Notes under the pieces: model-generated
Told to the model about the DNA's origin: nothing
Databases searched by the model: none
The model's input: the letters and a program-made list of their open reading frames with translations, nothing else
Position numbers and translations under genes: made by a program
Shown: one piece after another, positions 1-42,036 of the stretch
How the letters are laid out: each line of letters opens with the position of its first letter
Numbering within the stretch: the first letter of the stretch is position 1
Origin: Deltaproteobacteria bacterium
Lineage (GTDB): Bacteria > Desulfobacterota > GWC2-55-46
Direction: 5' to 3'
DNA length: 42,036 nt
Assembly: GCA_016235365.1 (NCBI GenBank)
Contig: JACRLF010000008.1
Location: 1-42,036, forward strand

Positions 1-5
1 ACTAT

Positions 6-288
6 CAGGTTGTTGAAAAAGTCCATCTACTGCGTTGTCATCGTCGCTCGTCAGTGCGGCGTATGGACAAAATACGCCTCATTCCTCGCTCCTCGACGCC
101 TCCAACGCCAAGTGGCGTGGGTCGGGAGCTTTTTGAACATGCATAGCGAGCGTCCAGCCCGCAGCTTGGCTAGCGGGGCTAAGCGAGCGAATCGGATATA
201 GATACTTCCTTACATGTTGAAGTTCCCCGCGGCAAGCCGCGGGGAGCTTCAACAGCCTGAACGGACGCGAGGGTTTTTCAACAACCTG
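6..288. mobile_element. MITE family B, containing a nested family A copy at 138-252
   Basis: Perfect 15-bp TIR CAGGTTGTTGAAAAA (6-20) / TTTTTCAACAACCTG (274-288). The internal sequence resembles the reverse complement of 25694-25814. Confidence 0.75.
138..252 (+). mobile_element. Family A ~115-bp hairpin element (IS200/IS605-like non-autonomous), copy 1
   Basis: Follows TGAA (134-137), starts CATGCATAGCGAGCG, ends CCCCGCGGCAAGCCGCGGGGAGCTTCAA. Confidence 0.85.
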
Positions 289-411
289 CTAAATTCTCAA
301 CCGCGTACCTCGCAACCTGCTCAAACGCTATGGGGGCGGCCTGGAGATTGCTTCGTCGCGTGCGCTTCTCGCAATGGCGACTAAAGACTTTTCCGCAGCC
401 TGCTAAAGAGC

Positions 412-446
412 CGCCGCATGGCAGACCAGAGCTCTGCCATGCGGCG
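412..446. terminator. 14-bp perfect hairpin downstream of the selenoprotein gene, possible terminator
   Basis: CGCCGCATGGCAGA-ccagagc-TCTGCCATGCGGCG; no strong U-tract. Confidence 0.45.
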
Positions 447-468
447 CCACGTTCTATCCGTATTGTTT

Positions 469-487
469 GGCCGGCAACCTGCCGGCC
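469..487 (-). promoter_or_regulatory. SECIS-like hairpin for the C-terminal UGA
   Basis: Minus strand GGCCGGCA-GGT-TGCCGGCC begins 13 nt after the UGA at 503-501; the apical loop contains G. Confidence 0.65.
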
Positions 488-491
488 TCGT

Positions 492-716
492 CTAAACCCC
501 TCAGGTGCCCCCGAAGCCCGCCACCACGGTCCCGCCCTCAACTATCACCGGGACCTGCCTCATGCCGCCGCTTGCCTTGAGCATCCTGTCCATGTTCTCA
601 GGGGACGCCTTCACGTTGACGTATTCGACCAGGTACCCTTTTTTCGCGTATTCCTCACGGGCCGCGTTAGTGTACGGTCAGGTGTCCTTACCATAGATTA
701 TCACTTTTTCAGGCAT
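492..716 (-). CDS. Glutaredoxin-like selenoprotein with two predicted Sec residues (UXX-star type), 74 aa
   Basis: Manual translation: MPEKVIIYGKDT-U-PYTNAAREEYAKKGYLVEYVNVKASPENMDRMLKASGGMRQVPVIVEGGTVVAGFGGT-U-GV*. AGGAGG RBS at 722-727, UGA at 680-678 and 503-501, Grx-type VP motif. Confidence 0.85.
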
Positions 717-903
717 GGATCCCTCCTTTTTTGAAAACGACGTTATGCGCCCTTTGACTTCGCACTGAGGCGTCTCGATAGATTATATCAAAAATACCTC
801 TCCTATCAACGTATGCGCCGCCCCCCGCTGGCCCCATCGTACCATTCAGGGTCCGGCCTTTACAAGTCTTATCTTGAAGCCCCCCCGCTCGCCGATCCCT
901 CCG

Positions 904-1563
904 TCACCTGCTCCTCAAGACCCCACACCTCCGGCACAGGCCGTTCAGCCTGCATCCGCTGCACAGGGGAGAGACCGGCCTGCAGACGTTTTGCCCGAAG
1001 GCCACGAGCAGGTCGTTCAATATTATCCAGTACCTCTTCCGGAGCTTCTTCCTCAGCGCGAACTCGGTCTCATCCGGGGTCTTTGTATCTACGAAGCCCC
1101 AGCGGTTCACTATCCTGTGGACATGGGTATCCACGCATATGCCGGGCTTGCCGTACCCCATCGTCACAACGAGGTTGGCGGTCTTCCTCCCCACGCCCTT
1201 TAGCCTGAGAAGCCCCTCCATGGTGTCGGGGACGTGGCCGCCGTGGTCCCTCTCTATCTCCCTCGATATGTCGAGTATCACCCTTGATTTGACCCTGTAA
1301 AATCCGGCGGGGTAGATCGCCCGCTCTATCTCCTTTGCGTCAAGCCCCGATATGCCAGCCGGGGTATCGGCCAGGCGAAAGAGCCTCGTGGATGCCTCCC
1401 TCGTCACATCATCCTTTGTCCTCAGGCTCACGATGCAGGAGACGAGGACCTTGAACGGGTCTTTCCCCTGTCCGGCGGCGACCTCCGTGACATAGGGGGT
1501 CTTGAACCTGCCGTACTCCTGCTTGAGTATCCTTATCGCCTTCGGTATGTCTGAAGTCCGCAT
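904..1563 (-). CDS. nth: Endonuclease III (HhH-GPD DNA glycosylase)
   Basis: HhH motif LKGVGRKTANLV, VDTHVHRI, C-terminal C-x6-C-x2-C-x5-C 4Fe-4S motif. Confidence 0.95.
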   Translation of the reverse strand: MRTSDIPKAIRILKQEYGRFKTPYVTEVAAGQGKDPFKVLVSCIVSLRTKDDVTREASTRLFRLADTPAGISGLDAKEIERAIYPAGFYRVKSRVILDISREIERDHGGHVPDTMEGLLRLKGVGRKTANLVVTMGYGKPGICVDTHVHRIVNRWGFVDTKTPDETEFALRKKLRKRYWIILNDLLVAFGQNVCRPVSPLCSGCRLNGLCRRCGVLRSR

Positions 1564-1589
1564 GGATGGTTGCCGTGCCTCTGAAATTA

Positions 1590-1622
1590 AGACAGGGCGG
1601 CCCCAAAGGGGCCGCCCTGTCT
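1590..1622 (-). terminator. Probable intrinsic terminator after groEL
   Basis: 15-bp perfect stem AGACAGGGCGGCCCC-aaa-GGGGCCGCCCTGTCT. Confidence 0.7.
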
Positions 1623-1699
1623 GTCTATCGTCTATCTACCCTATCGGGCATATCGGGCATATCTGGCCGAGGGCCTCTTGAAAGCGCCCTGGCGCCGTA

Positions 1700-3516
<1,817 letters not shown>

Positions 3517-3583
3517 TCTCTTGTTTTGGACTGCGTATCGTCTATGCCGCGCATCGCGGGGCCCTTCATCCCGCCCCGCGGGA

Positions 3584-3871
3584 TCACTTCTCGATGATGC
3601 CGAGGATGTCCTCTTCCCTCATGATGAGGTGCTCCTCGCCCTCTATCTTGACCTCGGTCCCGGCGTACTTGCTGAAGAGCACCCTGTCGCCGGCCTTGAC
3701 GTCAAGGGGGACGAGCTTGCCGTCTTCCCTCTTGCCTGCGCCGACCGCGATGACTTTGCCCTCGGCCGGGGCCTCTTTCGCGCTGTCGGGGATGATGATG
3801 CCTCCCTTGGTCTTCTCATCCTCGGCGACCCTCTTCAAAATCACACGGTCATGAAGCGGCTTAATCTTCAT
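3584..3871 (-). CDS. groS: Co-chaperonin GroES
   Basis: [42 protein letters not shown]. Confidence 0.99.
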
Positions 3872-3942
3872 TGGTTCTTTCCTCCTCCTTTAGATTGTTA
3901 TTATTCCGTCGATATAATGATTAGCGGGGTGTTGGTGATGTA

Positions 3943-3971
3943 AATATATGACCTGCCACCCTGTTTGTCAA
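3943..3971 (-). promoter_or_regulatory. sigma70 promoter of groESL
   Basis: TTGACA (3971-3966) - 17 nt - TATATT (3948-3943). Confidence 0.75.
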
Positions 3972-3979
3972 GGCGAAAC

Positions 3980-4006
3980 TTGGCACTCTTTGCCTGAGAG
4001 TGCTAA
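3980..4006. promoter_or_regulatory. CIRCE operator (HrcA site)
   Basis: TTGGCACTC-N9-GAGTGCTAA, one mismatch to TTAGCACTC-N9-GAGTGCTAA, upstream of groES. Confidence 0.9.
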
Positions 4007-4053
4007 ACGCTTTGAAAAACTTAAGATTTTTAATGATAATGATTTGAATTGAA

Positions 4054-4131
4054 CATGCATAGCGAGCGCATAGAAATATATACTCCCTTATATGTCGAAG
4101 ATTCCCCGCGGCTTGCCGCGGGGAGCTTCAA
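4054..4131 (+). mobile_element. Family A element, copy 2 (internally deleted, lacks the left hairpin)
   Basis: TGAA|CATGCATAGCGAGCG...GGGGAGCTTCAA, 78 bp. Confidence 0.8.
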
Positions 4132-4218
4132 TATATTACCGAAGGTATAATAGAGACGTAACAGGCAACGTCGATTAAAAACAGGGATGGTAAGATTCCC
4201 AAGGAGGGGGGCAAGACG

Positions 4219-4794
4219 ATGTTGACATCCATGAGACCTATCGAGCACTTCAAGGAGATGGTCGGCGCGGCCATCGAGCACCAGAGGATAAAGACCAACG
4301 AGAGCGCCGAGTTCTACCTGTCGAACCTGCTCTCGGACTTCCTCCAGCGCGAGAGGTTGAGCGACGAGCCCCTTGCCATCACCTATATAAAGGCGCTGGG
4401 CGCGGCCAGGGAGATGCAGATACATCTTTTAAAGCAACTGGGCGACATCTCTCTTTTCACCTCCGGTTTCTTCTCGGACAGCCTTAAAAGAAAGATAGTG
4501 GACATAGACTACTACATATTGATGGGCGAGGCCTCTTACGGCTATCTCGCCTCCATCCATAAGCAGAGGTCCGGGCCTAAGGATATCTCCGTGCTCTACT
4601 CGGAGCTCGCCGCAAAGTTCAAACTATTCGTGGACGTGCTCGCCGAGGTGAGCGAGCGGAGCAGGCTGACGTCCTCAAGGGACATCCTTAGGGTCTATGA
4701 GAGGTGGCTCCGGACAAAGAGCAGGCAGGCGGAAAAGATATTGAGGGACCTCGGCATAGAGCCCGTGGCGGTCTCCACGAGTCCGCTGCACTGA
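4219..4794 (+). CDS. Hypothetical protein, divergent from groES
   Basis: AAGGAGG RBS, host-like codon usage, segment LGDISLFTSGFF..DIDYYILMG; no function assigned. Confidence 0.85.
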   Translation: MLTSMRPIEHFKEMVGAAIEHQRIKTNESAEFYLSNLLSDFLQRERLSDEPLAITYIKALGAAREMQIHLLKQLGDISLFTSGFFSDSLKRKIVDIDYYILMGEASYGYLASIHKQRSGPKDISVLYSELAAKFKLFVDVLAEVSERSRLTSSRDILRVYERWLRTKSRQAEKILRDLGIEPVAVSTSPLH

Positions 4795-4795
4795 A

Positions 4796-4910
4796 CATGC
4801 ATGGCGAGCGCGAGGCCCGCAATTTGCTGCGGGGTCAAGCGAGCGAATAGAAATAGATACTTCCTTAGATGTCGAAGATTCCCCGCGGCTTAAGCCGCGG
4901 GGAGCTTCAA
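4796..4910 (+). mobile_element. Family A element, copy 3
   Basis: Sits right after the TGA-A formed by the stop codon of 4219-4794; ends GGGGAGCTTCAA. Confidence 0.85.
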
Positions 4911-4937
4911 CCCTCAATCGCCATTTATTTTATAATT

Positions 4938-4982
4938 ACAGGAATCCCGGCCGGAGTGAATCCGGCCGGGATTCCTGTTTTG
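4938..4982 (+). terminator. Intrinsic terminator
   Basis: 18-bp perfect stem ACAGGAATCCCGGCCGGA-gtgaa-TCCGGCCGGGATTCCTGT followed by TTTT. Confidence 0.75.
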
Positions 4983-5117
4983 GGGGTGTTGACTCAACAC
5001 CCCGCCCCAGGACGGATGGTTGCAGGGGAAAAGCCTTCTGGAAATCAAGGCCCTCCTGGGTTATAATTTATTGTTAAATCTCTTTCAACTTAAGAAGCAC
5101 TGCGGGCGCTGACACAT

Positions 5118-7874
5118 ATGGCGAAAAAAAAGATTGGCAGGGCCGAGGTCCTGCCGTTTGACATGCCGGCGGCAACCGATAAGGACGAGCTCATCGTAGA
5201 GGGCCTCCGGCAGAACAACCTGAAGAACCTGAGCCTGAGGATCCCCCACGACAGGATCACGACCATCGTGGGCTTGAGCGGCTCCGGGAAGTCCTCCCTC
5301 GCCTTCGACACGCTCTTTGCCGAGGGGAGGTGGAGGTTCATCGAATCCCTCTCAACCTACACGCGCCTCTTCCTTGAAAGGATGGACAGGCCCGACCTCG
5401 ACTCCATCCGCAACATACGCCCCGCCATAGCCGTGGAGCAGAAAAACCCGGTGCGCACGAGCCGCTCCACCGTAGGCACGACGACCGAGATAAACGACTA
5501 CATGCGCCTGCTCTTCGCCCGCATCGGGGAGGCGCACTGCCCCGTGTGCGGCTCCGTCGCGGCCCCATCCACCCCCGAAGGCGTTGCCGGGGCCCTCCTC
5601 GGCGCGCACGGCGGGGCCGCCGCGCTCATCGGGTTCAAGCTCCCGGTCTCCGGAAGGTCCTCCGGTGAGATAGCCGGGGAACTCCTTGAAAAAGGCTTCA
5701 CGCGGGTGCGGATAGGGTCCAGGGTCCATGACCTGGGCCTTGAAGCCCTCCCGGAGGCGATTGCGGGCGCGGTGGACGTGGTAGCCGACAGGCTCGTATT
5801 AAAGGGCTCTGAAAGGGGCAGGCTCGTTGAATCGCTTGAGGCGGCCTTTGCCATGGGAGGGGGGAGCGCGTGGGCCGCGCTCCCTGACAAGGTCGAGTTT
5901 TTTTCAAGCCTGCCCGTGTGCGCGGGGTGCGGGACCAGGGTGGAGAGGCCCACGCCCATTTCCCTCTCGTTCAACCACCCTGTGGGCGCGTGCCCGGAAT
6001 GCAAGGGCTTCGGCAACGTGCTCAAGTACGACGAAGACAAGGTGGTCCCGGACAAGGGGCTCACGCTGAAGGAAGGGGCCATAGAGCCGTGGACAAAGCC
6101 CGCGTACGGGTGGTGGCAGGACGAGCTTGAAAGGTGCGCCCATGAGATGGGAGTAGACCTCGACAAGCCGTTCTCCAGGCTCTCGAACAGGGAAAAAAAG
6201 CTCGTATTCGAGGGGACCCCGGAGTTCGAGGGCATAGACGGGTTCTTCGCTTACCTTGAGGGCAAAAAGTACAAGCTCCACGTCAAGGTATTCAGCTCAA
6301 GGTACAAGAAACAGGTCGTATGCAGGGCCTGCAAGGGCGCAAGGCTCAAGAAGGCCGCCCTCGGGATCACTGTAAACGGGCTGAACATAGCGCAGGCCTG
6401 CAAGCTTACCATAGGGGAGGCGATTGACTTCTTCGATGGGTTGAGGCTCTCCCCTTTCGAGCGGGAGGTCTCAAAAGAGATATTGAAGCAAATAATGCTA
6501 AAGCTCGGGTTCCTCAGCCAGACCGGGCTGCGGTACCTGACGCTCGACCGGCTTACAAAGACCTTATCCGGCGGAGAGGCCCAGAGGGTTGCGATAGCCA
6601 CGCAGCTCGCCTCGTCGCTCTGCGGGGTGCTCTACATACTCGACGAGCCCTCGATAGGGCTCCACCCCGTGGATATCGACATGCTCGCCGAGCAGATAAG
6701 AAGGCTCGCCTCGGCCGGCAATACCGTGGTGACGGTCGAGCACGACGCCTCGATGATCAAGGCGTCCGACCACATCATAGAACTCGGCCCAGGCGCGGGG
6801 GAGCAGGGCGGAAGGCTGGTGTACTCCGGCCCCATAGACGACTTCATGGAGAACGCCTCTACCCTGACCGCCGACTACCTGCGCGGGCGCCTGCATATCC
6901 ACGTGCCGAGATGGAGGAGGAAGGGGTCCGGCAGGTTCTTGACGCTTAAGGGGGCCTCGGGCAACAACCTCAAGGACGTGGAGTTCAAGCTGCCGCTCCG
7001 GGCCATGACCTGCGTGACCGGGGTATCGGGCTCTGGCAAGTCCACCCTCGTGGTGGACACCCTCTACAACATCCTCGCGGAGCGCTTAGGGCAGAGGTTT
7101 GAAACGCCGCTTGAGTACCGCTCCATAGAGGGGCTTGACGGCATCGAAGGGGTACAGCTCGTTGACCAGGGCCCGATAGGCAGGACCCCCCGCAGCAACC
7201 CGCTGACATACATCGGCGGGTTCGACGCGATACGGGCGGCCTTCGCCGGCACGAGATCAGCGAAGGCAAAGGGGCTCGCCCCCGGGTGCTTCTCGTTCAA
7301 CGTGACTGGGGGCAGGTGCGAGGCCTGCAAGGGCGAAGGGGTGGAAAAGCTCGATATGTACTTCCTCCCGGACGTCTACATAAAATGCGCGGAGTGCGGG
7401 GGCAGGAGATATAAAAAAGATGTGCTCGGGGTGAAGTACAGGGGAAAAAGCATATTCGACTGCCTTGAGATGACCTTCGATGAGGCAGCCCCGCTCTTCC
7501 CGTCGGAGGCGGACCTGCAGAGGAGGTTCTCGGTCATAAGGGCCGTCGGGCTCGGGTACCTGAAGCTCGGGCAATCCGCCCTGACGCTCTCCGGAGGAGA
7601 GGCGCAGCGGCTCAAGATAGTCAGGGAACTCATCGACGAGGGGGCGACGAACCGGCTCTACATGCTCGATGAGCCAACGACGGGGCTGCACATGGACGAC
7701 GTCAAAAAGCTCCTCTCGGTGCTCGGAAGGCTCGTTGACGCGGGCAATACCGTGCTCTTGATAGAGCACAACCTCGACTGCGTAAAGACGGCCGACCATG
7801 TTATCGACCTCGGCCCCGGAGGCGGAGACGCGGGGGGCTCAATCGTCGCGTCCGGGACCCCCCATCGGCCGTAG
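5118..7874 (+). CDS. uvrA: Excinuclease ABC subunit A (UvrA-like); extreme C-terminus apparently truncated
   Basis: Two Walker A motifs (GLSGSGKS, GVSGSGKS), two LSGGEAQR signatures, Zn-finger CxxC pairs; ends abruptly GTPHRP*. Confidence 0.93.
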   Translation: MAKKKIGRAEVLPFDMPAATDKDELIVEGLRQNNLKNLSLRIPHDRITTIVGLSGSGKSSLAFDTLFAEGRWRFIESLSTYTRLFLERMDRPDLDSIRNIRPAIAVEQKNPVRTSRSTVGTTTEINDYMRLLFARIGEAHCPVCGSVAAPSTPEGVAGALLGAHGGAAALIGFKLPVSGRSSGEIAGELLEKGFTRVRIGSRVHDLGLEALPEAIAGAVDVVADRLVLKGSERGRLVESLEAAFAMGGGSAWAALPDKVEFFSSLPVCAGCGTRVERPTPISLSFNHPVGACPECKGFGNVLKYDEDKVVPDKGLTLKEGAIEPWTKPAYGWWQDELERCAHEMGVDLDKPFSRLSNREKKLVFEGTPEFEGIDGFFAYLEGKKYKLHVKVFSSRYKKQVVCRACKGARLKKAALGITVNGLNIAQACKLTIGEAIDFFDGLRLSPFEREVSKEILKQIMLKLGFLSQTGLRYLTLDRLTKTLSGGEAQRVAIATQLASSLCGVLYILDEPSIGLHPVDIDMLAEQIRRLASAGNTVVTVEHDASMIKASDHIIELGPGAGEQGGRLVYSGPIDDFMENASTLTADYLRGRLHIHVPRWRRKGSGRFLTLKGASGNNLKDVEFKLPLRAMTCVTGVSGSGKSTLVVDTLYNILAERLGQRFETPLEYRSIEGLDGIEGVQLVDQGPIGRTPRSNPLTYIGGFDAIRAAFAGTRSAKAKGLAPGCFSFNVTGGRCEACKGEGVEKLDMYFLPDVYIKCAECGGRRYKKDVLGVKYRGKSIFDCLEMTFDEAAPLFPSEADLQRRFSVIRAVGLGYLKLGQSALTLSGGEAQRLKIVRELIDEGATNRLYMLDEPTTGLHMDDVKKLLSVLGRLVDAGNTVLLIEHNLDCVKTADHVIDLGPGGGDAGGSIVASGTPHRP

Positions 7875-8009
7875 AGTCCGTACCGTCCTTTACCGCTGGA
7901 GGGCCCTCACTTGAACCTACCTGCGCCCCCGGCCGCGGCAACCAGGGATATCCGCCGCAAAACGGCCTTTTTTTGCCCGGCGAACAACGGGCGCGGAGAG
8001 GCTTTTTGC

Positions 8010-8038
8010 TTGACACAACCCTCATGAACGAGTAATAT
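8010..8038 (+). promoter_or_regulatory. sigma70 promoter of the radical SAM gene
   Basis: TTGACA-N17-TAATAT. Confidence 0.6.
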
Positions 8039-8067
8039 GTGAGGCAATCCACCAAAGAAGGAGCGCA

Positions 8068-9517
8068 ATGAAAAAAATCATCTTTATCGAGCCCAACCCC
8101 CCCGATTTCCACATATACAGCAAGATGTCCCTCCCGAGGCTCGGCACCGTCCTCCTGAGCACGGTGCTGAAGCAGCACGGATACGACGTGAAAAGCTATG
8201 TCGAGTCGGTAGGGGAACTCGACCTCAAGGACGTCCTCACCGCCGACGCGGTCGGGATATCCACCATAACGTCGACCTCCAAACGCGCATACGAGATGGC
8301 CAAGCTTATCAGGATGGCCGGGATCCCGGTGTTCATTGGCGGCCCCCACGTCACGTACATGCCGGATGAGGCCCTTGAGTACGTGGACTACGTCATGAAG
8401 GGAGAGGCCGACGAGGTCATAGTCGATTTCATACACGCGCTCGAGGCTGGCAAGGGTTTTGAGAAGGTCCCTGGGCTATCGTACAGAAAAGACGGCAGGG
8501 TATTCCACAACAAGGTCTCTCCATTCGTCAAGGACATGGACAAGCTCACCTGCCCGGACTTCACCCTTATAAGCGGACTTGAGAAAGAGGGCTCAAGAAA
8601 ATTCTCGATTACGCCGATAATGACGTCAAGGGGCTGCCCATACGACTGCAGCTTCTGCTCCGTTACGGGCATGTTCGGCCAGAAGTACAGGTTCAGGAGA
8701 AAAGAGAACGTGATGAAAGAATTGCGCAACAACCACGACCTCGGCGGAAAGTGGGTCTTCTTCTACGACGACAACTTCTGCGCCCACAAGAAAAGGACGA
8801 AGGAGCTCCTCCATACCATGATAGAGGGCAAGCTTACGCCAAAGTGGACGGCCCAGGTGCGCACCGACGTAGCCAAAGACCAGGAACTCCTCGACCTTAT
8901 GAAGAAGTCAGGCTGCCACACCGTATATATCGGGCTTGAGTCGATAAACCCGCAGACCCTGAAGGCCTACAACAAGAAACAGTCGGTTGAGGACATCCGG
9001 GACTGCATCAAGACGCTCCACAAGAACCGCATACGCATACACGGGATGTTCGTCTTCGGCTCGGACATGGACACCACCGACACCATCGCCGAGACTGTGC
9101 GGTTCGCGAAGAAGAACAACCTGGAGTCCGTCCAGTTCCTGACTTAACTCCGAGGGACGGATAATCACGAAGGACTGGGCCCTTTACGACGCGCATCACG
9201 TCGTCTACGAGCCCAAGCTCATGAGCTTCTACGAACTTCAGGCCGAGACCATGCGGGCCACGAGGGAGTTCTACTCCTTACGGCAGATAGCCAAGAGCTC
9301 GCTGCGCCTCGACCTCTTCAACGTCGGGCTCAAGACCTACGGCTACACGCTCGCCAAGCAGTGGATCAAGAAGAACCAGTACTTCATCGAATACACCAAG
9401 GCCGTCACCAAGGCCGGCAGGACCATAGAACTCGCCGCAAAGAAGACCGCTGAAGACATCAAGGAAAAATTCCGTCAGATGGAGACCTCCGGGGACATAC
9501 GGCTCCTCAAAAACTAA
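8068..9517 (+). pseudogene. B12-binding/radical SAM protein, frameshifted near 9142
   Basis: GGPHVT B12-domain segment and SRGCPYDCSFC motif. The frame stops at 9147 (VQFLT*) but continues in another frame as LNSEGRIITKDWALYDAHHVVYEP into ORF 9221-9517. Confidence 0.8.
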
Positions 9518-9548
9518 TCCCCATCCTCACGAAAACCAAGGACCGGTT

Positions 9549-10927
9549 ATGAAAAGAAATCTTTTGACGGCCTGCTTCTGCGCCGCGCTCTTATGCTCGC
9601 CTGTCTTTTCGTATGCTGACCACGGACCGGCGGCGCAGGACCAAACCCCATACATCGCAATTTTCCAGGTACAGGCCAACACGGGCTGTGCCGCCGCCTT
9701 TGATGGAGCGGCAAAACACGTTTACGGACCTGATGAGTCCAGCGGGTCCGGGGCCGACCCGGCTGCCGACGCCGGCTGCCAGGGCCCGGACGACCTATCC
9801 GGGCCGGAAGAGCCTTTGTCCGGCCCGGTCGAGGCGTTTCTCGGCCCTCAGGCCTGCGTGGTTGAAGAGGCCGCGGCCGACCCGGCTGCCGACGCCGGCT
9901 CCATATGGGATACGTACCGCGCGGATGGAGACGGGAACGAAGACGCCGCCGGCCCGGACATACCGATTGTCGTGAACAAGAGCGTCGAGTCCCACATCAG
10001 GTACTTCCAGACAAGGGGAAGAAAGTACTTCGAGAAGTGGCTCGACAGGAGCAGGGACTACATGACGATGCTCCGGTCCATACTGAGGGAGAACGGCCTC
10101 CCTGAAGACCTCTCCTACATCGCCTTCATAGAGAGCGGGCTCAACCCCACGGTAAAGTCGAGGGCCAACGCCGTAGGCATGTGGCAGTTCATAAAAGGCA
10201 CGGCCAGGACGTACGGGCTCAGGGTCGACTGGTGGATAGATGAGAGGATGGACCCGGAGAAGGCCACCCTTGCCGCGGCAAAGTACTTCAGGAACCTCTA
10301 CGGCCAATTCGGCTCATGGTACCTCGCCGCCGCCGGATACAACGCCGGCGAGGGCAAGGTGATGCGGGTCATGCGGAGGCACGACTCCGAGGACTTCTGG
10401 GTGCTCGCGAGCCGCAAAAGGTCTTTCAAGAGGGAGACCAGGGAGTACGTCCCCAAATTCCTCGCGGCCATCTTGATAGGAAAAGACCCGACGGCTTACG
10501 GCTTCGAAGAGCAACCCGATGGAGCGCTCCTGTACGATAAGGCGGCCATCCCGAACGCCACGGACTTTAGGGTTATCGCTACGGCCGCCGGCACGACCGT
10601 GGAGGAGATAAAAAGGCTCAACCCCGAGCTCCTCAGGCGGTTCACGCCGCCGAACTACCCGGACTATGAGGTCAAGATACCTTACGGGACAAAAGAGCGG
10701 TTCGACGATTACATGAGCAAGACCCCGCCGTCAAAGACCATGATTCCGCCTACAAGATAGCGAAAAAGTACGGCGCCTCGGTGGAACAGGTCCTCTACGT
10801 CAATAACCTGCAAGACTCGAAGACGAGGCTCAAGCCAAAGACGGTGATAATGGTGCCGGTCAAACCCGGCAGCAAGATGGCCAGGGAAGCCGTGACGTTT
10901 ATGACTAACGCTGAATTCCAGGGCTGA
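9549..10927 (+). pseudogene. mltD: MltD-like lytic transglycosylase; C-terminal LysM domain frameshifted near 10742
   Basis: Signal peptide and SLT motifs (IESG, GMWQF, GYNAG, ETREYVPK). A second frame gives DSAYKIAKKYGASVEQVLYVNNL...IMVP (LysM-like), ending TGA at 10927. Confidence 0.8.
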
Positions 10928-10947
10928 GGCATCATTCAAAACATCAG

Positions 10948-10980
10948 AAGCGGGGCGGGATAAACCCTCCCCGCTTTTTT
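10948..10980 (+). terminator. Intrinsic terminator after mltD
   Basis: AAGCGGGGcGGG-ataaa-CCCtCCCCGCTT followed by a T-run. Confidence 0.65.
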
Positions 10981-11170
10981 CTGTCTTGCGGCGCGCGCGG
11001 CGGCGACATCCCCATCGGAAAAGGGCCTTTTTAAGCGTCGTTGCGGAGCGTAAGCGACGCGGCAATCTCCAAAATATCGATTCACATAGAGTCGGGACCG
11101 CGACGCTCCGCTCGCCATGTTTGTTGAAACGGATTTACTTATTTATTTTACAGTGATATCTTTTAGTGAT

Positions 11171-11313
11171 GGGAGCCTCTAAAAATTAGATATTTTTTTC
11201 CGAGGTCGAGGCGGGGTGAAAATAAAAAGCGGAGCATATATGCTAATATGTGAGCATTTTTATTTTCGCCCTAACGACGAGATCGGGGAAAAGAGCAATT
11301 TTTAGAGGCTCCC
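11171..11313. mobile_element. MITE family C copy with 4-bp TSD
   Basis: Perfect 17-bp TIR GGGAGCCTCTAAAAATT/AATTTTTAGAGGCTCCC, flanked by TGAT at 11167-11170 and 11314-11317. Confidence 0.9.
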
Positions 11314-11403
11314 TGATAATAAATACGGGTGCTTCACCGTACGCCTGCCCCTGTCCGGCGCGGCGTCGAGGGCCATGTATCGTAAAAAAACATATGAGAG
11401 CGG

Positions 11404-12654
11404 GTGTTTGACATGATAACGGTCGAAGAAGCGATAGAAACCATACTCAAGGAGATACGCCCCCTGAGAGTCGAGAGCGCCGATATCATCGGCGCCCTCG
11501 GCAGGGTGCTTGGCGAGGACATACGCGCCTTGAGGCCGAACCCGCCGTGGGACAACTCCGCCATGGCCGGCTACGCCATCGTCTCTGAGGACACTCTGGG
11601 CGCAACGGACGCAAACCCGGTCAGCCTCAAGGTCATCTACGACCTGCCGGCCGGCTCCACGCCGCAGGGGCCTGTTGTGAAGGGCACGGCCGTAAGGATA
11701 ATGACAGGGGCCCCCATGCCCGATGGGGCCACCGCCGTCATAATGGTGGAGAAGACCGCACAGGGGGCCGACGGCTCGGTAATCATACGCTCGGAGGTGA
11801 AGGCCGGGGAGAACGTAAGAAGGCGCGGGGAGGATTTCAACGCCGGGGACACGGTAATCAGAAAAGGCTCCGCAGTAAGGCCGGCCGAGGTGTCCATGCT
11901 CGCCACCGTCGGCGTCCCTTTCGTACCCGTCTACAAAAGGCCGCGGGTGGCGGTGCTATCCACCGGGGACGAGCTCTGCGAGATAGAAGAGACCCCGGCA
12001 CCGGGCAAGATAACCAACAGCAACGGGTACGCGCTGGCCGCGCTGGCCGCCGAATGCGGGGCCGAGGCCGTGCAACTGGGCATAGCGCGGGACAACAGGG
12101 AGAGCCTGCGCGAGAAGCTCGCCATAGCCATGAAGTACGACTGCATAATATCCTCAGGCGGGGTCTCCGTGGGGGACTACGACTTTGTCAAGGACGTGCT
12201 GAGGGAGATGGGCTCGGAGATGATATTCTGGAAGGTGGCGATGAAGCCGGGCAAGCCCCTTGCCTTCGGCGTCATTGGCGGCAAACCGGCGTTCGGCCTC
12301 CCCGGCAACCCCATCTCGTCGATGGTGGCCTTCGAGCAGTTCGTAAGGCCCGCGCTCCTCAAGATGTCCGGGAGGACTGACATCTTCCGGGGGACCATCA
12401 CCGCAACCCTCACCGGTGACGTGAAGATAAAGCCCGGCAGGATGAACTTCATACGCGCGGAGCTTAAGAGGGACAAGGGCGGCTTCCATGTGGCGCCCCT
12501 TGAGGGACAGGGCTCGGGCATGATCTCGACGATGGTCAGGGCCAATTCCTATATAGTCGTGCCGAAGGACTCCGCAGGGTTCAAGAAGGACTCTACCGTA
12601 AAGGTCCAGCCGTTCGACCCGTCCGTGCTCATGGAAAAGGAGCCGGGCTACTGA
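11404..12654 (+). CDS. moeA: Molybdopterin molybdotransferase
   Basis: PPWDNSAMAGYA, RIMTGAPMP, STGDEL, SGGVSVGDYD, MKPGKP, GLPGNP. Confidence 0.95.
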   Translation: MFDMITVEEAIETILKEIRPLRVESADIIGALGRVLGEDIRALRPNPPWDNSAMAGYAIVSEDTLGATDANPVSLKVIYDLPAGSTPQGPVVKGTAVRIMTGAPMPDGATAVIMVEKTAQGADGSVIIRSEVKAGENVRRRGEDFNAGDTVIRKGSAVRPAEVSMLATVGVPFVPVYKRPRVAVLSTGDELCEIEETPAPGKITNSNGYALAALAAECGAEAVQLGIARDNRESLREKLAIAMKYDCIISSGGVSVGDYDFVKDVLREMGSEMIFWKVAMKPGKPLAFGVIGGKPAFGLPGNPISSMVAFEQFVRPALLKMSGRTDIFRGTITATLTGDVKIKPGRMNFIRAELKRDKGGFHVAPLEGQGSGMISTMVRANSYIVVPKDSAGFKKDSTVKVQPFDPSVLMEKEPGY

Positions 12655-12714
12655 GGGGCTTCACGGCGTGCTTTACAATATTTATAAATTTATATACGAA
12701 CGAGGTTCAAGGAC

Positions 12715-13749
12715 ATGTTCAAAACCGTTGAGTGGAAAAACAACAGGGTCGTGATGATAGACCAGAGGCTCCTGCCTGAAAAAGAAATATACAGGAGCTA
12801 CGCCAGGTATGAGGACGTAGCCGGCGCGATAAAGGATATGGTGGTGCGCGGCGCCCCGGCCATAGGCGTGGCGGCGGCCATGGGCGCGGCCCTCGGCGCC
12901 TCCGCCGTGAAGGCGAAAGACCTCAAGGGCTTCAAAAAGGAATTCGCCAGGATTGCGAAAACGCTCGCCTCCACAAGGCCCACGGCAATAAACCTCTTCT
13001 GGGCCATAGAGAGGATGAAGGGGGTCGTCGAGGAGAACGGGGATTTAAGCGTTGAGCGGCTCAAGAAAAGGCTCGTCGACGAGGCCAGGACGATACACAG
13101 AGAGGATATCGAGATAAACAGGCTCATGGGAAGGCACGGGGGCAGGCTCTTGAAGGACGGCTCCACGGTGCTTACCCACTGCAACGCCGGGGCGCTCGCC
13201 ACGGCCGGGTACGGCACGGCGCTCGGGGTCATACGCGGGGCCATAGAGGCCGGCAAGAGGATAAGTGTGTTCGCGGACGAGACGCGTCCGTTCCTTCAGG
13301 GCGCGAGACTCACGGCCTGGGAGCTGAAGAAGGACAAGATAGACGTCACGCTCATAACCGACAACATGGCCGGGTACATGATGAAAAAAGGGCTCATCGA
13401 CGCCGTGGTGGTCGGGGCCGACAGGATAGCCTCGAACGGGGACACGGCCAACAAGATAGGGACGTATTCGGTGGCGATCCTCGCCAGAGTGCACTCCATA
13501 CCCTTTTACGTCGCCGCGCCGCTATCCACCATAGACATGAAGATAAAGGACGGCGACGGGATCCCCATAGAGGAGCGCGACACGAGGGAAGTGACGCACA
13601 TGAAGGGCCGCATGATAGCCCCGAAGGGGGTAAAGGTACGGAACCCTGCGTTCGACGTCACGCCGAACAGGCTCGTGTCGGCCATAATAACCGAAAAGGG
13701 CGTCGTAAAGCCGCCGTACAGAAGGGCGTTGACAAGGCTCTTTGCCTGA
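12715..13749 (+). CDS. mtnA: Methylthioribose-1-phosphate isomerase
   Basis: [54 protein letters not shown]. Confidence 0.97.
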
Positions 13750-13830
13750 GGGGGGAAACGGGGCGGGTGAGAGGGTTGCGGCTTTGCGGGTGGGGGGAAC
13801 GCACGCTACTGCTCTGACGGTCGTAGGAGT

Positions 13831-13859
13831 GATGGGCTTCGCTGCGCTCAACCCATCCT
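13831..13859 (-). repeat. GTAG-REP copy split by the IS110 insertion (remainder at 15048 onward)
   Basis: GATGGGCTTCGCTGCGCTCAACCCATCCT joined to ACCG after the IS reconstitutes the REP seen at 31299-31331. Confidence 0.85.
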
Positions 13860-13899
13860 TGTATATTAGAGACAGTTGATTTTAAGGCCGCTACTTGGT

Positions 13900-14070
13900 A
13901 AAAGTTACCCAGGGACGCCAGGGTAATACGGGGAAGATGAACCTGTGCCCATCCTTTGGCCTATGAGCCTGTTTCGTAGATTAGGTCTCTTCCCCTACGC
14001 TTTGTTCCAAAGATCGAACGGTATCTTAAGCCTCCCTTCGGGATGAGCTTGTATTCGCAAGGTTGATCTG
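13900..14070 (+). ncRNA. Bridge RNA of the IS110 element (boundaries approximate)
   Basis: 5' hairpin TTACCC..GGGTAA. Target-binding loop closed by GGGGAAGA/TCTTCCCC, with guides GCCCATCCT and TCGTAG. Donor-binding loop closed by AGATC/GATCT, with guides ACGGTATCT and GCAAG. Confidence 0.85.
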
Positions 14071-14115
14071 AACGAAGTGGCTACCGGTGGCGCTATCCCT
14101 CACAAGGAGGCTCCT

Positions 14116-15030
14116 ATGGCTGATTCAGTCCTCGGCATCGACATCGGCAAACGGAAGTTCGAAGTTCATCTGCTCGTAAACGGCAAGGCCAAATCCAAGT
14201 CAGTCAGCAACAGCAAAGAAGGCTTTCTTATTCTTTCCCTGTGGCTCAATAAGCACAACGCCGGCCTTGTGCATGCCTGTATGGAAGCCACAGGCAATTA
14301 CGGCGACGATCTCGCTCTCTATCTCTACGACGCCGGACACACCGTCAGCATCGTAAACCCTGCCCGCATAAAGGGCTTTGCCCAGAGCGAGCTGACCCGC
14401 ACAAAGAACGACACGGTCGACGCAGGCATAATAGCCCGTTTCTGTCTTGCCATGAAGCCGGAGCCGTGGACGCCGCCTGCGCCTGCCGTACGGCGTCTCC
14501 AGGCTATCGCAAGGCGTCTGGACGCCCTCATCGCCATGCGCACACAGGAGTTAAACCGCCTGGGAGTTGCCCACTCGCTCGTGGAGCCTTCCATCAAGCA
14601 CGGTAGGATGGGTTGAGCGAAGCGAAGCCCATCAAGCGGAGCGTAACCCAACTACCCTTCCGGCAAATCGTTGGGTTTAAAAACGCAACCCAACCTCAAT
14701 CGCCTATATCACCCCCCCTCATGCCAAAAGCCCCTCCTTGCCTTCATGGGCCTTGCGCCTAAGGACACTCTTTCAGGCACCTCCGTAAAAGGCAAGCCCA
14801 GGCTCTGCAAAATAGGCAACGCAAGGCTCAGAAAGTGTTTCTACATGCCAGCCATGGTCGCCATAAGGTTCACTCCTGTCGTTGCAGAGTTTCACCGCCG
14901 CCTCAAGGAGAACGGTAAAAACGGCAAGGTCATCGTATGCGCCGCGATGAGAAAACTCGTTCATATAATCTACGGCGTATTAAAAACCGGCAAGCCCTTC
15001 AATCCGCATTACGCACAAAATATCGCTTGA
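14116..15030 (+). pseudogene. IS110 recombinase/transposase disrupted by a 141-bp replacement
   Basis: AAGGAGG RBS; GIDIGK, MEATG and KNDTVDA (DEDD); C-terminal GLAP...SGTSVKG and AAMRKL. In-frame stops lie within 14597-14737. Confidence 0.88.
14597..14737 (+). repeat. 141-bp exact copy of 15938-16078 (REP, degenerate REPs and NUDIX 3' end)
   Basis: Base-by-base identical on inspection. Confidence 0.9.
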
Positions 15031-15066
15031 CGGGCAAAACGGTATCTACCGGGCTACCGGGCTGGC

Positions 15067-15381
15067 GGGTTCAGGTTTGCAACCACTGCTGTCCAAGATA
15101 GGATTTTTGAAGACTGAATTTGGACAGCATTTTGAAAATCTCCCCTAACCCCTCTTTTCCTAAGAGGGGAATTAACGATATTTTCCCCCTTTGTAAAGGG
15201 GGATTAATTAAGGGGGATTTCTTCGTTACAGTATTTGTTCCGGCAATTTGGACAGCATATTTCTATAACGATAACCTCGTTTTTCGGTATTTCGAGGTTA
15301 TCAATAAAATCAATATGTTAACCTGTCCGAAAAGGCAGTTTTATAATTGTCTTGGACAGCAATGATTTGCAACCTGAACCC
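15067..15381. mobile_element. 315-bp non-coding element with ~31-bp imperfect terminal inverted repeats
   Basis: GGGTTCAGGTTTGCAACCACTGCTGTCCAAGA ... TCTTGGACAGCAATGATTTGCAACCTGAACCC, with internal TTTGGACAGCA repeats and a CCCCCTTTGTAAAGGGGG palindrome cluster. Confidence 0.7.
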
Positions 15382-15513
15382 TGAATTTCGTATGGCAGCC
15401 ACGAATCATTCGGGTTCAATCTGGAAGATTGAACATGCCAAGAGCGGTAGCATTCGCTATATCAAAGGCGTGTTATACGGATCAATCTAATCAATGTTAG
15501 CCTGCACAAAACC

Positions 15514-15858
15514 ATGACCACGCGCATCAATTACAGAAAGCTTGCGTTCGACAAATACCCCCCGATCTGCGCTTACTGTGGATTCGGAGTCCCAGAAGTT
15601 CTGGAGGTGGCTCACCTTGATGGTAATCGAGGGAATAATGCCGTGGAAAATATAGCCATCCTCTGTCCCAATTGCCACAAGATGCATGATATCGATTTAA
15701 TCCCAACGGAAACGATTGTGCTCATGAGGGATCGAGAAAAACGTGTTGCCTGGAGCAAACGCATGAAAGATGCTGGTGCAAAGGCAGCAGCTACTCGAAA
15801 ACGCAAACAGGCCGCAAGAAAGGCAGTAGAAACAAGGAAGCGAAATGCAGCAGGCTAA
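15514..15858 (+). CDS. Small HNH endonuclease with basic tail, in an integron-cassette configuration
   Basis: CAYC...AHLDGNRGNN..EN...LCPNCHKMHD; lower GC than the host; bounded by GTTAGCC and GGCTAAC. Confidence 0.85.
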   Translation: MTTRINYRKLAFDKYPPICAYCGFGVPEVLEVAHLDGNRGNNAVENIAILCPNCHKMHDIDLIPTETIVLMRDREKRVAWSKRMKDAGAKAAATRKRKQAARKAVETRKRNAAG

Positions 15859-15925
15859 CAAATCGCTCAACCTGGACGAGCAAAAACGGCGCTTCGCTCT
15901 GCTTCTGGCGGATTCAGGGCCATAG
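15853..15925 (+). other. Truncated attC-like site
   Basis: R'' GGCTAAC overlaps the HNH stop and is the reverse complement of GTTAGCC at 15496-15502; followed by AAATCGCTCAACCTGGAC; no distal GTTRRRY found. Confidence 0.6.
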
Positions 15926-15929
15926 GATG

Positions 15930-16106
15930 AGCACGGTAGCACGGTAGGATGGGTTGAGCGAAGCGAAGCCCATCAAGCGGAGCGTAACCCAACTACCCTT
16001 CCGGCAAATCGTTGGGTTTAAAAACGCAACCCAACCTCAATCGCCTATATCACCCCCCCTCATGCCAAAAGCCCCTCCCACCCCCCCTCATGCCAAAAGC
16101 CCCTCC
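15930..16106 (+). repeat. REP cluster with tandem AGCACGGT x2 and a 28-bp tandem duplication of the NUDIX 3' end
   Basis: GTAGGATGGGTTGAGCGAAGCGAAGCCCATC; 16051-16078 is identical to 16079-16106. Confidence 0.85.
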
Positions 16107-16492
16107 AGATCCTCCATCGCCTCCGCCATATTGGGCACGAGGCAGCCCTCCGCCTTAAGCCTCCTCAACTCATCCATCCCGTACCACCCGAACGAAGGTA
16201 TCTTCTCCGGCTCCATCACCCTCGGCTCACCCTCCACTATCCCGCAGACGTACATGCGGACAAAGAACTCCCCCTCGGGCGAATGGGTGGGGTAGACGCC
16301 GAGGAGCCTCATGGGCTCGGCCCTTATCCCGAGCTCCTCTTCCATCTCCCTTGCAAGCGCCTCTGAGTCCGTCTCCCCGGCGTGAATCTTGCCCCCCGGA
16401 GGCTCGACCCTCTTATGCCCGTGCTTCAGGTTGTGGACGAGCAGTACCCTGCCCTCTCTTATGACAAGCCCGGCCACAAGCTCTCTTTTCAT
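16088..16492 (-). CDS. NUDIX hydrolase (MutT-like)
   Basis: Nudix box PGGKIHAGETDSEALAREMEEELG. Confidence 0.92.
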   Translation of the reverse strand: MKRELVAGLVIREGRVLLVHNLKHGHKRVEPPGGKIHAGETDSEALAREMEEELGIRAEPMRLLGVYPTHSPEGEFFVRMYVCGIVEGEPRVMEPEKIPSFGWYGMDELRRLKAEGCLVPNMAEAMEDLEGLLA

Positions 16493-16537
16493 AACCCCGA
16501 TTATTCTTCAACACGCTACGAAGGTCAAGGGTTAATA

Positions 16538-16583
16538 TTGCCTTTTCTCCCCAATGCGTGCTATCATGCCTAATAATTAGGCA
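16538..16583 (+). promoter_or_regulatory. ntrBC sigma70 promoter with an overlapping NtrC-type palindrome
   Basis: TTGCCT-N18-(TGn)TATCAT; 17-bp palindrome TGCCTAATAATTAGGCA at 16567-16583. Confidence 0.55.
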
Positions 16584-16623
16584 ACCCTGAACATATTCCC
16601 ATAGCGCATCCGGGCCAATAGAA

Positions 16624-17706
16624 ATGCTCTCTATCGAAGACATATTAGAGAACCTCGCCGAGGGCGTGGTCGCCATAGACCTCGACATGGACGTGAGGGT
16701 ATTCAACCAGTCGGCTGAGAAGATCACCGAGACGTCGAGGTCCGTTGCCATAGGCAGGCCGCTAAAGGACCTCTTCAGGTCCGACCTCAGGGTGGTCGAG
16801 ATACTGGAGAAGACCCTTAAAGAGGGGCGGCTCTTTGCCGAGTATGAGGTGAAGCTCCACAGGAAGTTCTCCGGCGAGGTCCCGGTGGTGATAACGACGA
16901 GCCAGGTCTTCGATGTTGAGGGCGTTCTCAGCGGGGCCGCGGCCCTCATAAAGGACCTCTCCGGCATTAAATCGATAGAGGAGGGGTCTTTGCGCAAGGA
17001 ACGGCTCGCCTACATCGGCGCCTTCGCCTCGAACCTCGCCCATGAGATAAAGAACCCGCTCACCGGCATAAGGGGGGCCGCCCAGCTCCTCACGAGAAGG
17101 GTCAAGGACAGCGGCCTCAAGGAATATACCTCCGTCATAATGAGCGAGGCGGACAGGCTCAACGCCATACTGAACGACCTCCTTGACTTCGCCAGGCCCG
17201 CCGCACTCAACAGAAAGAGCGTCAACATACACATGGTGCTCGATTCGGTGATACTGCTCCTTCAAGAAGGCGCGGAGGATGGGGGCCCTGCGCCGCGCTT
17301 CATAAAGGAGTACGACCCGAGCCTCCCGCCGGTATACGGGGACGGGCACCAGCTCACGCAGGTCTTCCTGAACCTCATCAAGAACGCGCAGGAGGCCCTG
17401 AGCGAGGGCGGAGACGTCCAGGTATTGACGAGGATGATAACGGAATTCCACCTCGTGGAGGCGGGCTCTACCGGGGGCAAGATGGCGGCCGTAGAGATAA
17501 GGGACAACGGGTGCGGCATCAAGGGCGAAGACCTCGAGAATATCTTTACGCCCTTTTTCACGACAAAGCCGAAGGGCAGCGGGCTCGGCATGGCCATTTC
17601 ATTGAAGATAGTCAAGGAGCACGGCGGGCTCCTGAAGATAGACTCTGCCCCCGGCAAGGGGACTGCCGTGGCGGTATATCTGCCCATAGCGGAGAAGGAA
17701 GGTTAG
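16624..17706 (+). CDS. ntrB: PAS-domain nitrogen-regulation histidine kinase (NtrB/GlnL-like)
   Basis: H-box LAHEIKNPLTGIRGAAQLL, EYDPSLP, and N/G/F boxes. Confidence 0.9.
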   Translation: MLSIEDILENLAEGVVAIDLDMDVRVFNQSAEKITETSRSVAIGRPLKDLFRSDLRVVEILEKTLKEGRLFAEYEVKLHRKFSGEVPVVITTSQVFDVEGVLSGAAALIKDLSGIKSIEEGSLRKERLAYIGAFASNLAHEIKNPLTGIRGAAQLLTRRVKDSGLKEYTSVIMSEADRLNAILNDLLDFARPAALNRKSVNIHMVLDSVILLLQEGAEDGGPAPRFIKEYDPSLPPVYGDGHQLTQVFLNLIKNAQEALSEGGDVQVLTRMITEFHLVEAGSTGGKMAAVEIRDNGCGIKGEDLENIFTPFFTTKPKGSGLGMAISLKIVKEHGGLLKIDSAPGKGTAVAVYLPIAEKEG

Positions 17707-17707
17707 A

Positions 17708-19132
17708 GTGGAGAGGATAAAGGCCCTCATAGCGGACGACGACGAAAGCATACTCTGGGTGCTTGAGAAGTTCCTCCAGGAAAAGTCCATCGAGGTCGTC
17801 AAGGCACGGGACGGGATCGAGGCGCGCAGGCTCCTTCATGAGCCGGGGCTCTCCATCGCCATAATTGACATAAACATGCCCGGTGCCGGCGGGCTCGAAG
17901 TATTGAAGGACGCCGGGGAGTCCGGCTCCCGGGCCGCCATAATCATAATGACGGCCGAGGGGACGATGAAGAACACGCTCGAGGCGATGAAGCTCGGGGC
18001 CTTCGATTACGCGACAAAGCCATTCGACCTGGGCGAGCTCGAGGTGATGGTGGACAGGGCGGTCGAGCACGTGAGGATGAAGACCAGGCTCACAAACCTC
18101 TCCGACAGGCTCAAGGAGAGGCTCGCCGGAGAGACCGTCTTCGTGGGCAAGAGCAAGGCCGTCCAGGACGTATTCAAGACCGTGGGCAAGGTGGCCCACC
18201 GCGACGTCACGGTGCTCATACTCGGGGAGAGCGGCACCGGCAAGGAGCTTATGGCCAGGCTCATCCACATGAACAGCCCCATGGGCGAGGGGCCGTTCGT
18301 CGCCGTGAACTCGGCCGCGGTGCCGAGAGAGCTCATGGAAAGCGAGATATTCGGGTTTGAGAAGGGCGCCTTCACCGGGGCGGTAGAGGGCAAGAAGGGC
18401 AAGTTCGAGCTCGCCGACGGCGGGACCCTCCTGCTTGACGAGATAGGGGACATGAACGTGGACCTGCAGGCGCGGCTCCTGCGGGCCATACAGGAAAAGG
18501 AGTTCTACAGGGTGGGCGGCAAGGAGCCCGTGAAGGTCGACGCGCGGATCATAGCCGCGACAAACCAGGACCTCGAACGGGCGGTGCATGAGAAGAGGTT
18601 CAGGGAAGACCTCCTCTACAGGCTCAACGGCGTCACGCTCAAGCTCCCCCCGCTCCGGGAGCGCAAGGGCGACGTCCCGATACTCGCCGAGTACTTCCTC
18701 GACAGGTTCGCCCGCGAGTTCGGCGGCGAGAGGAAGACCCTCTCGGAGAAGGCGATTGAGGCCCTGGAGAACTACCGCTGGCCCGGCAACGTGAGGGAGC
18801 TTGAGAACGTATTGAGAAGGGCCGTGCTCCTGTGCCCATCCCTCAAGCTGTCGCTCTCGGACTTGAACCTTCCCGCGTCGCGCCAGCAGAGGGACTCGCT
18901 CGAGGAGATAATCTCGGCCAAGCTAAAGCCTTTCATAGAGAGGACAGACCACAGGAGCAAGCAGGAGCTCTATTCCTTCATGATGCCCTTCATGGAGAGG
19001 CCCCTTATAAAGCTCGTCCTCGAAAAGACGCGCGGCAACCAGGTGCAGGCCGCCGAGGTGCTCGGCATAAACAGGAATACGCTCAGGAAGAAGATGAAGG
19101 ACCTCAATATAAAGATAATGGATATAAAATAG
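17708..19132 (+). CDS. ntrC: sigma54 response regulator (NtrC/GlnG-like)
   Basis: Receiver domain, GESGTGKE, GAFTGA, WPGNVREL, Fis-type HTH GINRNTLRKK. Confidence 0.92.
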   Translation: MERIKALIADDDESILWVLEKFLQEKSIEVVKARDGIEARRLLHEPGLSIAIIDINMPGAGGLEVLKDAGESGSRAAIIIMTAEGTMKNTLEAMKLGAFDYATKPFDLGELEVMVDRAVEHVRMKTRLTNLSDRLKERLAGETVFVGKSKAVQDVFKTVGKVAHRDVTVLILGESGTGKELMARLIHMNSPMGEGPFVAVNSAAVPRELMESEIFGFEKGAFTGAVEGKKGKFELADGGTLLLDEIGDMNVDLQARLLRAIQEKEFYRVGGKEPVKVDARIIAATNQDLERAVHEKRFREDLLYRLNGVTLKLPPLRERKGDVPILAEYFLDRFAREFGGERKTLSEKAIEALENYRWPGNVRELENVLRRAVLLCPSLKLSLSDLNLPASRQQRDSLEEIISAKLKPFIERTDHRSKQELYSFMMPFMERPLIKLVLEKTRGNQVQAAEVLGINRNTLRKKMKDLNIKIMDIK

Positions 19133-19136
19133 ACCG

Positions 19137-19799
19137 ATGGGAAAGGACGCCATAAAGATACGCGGCCTCTACGCGTTCATAGACGCCGCATACGTCGGCA
19201 TGGACGGCGTTGAGGAAGCCGTTACGGGTCTCGTAAGCGGCGGGGCGCGCATAGTGCAGCTCCGCGCAAAAGATGCGGCGCCGAGGGATATCCTCATTGC
19301 CGCGCGGGTCATAAGGGAGGCTGCCACAAGGTCCGGGGCGCTATTCATAGTGAACGACAGGGCCGATATCGCCATGATAGCCGGGGCCGACGGCGTGCAC
19401 CTCGGCCAGGACGACCTGCCCGTGGCGGAAGCCCGCAGTCTCCTTGGTCCGGACAGGATAATAGGGCTCTCCACCCACGACGTGAAAGAGGCGGTAGAGG
19501 CCGAGGCGCTCGGCGCGGACTATATCTCCCTCGGCCCGATATTCCCGACAAGGACGAAGAAAGACGCTCAAGCGCCGAGGGGCCTGCCGCTTCTCTCGGA
19601 GGTAAGGTCCGCGGTCCGATTGCCGATAGTCGCCATCGGGGGGATAACGCGGGAGAACATGGAGGAAGTATTCAAGGCAGGGGCGGACTCCGTGGCGATC
19701 ATATCCGGGATACTGATGGAGCAGGATATCAAGGCCAGGGTCGCCTCCATAGTCTCCATTATTGAGCGGCCCGGCGCCTATCAATCTCCCCCTTGGTAA
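19137..19799 (+). CDS. thiE: Thiamine-phosphate synthase
   Basis: VQLRAK, FIVNDR, DGVHLGQDD, IGLSTH, AIGGI. Confidence 0.95.
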   Translation: MGKDAIKIRGLYAFIDAAYVGMDGVEEAVTGLVSGGARIVQLRAKDAAPRDILIAARVIREAATRSGALFIVNDRADIAMIAGADGVHLGQDDLPVAEARSLLGPDRIIGLSTHDVKEAVEAEALGADYISLGPIFPTRTKKDAQAPRGLPLLSEVRSAVRLPIVAIGGITRENMEEVFKAGADSVAIISGILMEQDIKARVASIVSIIERPGAYQSPPW

Positions 19800-19870
19800 A
19801 GGGGGAACAAGGGGGATTATAAATGCGTCTCTTCAATCCCCCCGCACCCCCCCTTTTACAAAGGGGGGGA
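19784..19870. repeat. C-run/G-run palindromic repeat cluster, same family as 15137-15220
   Basis: TCCCCCTTGGTAAAGGGGGA and CCCCCCTTTTACAAAGGGGGG between the convergent thiE and nirB genes. Confidence 0.65.
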
Positions 19871-19940
19871 CCGAAAGATCAAACTCGCACTGGAAGTTTT
19901 CGTCTGGAAGGCGAGGGATTCCATATCCCATTGTGAGACA

Positions 19941-22234
19941 TCAATGCGCCGCCGGAGACCCCTCTGTCCGCTCCCTCCACGGGTCCTTGAGCACGCTCAG
20001 GGCCGCTTCAAGCCTCTGGTTTAAGGCCTTCCTGTTGGGGAGGTCGTCCACGACCCCCTTCTTTACGGCGTCGAGCCCGGCCCTCTCCAGCCATTTATAC
20101 GTCCTCTCCCCGTAGTCCGCCGCCTCCCTGTAGAGCTGGATGAACGCGGCCGTCATCTCCATGACCTCTTCCTCCGTCTTGACGGTAGCGAGGCGCTTGC
20201 CGACCTTGAGCTCTATGCCGCCGCATCCGCCGACGTAGATATCCCACCCGCCGGTTACTCCGACCACCCCGACGTCCTTTATGAGCGACTCGGCGCAGTT
20301 CCTCGGGCATCCCGTCACGCCCACCTTGAGCTTGGCGGGCGTCCAGAGGCATTTCAAGTGCCTCTCCATCTCCTGCCCGAGCCCCAGAGAGTCCTGCGTG
20401 CCGTACCTGCAGAACTGAGAGCCGACGCAGGTCTTGACCGTCCTCAACGCCTTGCCGTAGGCGAACCCGGAATCCATGTCGAGGTCCTTCCATATGGAGG
20501 CGAGGTCGTCCCTCTTGACGCCGAGGAGGTCTATCCTCTGGCCGCCGGTGAACTTCACGAGCGGGACCCTGTACTTTACGGCCACGTCCGCGATCCTTTT
20601 AAGCTCTCCGGGGTCTGTCACGCCCCCGTACATCCTCGGCACGACGGAAAAGGTGCCGTCCTTCTGTATATTGGCGTGCGCCCTCTCGTTCACCAGGCGC
20701 GAGGTCTGGTCGTCCTCGCTCTGCCCCGGCCAGACCATCGACACGTAGTAGTTGAGCGCGGGCCTGCACAGGTCGCACCCGACCGTCTCCCAGCCGAGGG
20801 TATCCATGACCTCCCTGACGGACTTGAGCCCCCGCTCCCTGATGTTCTTTATCACGTCGTCCCTCGAGTACCTGGTGCAGCCGCAGATGTTGGTGGGCTG
20901 TGGGCGGCCCTGGAAGTTGGAGCCGAGCGTGGCCTCTAATATCTGGTCAACGACAGAGGCGCACCCGCCGCATGAGCCCGACGCCTTGGTCTCCCTCTTC
21001 ACGTCGTCCCTTGTAAAGAGGCCCTTTTTCTCTATGGCCTCGACTATCATCTTCTTGGTTACGCCGTTGCACCCGCACACTATCGCGTCATCCGGCATCG
21101 CCTCCACGGAAGAGATGGCCTTGCCTCCGGCGGCGGTGTCCCCGAACATCAGGCTCTTTCTCTTCTGAGAGACGTCCGTGGACTCTCCATGTACTCGATG
21201 GATTCGGCGCCCATGCCCTCGTCTATGACGCCGGCGGAATACAGGTCTATGCCCGGTATCTTAAGCCTTGTAGAGACGGCCTGGGGCTTGAATACGAGGC
21301 GGCAGTCCCCGGCGAGATGGTTCGCGAGCACCCGTGCCTGCTCGAATATCGGCCCGACGAGGCCGAAGGTAGAGCCCCTGTGCTCAACGCACTCGCCGAC
21401 CGAGTATACGGCCGGGTCGTAGGTCTGCATGCAGTCGCTGACGACTATCCCCTTGCGGCAGTATATCCCGGAAGACTCCGCAAGGGCCTTGTTCGGGACT
21501 ATCCCCACGGACATGACGACGATATCGGCCTCGGCCTCCGTCCCGTCCTTGAACTTTACGGCCGAGACCTTCCCGTCCCCCAGTATCTCCACCGTCTCCT
21601 TGCCAAGGAGGACCCTTATGCCGAGCCTTTCGATATCTTCCCTGAGGAAGCCCGCGGCCGCGGCGTCGAGCTGCCTTTCCATTAGGCGCTCCATCAGGTG
21701 CACTACAGTCGTCTCCATCCCCAGGCTCAAGACCCCCCGTGCCGCTTCGAGCCCGAGGAGGCCGCCTCCTATCACCACCGCCTTGCCGCCCGTCCTGGAA
21801 AGGGACCTTATCCTCTCGCAGTCGTCCATGTCCCTGAACGAGACAACGCCTTCCCTGTCGTTGCCCGGCACCGAGAGGTTTATCGGGTGGGAGCCTGTGG
21901 CGAAGATGAGCTTGTCGTAGCGCGCCTCCACCCCACCTTCGGCCACGACGAGCCGGCTGCCCCTCCTTATCTCCCTGACCGCGCAGGCGGTGTGGAGCCT
22001 TATGCCGTTTTTTTCGTACCAGCCCCTGTCATGGAGCGTTATGTCCCCGATGGTCTTCTCCCCGGTAAGGACGTGTGAGAGGAGCACGCGGTTGTAATTC
22101 GGGTGCCTTTCCCTGCCGAATACCGTAATCTCGTACCTCTCCGGGTTTGTTTTGAGTATCTCCTCCACGCAGGCGTTCCCGGCCATGCCGTTGCCTATGA
22201 CAACGAGTCTTTCCCTGCCCTTTTTCTCTCTCAT
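19941..22234 (-). pseudogene. nirB: NAD(P)H-dependent nitrite reductase large subunit, split by a deletion/frameshift near 21185
   Basis: ORF 21149-22234 holds the FAD/NAD domains (IGNGMAG, IGGGLLGLE). ORF 19941-21149 holds two BFD 2Fe-2S domains and the siroheme motifs KTCVG.QFCRYG and GCPRNC. No nirD is adjacent. Confidence 0.85.
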
Positions 22235-22251
22235 AGCCCCTGCCTTTCTCT

Positions 22252-22293
22252 GTAAAACAGAAAGGCGCCCGGGGATTGCCGGGCGCCTTTGCC
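22252..22293 (-). terminator. ANTAR-type attenuator upstream of nirB
   Basis: Terminator AAAGGCGCCCGG-caatcc-CCGGGCGCCTTT-CTGTTTT overlapped by the hairpin GGC-AAAGGC-GCC (hexaloop with A1 and G4). Confidence 0.75.
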
Positions 22294-22437
22294 TATGGAA
22301 ACCGCCGATCCCGGCGTTGAAGCTACATCGTGTACCCGCTCTCGCTGTGCTGCGCCAAGTCGAGCCCCGCTTGTCCTCCAGGCCGCGGGAAGAGCCATCT
22401 TTAACGTATCAAGCGAGCGCAGGCTTGAAAGGAGCGG

Positions 22438-22803
<366 letters not shown>

Positions 22804-22836
22804 TCATGGGACATAGCGCGCCTTCCAACCAGTACC

Positions 22837-24408
22837 TCAGTGGGGTTTACGCACGCCGAAGTCAGGATAGGCGACGACCGACACCTCATGCTCGTCAAGC
22901 CCTTCTATCTCATGCTCCCTGGGCACCCTCATCGGGACTATCTTGTCGAGCACCCAGAAAAAGACGTACATCGTTATAAAGACAAAGACGATATTCGTAA
23001 CGGTGCCCACTATCTGCGCGCCGAATTGGCTCGCGTCCCCGTAGAAAAGCCCCCTTACCGTACCTGTCACGCCGTTGAGCCCGTCGCCGTAGGTGCCGTC
23101 AGCGAAGAGGCCGAGGGCGAGCACCCCCCACGCGCCGTTGACGCCGTGGACCGATATCGCGCCGACCGGGTCGTCAACCTTGAGCGTCCGCTCGATGAAG
23201 AAGACGCTTACGCAGACCAATACCCCGGCTATCAGCCCTATGATCACCGCCGATACGGAATTCACGAAGGCGCATGGGGCCGTTATCGCAACGAGCCCGG
23301 CGAGCATGCCGTTCGCGGACATCGATATATCGGGTTTGCCGTACCTGATCCACATGTACATCATCGAGGAGAACGCCGCCGCACCTCCGGCGAGCATTGT
23401 GTTCGTCGCTATGACCCCGATCCTCAAGTCCCCTCCCGCAAGCGTCGAGCCGGTGTTGAAGCCGAACCAGCCGAAGGCGAGGATAAAGCAGCCCACGACC
23501 GCCATTGGGATATGATGGCCGGGTATGGCCACCGGCGTGCCGTCGGCTTTGAATTTACCGAGCCTCGGGCCCAGAACCATCGCGCCCGCCAGACCCGCCA
23601 CGCCCCCCGTCATATGGACTACCGAAGACCCGGCAAAGTCGAGGTGGCCGTGGCCGAGCCCGAATTCCTTGCCCAACTGCGTAAGCCACCCGCCCCCCCA
23701 CACCCAGTTAGCGTAGAGCGGGTAGACTATTGCGGATATGAAAAACCCATAGAAGATGAACGACTTGAACGTCCAGCGCTCGGCCATCGAGCCCGTGGGG
23801 ATTGTAGCCGTGGTATCCATGAATACCATCTGGAAGAGGAAGACGGTGAATATTACGGCGTCATACGACATCCCTGAGAGGAAAAACCCGGTCGTGCCGA
23901 AGAGCCCGAAGTCCCTGCCGAAGAGGTGCACCGTAAATTCGTGGCTCAGGCTCGTGGCGCCCCCGAGAGAGGCCACCCCTCCGACCCCTCCCATCTGGAG
24001 GGCAAAGCCGCAGACCCAGTAGCCGAGCATGCCGAGGGCGTAGATCATGAAGTTCATCGCCATGGTGTGTCCCGCGTTCTTGGCCTGGGTAAAGCCGGTC
24101 TCGGCCATGGCGAACCCGGCCTGCATGAACATGACGAGGAAGCCGCAGACAAGCGTCCATACGATGTTTATGGCTATCCTGTTGTGTCCGACGACGTCGG
24201 CGAGCTTCGCGGCCAGGGGTTCGTTTGTCGCGAGGTTCTTAAGCTCATCCGCGGTCGGCGCATTGGCCGTGGCCCCGACCACGTCGGCCGCGCCGCCTAT
24301 CGACGCGCCGGAGGGGTCGGGGACCGGCCCTCCATCTGCAAAGGCCGCGCAGGCGGAAAATAGCATGCCTATCAGTAAAAAGATGCTCAGTAACCGTCTT
24401 ATTCGCAT
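22837..24408 (-). CDS. amtB: Ammonium transporter
   Basis: FMQAGFAM, LDFAGSSVVH, FGWFGFN, DDPVGAISVHG; signal peptide; GGAGG RBS. Confidence 0.97.
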   Translation of the reverse strand: MRIRRLLSIFLLIGMLFSACAAFADGGPVPDPSGASIGGAADVVGATANAPTADELKNLATNEPLAAKLADVVGHNRIAINIVWTLVCGFLVMFMQAGFAMAETGFTQAKNAGHTMAMNFMIYALGMLGYWVCGFALQMGGVGGVASLGGATSLSHEFTVHLFGRDFGLFGTTGFFLSGMSYDAVIFTVFLFQMVFMDTTATIPTGSMAERWTFKSFIFYGFFISAIVYPLYANWVWGGGWLTQLGKEFGLGHGHLDFAGSSVVHMTGGVAGLAGAMVLGPRLGKFKADGTPVAIPGHHIPMAVVGCFILAFGWFGFNTGSTLAGGDLRIGVIATNTMLAGGAAAFSSMMYMWIRYGKPDISMSANGMLAGLVAITAPCAFVNSVSAVIIGLIAGVLVCVSVFFIERTLKVDDPVGAISVHGVNGAWGVLALGLFADGTYGDGLNGVTGTVRGLFYGDASQFGAQIVGTVTNIVFVFITMYVFFWVLDKIVPMRVPREHEIEGLDEHEVSVVAYPDFGVRKPH

Positions 24409-24514
24409 TTTATTCCTCCGGAAATCATCCTTCTTTAATGGGTGGCCGTTTTAGAGGCCGTGTGAGTTTGATAACTGGCCGTTAAAAAATCCGTGTCGCA
24501 TGTCGTCCGCTGAA

Positions 24515-24562
24515 AATGCATAGCGAGTGCCCAGCCCGTAGATAGCCGCGGGAGAGCTTCAA
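24515..24562 (+). mobile_element. Family A element, copy 4 (degenerate, internally deleted) in the amtB leader
   Basis: TGAA|AATGCATAGCGAGTG...GCCGCGGGAGAGCTTCAA. Confidence 0.7.
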
Positions 24563-24674
24563 CCATCCGGGCTCGATACCCTGAGTTGAAACTATACCCG
24601 CCGCGGTTGGGACTATAACCCCTCTATCGATGCCTTGCCGATACCCTCCTCCCGGGATGTTTTTATGGAGGGGG

Positions 24675-24761
24675 AAAAGTCGCCCCCCTTGGCAGTGATA
24701 AGGCGCCTTTGCCTTATCTTGCGGCTTGCTATGGACAATTCAAGGTTACGCCGTTGTAACC
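24675..24761 (-). promoter_or_regulatory. ANTAR dual-hairpin RNA motif in the amtB leader
   Basis: GGTTAC-AACGGC-GTAACC (24761-24744) and GATAAGGC-AAAGGC-GCCTTATC (24718-24697). The second can alternatively pair with downstream GGGGCGACTTTT. Confidence 0.75.
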
Positions 24762-24807
24762 GGATATCTGACGGGGATAACCCGGTCATTTATATGTAAA
24801 GCGTTTC

Positions 24808-24823
24808 TGCAACTTCAGTGCCA
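24808..24823 (-). promoter_or_regulatory. sigma54 promoter of amtB-glnK(-nirB)
   Basis: TGGCAC-TGAAG-TTGCA, a perfect -24/-12 consensus. Confidence 0.85.
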
Positions 24824-24916
24824 CTCGAAATAACGTCTTTATTTAGCGCGATTCAAAAAAAAGCGCCGCCTTCGAATGCGGTCTTGCCGAATATATAATC
24901 ATGGGCTGCACACAAA

Positions 24917-25630
24917 TCAGTCAATCGCCCTTAAAAACCTCTCTACCGCCGTATTGCCGTATCTGAGAAGGTCCGGGACGTTGCGCGGGGTCTCTTCCAC
25001 TATCTTTCCGGGGTCTATGACGCCCTTCAGTGCCTCAAGCTCCCGGCCGTTTACCTCTATCCAGTCCTTTATCATATCCCCGGTCACCTCAAGGTGGAAC
25101 TGCACGCCGTAGGCGTTCCTACCAACGCGTATGAGCTGATTTGGGAACATCTCCGAGGATGCGAGGTTGACGGCGCCGGGGGGGACGTCGAACGTGTCGC
25201 CGTGCCATTGAAAGACGGTAAACTCCTCGGGGAACCCCAGAAAGAGCCTGTCCGCCATCCCATCAATCGTGAGCCTTACTTTGTACCACCCTATCTCCTT
25301 GCCCTTACCCTTATACACCCTCGCCCCGGCCGCCCTGGCGAGCATCTGGGACCCGAGGCATACGCCTAAGAACGGCAGGCCGGACCTCAGGACCGACTCG
25401 ATGAGCCGGAGCTCCGCGCTTATGAACGGATGGATATCCTCCTCATATACCCCCATAGGGCCGCCGAGCGCTATGACCGCCGAATAACCCTGCGCGGTCC
25501 GGGGCAGACCCTGCCCCCTGAATACCTTTATGAACTCTGGCGCGAACCCGGCCCTTCTCAGAGGGGCCTCTATTATGCCGAGCCCTTCGCACTCCACGTG
25601 CTGTATGACAAGAACTTTTTTAAAGGCCAT
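24917..25630 (-). CDS. Class I glutamine amidotransferase
   Basis: LGGPMGVYE, GVCLGSQ (nucleophile Cys), WHGDTF, QFHLE. Confidence 0.92.
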   Translation of the reverse strand: MAFKKVLVIQHVECEGLGIIEAPLRRAGFAPEFIKVFRGQGLPRTAQGYSAVIALGGPMGVYEEDIHPFISAELRLIESVLRSGLPFLGVCLGSQMLARAAGARVYKGKGKEIGWYKVRLTIDGMADRLFLGFPEEFTVFQWHGDTFDVPPGAVNLASSEMFPNQLIRVGRNAYGVQFHLEVTGDMIKDWIEVNGRELEALKGVIDPGKIVEETPRNVPDLLRYGNTAVERFLRAID

Positions 25631-25693
25631 GACGGATTCCTTTACGGGTCGCTAACCGTTCTTTCCCTCAAACGCCATAATACAGATTCATTA

Positions 25694-25814
25694 AGGCCGC
25701 TCAAAAGGCTCCAGATGCAAGGAGCCGAGGAGCGAGGAATGAGGCGTAGTGCGTTGCTACGCCGCAGTGACGAGCGACGATGACGACACCGCAGATGGGG
25801 CTTTTTCAGCGGCC
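25694..25814. mobile_element. MITE family B copy, lying between a 29-bp direct repeat
   Basis: Imperfect TIR GGCCGCTCAAAAGG / CTTTTTCAGCGGCC; homologous to 6-137; direct repeat 25650-25678 = 25814-25842. Confidence 0.75.
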
Positions 25815-25815
25815 G

Positions 25816-26394
25816 CTAACCGTTCTTTCCCTCAAACGCCATTATAAGCACCTCGGCTATCTCGGCCATCGTCTTCCTCTTATCCATGCTTATCTTTCTT
25901 ATGCGGGAGAACGCCTCGTTCTCGGAGAGCCTCTCCCTCTCCATCAGGAGCCCCTTGGCCCGCTCTATGAGCTTTCTCTCCTGTATGGCGTTTTTAAGGT
26001 CGCGGTTCTCCTTCTTCAGGTTCTGGAACTCCTGAAAACGGGAGAGCGCGAGCTCTATGGCGGGCCTCAGGTCCTCAAGCCTCACGGGTTTCATGAGGTA
26101 CGCCATGACCCCGGCCTGCGCGGCCCTCTTTACCGTATCCTCGTCCCAGATCGCGGTCAGGAGCACCACCGGCACCGGACAATCCCTCCCGATCTCGGAC
26201 GCCGCGCATACGCCGTCCTTGACCGGCATCTTGACGTCCATGATGACGAGGTCCGGGCCCTTTGTCCTGCATATCTCCACGGCCTCCTGCCCGTTGCTCC
26301 CCTCCGCGACAACGGTGAAGCCGCACTCCTCGACAAGGCCCTTTACCACGAAACGCTCTTTCGCGTTATCGTCTATTATGGCGATCCTCTTCAT
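25816..26394 (-). CDS. Receiver-ANTAR response regulator (NasT/GnfR-like antiterminator)
   Basis: PDLVIMDVKMP receiver; ANTAR segment RKLIERAKGLLM...EAFSRIRKISMDKR. Confidence 0.93.
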   Translation of the reverse strand: MKRIAIIDDNAKERFVVKGLVEECGFTVVAEGSNGQEAVEICRTKGPDLVIMDVKMPVKDGVCAASEIGRDCPVPVVLLTAIWDEDTVKRAAQAGVMAYLMKPVRLEDLRPAIELALSRFQEFQNLKKENRDLKNAIQERKLIERAKGLLMERERLSENEAFSRIRKISMDKRKTMAEIAEVLIMAFEGKNG

Positions 26395-26408
26395 GTCCGA
26401 TTTAAAAT

Positions 26409-26424
26409 AGCAAGAACAATGCCG
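26409..26424 (-). promoter_or_regulatory. Possible sigma54 promoter of the ANTAR gene
   Basis: CGGCAT-TGTTC-TTGCT (GG-N10-GC); this would give an almost leaderless mRNA. Confidence 0.45.
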
Positions 26425-26538
26425 CCGTGATTTTACGGGGTTTTAAGCGGTTCAGGGCGTATCTTTGCCTGAGCGGGCGCGGGGTCTGCGGTTTTTTAAG
26501 GCTGGAGTGATGAAATTTTATGCAGATTTGAACATGCC

Positions 26539-26654
26539 TTGAAGATTCCCCGCGGCTTGCCGCGGGGAATCTTCGACATATAAGGAAGTATCTATTTCTA
26601 TTCGCTCGCTTGACCCCGCAGCTTGGCTATCGGGGAATGCGCTCGCTATGCATG
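26539..26654 (-). mobile_element. Family A element, copy 5, inserted in the 3' end of glgA
   Basis: Follows TGAA of ...TAC ATG AA; supplies the residues NMHSERIPR*. Confidence 0.85.
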
Positions 26655-28197
26655 TTCATGTAGATATCCTTATACCTCCTTGCGGAGGCTTCCCACGAAA
26701 AGACCTCCCTCATCCCCTCCGCCTGAAGCGCCTTCCAGGCCTTTTTATCTCCGTAGGCCGCAATGGCCTCCATGACCTTGGCCGTCAGGGCCTCCGGGGA
26801 GTATTCGGCGAACTTGAAGCCGTTGGGGTTCTCCTCCGCGTAATCGCGCACCGTGTCATCGAGCCCGCCCGTGGCCCTGACGACCGGGACAGTGCCGTAC
26901 CTGAGGCTGTACATCTGGTTGAGGCCGCAGGGCTCGAACCTGGAAGGCATCAGGAAGATGTCGCTCCCCGCCTCCACAAGGTGCGACAGCCTGTGGTTGA
27001 AGGCTATCCTGACCGAGAGCTTTTCAGGATAGCGGACTGCCAGCCCTTTGATGAGGTCCTGGTACTTCCTGTCCCCTGAGCCGAGTATTACCATCCCGAG
27101 GCCGCGCTCCATAAGCTTCGGCATGGCGTCGCAGAGGATGTCGAACCCCTTCTGCTCTGCAAGCCTCGATATCATGCCTATGAGGGGGACTCCCGCCTTC
27201 AACTCAAGGCCAAACTCCTTGAGGAGGGCCTGTTTGCATATAGCCTTGCCACTTAAGTCTCTCTCCGAGTACCTTGCAGGGATGAGCGGGTCTGTCTCCG
27301 GGTTCCACTCGCCGTAGTCTATGCCGTTTATAACGCCGTGAAGGTCCTTGCTCCTTTTCTGCAAGACCCCTTCGAGCCCTGCTCCGTACTCCTTTGTCTG
27401 TATCTCCCTGCCGTACGCCTCGCTTACGGTCGTTATCATCCCGGAGAATACAAGCCCGGCCTTAAGCAGGTTCATCTTGCCCCAGAACTCAAGCCCCTCA
27501 GGGCCGAAGAGCTCTGGGCTCAAGCCAGTAAGCCGGAAAAGCTCCGCCGGAAAAACGCCCTGGTACGCGATGTTGTGGACAGTGAATACCGTGGCGGTCC
27601 TTGAAAAGAACGGGTCTTTGCCGTATGAATCCCTGAGATACGCCGGGATCAATCCCGTCTGCCAGTCGTTGCAGTGTATCACGTCGGGCCTGAACCCTAT
27701 GGCCTTGGCGGTTTCTATCACGGCCCTTGAGAAAAAGGCGAACCTCTCGAGGTTGTCGAAGTAGTCCCCTTCCGGAGTGCCGTAGAGAAAACTCCTGTCA
27801 AAGTACTCGTCGCGCCTTATGAAAAAGACGGGCACGCCCTTTGATGTCCCCTTCAACACCTCCACCCCTATCTTTCTCAAGCCCACGGGGACCGCCACGT
27901 CTATATCGACCGGCTTGACGTCGAAACCGCCCTCGGCCACCTGCCTGTGGAAAGGGAGGATGAGCGCCACGTTGCAGCCGAGGTCTTTGAGCGCGACGGC
28001 CAATGACCCGGCCACCTCCGCGAGCCCGCCGGTCTTGGCAAAAGGGATCGCCTCCGGGGAGGCTATCAATACATTGAAGCTCCCCGCGGCTTTTCCGCGG
28101 GAATCTTCGACATATAAGGAAGTATCTATTTCCATTCGCTCGCTTGCCCCCGCAGCAAGCTGCGGAGAATGCGCTCGCTATGCATGTTCAGGCCCAT
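26627..28197 (-). CDS. glgA: Glycogen synthase; native start 28197 is separated by a family A insertion, and the element supplies an in-frame ATG at 28135
   Basis: KTGGL, HCNDWQT, HNIAYQG, SRLAEQKG, PSRFEPCGLNQ, TGGLDDTV. Confidence 0.93.
28074..28186 (-). mobile_element. Family A element, copy 6, inserted in codon 4 of glgA
   Basis: ATG GGC CTG AA|element|T GTA TTG ATA GCC; removing it gives MGLNVLIASPE. Confidence 0.85.
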
Positions 28198-28203
28198 GGC
28201 GCA

Positions 28204-28232
28204 AACTTAACAGAAAAAAGAGGGGGTTTCAA
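28204..28232 (-). promoter_or_regulatory. sigma70 promoter predicted to give a leaderless glgA mRNA
   Basis: TTGAAA-N17-(TGT)TAAGTT, then 6 nt to the ATG at 28197; no SD. Confidence 0.5.
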
Positions 28233-28354
28233 GGGGATTTGGAAGGCCGTCATTCAGTACCGTCGTTTTGGTTTGCCTATCAAGCGCGGTTTATGTTAAA
28301 AATATATATACACTTACGGGCGCGCCCTTACATAATTTCCCCTGGAGATTAGAC

Positions 28355-30535
28355 TTGCCGTTCCTAAAATCCCTCAACCCCATACAGGCCGAGGCCGTCA
28401 CCTTCGGCGACGGCCCGCTCCTGATCCTCGCCGGGGCCGGCAGCGGCAAGACAAAGGTCCTTACCGCCCGCATCGCCTATCTCGTGCTCAGAAAGGGCGT
28501 CCCGCCGGAGAACGTCCTGGCCGTGACGTTCACGAACAAGGCCGCCGGAGAGATGCGCAGGAGGCTCTTCTCCCTTATCGGGGATAGGGCCCAGAGGCTC
28601 TGGCTCGGCACCTTCCACTCAATCGGCGTCAAGCTCCTCAGGAGGGAGGCGCGCTCCGCCGGCATCGGACACGACCTGACGATATACGACGACGACGACC
28701 AGCTCTCGCTCATAAAGCAGGTGATGGGAGATATCTCCATAAGCGAGAAGACCTTCTCCCCCAAGGCTGTCCTCGCGCGCATAAACCAGGCCAAGAACGA
28801 AAACATCAACGCCTCGGAGTTCGCGAAAGACGCCCGCGACTTCCTCTCCGAAAGGGTGGCCAGGGTGTACTCCCTCTACCAGAAGAAACTGCGGGAGTAC
28901 GGCGCCATGGACTTCGGGGACCTCATCTGCGAGCCGGTGAAGCTGCTCAGGCAGAACCCCCATATACTCAAGGGCTATCAGGACCTCTTCCAGTACCTGC
29001 TCGTGGACGAGTACCAGGACACGAACAGGGCCCAGTACGCGTTGACGAACCTCCTCGCCTCAGGGACGCGCAACCTCCTTGCCGTCGGCGACCCGGACCA
29101 GTCGATATACGCGTGGAGGGGGGCCGATATAGGCAACATACTCGACTTCGAGAAGGACTACCCGGACTCCACGACCCTGAGGCTCGAACAGAACTACCGC
29201 TCCACGAAGAACATCCTCTCGGCGGCAAACTCCGTCATAGTCAAGAACAGGGCGCGCCTGGAAAAGACGCTCTGGACTGAGAACCCGGCCGGGGATACGC
29301 TCCTCTACGAAGAGGCGCGGGACGAGTACGACGAGGCGCGCCGCGTGATAAAGGGGGTCAAGGGGCTCCTTGACGGGGACAGGTCGTGCTCCTACAGGGA
29401 CTGCGCGATATTCTACAGGACGAACGCCCAGTCAAGGGTCTTTGAAGAGCAGCTCATGCGCGAGGGCATACCCTATACGATAGTGGGCGGGGTGAGGTTC
29501 TACGACAGGAAAGAGATAAAGGACGCGGTCGCGTACCTCCGGGTGATAGCCAACCCGAATGACTCGCTGAGCCTCCAGCGCGTGATAAACAACCCTCCGA
29601 GGGGGGTGGGCAAGGCGACGTTCGACAGGGTGCTCGCCTTGAGCGCGGAGCGCGGGGTATCGCTCTTTCAGGCCTTTGGAGAGGCTATTAATAGCGGCGC
29701 GCTCAATAAGACGAGGGTCAGGGGGTTCCTGGAGGCCTGCGAGGGGTTCCGCAAGGACATCGGGAGGTTGAGCCTCCATGAACTCGCCCTGAGGCTACTT
29801 GAGGACTCCGGGTACATGCTCATGTGGCAGGAGGACGGCTCAGAGGAAGCCATGGAAAGGGTGGAGAACATCTTCGAGTTCATCTCCGCCATAAAGGACT
29901 TCGAGTCCGTGAACAAGGACGCCTCTCTGTCCGGCTTCCTCGACCAGGTGGCGCTCATAAGCGATATGGACACATACGACGACGCCCCTGACCGCGTTAC
30001 CCTCATGACGCTCCATTCGGCAAAGGGGCTTGAGTTCAGGGCGGTCTTCATGGCAGGCATGGAAGAGGGGCTCTTCCCCCATTCAAGGAGCAAGGACGAC
30101 CCGGAGAGCCTCGAAGAGGAGCGCAGGCTCTGCTACGTGGGCATGACGAGAGCCCGGGAGCGCCTCCACCTCTATTCGGCAAAGACAAGGACGGTCTACG
30201 GCGAGACGAGATACCAGATGCGGAGCAGGTTCATAGACGAGGTCCCTCCGGAGCTACTGACGATGATCTCTACGGAGCCCCAGGGCCAGAAGCGGGTATA
30301 TACGGACGAGCCTTACTATACCTCGGAAGACAGCCAGACAGGCGCGCATACGGACGACACATCAGACCCCCTGCCCTGGAAGGTAGGCTCGAAGGTCATG
30401 CACCCGAGCTTCGGCCCCGGGGTGATAAAGGAGCGTTGCGGACAGGGCCCTGACGCGAAGCTCACCGTGAACTTCAAGGACTACGGGGTGAAGAAGCTCG
30501 TCGTAAAGTACGCCTCCCTCTCGCCGATAAACTGA
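28355..30535 (+). CDS. pcrA: ATP-dependent DNA helicase UvrD/PcrA
   Basis: AGAGSGKT, VDEYQDTN, VGDPDQSIY, LEQNYRST, MTLHSAKGLEF, EEERRLCYVG; likely TTG start after GGAG. Confidence 0.95.
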   Translation: MPFLKSLNPIQAEAVTFGDGPLLILAGAGSGKTKVLTARIAYLVLRKGVPPENVLAVTFTNKAAGEMRRRLFSLIGDRAQRLWLGTFHSIGVKLLRREARSAGIGHDLTIYDDDDQLSLIKQVMGDISISEKTFSPKAVLARINQAKNENINASEFAKDARDFLSERVARVYSLYQKKLREYGAMDFGDLICEPVKLLRQNPHILKGYQDLFQYLLVDEYQDTNRAQYALTNLLASGTRNLLAVGDPDQSIYAWRGADIGNILDFEKDYPDSTTLRLEQNYRSTKNILSAANSVIVKNRARLEKTLWTENPAGDTLLYEEARDEYDEARRVIKGVKGLLDGDRSCSYRDCAIFYRTNAQSRVFEEQLMREGIPYTIVGGVRFYDRKEIKDAVAYLRVIANPNDSLSLQRVINNPPRGVGKATFDRVLALSAERGVSLFQAFGEAINSGALNKTRVRGFLEACEGFRKDIGRLSLHELALRLLEDSGYMLMWQEDGSEEAMERVENIFEFISAIKDFESVNKDASLSGFLDQVALISDMDTYDDAPDRVTLMTLHSAKGLEFRAVFMAGMEEGLFPHSRSKDDPESLEEERRLCYVGMTRARERLHLYSAKTRTVYGETRYQMRSRFIDEVPPELLTMISTEPQGQKRVYTDEPYYTSEDSQTGAHTDDTSDPLPWKVGSKVMHPSFGPGVIKERCGQGPDAKLTVNFKDYGVKKLVVKYASLSPIN

Positions 30536-30620
30536 GCTTGCGGGCGGTTTTGATCATATCAGTTATGGAAAATTCTTTGTTCCAATCCAAATGTTTACCT
30601 TTTACGAAAAATATGTAGAG

Positions 30621-30735
30621 GCGTAGGATGGGTTGAGCGCAGCGAAGCCCGTCATTCATGGCGTACAATAATTGAGAAGCGTAGGATGGGTTGAGCGCAG
30701 CGAAGCCCATCATTCATGGCGTACAATAATTTGAG
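30621..30735 (+). repeat. Two tandem 58-bp units, each containing a GTAG-REP, upstream of the RAYT
   Basis: GTAGGATGGGTTGAGCGCAGCGAAGCCC(G/A)TC at 30623 and 30681. Confidence 0.9.
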
Positions 30736-30746
30736 GCGTTGAGACG

Positions 30747-31274
30747 ATGACGGAATACCGTCGTTTGTGGCTTCCGGGCGGGACATATTTTTTCACCGTC
30801 AATCTCGCCGAGCGGAGGCGCGACTTATTGGTCAGGCATATCGACGTCTTACGCGAGGCCGTAAGACAGGTGAAGGCGCGCCATCCATTCCGTCTTGACG
30901 CCGTTGTTGTGTTGCCGGACCATCTGCATTGCGTCATAACATTGCCGCATGGCGATGACGATTTTGCCGTCCGGCTGGGCGCGGTCAAGGCGAATTTTTC
31001 GCGGCGCATCCCCAGCGGCGAGCGCCGCTCACCGAGCCGCGTCTCAAAACGCGAACGCGGCGTCTGGCAACGCAGGTATTGGGAGCACGCCATCCGCAAC
31101 GAGGATGACTTCAGACGGCATCTGGATTACCTTCATTACAATCCGGTCAAGCACGGGTTGGTAACGCGCGTGTCGGATTGGCCATATTCGTCATTCCACC
31201 GATACGTCCGTCGCGGCGCATACCCATTGGATTGGGCCGCTTGCACGGATGATGTCGCCGCAGGCGAGCGATGA
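30747..31274 (+). CDS. rayT: REP-associated tyrosine transposase (RAYT, HUH Y1)
   Basis: GGTYFFTVN, HUH motif PDHLH, WQRRYWEH, YLHYNPVKHG, WPYSS; flanked by inverted REPs. Confidence 0.93.
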   Translation: MTEYRRLWLPGGTYFFTVNLAERRRDLLVRHIDVLREAVRQVKARHPFRLDAVVVLPDHLHCVITLPHGDDDFAVRLGAVKANFSRRIPSGERRSPSRVSKRERGVWQRRYWEHAIRNEDDFRRHLDYLHYNPVKHGLVTRVSDWPYSSFHRYVRRGAYPLDWAACTDDVAAGER

Positions 31275-31298
31275 TAATTTTGTGATGTGGTGTGATGC

Positions 31299-31335
31299 GA
31301 TGGGCTTCGCTTCGCTCAACCCATCCTACCGTGCT
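31299..31335 (-). repeat. GTAG-REP with AGCACG flank
   Basis: Reverse complement AGCACGGTAGGATGGGTTGAGCGAAGCGAAGCCCATC. Confidence 0.9.
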
Positions 31336-31544
31336 GAAATGCTCGGGGTACGCCCTCGACATGTACGCCGGCTGGCGCAAAAAGGGACGCTACGAAAAGA
31401 AGGGCGCGGCGTGTTCTTAAAAGAACATATCGCCGAGTGGAAGCGAAATCAATGTCCGCATGAAATGACAAATGGCACTATAAGCGGACCCGATCCCAAC
31501 GTTAGAGCCAACTTTTGACAGAAGCACACCAGAAGTCCGCTTGA

Positions 31545-31581
31545 AGCACGGTAGGATGGGTTGAGCGCAGCGAAGCCCATC
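31545..31581 (+). repeat. GTAG-REP with AGCACG flank, just after the cysS stop
   Basis: AGCACGGTAGGATGGGTTGAGCGCAGCGAAGCCCATC. Confidence 0.9.
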
Positions 31582-31584
31582 ACC

Positions 31585-33024
31585 TCAACGCCTCACCGTC
31601 CACTCCGTCCCCTTCGGCGTATCCTCCAGCGCTATGCCACGGCTCAAAAGCAACTCCCTTATCGAATCGGCCTTCTTGAAGTCCCTCAACCGGCGCGCCT
31701 CGTTCCTCTCCATTATAAGCCTCTCTATCTCTTCGGCGGGCATGGCTGAGCGGGAGTTCTTCTCCCTGAAGTACCCCTCCGGGTCCTTGTTGAAGATGCC
31801 GAGGAACCTGCCGGCCTCCTTGAACGCGAAGAGTATGAAAGACAGCTCCGTTGCGCTTGTCCGCTTTCCCGACGCCCTGGCCTCATCGAGGGCCCTGTTA
31901 GCCCTGTTGACCTCCTTGAAGATATTGCCTATCACCTCGGCGGTGTTGAAGTCGTCGTCCATCGCCTCTATCAGGCCGTTCAGCCTCTCCTCAGAGCCGC
32001 TTGGTCGGCTATCCGCGGCAACGGCATCGGGGCATTCGTCCGCTATCCTCTTTAGCGTCTTGTAGAACCTCTCCACCGCGGCCTCTGCCTCGTTCAGGGA
32101 GTCCTGCGTGTAGTCTATCGGCGAGCGGTAGTGGCTCGATAAGAGAAAGAGCCGCAGGACCTCGCTGGTATGCTCCTTGAGCGCGTCCCTGATGTTCAAT
32201 ATGTTGCCGAGCGACTTGCTCATCTTCTCTTTTTCGATGTTCACGAACCCGTTGTGGAGCCAGTACCTCGCATACGGGGCCTTGCCGGTAGCGGCCTCGC
32301 TCTGGGCTATCTCGTTCTCGTGGTGCGGGAATATGAGGTCCCTGCCCCCGCCGTGTATGTCTATGGTCTCATCGAGCCACTTCATGCACATGGCCGAGCA
32401 CTCTATGTGCCATCCAGGCCTGCCCATACCCCAGGGGCTCTCCCACGAGGGCTCCCCGGGCTTGCCCGCCTTCCAGAGGGCGAAGTCCAGCGGGTCATTC
32501 TTCCTCTCGTCCACCTCCACCCTGGCCCCGGCCTCGAGCTCGTCGATGTTCTTTCCGGAGAGCTTGCCGTAGTCCTTCTTGAGCTTGACCGAGTAGTAGA
32601 CGTCCCCGTCCACCGCGTAGGCGAAGCCCTTCCCTATCAGCCTTTCCGTCACCTCGATTATCTCTTTTATGGTCTCGGTCGCCTTCGGCCTGTAAGTGGG
32701 CAACTCCACGCCGAGGGCCGCCATATCCTCGTCGAACGCCTTGATGTAGCGGACCGCTAACTCCGCCGGGTCAACGCCCTCCTCGTTCGCGCGGTTTATT
32801 ATCTTGTCGTCCACGTCGGTATAGTTCCTGGCGTACTCCACCTTGTAGCCCCTGTACTTGAGGTACCTGTATATGACGTCGAACGAGACCGCGCTCCTTG
32901 CGTGCCCTATGTGGCTGTGGGCGTATACCGTGGGGCCGCAGACGTACATCAATACCCTGTCCGGGTTCCCCGGAGAGAAGTCCTCCTTACCCCTTGTAAG
33001 CGAATTGTAGAGTCTTATCCCCAT
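31585..33024 (-). CDS. cysS: Cysteine--tRNA ligase
   Basis: YVCGPTVY..SHIGH, GRPGWHIECSAM, FPHHENE, KMSKSLGN. Confidence 0.97.
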   Translation of the reverse strand: MGIRLYNSLTRGKEDFSPGNPDRVLMYVCGPTVYAHSHIGHARSAVSFDVIYRYLKYRGYKVEYARNYTDVDDKIINRANEEGVDPAELAVRYIKAFDEDMAALGVELPTYRPKATETIKEIIEVTERLIGKGFAYAVDGDVYYSVKLKKDYGKLSGKNIDELEAGARVEVDERKNDPLDFALWKAGKPGEPSWESPWGMGRPGWHIECSAMCMKWLDETIDIHGGGRDLIFPHHENEIAQSEAATGKAPYARYWLHNGFVNIEKEKMSKSLGNILNIRDALKEHTSEVLRLFLLSSHYRSPIDYTQDSLNEAEAAVERFYKTLKRIADECPDAVAADSRPSGSEERLNGLIEAMDDDFNTAEVIGNIFKEVNRANRALDEARASGKRTSATELSFILFAFKEAGRFLGIFNKDPEGYFREKNSRSAMPAEEIERLIMERNEARRLRDFKKADSIRELLLSRGIALEDTPKGTEWTVRR

Positions 33025-33083
33025 ATAGACCGCCGTTGTCGTTTATTTTTCATGGCCATGCCAAAACCGCATGACCTCGTCTA

Positions 33084-34499
33084 TCACTCAAAGCCCTTGA
33101 GCCTCTCCATTGCCCTCTCCCTGCCGAGTATCTTGAAGACGTTCACCAACTCTATGCCCTCGGTCTGTCCCGTGAGGGCGCACCTTATAGGCATGAAGAG
33201 CCTCCTGCCCTTCTCACCCGTGGCCTCTTTAACCCCCTTGATGACCCTGGCGTAGGCCGCCTCGTCGATTGCCGAGAGCCCCTCGACCACGGCCCTTGCC
33301 GCCCTTATGACCGCCCTGGCGTAAGGCTCCCGGAGTATGGCGCGCGCCTCCTCCGTTACCGCCATCCCCTTGCCGATGAAGGGCTCCATGAGCCGCTTCA
33401 GATCGTTCAATGTAGCGGCGTTGTGCCTTAAGAGCCCGACTATCTCCTTGAGCCTCTCCTCGTCAACCCCTTCCACCCCAATGCCGGAGAGCTCGATGAG
33501 CCTTACGGGGTCTGCGCCTTCGATGGAGAGCCTGTTAAAGTGCCTGAGACTCTCGATATCGAATACCGAGGGGCTCCTTGAGAGCCTCTTGAGCGAAAAT
33601 GACCGGGCCATCTCATCAAGACACAAAAGCCCGGGGGCCGGAGTCCAGCCGAGCCTTGCCACGGTATTGAGCACCGCCTCAGGCAGAAACCCCTCCCCCC
33701 TCAAAGACCTGATCGAGGCGCTCTCATCCCTCTTGCCGAGCGGCGTCCTGTCCGTAGAGAGCACCAGGGGGATATGCGCGTAGTAAGGGGGCGCGAAACC
33801 GAGCGCCTCGAAAAGGAGCATCTGCCTCGGCGTATTGGATATGTGGTCGTCGCCCCTTATGATGTGCGTTATGGACATGAGCGCGTCATCGACGACCACG
33901 GCGAAGTTATATGAGGCGATGGCGTCCGAGCCGATGATGATGAAGTCCCCTATCACCCTTGAATCGAAGGTCAACGGGCCGTGCACCGCGTCCGTGAACC
34001 TGACTATCCTTTCAGGGACCTTGAACCTTATGACCGGGGCAACCCCCTCCGGCGCATCCGGGCCTTCGATGTACCTGCACCTGTTGTCGTACCGGGGCGG
34101 CAGGCCTTTTGATATCTGGGACCTTTTAAGCTCCTCAAGCCGCTCCTTCGCGCACCAGCACCTGTAGGCGAGCCCCCTTTGGACGAGCCCGGCGGCGTAA
34201 CCCCTGTAGATATCCAACCGCTCGGACTGCCTGTATGGGCCGCTGCCCCCGTTGTCCGGGCCCTCGTCCCAACGAAGCCCCAGCCACTCAAGGTCCTCAA
34301 GGGCGGCCTTCTCAAAGGCGGCGCTCGACCTCTCTACGTCGGTATCCTCTATCCGGAGGACGAGCTTGCCCCCGTGGACCCTGGCAAAGAGATAGTTGAA
34401 AAGGGCGGTCCTGACGCTGCCGACGTGGAGCAGGCCCGTGGGGCTCGGCGCGAACCGCGTCCTTATCTCTTCACGCCTGGTATCAATTCCAGTGCGCAA
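33084..34499 (-). CDS. gltX: Glutamate--tRNA ligase (start uncertain)
   Basis: RFAPSPTGLLHVG, LRIEDTD, YNFAVVVDD, IIRGDDH, LFMPIRCALTG. Confidence 0.93.
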   Translation of the reverse strand: MRTGIDTRREEIRTRFAPSPTGLLHVGSVRTALFNYLFARVHGGKLVLRIEDTDVERSSAAFEKAALEDLEWLGLRWDEGPDNGGSGPYRQSERLDIYRGYAAGLVQRGLAYRCWCAKERLEELKRSQISKGLPPRYDNRCRYIEGPDAPEGVAPVIRFKVPERIVRFTDAVHGPLTFDSRVIGDFIIIGSDAIASYNFAVVVDDALMSITHIIRGDDHISNTPRQMLLFEALGFAPPYYAHIPLVLSTDRTPLGKRDESASIRSLRGEGFLPEAVLNTVARLGWTPAPGLLCLDEMARSFSLKRLSRSPSVFDIESLRHFNRLSIEGADPVRLIELSGIGVEGVDEERLKEIVGLLRHNAATLNDLKRLMEPFIGKGMAVTEEARAILREPYARAVIRAARAVVEGLSAIDEAAYARVIKGVKEATGEKGRRLFMPIRCALTGQTEGIELVNVFKILGRERAMERLKGFE

Positions 34500-34500
34500 T

Positions 34501-34977
34501 CTATCGCTTCTCCTCTATGAGCGCGACGGCATAGGCCGAGATCCCCTCGCCGCTGCCGGTAAAACCGAGCCCCTCTTCGGTCTTCGCCTTCACGTTCACC
34601 CTGCCTGAGTCGCACCCGGCGGCGCCGGATATCCTCTTTACCATCTCCGGTATGTGGGCCATGAGGCGCGGTGCCTCGCACACGACCGTCGAGTCTATGT
34701 TGACGACGCCGAAGCCCGCGTTGTCGACAAGACGCGCCGCCATGATGAGGAGCTCGATGCTCGATATGTCCTTATAGGCGGCGTCCGTCGCGGGGAAGTG
34801 CCTCCCTATGTCGCCCAGGGACGCGGCCCCTATGAGCGCGTCTATTATCGCGTGGAGAAGGACGTCCGCGTCCGAGTGGCCGAGGAGGCCCTTTGAAAAA
34901 GATATCTCCACGCCCCCCAGGACAAGCCTCCTGCCCTCTACCAGCCTGTGAGCGTCGTATCCGAAACCTACTCTCAT
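34501..34977 (-). CDS. ispF: MEcPP synthase
   Basis: MRVGFGYDAH, GHSDADVLLHA, GDIGRHFP, NVKAKTEEGLG. Confidence 0.95.
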   Translation of the reverse strand: MRVGFGYDAHRLVEGRRLVLGGVEISFSKGLLGHSDADVLLHAIIDALIGAASLGDIGRHFPATDAAYKDISSIELLIMAARLVDNAGFGVVNIDSTVVCEAPRLMAHIPEMVKRISGAAGCDSGRVNVKAKTEEGLGFTGSGEGISAYAVALIEEKR

Positions 34978-35003
34978 ATCAACCCCCGAACCCGGCGCCC
35001 GCC

Positions 35004-35118
35004 TTGAAGCTCCCCGCGGCTTGCCGCGGGGAATCTTCGACATGTAAGGAAGTATATATATCCGATTCGCTCGCCTGACCCCGCGGCTTTTCCGCGGGCT
35101 GGGCGCTCGCTATGCATG
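35004..35118 (-). mobile_element. Family A element, copy 7, between ispD and ispF
   Basis: Follows the TGA-A of the ispD stop; ends GGGGAGCTTCAA. Confidence 0.85.
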
Positions 35119-35119
35119 T

Positions 35120-35836
35120 TCAGCGGCCGCCGCTCTCTCTCCAATCGAGTATGCACCCGGCAAGGGCCATATCCTCGCCGGTGGTGATCTTTATATTCTC
35201 GTACGACCCCTCCACCACCGTCACGTCAAACCCCAGCCTCTCCACAAGCGAGCTCTCGTCCGTCCCCAGGAACCCGTCGCTCGCCGCGGCCTCCAACGCC
35301 TTTGAGAGTATGTCCGCCCTGAAGGCCTGGGGGGTGTGCACCGCCCAGAGGAGGTCCCTCGGCAACGTCCTTTTGACAACCCCTCCGGAGACCTCCTTCA
35401 CCGTATCCTTTACCCGGACAGCGGACACGGCGCACCCGGAGCGCCGTGCCGCCCGGAGCGTATCTTCCACGGCATCGAGCGTCACAAGCGGCCTCGCGCC
35501 GTCGTGGACGACCATATAGTCCCATCCGCCCCCCGCGGCCCTGACCCCGTTATATACCGAATCCTGCCGCTCCGGCCCGCCCGCCGTGACGGAGACGACC
35601 TTCTTGAAGGAGTGCTTATCGACTATCTCCCTCCGGCAGAAATCCTCATCCCCGGCCCCGACCACGACCACGATAGCCGTAACGAGGGTGGAGGCCTCGA
35701 ACGGAGCGAGAGCGCGCGCGAGCACCGGGACCCCGTTAAGCGGGAGGTAGTTCTTCCTCTTAGACCCCATCCTGCGCCCCATGCCGCCGGACGGGATGAT
35801 AGCCAGCACCTTTTTACCCGTGGCCTTATCTTCCAT
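35120..35836 (-). CDS. ispD: MEP cytidylyltransferase
   Basis: GGMGRRMG..K, GGPERQDSV, VHDGARP, TPQAF, NIKITT. Confidence 0.95.
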   Translation of the reverse strand: MEDKATGKKVLAIIPSGGMGRRMGSKRKNYLPLNGVPVLARALAPFEASTLVTAIVVVVGAGDEDFCRREIVDKHSFKKVVSVTAGGPERQDSVYNGVRAAGGGWDYMVVHDGARPLVTLDAVEDTLRAARRSGCAVSAVRVKDTVKEVSGGVVKRTLPRDLLWAVHTPQAFRADILSKALEAAASDGFLGTDESSLVERLGFDVTVVEGSYENIKITTGEDMALAGCILDWRESGGR

Positions 35837-35866
35837 CAACAACCCTTATACGCGAAGGTTTTTGAA

Positions 35867-35982
35867 CATGCATAGCGAGCGCATTCCCCGTAGCTTGCTA
35901 CGGGGTCAAGCGAGCGAATAGGAATAGATACTTCCTTATATGTCGAAGATTCCCCGCGGCTTAGGCCAGCGGGGAGCTTCAA
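35867..35982 (+). mobile_element. Family A element, copy 8
   Basis: TGAA|CATGCATAGCGAGCG...GGGGAGCTTCAA. Confidence 0.85.
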
Positions 35983-36103
35983 ACTCAAAAGGGGTCTGGG
36001 CCGCCTGGGGCCTGTTGTGAGCCTACAGTTTAATAGAATTCCCGCCCGTTTAAAAGCGATTTTTGCCGCGCACGAGCGCGGGGCGGCGGACAAGGCCGCC
36101 ATA

Positions 36104-36138
36104 AAAAAAGCCGGGTATTTTTGATTACAATACCCGGC
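36104..36138 (-). terminator. Terminator-like hairpin after the PIN/TRAM gene
   Basis: Minus strand GCCGGGTATT...AATACCCGGC followed by a T7 run. Confidence 0.6.
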
Positions 36139-36161
36139 CCGAACGTCCATGCCGCAAAGCG

Positions 36162-37229
36162 CTACTGGTATAAAGCCCTTTTCACGTTCTCCTTGAAGTC
36201 TTCCTTGACCTTGGAGAATATCATCCGTCCGCCCGCCGTCTGCAGGACGCTCGTTATGGACACATCGACCGTTTTTCCGACATACCCCCCGGCGTTGTCT
36301 ATCACCACCATCGTGCCGTCGTCAAGGTACCCTATCCCCTGGCCCTGCTCCTTGCCCTCCTTCATGACGGGTATGCTCATGACCTCACCGGGCAGGACCA
36401 CGGGCTTGAGGGCCGTGGCGAGCCTGTTTATATTCAGCACGTCGACCCCTTGGAGTTCGGCCACCTTATCAAGGTTGGAGTCGTTCGTAAGTATCTTGCC
36501 GCCTGTCTCCTTCGCCATGGCGACGAGCTTGGCGTCAACCTCTTTTATGTCCGGGAAGTCCCTGTCCGAGACAACCACCCTGATTTTTTTATTATCGCGC
36601 ATCTGCTTGAGTGTGTCGAACCCGCGTTTGCCGCGGGCCCTTTTGACCCCGTCTGAAGAGTCCGCCACGTACTGGAGTTCCTGGAGCACGAACTGCGGCA
36701 CTATGAACCCGCCTTCAAGAAAACCCGTCTCGCAGACCTCGGATATCCTGCCGTCGATTATGACGGACGTGTCCACGATAAGGTCCCGCGCGTCAGGCGT
36801 CGCCTTTTCGTCGAATTTCCTGCCTTTGAGGAGTTCGTTATTCTCCCTGATGACGTTGAAAGCGCCAACGCCCGCGAACTCATCCCCTTTTTTCATGCCG
36901 ATGCTCAAGCCCACATACCCTATCACGCTGTTGGCAAGGAGATAGGCCGCGAACTCGAGGTACTTGTCGTCCAGGAAGTTTAGTACGAGCGGATAGGTAA
37001 GGAGGTTTGCTACGATAAGTCCTATGATAAGCCCGGCAGCCCCGCCTGCTATGACCTTGAGCGGGGTCTTTTTCACCCTCTCTTCAAAGATTATCGCCAA
37101 TATGAATATCAACAGGCCGCTTACAAACCCTATGTAGGCGAGCTTTGAGCCGCTTATCTCGTATACGATTAAATACCCGCTCGCCGATGCGAAGACGGCC
37201 AGCAAAGCCCGCATCAAAATGAGGAACAC
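36162..37229 (-). CDS. Membrane PIN/TRAM domain protein (YacL-like)
   Basis: Four TM segments, [39 protein letters not shown]. Confidence 0.93.
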
Positions 37230-37244
37230 CCACCAACCCCCCTT

Positions 37245-37751
37245 TTATTTCTGCATAATGCGGTATATCTCTTCTTCCACCTTTTCTTCTTTAAGATTTT
37301 TAGCGATGGAAAGCTCTTTTATCAGGAGGTTCTTGGCGGTATCCAGCATCCTTCGTTCGCCGAAAGAGAGTTCCTTGTCGTGCTTGAGCATGTAGAGGTC
37401 CCGGAGCACGCTGGCCACTTCCAATACGCAACCGCTCTTTATCTTGTCGGTATACTCACGGTAACGCCTGTTCCACGTCTGGTTGTCGAGCGTTATCTCC
37501 TTCTTTTCCTTCAAGATGTCATAGACCTTGATGACCATGCTCTTTTTGACTATCTTCCTGAGGCCGACCGTGGACGCGGTGTCGACAGGCACCATTATGG
37601 TGGCTTCCGAATCGAGTATCTTGAGGATGTAGAAGTGTTTGTTCTGGCCGGAGACATCCCTGCTTTCTATTCCCAGGATGGTCCCTACGCCGTGGGCGGG
37701 GTATACCGCGAGTTCGCCTATTTTAAAAGCCTGGACATCGGTCTTAAGCAT
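37245..37751 (-). CDS. carD: CarD/CdnL family RNAP-binding regulator
   Basis: AVYPAHGVG, WNRRYRE, LSFGERRML. Confidence 0.93.
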   Translation of the reverse strand: MLKTDVQAFKIGELAVYPAHGVGTILGIESRDVSGQNKHFYILKILDSEATIMVPVDTASTVGLRKIVKKSMVIKVYDILKEKKEITLDNQTWNRRYREYTDKIKSGCVLEVASVLRDLYMLKHDKELSFGERRMLDTAKNLLIKELSIAKNLKEEKVEEEIYRIMQK

Positions 37752-37804
37752 CGAACTCCTTATACGTACGTCTGAGTGTGAGGAGGATATGGGTGTACAT
37801 GAAT

Positions 37805-37834
37805 TTTATAACACAGTCCATACATGCAAGTCAA
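37805..37834 (-). promoter_or_regulatory. sigma70 promoter of the carD operon
   Basis: TTGACT-N18-(TGT)TATAAA. Confidence 0.55.
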
Positions 37835-37843
37835 ATCTTATTG

Positions 37844-37913
37844 CGGTTCATCCCCACGCCTGTGGGGAACACGAATTAAAATGTCAGCACAGCGCAGGGG
37901 CCAACGGTTTTAT
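37844..37913 (-). CRISPR. Orphan type I-E repeat, 32-nt spacer and partial repeat
   Basis: GTGTTCCCCACAGGCGTGGGGATGAACCG (37872-37844). ATAAAACCG lies exactly 32 nt upstream. No cas genes in the window. Confidence 0.7.
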
Positions 37914-37985
37914 TTCGCCGGGCCTGAAAACCTAAACAAGACCGGAAAAAGGCCTGAACCGAAGTTTTTAAAGCCCCGCCCCCGG

Positions 37986-38651
37986 TCATCGGTCGACACT
38001 GGGGATGCTGAAAGACCCCGGCTCGACGTCCGGGTCTATCTCCACCTCCGAGTACCTGATGCTGAACCTCTCCCTGCCGTCGATGGAGATATTGAACGGG
38101 ATATATGCGCCTGAAACCTTTCTATAGTCGGCCAGGGCGACACTGAGCACCTCCGTGCCGCCCCTGGACTTTACGATATCCTTCACGCGGCCGTCCCCGT
38201 CCGTCGTTACGCTGTACCAGCTGCCGGCGGCCCTATTCATCGCCGGGGGCGCGCCCGCCTCCCCCATGAGGAAGGAGACCACTTCGCCCGCGCTGAAGGG
38301 ATACGGCATGGACGGGTCTTCCCAGTTGAATATCCGCGGAGGGCGTCCGGAAAATACAAAGAGCTCCCTCCCGTCGCTTACAAGGAGGGCGATCACCTGG
38401 TTGAAAGGCCCCATGACCTCTATCCTGAATTTATCCGGGCTCTCAACGAGTACGCGGGCCCTGCCGGTCAGAGGTATCGACCTCCTCAACTCCACCACCG
38501 CTTCAGCCCGCAATGCCTTGGGCCTTGCGGGGACGGCCTCCGCCAGGGGCCGCGCTTGCGGGGCGTAGAACACGGCGCACCCGCCGAGCAGCGCCGCCGC
38601 CGCGACGACGGGGATAAAGGCACGGACGCGCGATAGAGTGTTGCCGCGCAC
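37986..38651 (-). CDS. Outer-membrane lipoprotein (LolB/DUF4292-like)
   Basis: Lipobox LGGC, FRIEVMGPF segment, directly downstream of the TPR gene. Confidence 0.7.
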   Translation of the reverse strand: MRGNTLSRVRAFIPVVAAAALLGGCAVFYAPQARPLAEAVPARPKALRAEAVVELRRSIPLTGRARVLVESPDKFRIEVMGPFNQVIALLVSDGRELFVFSGRPPRIFNWEDPSMPYPFSAGEVVSFLMGEAGAPPAMNRAAGSWYSVTTDGDGRVKDIVKSRGGTEVLSVALADYRKVSGAYIPFNISIDGRERFSIRYSEVEIDPDVEPGSFSIPSVDR

Positions 38652-38653
38652 CG

Positions 38654-40378
38654 TTACCTGACCTTGAGCTCTTTGCGGAGCTTTTCAAGCTTGTCTTTTA
38701 TCTTGACGTTGGACGGGTCCGCTTCCATAGCCGACTCGTAGGAGACAAGCGCCTTCTGCCTGGAGTTGTTCTTCAGGTACGCATCCCCCAGGTGCTCCAT
38801 GACGATAGGGTCCTTCGGCAGCAGCCTGGTAGCCTTCTCAAGCTCCGCCACGGCCTTGCCGAACTCGCCTTTCTTGTAATACACCCAGCCGAGGCTGTCT
38901 ATGATCTGGCCGCTGTCGGGCTTTATATCGAGGGCCTTTTTTACGAGCCGCTCGGCCTCATCGAGCTTCACCCCCCTCTCGGCGTATGTATACCCTATGT
39001 AGTTGAGCGCGTTGGCGTGCTTGTCGTCGATGCCCAGGACCTTGTACATCGCATCGATGACCTTCTCATCCATCTTGGCGTCGTCATAAAGCACGCCGAG
39101 CTGGAAATAGAGCTCCGGGTCTTTCGGGTTTATCTTGATCGCCTGCTCCATGACCCCTATGCCCTCGCCGTACCGCTTGGCCTCCCTGTAGACCGAGGCA
39201 AGGAGCTTCAGGAGGTCGACGCTGTCGGGCTTGAGCTTGACCGCCTCGCTCAGCTCCTTTATCGTGCTCTCTATCCTCCCCTGGCGCTCATAGATGTACG
39301 CAAGGTGTATCTTGGCGTCTATGAAGCCCGCGTCGTTCTGCGGTATCATCTTGAACTGGGCGGCCGCGCTTTCGATGTCGCCTTTTTCCTCGTACACGGT
39401 GGCGAGATAGTAGCGCACCCTCGTGGAATCCGGGCTTGCGGCCAGCACGCTCATGAACTTTTCTATCGCGTCGTCGTACTGCTTTTTCTCGAAGTAGATG
39501 ATGCCCGTCTTGACCATCGCCTCGAGCCTGTTATCCTCGTACCTCTCAAGCTCCCTGTACTGCTCCAGCGCCTCATCGAGCCTGTTCTGCTGCAGATAGA
39601 GGGCCCCGAGGCGGTTTATCGCCGCCGGGTTTGGCATCACGGTCAGCCCCTTGCGGTAGACCTCGATGGCCTCGTCGAACTTCTTCTCTATCTCATAGGC
39701 TATGCCGAGCTCGAAGTAGGCGGCGGCGAAATGCGGGTTTATCTCCGCGGCCTTCGTGTAGTGCTTCTCCGCTTCGGCGTAGTTGCCCCTCTCGAACTCT
39801 ATCTTGGCCAGGTAGTAGTAGGCCATTATCGAATCCGGGTTCACGGACAGGAGCCACTTGAGCGTCTCAACCCCCTTGTCGTACTCCTTCTGCCTCGCGT
39901 ACAGGGCGCCGAGGAAGAGGTAGTTCTTGGTGTTCTTCGGATCGAGCCGTATCGCGGCCCTGTACTTCTCGGCGGCGGCGGCGTCGTTCTTTATCGAGGA
40001 GAAGAGCTCCGCGAGCGACACATAGGAGTTCGGGTACTTCGGGTCTATCTCTATGGCCTTCTCAAGGTGCTTCTGCGCCTGCTCGACGTTGCCGGCCGAC
40101 ATGTAGAGCTGCCCTATTTCGGCGTAGAGGACCACGGACTTCGGGTCAAGGGCTATCGCTTTCCTGTAGGCGTCGATAGCGGCAGTGAAGTCGCCTTGCT
40201 TCCTGAGGAGCTGCGCGGTCAGGAAGTAATAGTATGACTCGGAGTTTTCATTGGTCGAGCCTTTATAGGGGTATACCCGTCCCGCCTCCTGCGCCGAGGC
40301 GCCGTATACTGAAGCCTGGATAAGGAAAACGGCCGTCACCGCCGGCAGGATGATCCTTTTCATGATATCAGATACCAT
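38654..40378 (-). CDS. Exported tetratricopeptide-repeat protein
   Basis: Signal peptide, many TPRs, ALNYIGYTYA and IIDSLGWVYY; start at 40378 or 40363. Confidence 0.9.
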   Translation of the reverse strand: MVSDIMKRIILPAVTAVFLIQASVYGASAQEAGRVYPYKGSTNENSESYYYFLTAQLLRKQGDFTAAIDAYRKAIALDPKSVVLYAEIGQLYMSAGNVEQAQKHLEKAIEIDPKYPNSYVSLAELFSSIKNDAAAAEKYRAAIRLDPKNTKNYLFLGALYARQKEYDKGVETLKWLLSVNPDSIMAYYYLAKIEFERGNYAEAEKHYTKAAEINPHFAAAYFELGIAYEIEKKFDEAIEVYRKGLTVMPNPAAINRLGALYLQQNRLDEALEQYRELERYEDNRLEAMVKTGIIYFEKKQYDDAIEKFMSVLAASPDSTRVRYYLATVYEEKGDIESAAAQFKMIPQNDAGFIDAKIHLAYIYERQGRIESTIKELSEAVKLKPDSVDLLKLLASVYREAKRYGEGIGVMEQAIKINPKDPELYFQLGVLYDDAKMDEKVIDAMYKVLGIDDKHANALNYIGYTYAERGVKLDEAERLVKKALDIKPDSGQIIDSLGWVYYKKGEFGKAVAELEKATRLLPKDPIVMEHLGDAYLKNNSRQKALVSYESAMEADPSNVKIKDKLEKLRKELKVR

Positions 40379-40719
40379 ATTCTCTGAGCCTCCGAATGGC
40401 GCCGGTATACGGCTGAAGAGTCCATATTTCTTAGTATTATAGTTAGCTATCGCCGGCAAGGTGTATGGTGTTGGGAAGACTGCTTTTGGATGGTTTCAGC
40501 GCCTTTTCTTCGACGAGCAGAAAAAGATTGAGACAAACCGGAGTGCGCCATGTTTAATTCTAACATCTTTCACGGGTACAGTCAATAAATCCCGTTGTAC
40601 CGCGGTGCGCGCAATACGAGGGGTTTTCCCGATGGGATGAAGGGTGTGGACGTCTTGCGACGCCTCGGATTTTACGGAAGGCGGCCTAATAAGGCCGGGG
40701 CCGCAGGCATGTGTACAGG

Positions 40720-40992
40720 TCAGTTCTTCCTCTGCCTCTCAAGCCTCTCGCGGACGTCCGGGGGCAGGTGCAGGCCCTCGGTGTCTATGCCGGAGAGGAT
40801 GTCGGTGAGCACCTCTATCCTGTCCCTGACGTTGAGGCCCTTATGTATGAGTATCCTCTGCTCTCCCCTGAGCTTGAATATCCCGCCGTACGTGTAGACG
40901 GCGCCTTTGCAGAGGTCCTCGTAGCCGAGTTTTATAGAAAGCTTTTCAGCCGTCTCTTCGAGCTTTGTCAGAAGGGTTTCGTCTTTCATCAC
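40720..40992 (-). CDS. Hypothetical protein
   Basis: 90-aa ORF with host-like codon usage; ends DTEGLHLPPDVRERLE. Confidence 0.7.
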   Translation of the reverse strand: MMKDETLLTKLEETAEKLSIKLGYEDLCKGAVYTYGGIFKLRGEQRILIHKGLNVRDRIEVLTDILSGIDTEGLHLPPDVRERLERQRKN

Positions 40993-41128
40993 GTATTATT
41001 TTCCCCGTTTACGCCCCCACTGTCAAGGAAAAGAATGACAGGAAGGGAATAACGAAGCCCCCGGGTTCTCCTGCGCCGGCCCCGGAGAACCCGGGCCCAA
41101 CCCATGAAAAAACAAAAAAACAAAGGGG

Positions 41129-41157
41129 TTGACACCATACGGTCATTGGTTTATATT
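41129..41157 (+). promoter_or_regulatory. sigma70 promoter of trxA
   Basis: TTGACA-N17-TATATT. Confidence 0.7.
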
Positions 41158-41228
41158 TCATACAGGGTCGCCGCAGAAGGCGCCCGGATAAGATTTGCCG
41201 GCACAAAATGCATGAAAGGAGCGCCCGG

Positions 41229-41555
41229 ATGTCCGAGAACATCATAAACGTCTCAGATTCCAATTTCGATTCCATTATCCTAAAGTCCGATATGCCCGCG
41301 CTGGTGGACTTCTGGGCGAGCTGGTGCGCCCCGTGCAAGGCGATAGCCCCTGTGGTGGACGAGATGGCCGCGCAGTACAGCGGCAAGGTAAGGGTGGCCA
41401 AGATGAACGTGGACGACAACCCCGCCACGCCCGGCAAATACGGCGTCAGGGGCATCCCGACACTTATCCTCTTCAAGAACGGGAAGATAGTGGACCAGCT
41501 CGTAGGGGCGGTGCCCAAGAGCCAGATAAAAGAGCTTATCGACAAGGCCCTGTAA
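41229..41555 (+). CDS. trxA: Thioredoxin
   Basis: VDFWASWCAPCK, YGVRGIPTL; AAAGGAG RBS before the ATG at 41229. Confidence 0.95.
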   Translation: MSENIINVSDSNFDSIILKSDMPALVDFWASWCAPCKAIAPVVDEMAAQYSGKVRVAKMNVDDNPATPGKYGVRGIPTLILFKNGKIVDQLVGAVPKSQIKELIDKAL

Positions 41556-41693
41556 CCCCCTGCAATGCCCCCTTCGCTCAACGCCGCCGGACGGGCCGAC
41601 AGCCATGCTTCTTAAAAAATGGCGGGGATGCGCGTGCATCTCCGCCCTTTTTTCGTCTCGACGCCTATGATCCTCGATCCGGGCGCATCACCC

Positions 41694-42036
41694 TCACTTC
41701 TCCGGCCCCTTCCCCTCGTACCTGCATTTACAGATATCCGTCCTTATGAACTTCACGATATCCCTTATCGCGTCGTCGCTCAATGCGGCGCCGAAGGAGA
41801 CCATGACGTCGGAAAACCCGGCGCTCCGCCCGCCTTCCCTTATCACCTTGAAGAGATCGTCGTCGGTGCGGCTTGACATCAACCGCCTGTCGGTAAGGTC
41901 CCTCGGCCTGACGTCGAGCGTGTTGGCCATCTGGCCGTCGCCCCTGCCCCTGGTGCCGTGGCATACGGCGCAGTTGGCCTCGAAGTCCGCTCTGGCACTG
42001 GCCCTGCCGGCCTTTGTAATGTCCGCGCCTACGGCC
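41694..42036 (-). CDS. c-type cytochrome (5' end outside the window)
   Basis: The frame upstream of 41930 reads FEANCAVCHGTRGRGDG (CxxCH), followed by PRDLTD and a distal Met (SDVMVSF). Confidence 0.85.
   Translation of the reverse strand, partial: AVGADITKAGRASARADFEANCAVCHGTRGRGDGQMANTLDVRPRDLTDRRLMSSRTDDDLFKVIREGGRSAGFSDVMVSFGAALSDDAIRDIVKFIRTDICKCRYEGKGPEK

Follow-up and report, generated by a model that had tools for sequence, protein, structure and literature searches.

Two in-frame TGA codons interrupt a short reading frame near one end of the stretch of DNA analyzed here, a 42,036-nucleotide contig (the window) from a genome assigned to a Deltaproteobacteria bacterium. The locus raises three questions: is the frame a gene, are both codons read as selenocysteine (Sec, U), and what would so small a protein do with two such residues? 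The initial annotation had located the gene at 492-716 and had noticed both UGAs; this placement holds, to be completed by the strand, which had been left unstated and is the minus strand. With TGA read as U, the frame runs for 74 codons from ATG (716-714) to TAG (494-492) and translates as MPEKVIIYGKDTUPYTNAAREEYAKKGYLVEYVNVKASPENMDRMLKASGGMRQVPVIVEGGTVVAGFGGTUGV, followed by the stop, the sequence of a 74-residue UXX-star family 1 selenoprotein. UGA-1 (codon 13, 678-680, minus strand) lies in a U-P-Y-T motif at the glutaredoxin active-site position, and UGA-2 (codon 72, 501-503, minus strand) specifies the third residue from the C terminus in the ending G-G-T-U-G-V-stop; both lie in frame. 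Under the standard code, the sole product in the list of open reading frames is a 37-residue fragment between the two TGAs (501-614), which is why the gene is hidden from the ORF track, as had been claimed.

The signals expected of an expressed gene precede the frame. The strong Shine-Dalgarno sequence and ATG described earlier can be read directly, AGGAGG lying at 727-722 on the minus strand, five bases upstream of the start codon. Further upstream, at 782-809 on the same strand, a candidate sigma-70-like promoter identified by consensus match combines TTGATA, a 16-nt spacer, and a TG-extended TATAAT (11 of 12 hexamer matches); the search returned this one site, as against a mean of 0.1 in 50 shuffles. 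The gene is probably monocistronic. Contigs from four DNA runs of one study, two of them possibly of the source sample, keep both TGAs unchanged. A second strain is represented by a 117-nt contig (476-592) that differs at window positions 506, 510, 528, 540, and 562, all inside the gene; three of these differences are synonymous and the other two change Thr71 to Ala and Met52 to Thr, and neither a TGA nor the hairpin discussed below is altered over the covered part.

Reading UGA as Sec calls for dedicated machinery, and the search for selA, selB, selC, and selD that had been proposed found selA, selB, selD, and tRNA-Sec all in the source genome, a 1.99-Mb assembly of 144 contigs that is 88.5% complete. 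The matches score 555 bits for selA, 297 bits for selB, 373 bits for selD (with one in-frame TGA), and 67.8 bits for tRNA-Sec, to which ARAGORN assigns the anticodon TCA. As a side observation, selD adjoins selB (contig C37 of the source genome, G000, 4406-5326 and 5455-7389; loci L009, L002, and L008), and its in-frame TGA makes selD itself a selenoprotein gene, as it is in five relatives. TGA nonetheless serves as an ordinary stop in this genome, because it closes 11 of the 23 frames of at least 300 codons in the window.

By profile comparison, the gene is an ordinary member of the already catalogued UXX-star family 1. The initial annotation had described a glutaredoxin-like protein resembling the UXX-star proteins, and both halves of that description are borne out: the protein scores 117.4 bits against NF041114, "UXX-star selenoprotein family 1" (cut-off 72), with residues 5-74 covering positions 1-70 of the 70-position profile, and 39.9 bits against the domain-level Pfam glutaredoxin model PF00462 (cut-off 22.9). 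A six-frame search of the genome with NF041114 recovers the locus at 103.1 bits with two TGAs in the match, and the umbrella model NF041212 gives 93.4 bits (cut-off 66). Scores of 56.1, 58.2, and 55.2 bits against NF041211, NF047338, and NF045501 (cut-offs 100, 97, and 325) make it a nonmember of those families. It likewise falls short of the equivalog glutaredoxin models (TIGR02181, 40.4 bits against 90; TIGR02180, 22.9 against 87.25) and of the NrdH models (TIGR02194, 31.4 bits against 85.75; NF007657, 32.2 against 131). The U/C-x-x-T motif is present as U13-P-Y-T16 at the glutaredoxin active-site position, in place of the classical C-P-Y-C dithiol motif, and in our alignment A3, with U written as C, the columns C13, P14, and T16 are invariant. 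The ending, U72-G-V-TAG, is the one that defines the UXX-star proteins, a Sec followed by exactly two residues and a stop.

Comparison of sequence profiles with solved structures aligns the chain with the glutaredoxin fold up to a definite point. A profile search of PDB chains gave best matches at E values of 4e-8 to 2e-7; the alignment to E. coli Grx3 (3grx/1fov) covers strands 1-4 and helices 1-2 and ends at position 69 of 74, with Gly-67, which is invariant, matched to the second of the two Gly residues that precede helix 3. The C-terminal helix 3 that follows the GG motif appears to be missing, the protein stopping five residues past the aligned region, and the Gly-rich tail F-G-G-T-U-G-V therefore appears to take its place. 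The protein may accordingly be described as a predicted glutaredoxin fold cut short just past strand 4, with a Gly-rich tail at its end. The family as such is not new: passages of a 2026 review list it as "Distant Grx-like protein 1" with the motif UxxT and two Sec residues (PMC13188914), and on the existence of UXX-star family 1 the window adds nothing. The passages found in Zhang & Gladyshev 2008 hold no description of the second Sec.

What the homologs add is the pattern of variation at the two Sec columns. A scan of one genome per species yielded 16 loci, 15 with the U-X-X-stop ending and one an ordinary C-P-Y-C glutaredoxin; matches over the cut-off occur in 47 of 61 related genomes, 48 in all, of which 35 contain two TGAs, 12 contain one, and one contains none. 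From these we assembled 40 distinct genes, leaving out the C-P-Y-C glutaredoxin without the tail (L036), the variant of genome G035 (L051), and seven duplicates. Codon 72 is TGA in all 40 and is always followed by two codons and a stop, which is TGA in 18 genes, TAA in 16, and TAG in 6. At codon 13, 30 genes have TGA and 10 have TGC or TGT. The invariant predicted Sec is thus the C-terminal Sec-72 and not the residue at the classical redox position 13, where Sec alternates with Cys. Farther afield, 15 of 301 genomes in a Planctomycetota sample exceed the umbrella cut-off, with C...U as well as U...U forms, and one planctomycete homolog (L085, G117:C128) has Cys at both positions, C-P-F-T ... 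Y-C-G-V-stop, with the architecture exactly kept. The G035 variant (G035:C40) has Cys at position 13 and a Cys-rich tail, G-W-C-V-E-C-G-S-S-D. Neither Trp nor any residue other than Sec or Cys occupies codon 13 or codon 72 in the homologs examined, which is the outcome that the proposed homolog check had asked about; together with the end-to-end match to the 70-position model, it upholds the earlier argument that UGAs at these redox positions go beyond chance.

The distribution of the gene was compared with that of the Sec system. Family and selA occur together in 41 of the 61 related genomes, the family alone in 6, selA alone in 5, and neither in 9, a table that carries no statistical weight because the genomes are kin. 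All six genomes with the family alone have selB over the cut-off; five of them, with TGA-bearing copies, have selB and a selD with an in-frame TGA, and the sixth is G035. We had considered the all-Cys variant of G035 as a mark of Sec-system loss and rejected this idea, since G035 has selB. None of the four genomes tested among those with neither family nor selA has selB over the cut-off. In the lineages searched, absence of the Sec system goes with complete absence of the gene, no all-Cys copy being retained. Two distant genomes with TGA-bearing copies, G061 and G063, returned no selB at E<=1e-60, a negative that may reflect incomplete assemblies.

If UGA-2 is decoded, a SECIS element has to be sought beyond it, where only two codons and the stop remain. 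A hairpin at 487-469 on the minus strand, identified by folding and covariation, has an 8-bp stem, GGCCGGCA/UGCCGGCC, and the loop GGU; after UGA-2 come the last two codons, TAG, and four more bases before the stem begins, so that stem and loop start 13 and 21 nt, respectively, after UGA-2. The single-sequence fold has an energy of -16.8 kcal/mol (z -2.71), which 2 of 200 shuffles equal or better. In the alignment of the 40 genes, pairing holds in 95.2% of cells and double changes occur in all eight pairs; none of 500 shuffles reaches the observed covariation, and a slid partner strand pairs in 15-41%. RNAalifold, unaided, recovers seven of the pairs, each with compensatory changes. The distance from UGA-2 is held at 10-17 nt for the stem and 18-25 nt for the loop. 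Similarity to the nearest relative (94% protein identity) persists across the hairpin and is lost a few bases farther on. An Rfam scan of window positions 1-1200 at E<=10 returned no SECIS family, its sole return being a chance snoRNA match at 14.3 bits. We regard the hairpin as most likely a SelB-type SECIS, no part of which falls within the coding region. Its spacing from the UGA is that of the fdhF SECIS, and the last two codons and the stop therefore fit within the spacer.

These observations bear on how the two codons are read. We consider it highly probable, from the comparative evidence, that 716-492 is an intact gene in which both UGAs are read as Sec by the SelA/SelB/SelD/tRNA-Sec system of the genome. 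That the TGAs are nonsense mutations or sequencing errors in a pseudogene, or that TGA has been reassigned to Trp or Gly, has nothing in its favor beyond the bare in-frame TGAs themselves, and we give it almost no credence: the same two TGAs recur in dozens of genomes and in the contigs of the four runs, the aligned residues are Cys and never Trp or Gly, TGA closes long frames in the window and is the final stop of 18 of the 40 family genes themselves, and the genome has a complete Sec system. A more specific objection is that UGA-1 alone is recoded and UGA-2 is a true stop that would release a 71-residue protein, the hairpin then being a terminator or an mRNA-stabilizing stem. Such a role would suit its position, 3' of a gene that seems to be monocistronic, and review passages place textbook bacterial SECIS elements inside coding regions. 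Yet in all 40 genes the TGA is followed by exactly two sense codons and then a stop, variation is concentrated at third codon positions, and one homolog has a Cys codon for this TGA and ends C-G-V-stop, a pattern that speaks for translation past UGA-2. Nor does the hairpin look like a terminator: no terminator-like site was found at the gene, and a run of at least four T follows the stem in only 5 of 40 genes, whereas the loop GGU(C) is conserved and matches the apex of the fdhF SECIS, and the stem keeps its distance from the TGA. A SECIS engineered after the stop codon also works in E. coli for thioredoxin reductase (Arner et al. 1999, per the passages of PMC11431864). Termination at UGA-2 is, in our estimate, very improbable. 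We posit instead that UGA-2 would be served by a SelB-type hairpin entirely 3' of the stop codon and UGA-1 by a weaker, intragenic signal.

The signal proposed for UGA-1 is harder to delineate. A candidate SECIS-1, CGCG / CC-GUGA-GG / CGCG, starts 11 nt after UGA-1 (645-666, minus strand) in the single-sequence fold; it is the minimum-energy structure, with z scores of -0.03 and -0.81 that are no better than shuffles. Its six pairs are formed in 155 of 180 cells in the Sec forms versus 36 of 60 in the Cys forms, and CGT encodes the Arg in its loop in 28 of 30 Sec forms versus 3 of 10 Cys forms, contrasts that are drawn from related genomes, so that Fisher p-values overstate the evidence. Pair 18-39 flips between C-G (14) and G-C (10) through third codon positions. 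RNAalifold on all 40 sequences predicts no pairs after UGA-1; on the 30 Sec forms it returns a different, invariant five-pair structure at -0.97 kcal/mol. Synonymous sites after UGA-1 are frozen in the Sec forms only, and some constraint at the nucleotide level that is tied to the UGA is evident in the alignment.

Just beyond the gene, the contig ends in a repeat that replaces the downstream synteny of the nearest relative. One copy of a dispersed noncoding repeat occupies window positions 1-293; the element measures about 290 nt, is bounded by terminal inverted repeats (6-20 and 274-288), and contains a palindrome. At least 76 matches occur in the genome, with 40 of 464 first-look candidates scored; several align along their whole length at 93-96% identity, and in many shorter copies 3-139 is joined to 242-291. 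In its sequence organization the repeat looks like a MITE. The contigs of runs X3 and X4 diverge from the window at position 464, five bases past the hairpin, and the letters that follow resemble the terminal inverted repeat, a sign that strains may differ in repeat insertion immediately 3' of the UXX-star gene.

The surrounding genes offer few clues to function. In the clade, the order is groES-groEL, an endonuclease III-like nth (904-1563 in the window), the UXX-star gene, a 215-aa protein, ndk, and a protoglobin/PsiE fusion; of 23 loci, 17 have ndk, 15 each have nth and the protoglobin fusion, and 12 have the 215-aa protein. The contig ends before the gene for the 215-aa protein, which the window accordingly lacks. 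In relatives, the protein directly downstream of the UXX-star gene has about 215-235 residues and no Pfam or NCBIfam match (L030:1783-2430, L022:1713-2420), and the fusion of protoglobin and PsiE domains that follows ndk has 295 residues (L049:66-953 and relatives). Over the loci examined, neighbors also include ribonucleotide reductase, HD phosphohydrolase, Memo-like, TPR, radical SAM, and glycosyltransferase genes. No neighbor is conserved across phyla, and no partner can be named because distant lineages have unrelated genes beside the UXX-star gene. A class II-type ribonucleotide reductase (barrel plus TSCPD) is convergent to the gene in one planctomycete subclade (L032/L087, L084, L090). 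We considered a link to deoxynucleotide metabolism because ndk, this reductase (L032), and an HD/dGTPase-like gene (L035) adjoin in three lineages; the idea is reduced to a weak lead, as the reductase occurs in 3 of 30 planctomycete loci, close relatives that include L032.

How, then, could the two residues act? Three features of the comparison lead us to judge a couple between tail and active site the most likely chemistry: residue 13 is Sec or Cys, Thr-16 replaces the usual second Cys, and Sec-72 is invariant. We posit that Sec-72, on its flexible tail, would be the exposed reactive residue and that its partner would be residue 13, at the original active site of the glutaredoxin fold, the couple being a diselenide or a selenenylsulfide between positions 72 and 13; in mode this would resemble the C-terminal Cys-Sec center of thioredoxin reductase, with Thr-16 standing in place of the second Cys. 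We put this redox couple forward tentatively, at somewhat less than even confidence. Judging from the known glutaredoxin fold and the sequence alignment, the tail would start next to the active site, and Sec-72 may be able to reach residue 13. With a little more reserve still, we suggest that Sec-72 is essential and that the protein is a minimal single-domain counterpart of the thioredoxin reductase center, with intramolecular Se-Se or S-Se cycling and a natural post-stop SECIS. The same features admit another function, in which the two selenolates would, as soft ligands, hold a metal or metalloid (Hg, As, Cu, or Se itself) and the protein would be a chaperone or sequestering agent with no redox couple at all. 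Passages of the 2026 review raise metal ligands, or contacts for unknown substrates, as possible roles of the UXX-star Sec residues (PMC13188914); the replacement of the second redox Cys by Thr, the missing helix 3, canonically the glutathione-binding one, and the lack of a reductase or peroxidase partner conserved nearby would all fit. On the other hand, no metal-resistance or transport gene lies beside the UXX-star gene in the loci examined, and nearly all Sec-using members of the order have the family (the 47 of 61 genomes above), as would be expected of a housekeeping role. We hold metal binding to be the main rival, though a fairly improbable one, and retain the Sec-72/residue-13 couple as our working proposal.

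The practical consequences are clearer. Standard gene callers yield the 37-residue fragment, and the window needs a Sec-aware gene call. The invariant C-terminal Sec of the family and its probable post-stop SECIS merit experimental attention, as does the frequent spacing of two UGAs 6 nt apart. In 18 of the 40 genes, UGA (Sec) is followed 6 nt on by UGA (stop); if the proposed decoding is true, only the distance to the hairpin would distinguish them. UXX-star family 1 would thus be a convenient natural system for the SelB distance rule, because the probable SECIS-2 is out of frame and a UGA stop often stands between the Sec codon and the hairpin.

The locus may be set beside several known systems. 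Its closest counterpart is UXX-star family 1 itself (NF041114), with which it shares the UxxT motif, the Sec three residues from the end, and a length of about 74 residues; no difference was found that would set the window protein apart. UXX-star families 2 and 3 and the HUGP/GUXX-star fusion (NF041211, NF047338, and NF045501) have the fold and the U-X-X-stop ending in common with it, but the window protein lies under their cut-offs. With classical glutaredoxins and NrdH, strands 1-4, helices 1-2, the active-site position, and the V-P (cis-Pro) motif align, whereas C-P-Y-C is replaced by U-P-Y-T and the chain stops at the point where helix 3 would start.

The hairpin, in turn, invites comparison with the SECIS of E. 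coli fdhF, in which a GGUC loop is closed by GCA/UGC and starts 18 nt after the UGA, at the near edge of the range in the 40 family genes; the exact apical 10-mer recurs in 12 of the 40 family hairpins. The window hairpin differs in its loop (GGU), which is one base shorter, in its unrelated lower stem, and in its position beyond the reading frame. Mammalian thioredoxin reductase is the nearest analogy for the proposed chemistry. In its Gly-Cys-Sec-Gly center, the Sec sits on a flexible, Gly-rich C-terminal tail, as it would here, and when the enzyme is expressed in E. coli, a 3' untranslated SECIS lies within the SelB distance window, as the probable SECIS does here. The two proteins are not homologous, one being a flavoenzyme and the other a small glutaredoxin fold, and the partner residue is adjacent to Sec in thioredoxin reductase, whereas the proposed partner lies 59 positions away in the window protein. 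The post-stop SECIS of thioredoxin reductase in E. coli was engineered; the arrangement in the window would be its natural bacterial counterpart.

What the first reader, a model, noticed from the sequence alone, without database searches (positions are those of the whole stretch)
13858..15047. IS110 element with a readable bridge RNA programmed against the host GTAG-REP
Seen: the junctions are ACCCATC-CT|TGTATATT (left) and ACGGTAT-CT|ACCG (right). The empty site is therefore ACCCATC-CT-ACCG, the end of the local REP, and the circle donor is ACGGTAT-CT-TGTA. One internal loop of the left end carries GCCCATCCT (13947-55; 8/9 match to the left target) and TCGTAG (13974-79; reverse complement CTACGA, versus CTACCG here and CTACGC in the REPs at 30623 and 30681). 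A second loop carries ACGGTATCT (14018-26; identical to the left donor) and GCAAG (14057-61; pairs with CTTGT allowing one wobble). Known: this is the IS621 bridge-RNA architecture, and IS621 targets E. coli REPs. Inference: a naturally reprogrammed bridge recombinase aimed at a different REP family.
Basis: partly seen in the sequence, partly recalled or inferred. Interest (0 to 1): 0.9.

Follow-up and report, generated by a model that had tools for sequence, protein, structure and literature searches.

The report
REP-targeting bridge RNA insertion sequence
A small jumping gene of the IS621 type sits in a repeated DNA hairpin of a groundwater bacterium and carries a guide RNA whose two loops match that hairpin and its own ends; the kind of system is already known, and only the target is new.

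Summary
Every motif is at the stated coordinates.

Window 13860-15047 is an IS110-family element of the IS621 type:
- It has CT cores at both junctions.
- It is inserted between GT and AG of the GTAG head of a local REP, the same relative position as the IS621 target that the paper gives.
- Its 256-nt left end folds into a 5' hairpin plus two internal loops. 19 of 43 pairs show compensatory changes across 13 relatives, against 9.0 in shuffles.
- Loop 1 matches the target and loop 2 matches the element's own ends.

In 31 distinct related insertions the left target guide tracks its own flank (0 of 10000 permutations reach the observed score). In 18 distinct insertions the right guide does too.

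- The transposase as assembled is broken. 141 nt carrying a REP replace about 192 nt of gene.
- 141 is the assembler's largest k. Public contigs show the same element with an intact gene. The break may therefore be an assembly chimera or a minor allele.
- Guide position 6, the one that distinguishes this REP family, is mismatched in 6 of 24 close relatives.

This is a new member of a known kind, and interest is modest.

The parts
13830..13859 (-). REP-A, all but its last two bases. On the minus strand it reads from the AG of GTAG onward. Its 3' arm is the left target.
   Evidence: Inverted-repeat arms I1 and I2; REP motif scan; REP context of the target 10-mer.
13851..13859 (+). Left target plus core (ACCCATC-CT).
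   Evidence: It matches the LTG at 8 of 9 positions. The ninth would be an rG:dT wobble, a pair that one search reports as tolerated in IS621.
13860..14115 (+). Left non-coding end, 256 nt, encoding the bridge RNA.
13862..13867 (+). TATATT, the -10 half of the promoter that forms only across the circle junction.
   Evidence: Read. The principle comes from Durrant 2024. No sigma-70-like site exists in the linear state.
13907..13924 (+). 5' stem-loop of the bridge RNA.
   Evidence: Helix 1: 7 pairs, 3 of them with changes on both sides.
13930..13995 (+). Target-binding loop. Outer stem 13930-13944 with 13983-13995; LTG 13947-13955; inner hairpin 13958-13969; RTG 13976-13979 (possible extension from 13972); handshake AU 13980-13981.
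   Evidence: Helices 2 and 3 (9 of 16 pairs with changes on both sides); LTG covariation; RTG covariation.
13999..14078 (+). Donor-binding loop. Outer stems 13999-14007 with 14070-14078 and 14012-14015 with 14065-14068; LDG 14018-14026; inner hairpin 14030-14048 with a UUC loop; RDG 14057-14061; handshake GU 14062-14063.
   Evidence: Helices 4-6. LDG equals the right end at 9 of 9 positions in 18 of 18 distinct elements.
14116..14598 (+). Recombinase, N-terminal DEDD (RuvC-like) part.
   Evidence: PF01548, E 1.2e-25. 87.4% DNA identity to L002 over 13860-14598, which also covers the left end.
14597..14737 (+). 141-nt stretch that replaces about 192 nt of the gene. It is 100% identical to 15938-16078 and carries a REP-A copy.
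14738..15030 (+). Recombinase, C-terminal part of the Tnp domain with the SGTS serine motif. Stop codon at 15028-15030.
   Evidence: PF02371, profile positions 32-86 of 87 only. 94.8% identity to L002.
15027..15032 (+). TTGACG, the -35 half of the circle-junction promoter. It would lie 17 nt from the -10 once the ends are joined.
   Evidence: A TTGAC motif lies within the 12 nt before the donor 9-mer in 25 of 27 right ends listed.
15039..15047 (+). Left donor plus core (ACGGTAT-CT), the last bases of the element.
15048..15051 (+). Right target (ACCG). AC completes the REP's GTAG head.
15938..16078 (+). Second copy of the 141-nt stretch.
30747..31274 (+). REP-associated Y1 transposase (RAYT-like), flanked by REP-A copies at 30623, 30681, 31313 (minus strand) and 31551.
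   Evidence: PF01797, E 3e-5, 24.6 bits against a cut-off of 23; REP positions.

Best explanation
Window 13860-15047 is an IS110-family insertion sequence of the IS621 (bridge recombinase) type.

Its left end encodes a bridge RNA of about 200 nt with two internal loops:
- The first loop (LTG GCCCAUCCU, RTG GUAG) pairs with the two strands of the end of the host's REP-A hairpin.
- The second loop (LDG ACGGUAUCU, RDG GCAAG) pairs with the element's own joined ends.

A DEDD/serine recombinase bound to this RNA would bring the circular form and the REP together and exchange strands at the CT core. That places the element between GT and AG of the REP's GTAG head.

Shown here: the anatomy, the RNA structure by covariation, the guide-to-flank matches, and their co-variation in relatives.

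Inferred from IS621: transcription from a promoter that forms only on the circle, RNA-protein assembly, and catalysis.

The copy as assembled lacks about 64 residues of the recombinase. If that assembly is correct, the copy could move only with a recombinase supplied in trans.
For: Protein
- The two gene halves match PF01548 (E 1.2e-25) and PF02371 (E 7.7e-13).
- The intact 321-aa relative L002 hits the solved IS621 transposase at E 2e-80 and ISCro4 at E 1.3e-80, over residues 6-314.

Anatomy
- The left end is 256 nt and the right end 17 nt. CT is present at both junctions.

RNA structure
- On 13 left ends, the hand-drawn IS621-like structure has 93.4% of cells paired.
- 19 of 43 pairs change on both sides, against 9.0 +/- 1.8 in 500 shuffles (0 of 500 reach it) and 3-8 when the partners are slid.

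Guides in the window
- LTG matches the left target at 8 of 9 positions, plus one G:T wobble.
- RTG GUAG matches CTAC at 4 of 4.
- LDG matches the right end at 9 of 9. That 9-mer occurs only at those two places in 42 kb.
- RDG pairs with CTTGT with one wobble.

Own genome
- CCCATCCTAC occurs 17 times, 16 of them in REP-A.

Relatives
- In 31 distinct element-site pairs, the LTG matches its own flank at a mean of 6.10 of 7 non-core positions, against 4.20 for other flanks. 0 of 10000 permutations reach the observed sum.
- Exact 9 of 9 matches occur for five different guide sequences: ACCCAACCT, GCCCACCCT, GCGCACCCT, ACCCGCCCT and GGTCCAACT.
- For the right side, own matches sum to 81 against a permuted 60.4 +/- 4.2 (0 of 10000). 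Three elements with non-AC right targets match at 7 of 7 (L011, L090, L111).
- Two elements with variant donors carry the matching LDG (L024; L043 group).

Promoter
- The -35 TTGACG sits in the right end and the -10 TATATT in the left end. They would be 17 nt apart only on the circle. No promoter-like site exists in the linear state.
Against: - No RNA data: no RNA run holds the stretch.
- The assembly holds only one copy, and its gene is broken as assembled.
- In the single-sequence fold the RTG is paired (P unpaired 0.02). That helix is not conserved, though: 72% of cells are paired and 141 of 500 shuffles do as well.
- The single-sequence fold is only modestly better than shuffles (z -2.04, 6 of 200).
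- The RTG extension seen in relatives (CTACGAAA) does not match this site (CTACCGGG). Only the 4-nt RTG pairs.
- LTG position 1 is G against A in the target.
- The donor-loop handshake GU fits only one of the two target bases here (TC).
- No Rfam family matched the left end at E up to 10.
- Related elements are kin, so the permutation figures overstate independence.
Confidence: 0.9

Rival explanations
1. The copy in this genome is a dead relic. An illegitimate recombination replaced the middle of the recombinase gene with a REP-bearing stretch copied from 0.9 kb downstream. The bridge RNA is now a fossil, or works only with a recombinase from another copy.
For: - 141 nt (14597-14737) stand where L002 has about 192 nt of gene.
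- The Tnp-domain match starts only at profile position 32.
- No second copy or other related recombinase is in the 88.5%-complete assembly.
Against: - In three runs that hold about 80% of the stretch, a 545-nt contig identical to 14123-14598 runs on for 69 letters into intact-gene sequence, not into the REP stretch.
- In a fourth run from another study, one 751-nt contig joins 14350-14598 to 14738-15049 with 190 other letters between them. That is the intact form.
- The repeat length equals the assembler's largest k: 41 of 288 contig ends share exactly 141 nt with another place in the assembly, and none share more.
- At eight listed places in 14814-14901 every laid contig of run X3 reads another letter; in X1 this holds at six of them.
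Confidence: 0.35
2. The break in the gene is an assembly chimera or a rare allele. The dominant genome carries the same element with an intact recombinase, so the element is autonomous.
For: (intact continuation in X1, X2 and X3; a bridging intact contig in X5). (k = 141 signature). (the two halves differ in identity to L002: 87.4% and 94.8%).
Against: - A de Bruijn contig needs k-mers that span the junctions, so some reads or earlier-stage contigs must have carried them.
- Logan contigs drop rare variants, so they cannot show that the broken allele is absent.
- I found no shared sequence of 21 nt or more that would explain a false join at 14598.
Confidence: 0.55
3. The loop-to-flank matches arise by chance, or because the left end contains a REP fragment. 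The left end is then only a promoter or leader, with no guide function.
For: - CCCATCCT is common in the window because of the REPs: 11 matches against 2.09 expected.
- The single-sequence fold is only z -2.0.
Against: - Across relatives the loop sequence changes together with the flank, through five exact guide types.
- The donor guide follows variant ends.
- The stems around the loops carry compensatory changes while the loops do not pair.
Confidence: 0.03

Closest known systems
IS621 of Escherichia coli (bridge recombinase; Durrant et al. 2024, PMC11208160; Hiraizumi et al. 2024, PMC11208158; passages read)
   Same: - DEDD plus serine recombinase of about 320 aa (the relative L002 hits PDB 8wt6 at E 2e-80).
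- Long left end and short right end, with a CT core.
- 5' hairpin plus a target loop and a donor loop.
- A 9-nt LTG identical to the top strand, and a 4-nt RTG complementary to it.
- Two-nt handshake positions 3' of the RTG (AU, as in IS621) and 3' of the RDG (GU, as in IS621).
- A UUC loop in the donor-loop hairpin.
- A promoter split between the two ends.
- Insertion at ...CCT|AC of a REP, that is, in its GTAG head. The IS621 target is given as ATCAGGCCTAC.
   Different: - The host is an uncultured groundwater bacterium. Family-level relatives are labelled Deltaproteobacteria in their records.
- The left target is ACCCATC rather than ATCAGGC.
- The left end is longer (256 nt, RNA about 200 nt, against 177 nt).
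- There is no detectable DNA similarity to any of 5426 E. coli genomes.
- Activity is untested.
ISCro4 transposase (PDB 9t56)
   Same: Best solved-structure match of the relative L002: E 1.3e-80 over residues 6-314.
   Different: I saw only the depositors' molecule name. I did not compare its RNA or its target.
ISPpu9 and ISPpu10 of Pseudomonas putida (PMC12288879, abstract start in the listing only; bioRxiv 10.64898/2026.03.19.712850, abstract read)
   Same: IS110-family elements that insert into REP or stem-loop-bearing intergenic repeats. For ISPpu10 the abstract says the target stem-loop adds specificity beyond base pairing. Here too the left target is the 3' arm of a hairpin.
   Different: I made no sequence comparison with them. 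Whether the REP-A hairpin itself contributes to recognition here is untested.

Membership tests
IS110 family, IS621-type bridge recombinase element | [quoted passage not shown] | tested here: met
   E 1.2e-25, profile positions 1-146 of 155.
IS110 family, IS621-type bridge recombinase element | C-terminal Tnp domain (PF02371) with the conserved serine | tested here: inconclusive
   The window copy matches only profile positions 32-86 of 87 (E 7.7e-13), and the SGTS motif is present. The first third of the domain and the linker are replaced. The domain is complete in the relative L002 (profile 3-86) and in a public contig of the same element.
IS110 family, IS621-type bridge recombinase element | Long left non-coding end, short right end, no terminal inverted repeats, short core repeated at both junctions | tested here: met
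   Left end 256 nt, right end 17 nt, CT at 13858-13859 and 15046-15047. The repeat search reported no inverted repeat between the element's two ends.
IS110 family, IS621-type bridge recombinase element | Left-end RNA with a 5' hairpin and two internal loops | tested here: met
   93.4% of cells paired; 19 of 43 pairs compensatory against 9.0 in shuffles. RNAalifold independently finds the 5' hairpin, both target-loop stems and the outer donor stem.
IS110 family, IS621-type bridge recombinase element | Loop 1 pairs with both strands of the target; loop 2 pairs with both strands of the donor | tested here: met
   Window: LTG 8 of 9 plus a wobble, RTG 4 of 4, LDG 9 of 9, RDG 5 of 5 with a wobble. 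Relatives.
IS110 family, IS621-type bridge recombinase element | Sigma-70 promoter formed across the joined right and left ends | tested here: met
   TTGACG at 15027-15032 and TATATT at 13862-13867 would be 17 nt apart on the circle (read). This is a match to a consensus only; expression was not shown.
IS110 family, IS621-type bridge recombinase element | RNA is expressed, bound by the recombinase and required for recombination | not testable with these tools
   No RNA run holds the stretch. No circle-junction or empty-site contig was listed.
GTAG-tagged REP with associated RAYT (the target) | Short palindromic repeat with a GTAG head, many copies, and a Y1 transposase flanked by copies | tested here: met
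   7 copies in the window. 16 REP-embedded target 10-mers in the assembly. PF01797 ORF at 30747-31274, just above cut-off, flanked by four copies. The GTAG super-family concept comes from PMC3733652; I saw only the listing and the start of its abstract.

The most novel reading that the evidence does not exclude
Within one family of groundwater bacteria, a single lineage of IS621-type elements (left ends with protein start 74-91% identical in DNA) has retargeted itself among sister REP families by single-base changes in the left target guide. Position 6 is A, C or T; position 3 is C or G; position 5 is A or G.

The frequent off-by-one insertions (6 of 24 at position 6) would be the intermediates of such switches. 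The handshake dinucleotide would still be tuned to the ancestral CCCAAC site.

That would make this lineage a natural time series of bridge-RNA reprogramming, coupled to the diversification of RAYT-driven REPs.
Probability: 0.35. Interest if true: 0.5.

Novelty: new member of a known kind. Interest (0 to 1): 0.3.

Why it matters
It adds a compact (321 aa in intact relatives) bridge recombinase lineage from uncultured groundwater bacteria. Its natural guides differ by single bases and can be read directly against their insertion sites.

That offers a small natural data set on which guide positions tolerate mismatch, here position 6 and the wobble at position 1. It also bears on how these elements follow the diversification of REP families.

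It does not change the picture of how bridge RNAs work. For annotation, the 141-nt repeat matters: it shows that a 'broken' mobile gene in a k = 141 assembly should be checked against reads before it is called a pseudogene.

Tried and rejected
- Rfam: in 13500-15500, at E up to 10, there were 14 weak matches to unrelated families. None lay in the left end. So the left end matches no curated family in that library, and I could not align to a published bridge-RNA model.

- Fetching IS621 for a column-by-column comparison failed. The window's left end plus gene start finds nothing in 5426 E. coli genomes. An enterobacterial relative (L070) led to an E. coli plasmid IS110 element that is not IS621 (E 1e-47 to the solved IS621 chain). 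I dropped this line and built no covariance model. I used nhmmer and hmmalign in the script box instead.

- Sequencing runs: no RNA holder was listed.

- Laid contigs: no contig was listed that skips exactly 13860-15047 (an empty site) or that joins 15047 back to 13860 (a circle). The joints listed at 13857>15065, 14633>13829 and the like have short sides inside REPs, so I read them as other REP loci. Parts of 14599-14906 had no exact cover.

- Could the 141-nt stretch have arisen by bridge recombination? Its REP carries the target on the minus strand, but the breakpoints (14598/14599 and 14737/14738) are not at a CT core. I rejected this.

- Is the 141-nt stretch a mobile unit? It is a composite: a REP-A unit (1-38), a 62-nt repeat with five other partial copies (39-100), and 41 nt found only in these two copies. 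I rejected this as well.

- Supplements of Durrant et al. could not be opened. Their Supplementary Data 2 lists natural guide-target classes and may already contain this guide class.

- I searched the paper library only with the terms. I therefore make no claim that this element or this REP family is absent from print.
Full report
**Observation.**
- The left junction is ACCCATC-CT (13851-13859), followed by TGTATATT.
- The right junction is ACGGTAT-CT (15039-15047), followed by ACCG.
- GCCCATCCT is at 13947-13955, TCGTAG at 13974-13979, ACGGTATCT at 14018-14026 and GCAAG at 14057-14061.
- The 9-mer ACGGTATCT occurs only at those two places in the 42-kb window, against 0.22 expected by chance.

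**The insertion site is a REP.**
- The interrupted sequence is a repeated palindrome. Its 17-nt head occurs 7 times in the window, against 0.12 expected.
- In the whole 1.99-Mb assembly the 10-mer CCCATCCTAC occurs 17 times. 16 of these sit at the end of the same hairpin (GATGGGCTTCGCTNCGCTCA-ACCCATCCTAC).
- Four copies flank an ORF at 30747-31274 that matches the IS200-like Y1 transposase family just above its cut-off (E 3e-5, 24.6 bits against 23). This is the arrangement of a REP with its associated transposase.
- Read on the REP's own strand, the element sits between GT and AG of the GTAG head. The IS621 target given in the paper, ATCAGGC-CT-AC, has the same ...CCT|AC layout.

**Anatomy of the element.**
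- The element runs from 13860 to 15047 with CT at both sides.
- It has a 256-nt left end. A ribosome-binding site (AAGGAGG, 14104-14110) precedes an ATG at 14116. The right end is 17 nt, after the stop codon at 15028-15030.
- The two ORF pieces match PF01548 (DEDD, E 1.2e-25) and the last two thirds of PF02371 (E 7.7e-13).
- A relative whose N-terminal 160 residues are 93% identical (L002) has an intact 321-aa gene with both domains. It matches the solved IS621 transposase at E 2e-80 and ISCro4 at E 1.3e-80 over residues 6-314.

**RNA structure.**
- I aligned 13 left ends (the window and 12 loci; alignment A2).
- RNAalifold found a 5' hairpin, the outer and inner stems of a first internal loop, and the outer stem of a second.
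- I then wrote an IS621-like structure by hand: the 5' hairpin; the outer stem and small hairpin around loop 1; and two outer stems and a bulged hairpin around loop 2. I counted it on the alignment.
- 93.4% of 557 cells pair. 19 of 43 pairs change on both sides, against 9.0 +/- 1.8 in shuffles (0 of 500 reach 19) and 3-8 when the 3' partners are slid by 1-3 columns.
- The four guide segments lie on the unpaired sides of the two loops in this structure.
- In the single-sequence fold of the window copy, the LTG, LDG and RDG are mostly free (mean P unpaired 0.64, 0.71 and 0.56). The RTG is caught in a 7-bp local helix (P unpaired 0.02).
- That helix has no comparative support: 72% of cells pair, 141 of 500 shuffles do as well, and one pair is compensatory.
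- The free-RNA fold is only modestly better than shuffles (z -2.04).

**Guides against flanks in the window.** The rules below follow the passages of Durrant et al. read.
- The LTG should equal the top strand of the left target plus core. GCCCATCCT against ACCCATCCT gives 8 of 9 matches. The odd position would be an rG:dT pair, which that paper reports as tolerated.
- The RTG should be the reverse complement of core plus right target. GTAG against CTAC gives 4 of 4.
- A longer RTG, as in some relatives (CTACGAAA), does not fit this site (CTACCGGG).
- The LDG equals the right end at 9 of 9 positions. The RDG GCAAG pairs with CTTGT with one wobble.
- The two bases 3' of the RTG are AU, and the two bases 3' of the RDG are GU. 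These are the same handshake dinucleotides as wild-type IS621.
- AU fits donor positions 6-7 (AT). GU fits only one of the two target bases here (TC), but would fit both in the CCCAAC sites used by relatives. This last point is inference.

**Relatives.** I collected loci in three ways:
- 76 loci from one genome per species, found with the N-terminal protein.
- 30 loci from the matches in 81 related genomes. 18 of the 81 genomes had a match, and 15 of 36 in the same family.
- 19 metagenome contigs holding an 18-nt donor-loop string.

An HMM of A2 found 59 left-end matches, which I aligned.

Left side:
- 38 matches had both a readable left boundary and a 9-nt LTG. 31 were distinct after removing duplicates. 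Three were dropped because the LTG was of the wrong length or missing (L086, L117, L102).
- Own LTG against own flank matches a mean of 6.10 of 7 non-core positions, against 4.20 for other flanks. 0 of 10000 permutations reach the observed sum.
- Exact 9 of 9 matches occur for five guide sequences: ACCCAACCT in 5 pairs, GCCCACCCT in 6, GCGCACCCT in 2, ACCCGCCCT in 1 and GGTCCAACT in 1.
- The window is the only close relative with T at guide position 6, and its site has T there.

Against a strict reading:
- 6 of the 24 close relatives (those whose left end starts TGTATATT) are mismatched at position 6.
- A more distant element with the T guide sits in a CCCAAC site (L104).
- The L005-L008 and L021 group matches at only 6-8 of 9, and L011 at 4 of 9.

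Right side:
- 18 distinct pairs were used. The script's pattern for the right end left out the five loci of the L005 group and every locus that ends before its right end.
- The 8 bases after the core match the guide at a summed 81, against a permuted 60.4 +/- 4.2 (0 of 10000). Positions 3-8 alone give 49 against 34.8 (3 of 10000).
- Three elements with non-AC right targets match at 7 of 7.
- LDG equals the right end in 18 of 18, including two variant donors.

These elements and their hosts are kin, so the permutation figures overstate independence. The number of different exact guide types is the firmer evidence.

**Promoter.**
- TTGACG (15027-15032) in the right end and TATATT (13862-13867) in the left end would lie 17 nt apart once the ends are joined.
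- No sigma-70-like site is found in the linear state (0 found in 13700-15200).
- A TTGAC motif lies within the 12 nt before the donor 9-mer in 25 of 27 right ends listed. The two exceptions are L090 and a doubtful hit in L013.
- This fits the circle-junction promoter described for IS621. It is a match to a consensus, not evidence of expression.

**The broken gene.**
- Against L002, the window has 141 nt (14597-14737) where the relative has about 192 nt of gene.
- The 141 nt are 100% identical to 15938-16078. They are a composite of a REP-A unit, a 62-nt repeat and 41 nt found nowhere else in the assembly.
- Two facts make me doubt the break.
- First, 141 is the assembler's largest k. 41 of 288 contig ends share exactly 141 nt with another place in the assembly, and none share more.
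- Second, the public contigs disagree with it:
  - In three runs of one study that each hold about 80% of the stretch's sampled words, a 545-nt contig with no differences over 14123-14598 continues for 69 letters. Those letters agree with the intact gene of L002 and not with the REP stretch.
  - In a run from another study, one 751-nt contig joins 14350-14598 (2 differences) to 14738-15049 (7 differences) with 190 letters in between. That is an intact copy of the same element.
  - At eight listed places in 14814-14901 every laid contig of run X3 reads another letter than the window; in run X1 this holds at six of them.
- The two halves also differ in identity to L002: 87.4% and 94.8%.
- Contigs cannot show that a rare allele is absent. 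A k = 141 graph also needs some sequence spanning the junctions.
- I therefore put about 0.55 on a chimera or minor allele and 0.35 on a true relic. Either way, an intact form of this element exists in the same kind of habitat.

**Comparison and novelty.**
- The element works like IS621 and meets every family feature that sequence can test. The exception is a complete Tnp domain in this assembled copy.
- Natural diversity of guides with matching targets, and REPs as targets, are already described.
- It is therefore a new member of a known kind: a new host lineage and a new REP family as target.
- The most interesting residue is the set of near-identical guides that differ by single bases and track sister REP families, together with visible off-by-one insertions.

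**Limits.**
- There is no expression or activity data.
- Supplements of the papers were closed.
- IS621 itself could not be fetched for a direct alignment.

Noticed in passing
window 15067-15381: A 315-nt unit bounded by 32-nt inverted repeats that are 84% complementary (GGGTTCAGGTTTGCAACC...) lies 19 nt after the element's right end. Its ends and its first half reach summed contig depths far above the flanks in all four laid runs. It looks like a MITE that is abundant across groundwater metagenomes.
   Followed up: no
window 15514-15858: A 114-aa ORF with weak HNH endonuclease matches (PF01844, E 3e-5) lies between the MITE-like unit and the second 141-nt copy.
   Followed up: no
window 16038-16106: A 28-nt tandem duplication (41-nt copies, 85% identical). 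Public contigs of two runs lack 28 nt at 16051. This is a second place near the element where the assembly and the public contigs differ.
   Followed up: partly
window 14635-14696 and five other contigs of the assembly: A 62-nt repeat (positions 39-100 of the 141-nt stretch) with copies at 87-95% identity on contigs C116, C107, C106, C82 and C113. It contains a CAACCCAACCT string like the target used by relatives of the element.
   Followed up: no
L005, L006, L007, L008, L021 (donor loop): In this subgroup the donor guide reads ACGGTATCA while the right end reads ACGGTATCT. The guide therefore mismatches the second core base in 5 of 5 elements, and the -35 motif sits 3 nt closer to the core. 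Unexplained.
   Followed up: no
L087 and L100 (one genome, G034): Two copies with the same target loop and guide (GCCCAACCT), both 89% identical to the window over the 136 nt held, sit in two different sites: GCCCACCCT and ACCCAACCT. This is a direct case of one guide used at two REP types.
   Followed up: partly
L127 (E. coli plasmid record NZ_OZ547219.1), locus 1690-1780: An IS110 'RNA-guided transposase' element, not IS621, shows the same logic by eye. The 11 bases before TGTATG recur in a loop of its left end.
   Followed up: no
window 12715-13749: The gene upstream of the insertion is a methylthioribose-1-phosphate isomerase or eIF-2B-like protein (PF01008, E 1.9e-94). The REP and the element lie about 80 nt after its stop codon.
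   Followed up: no
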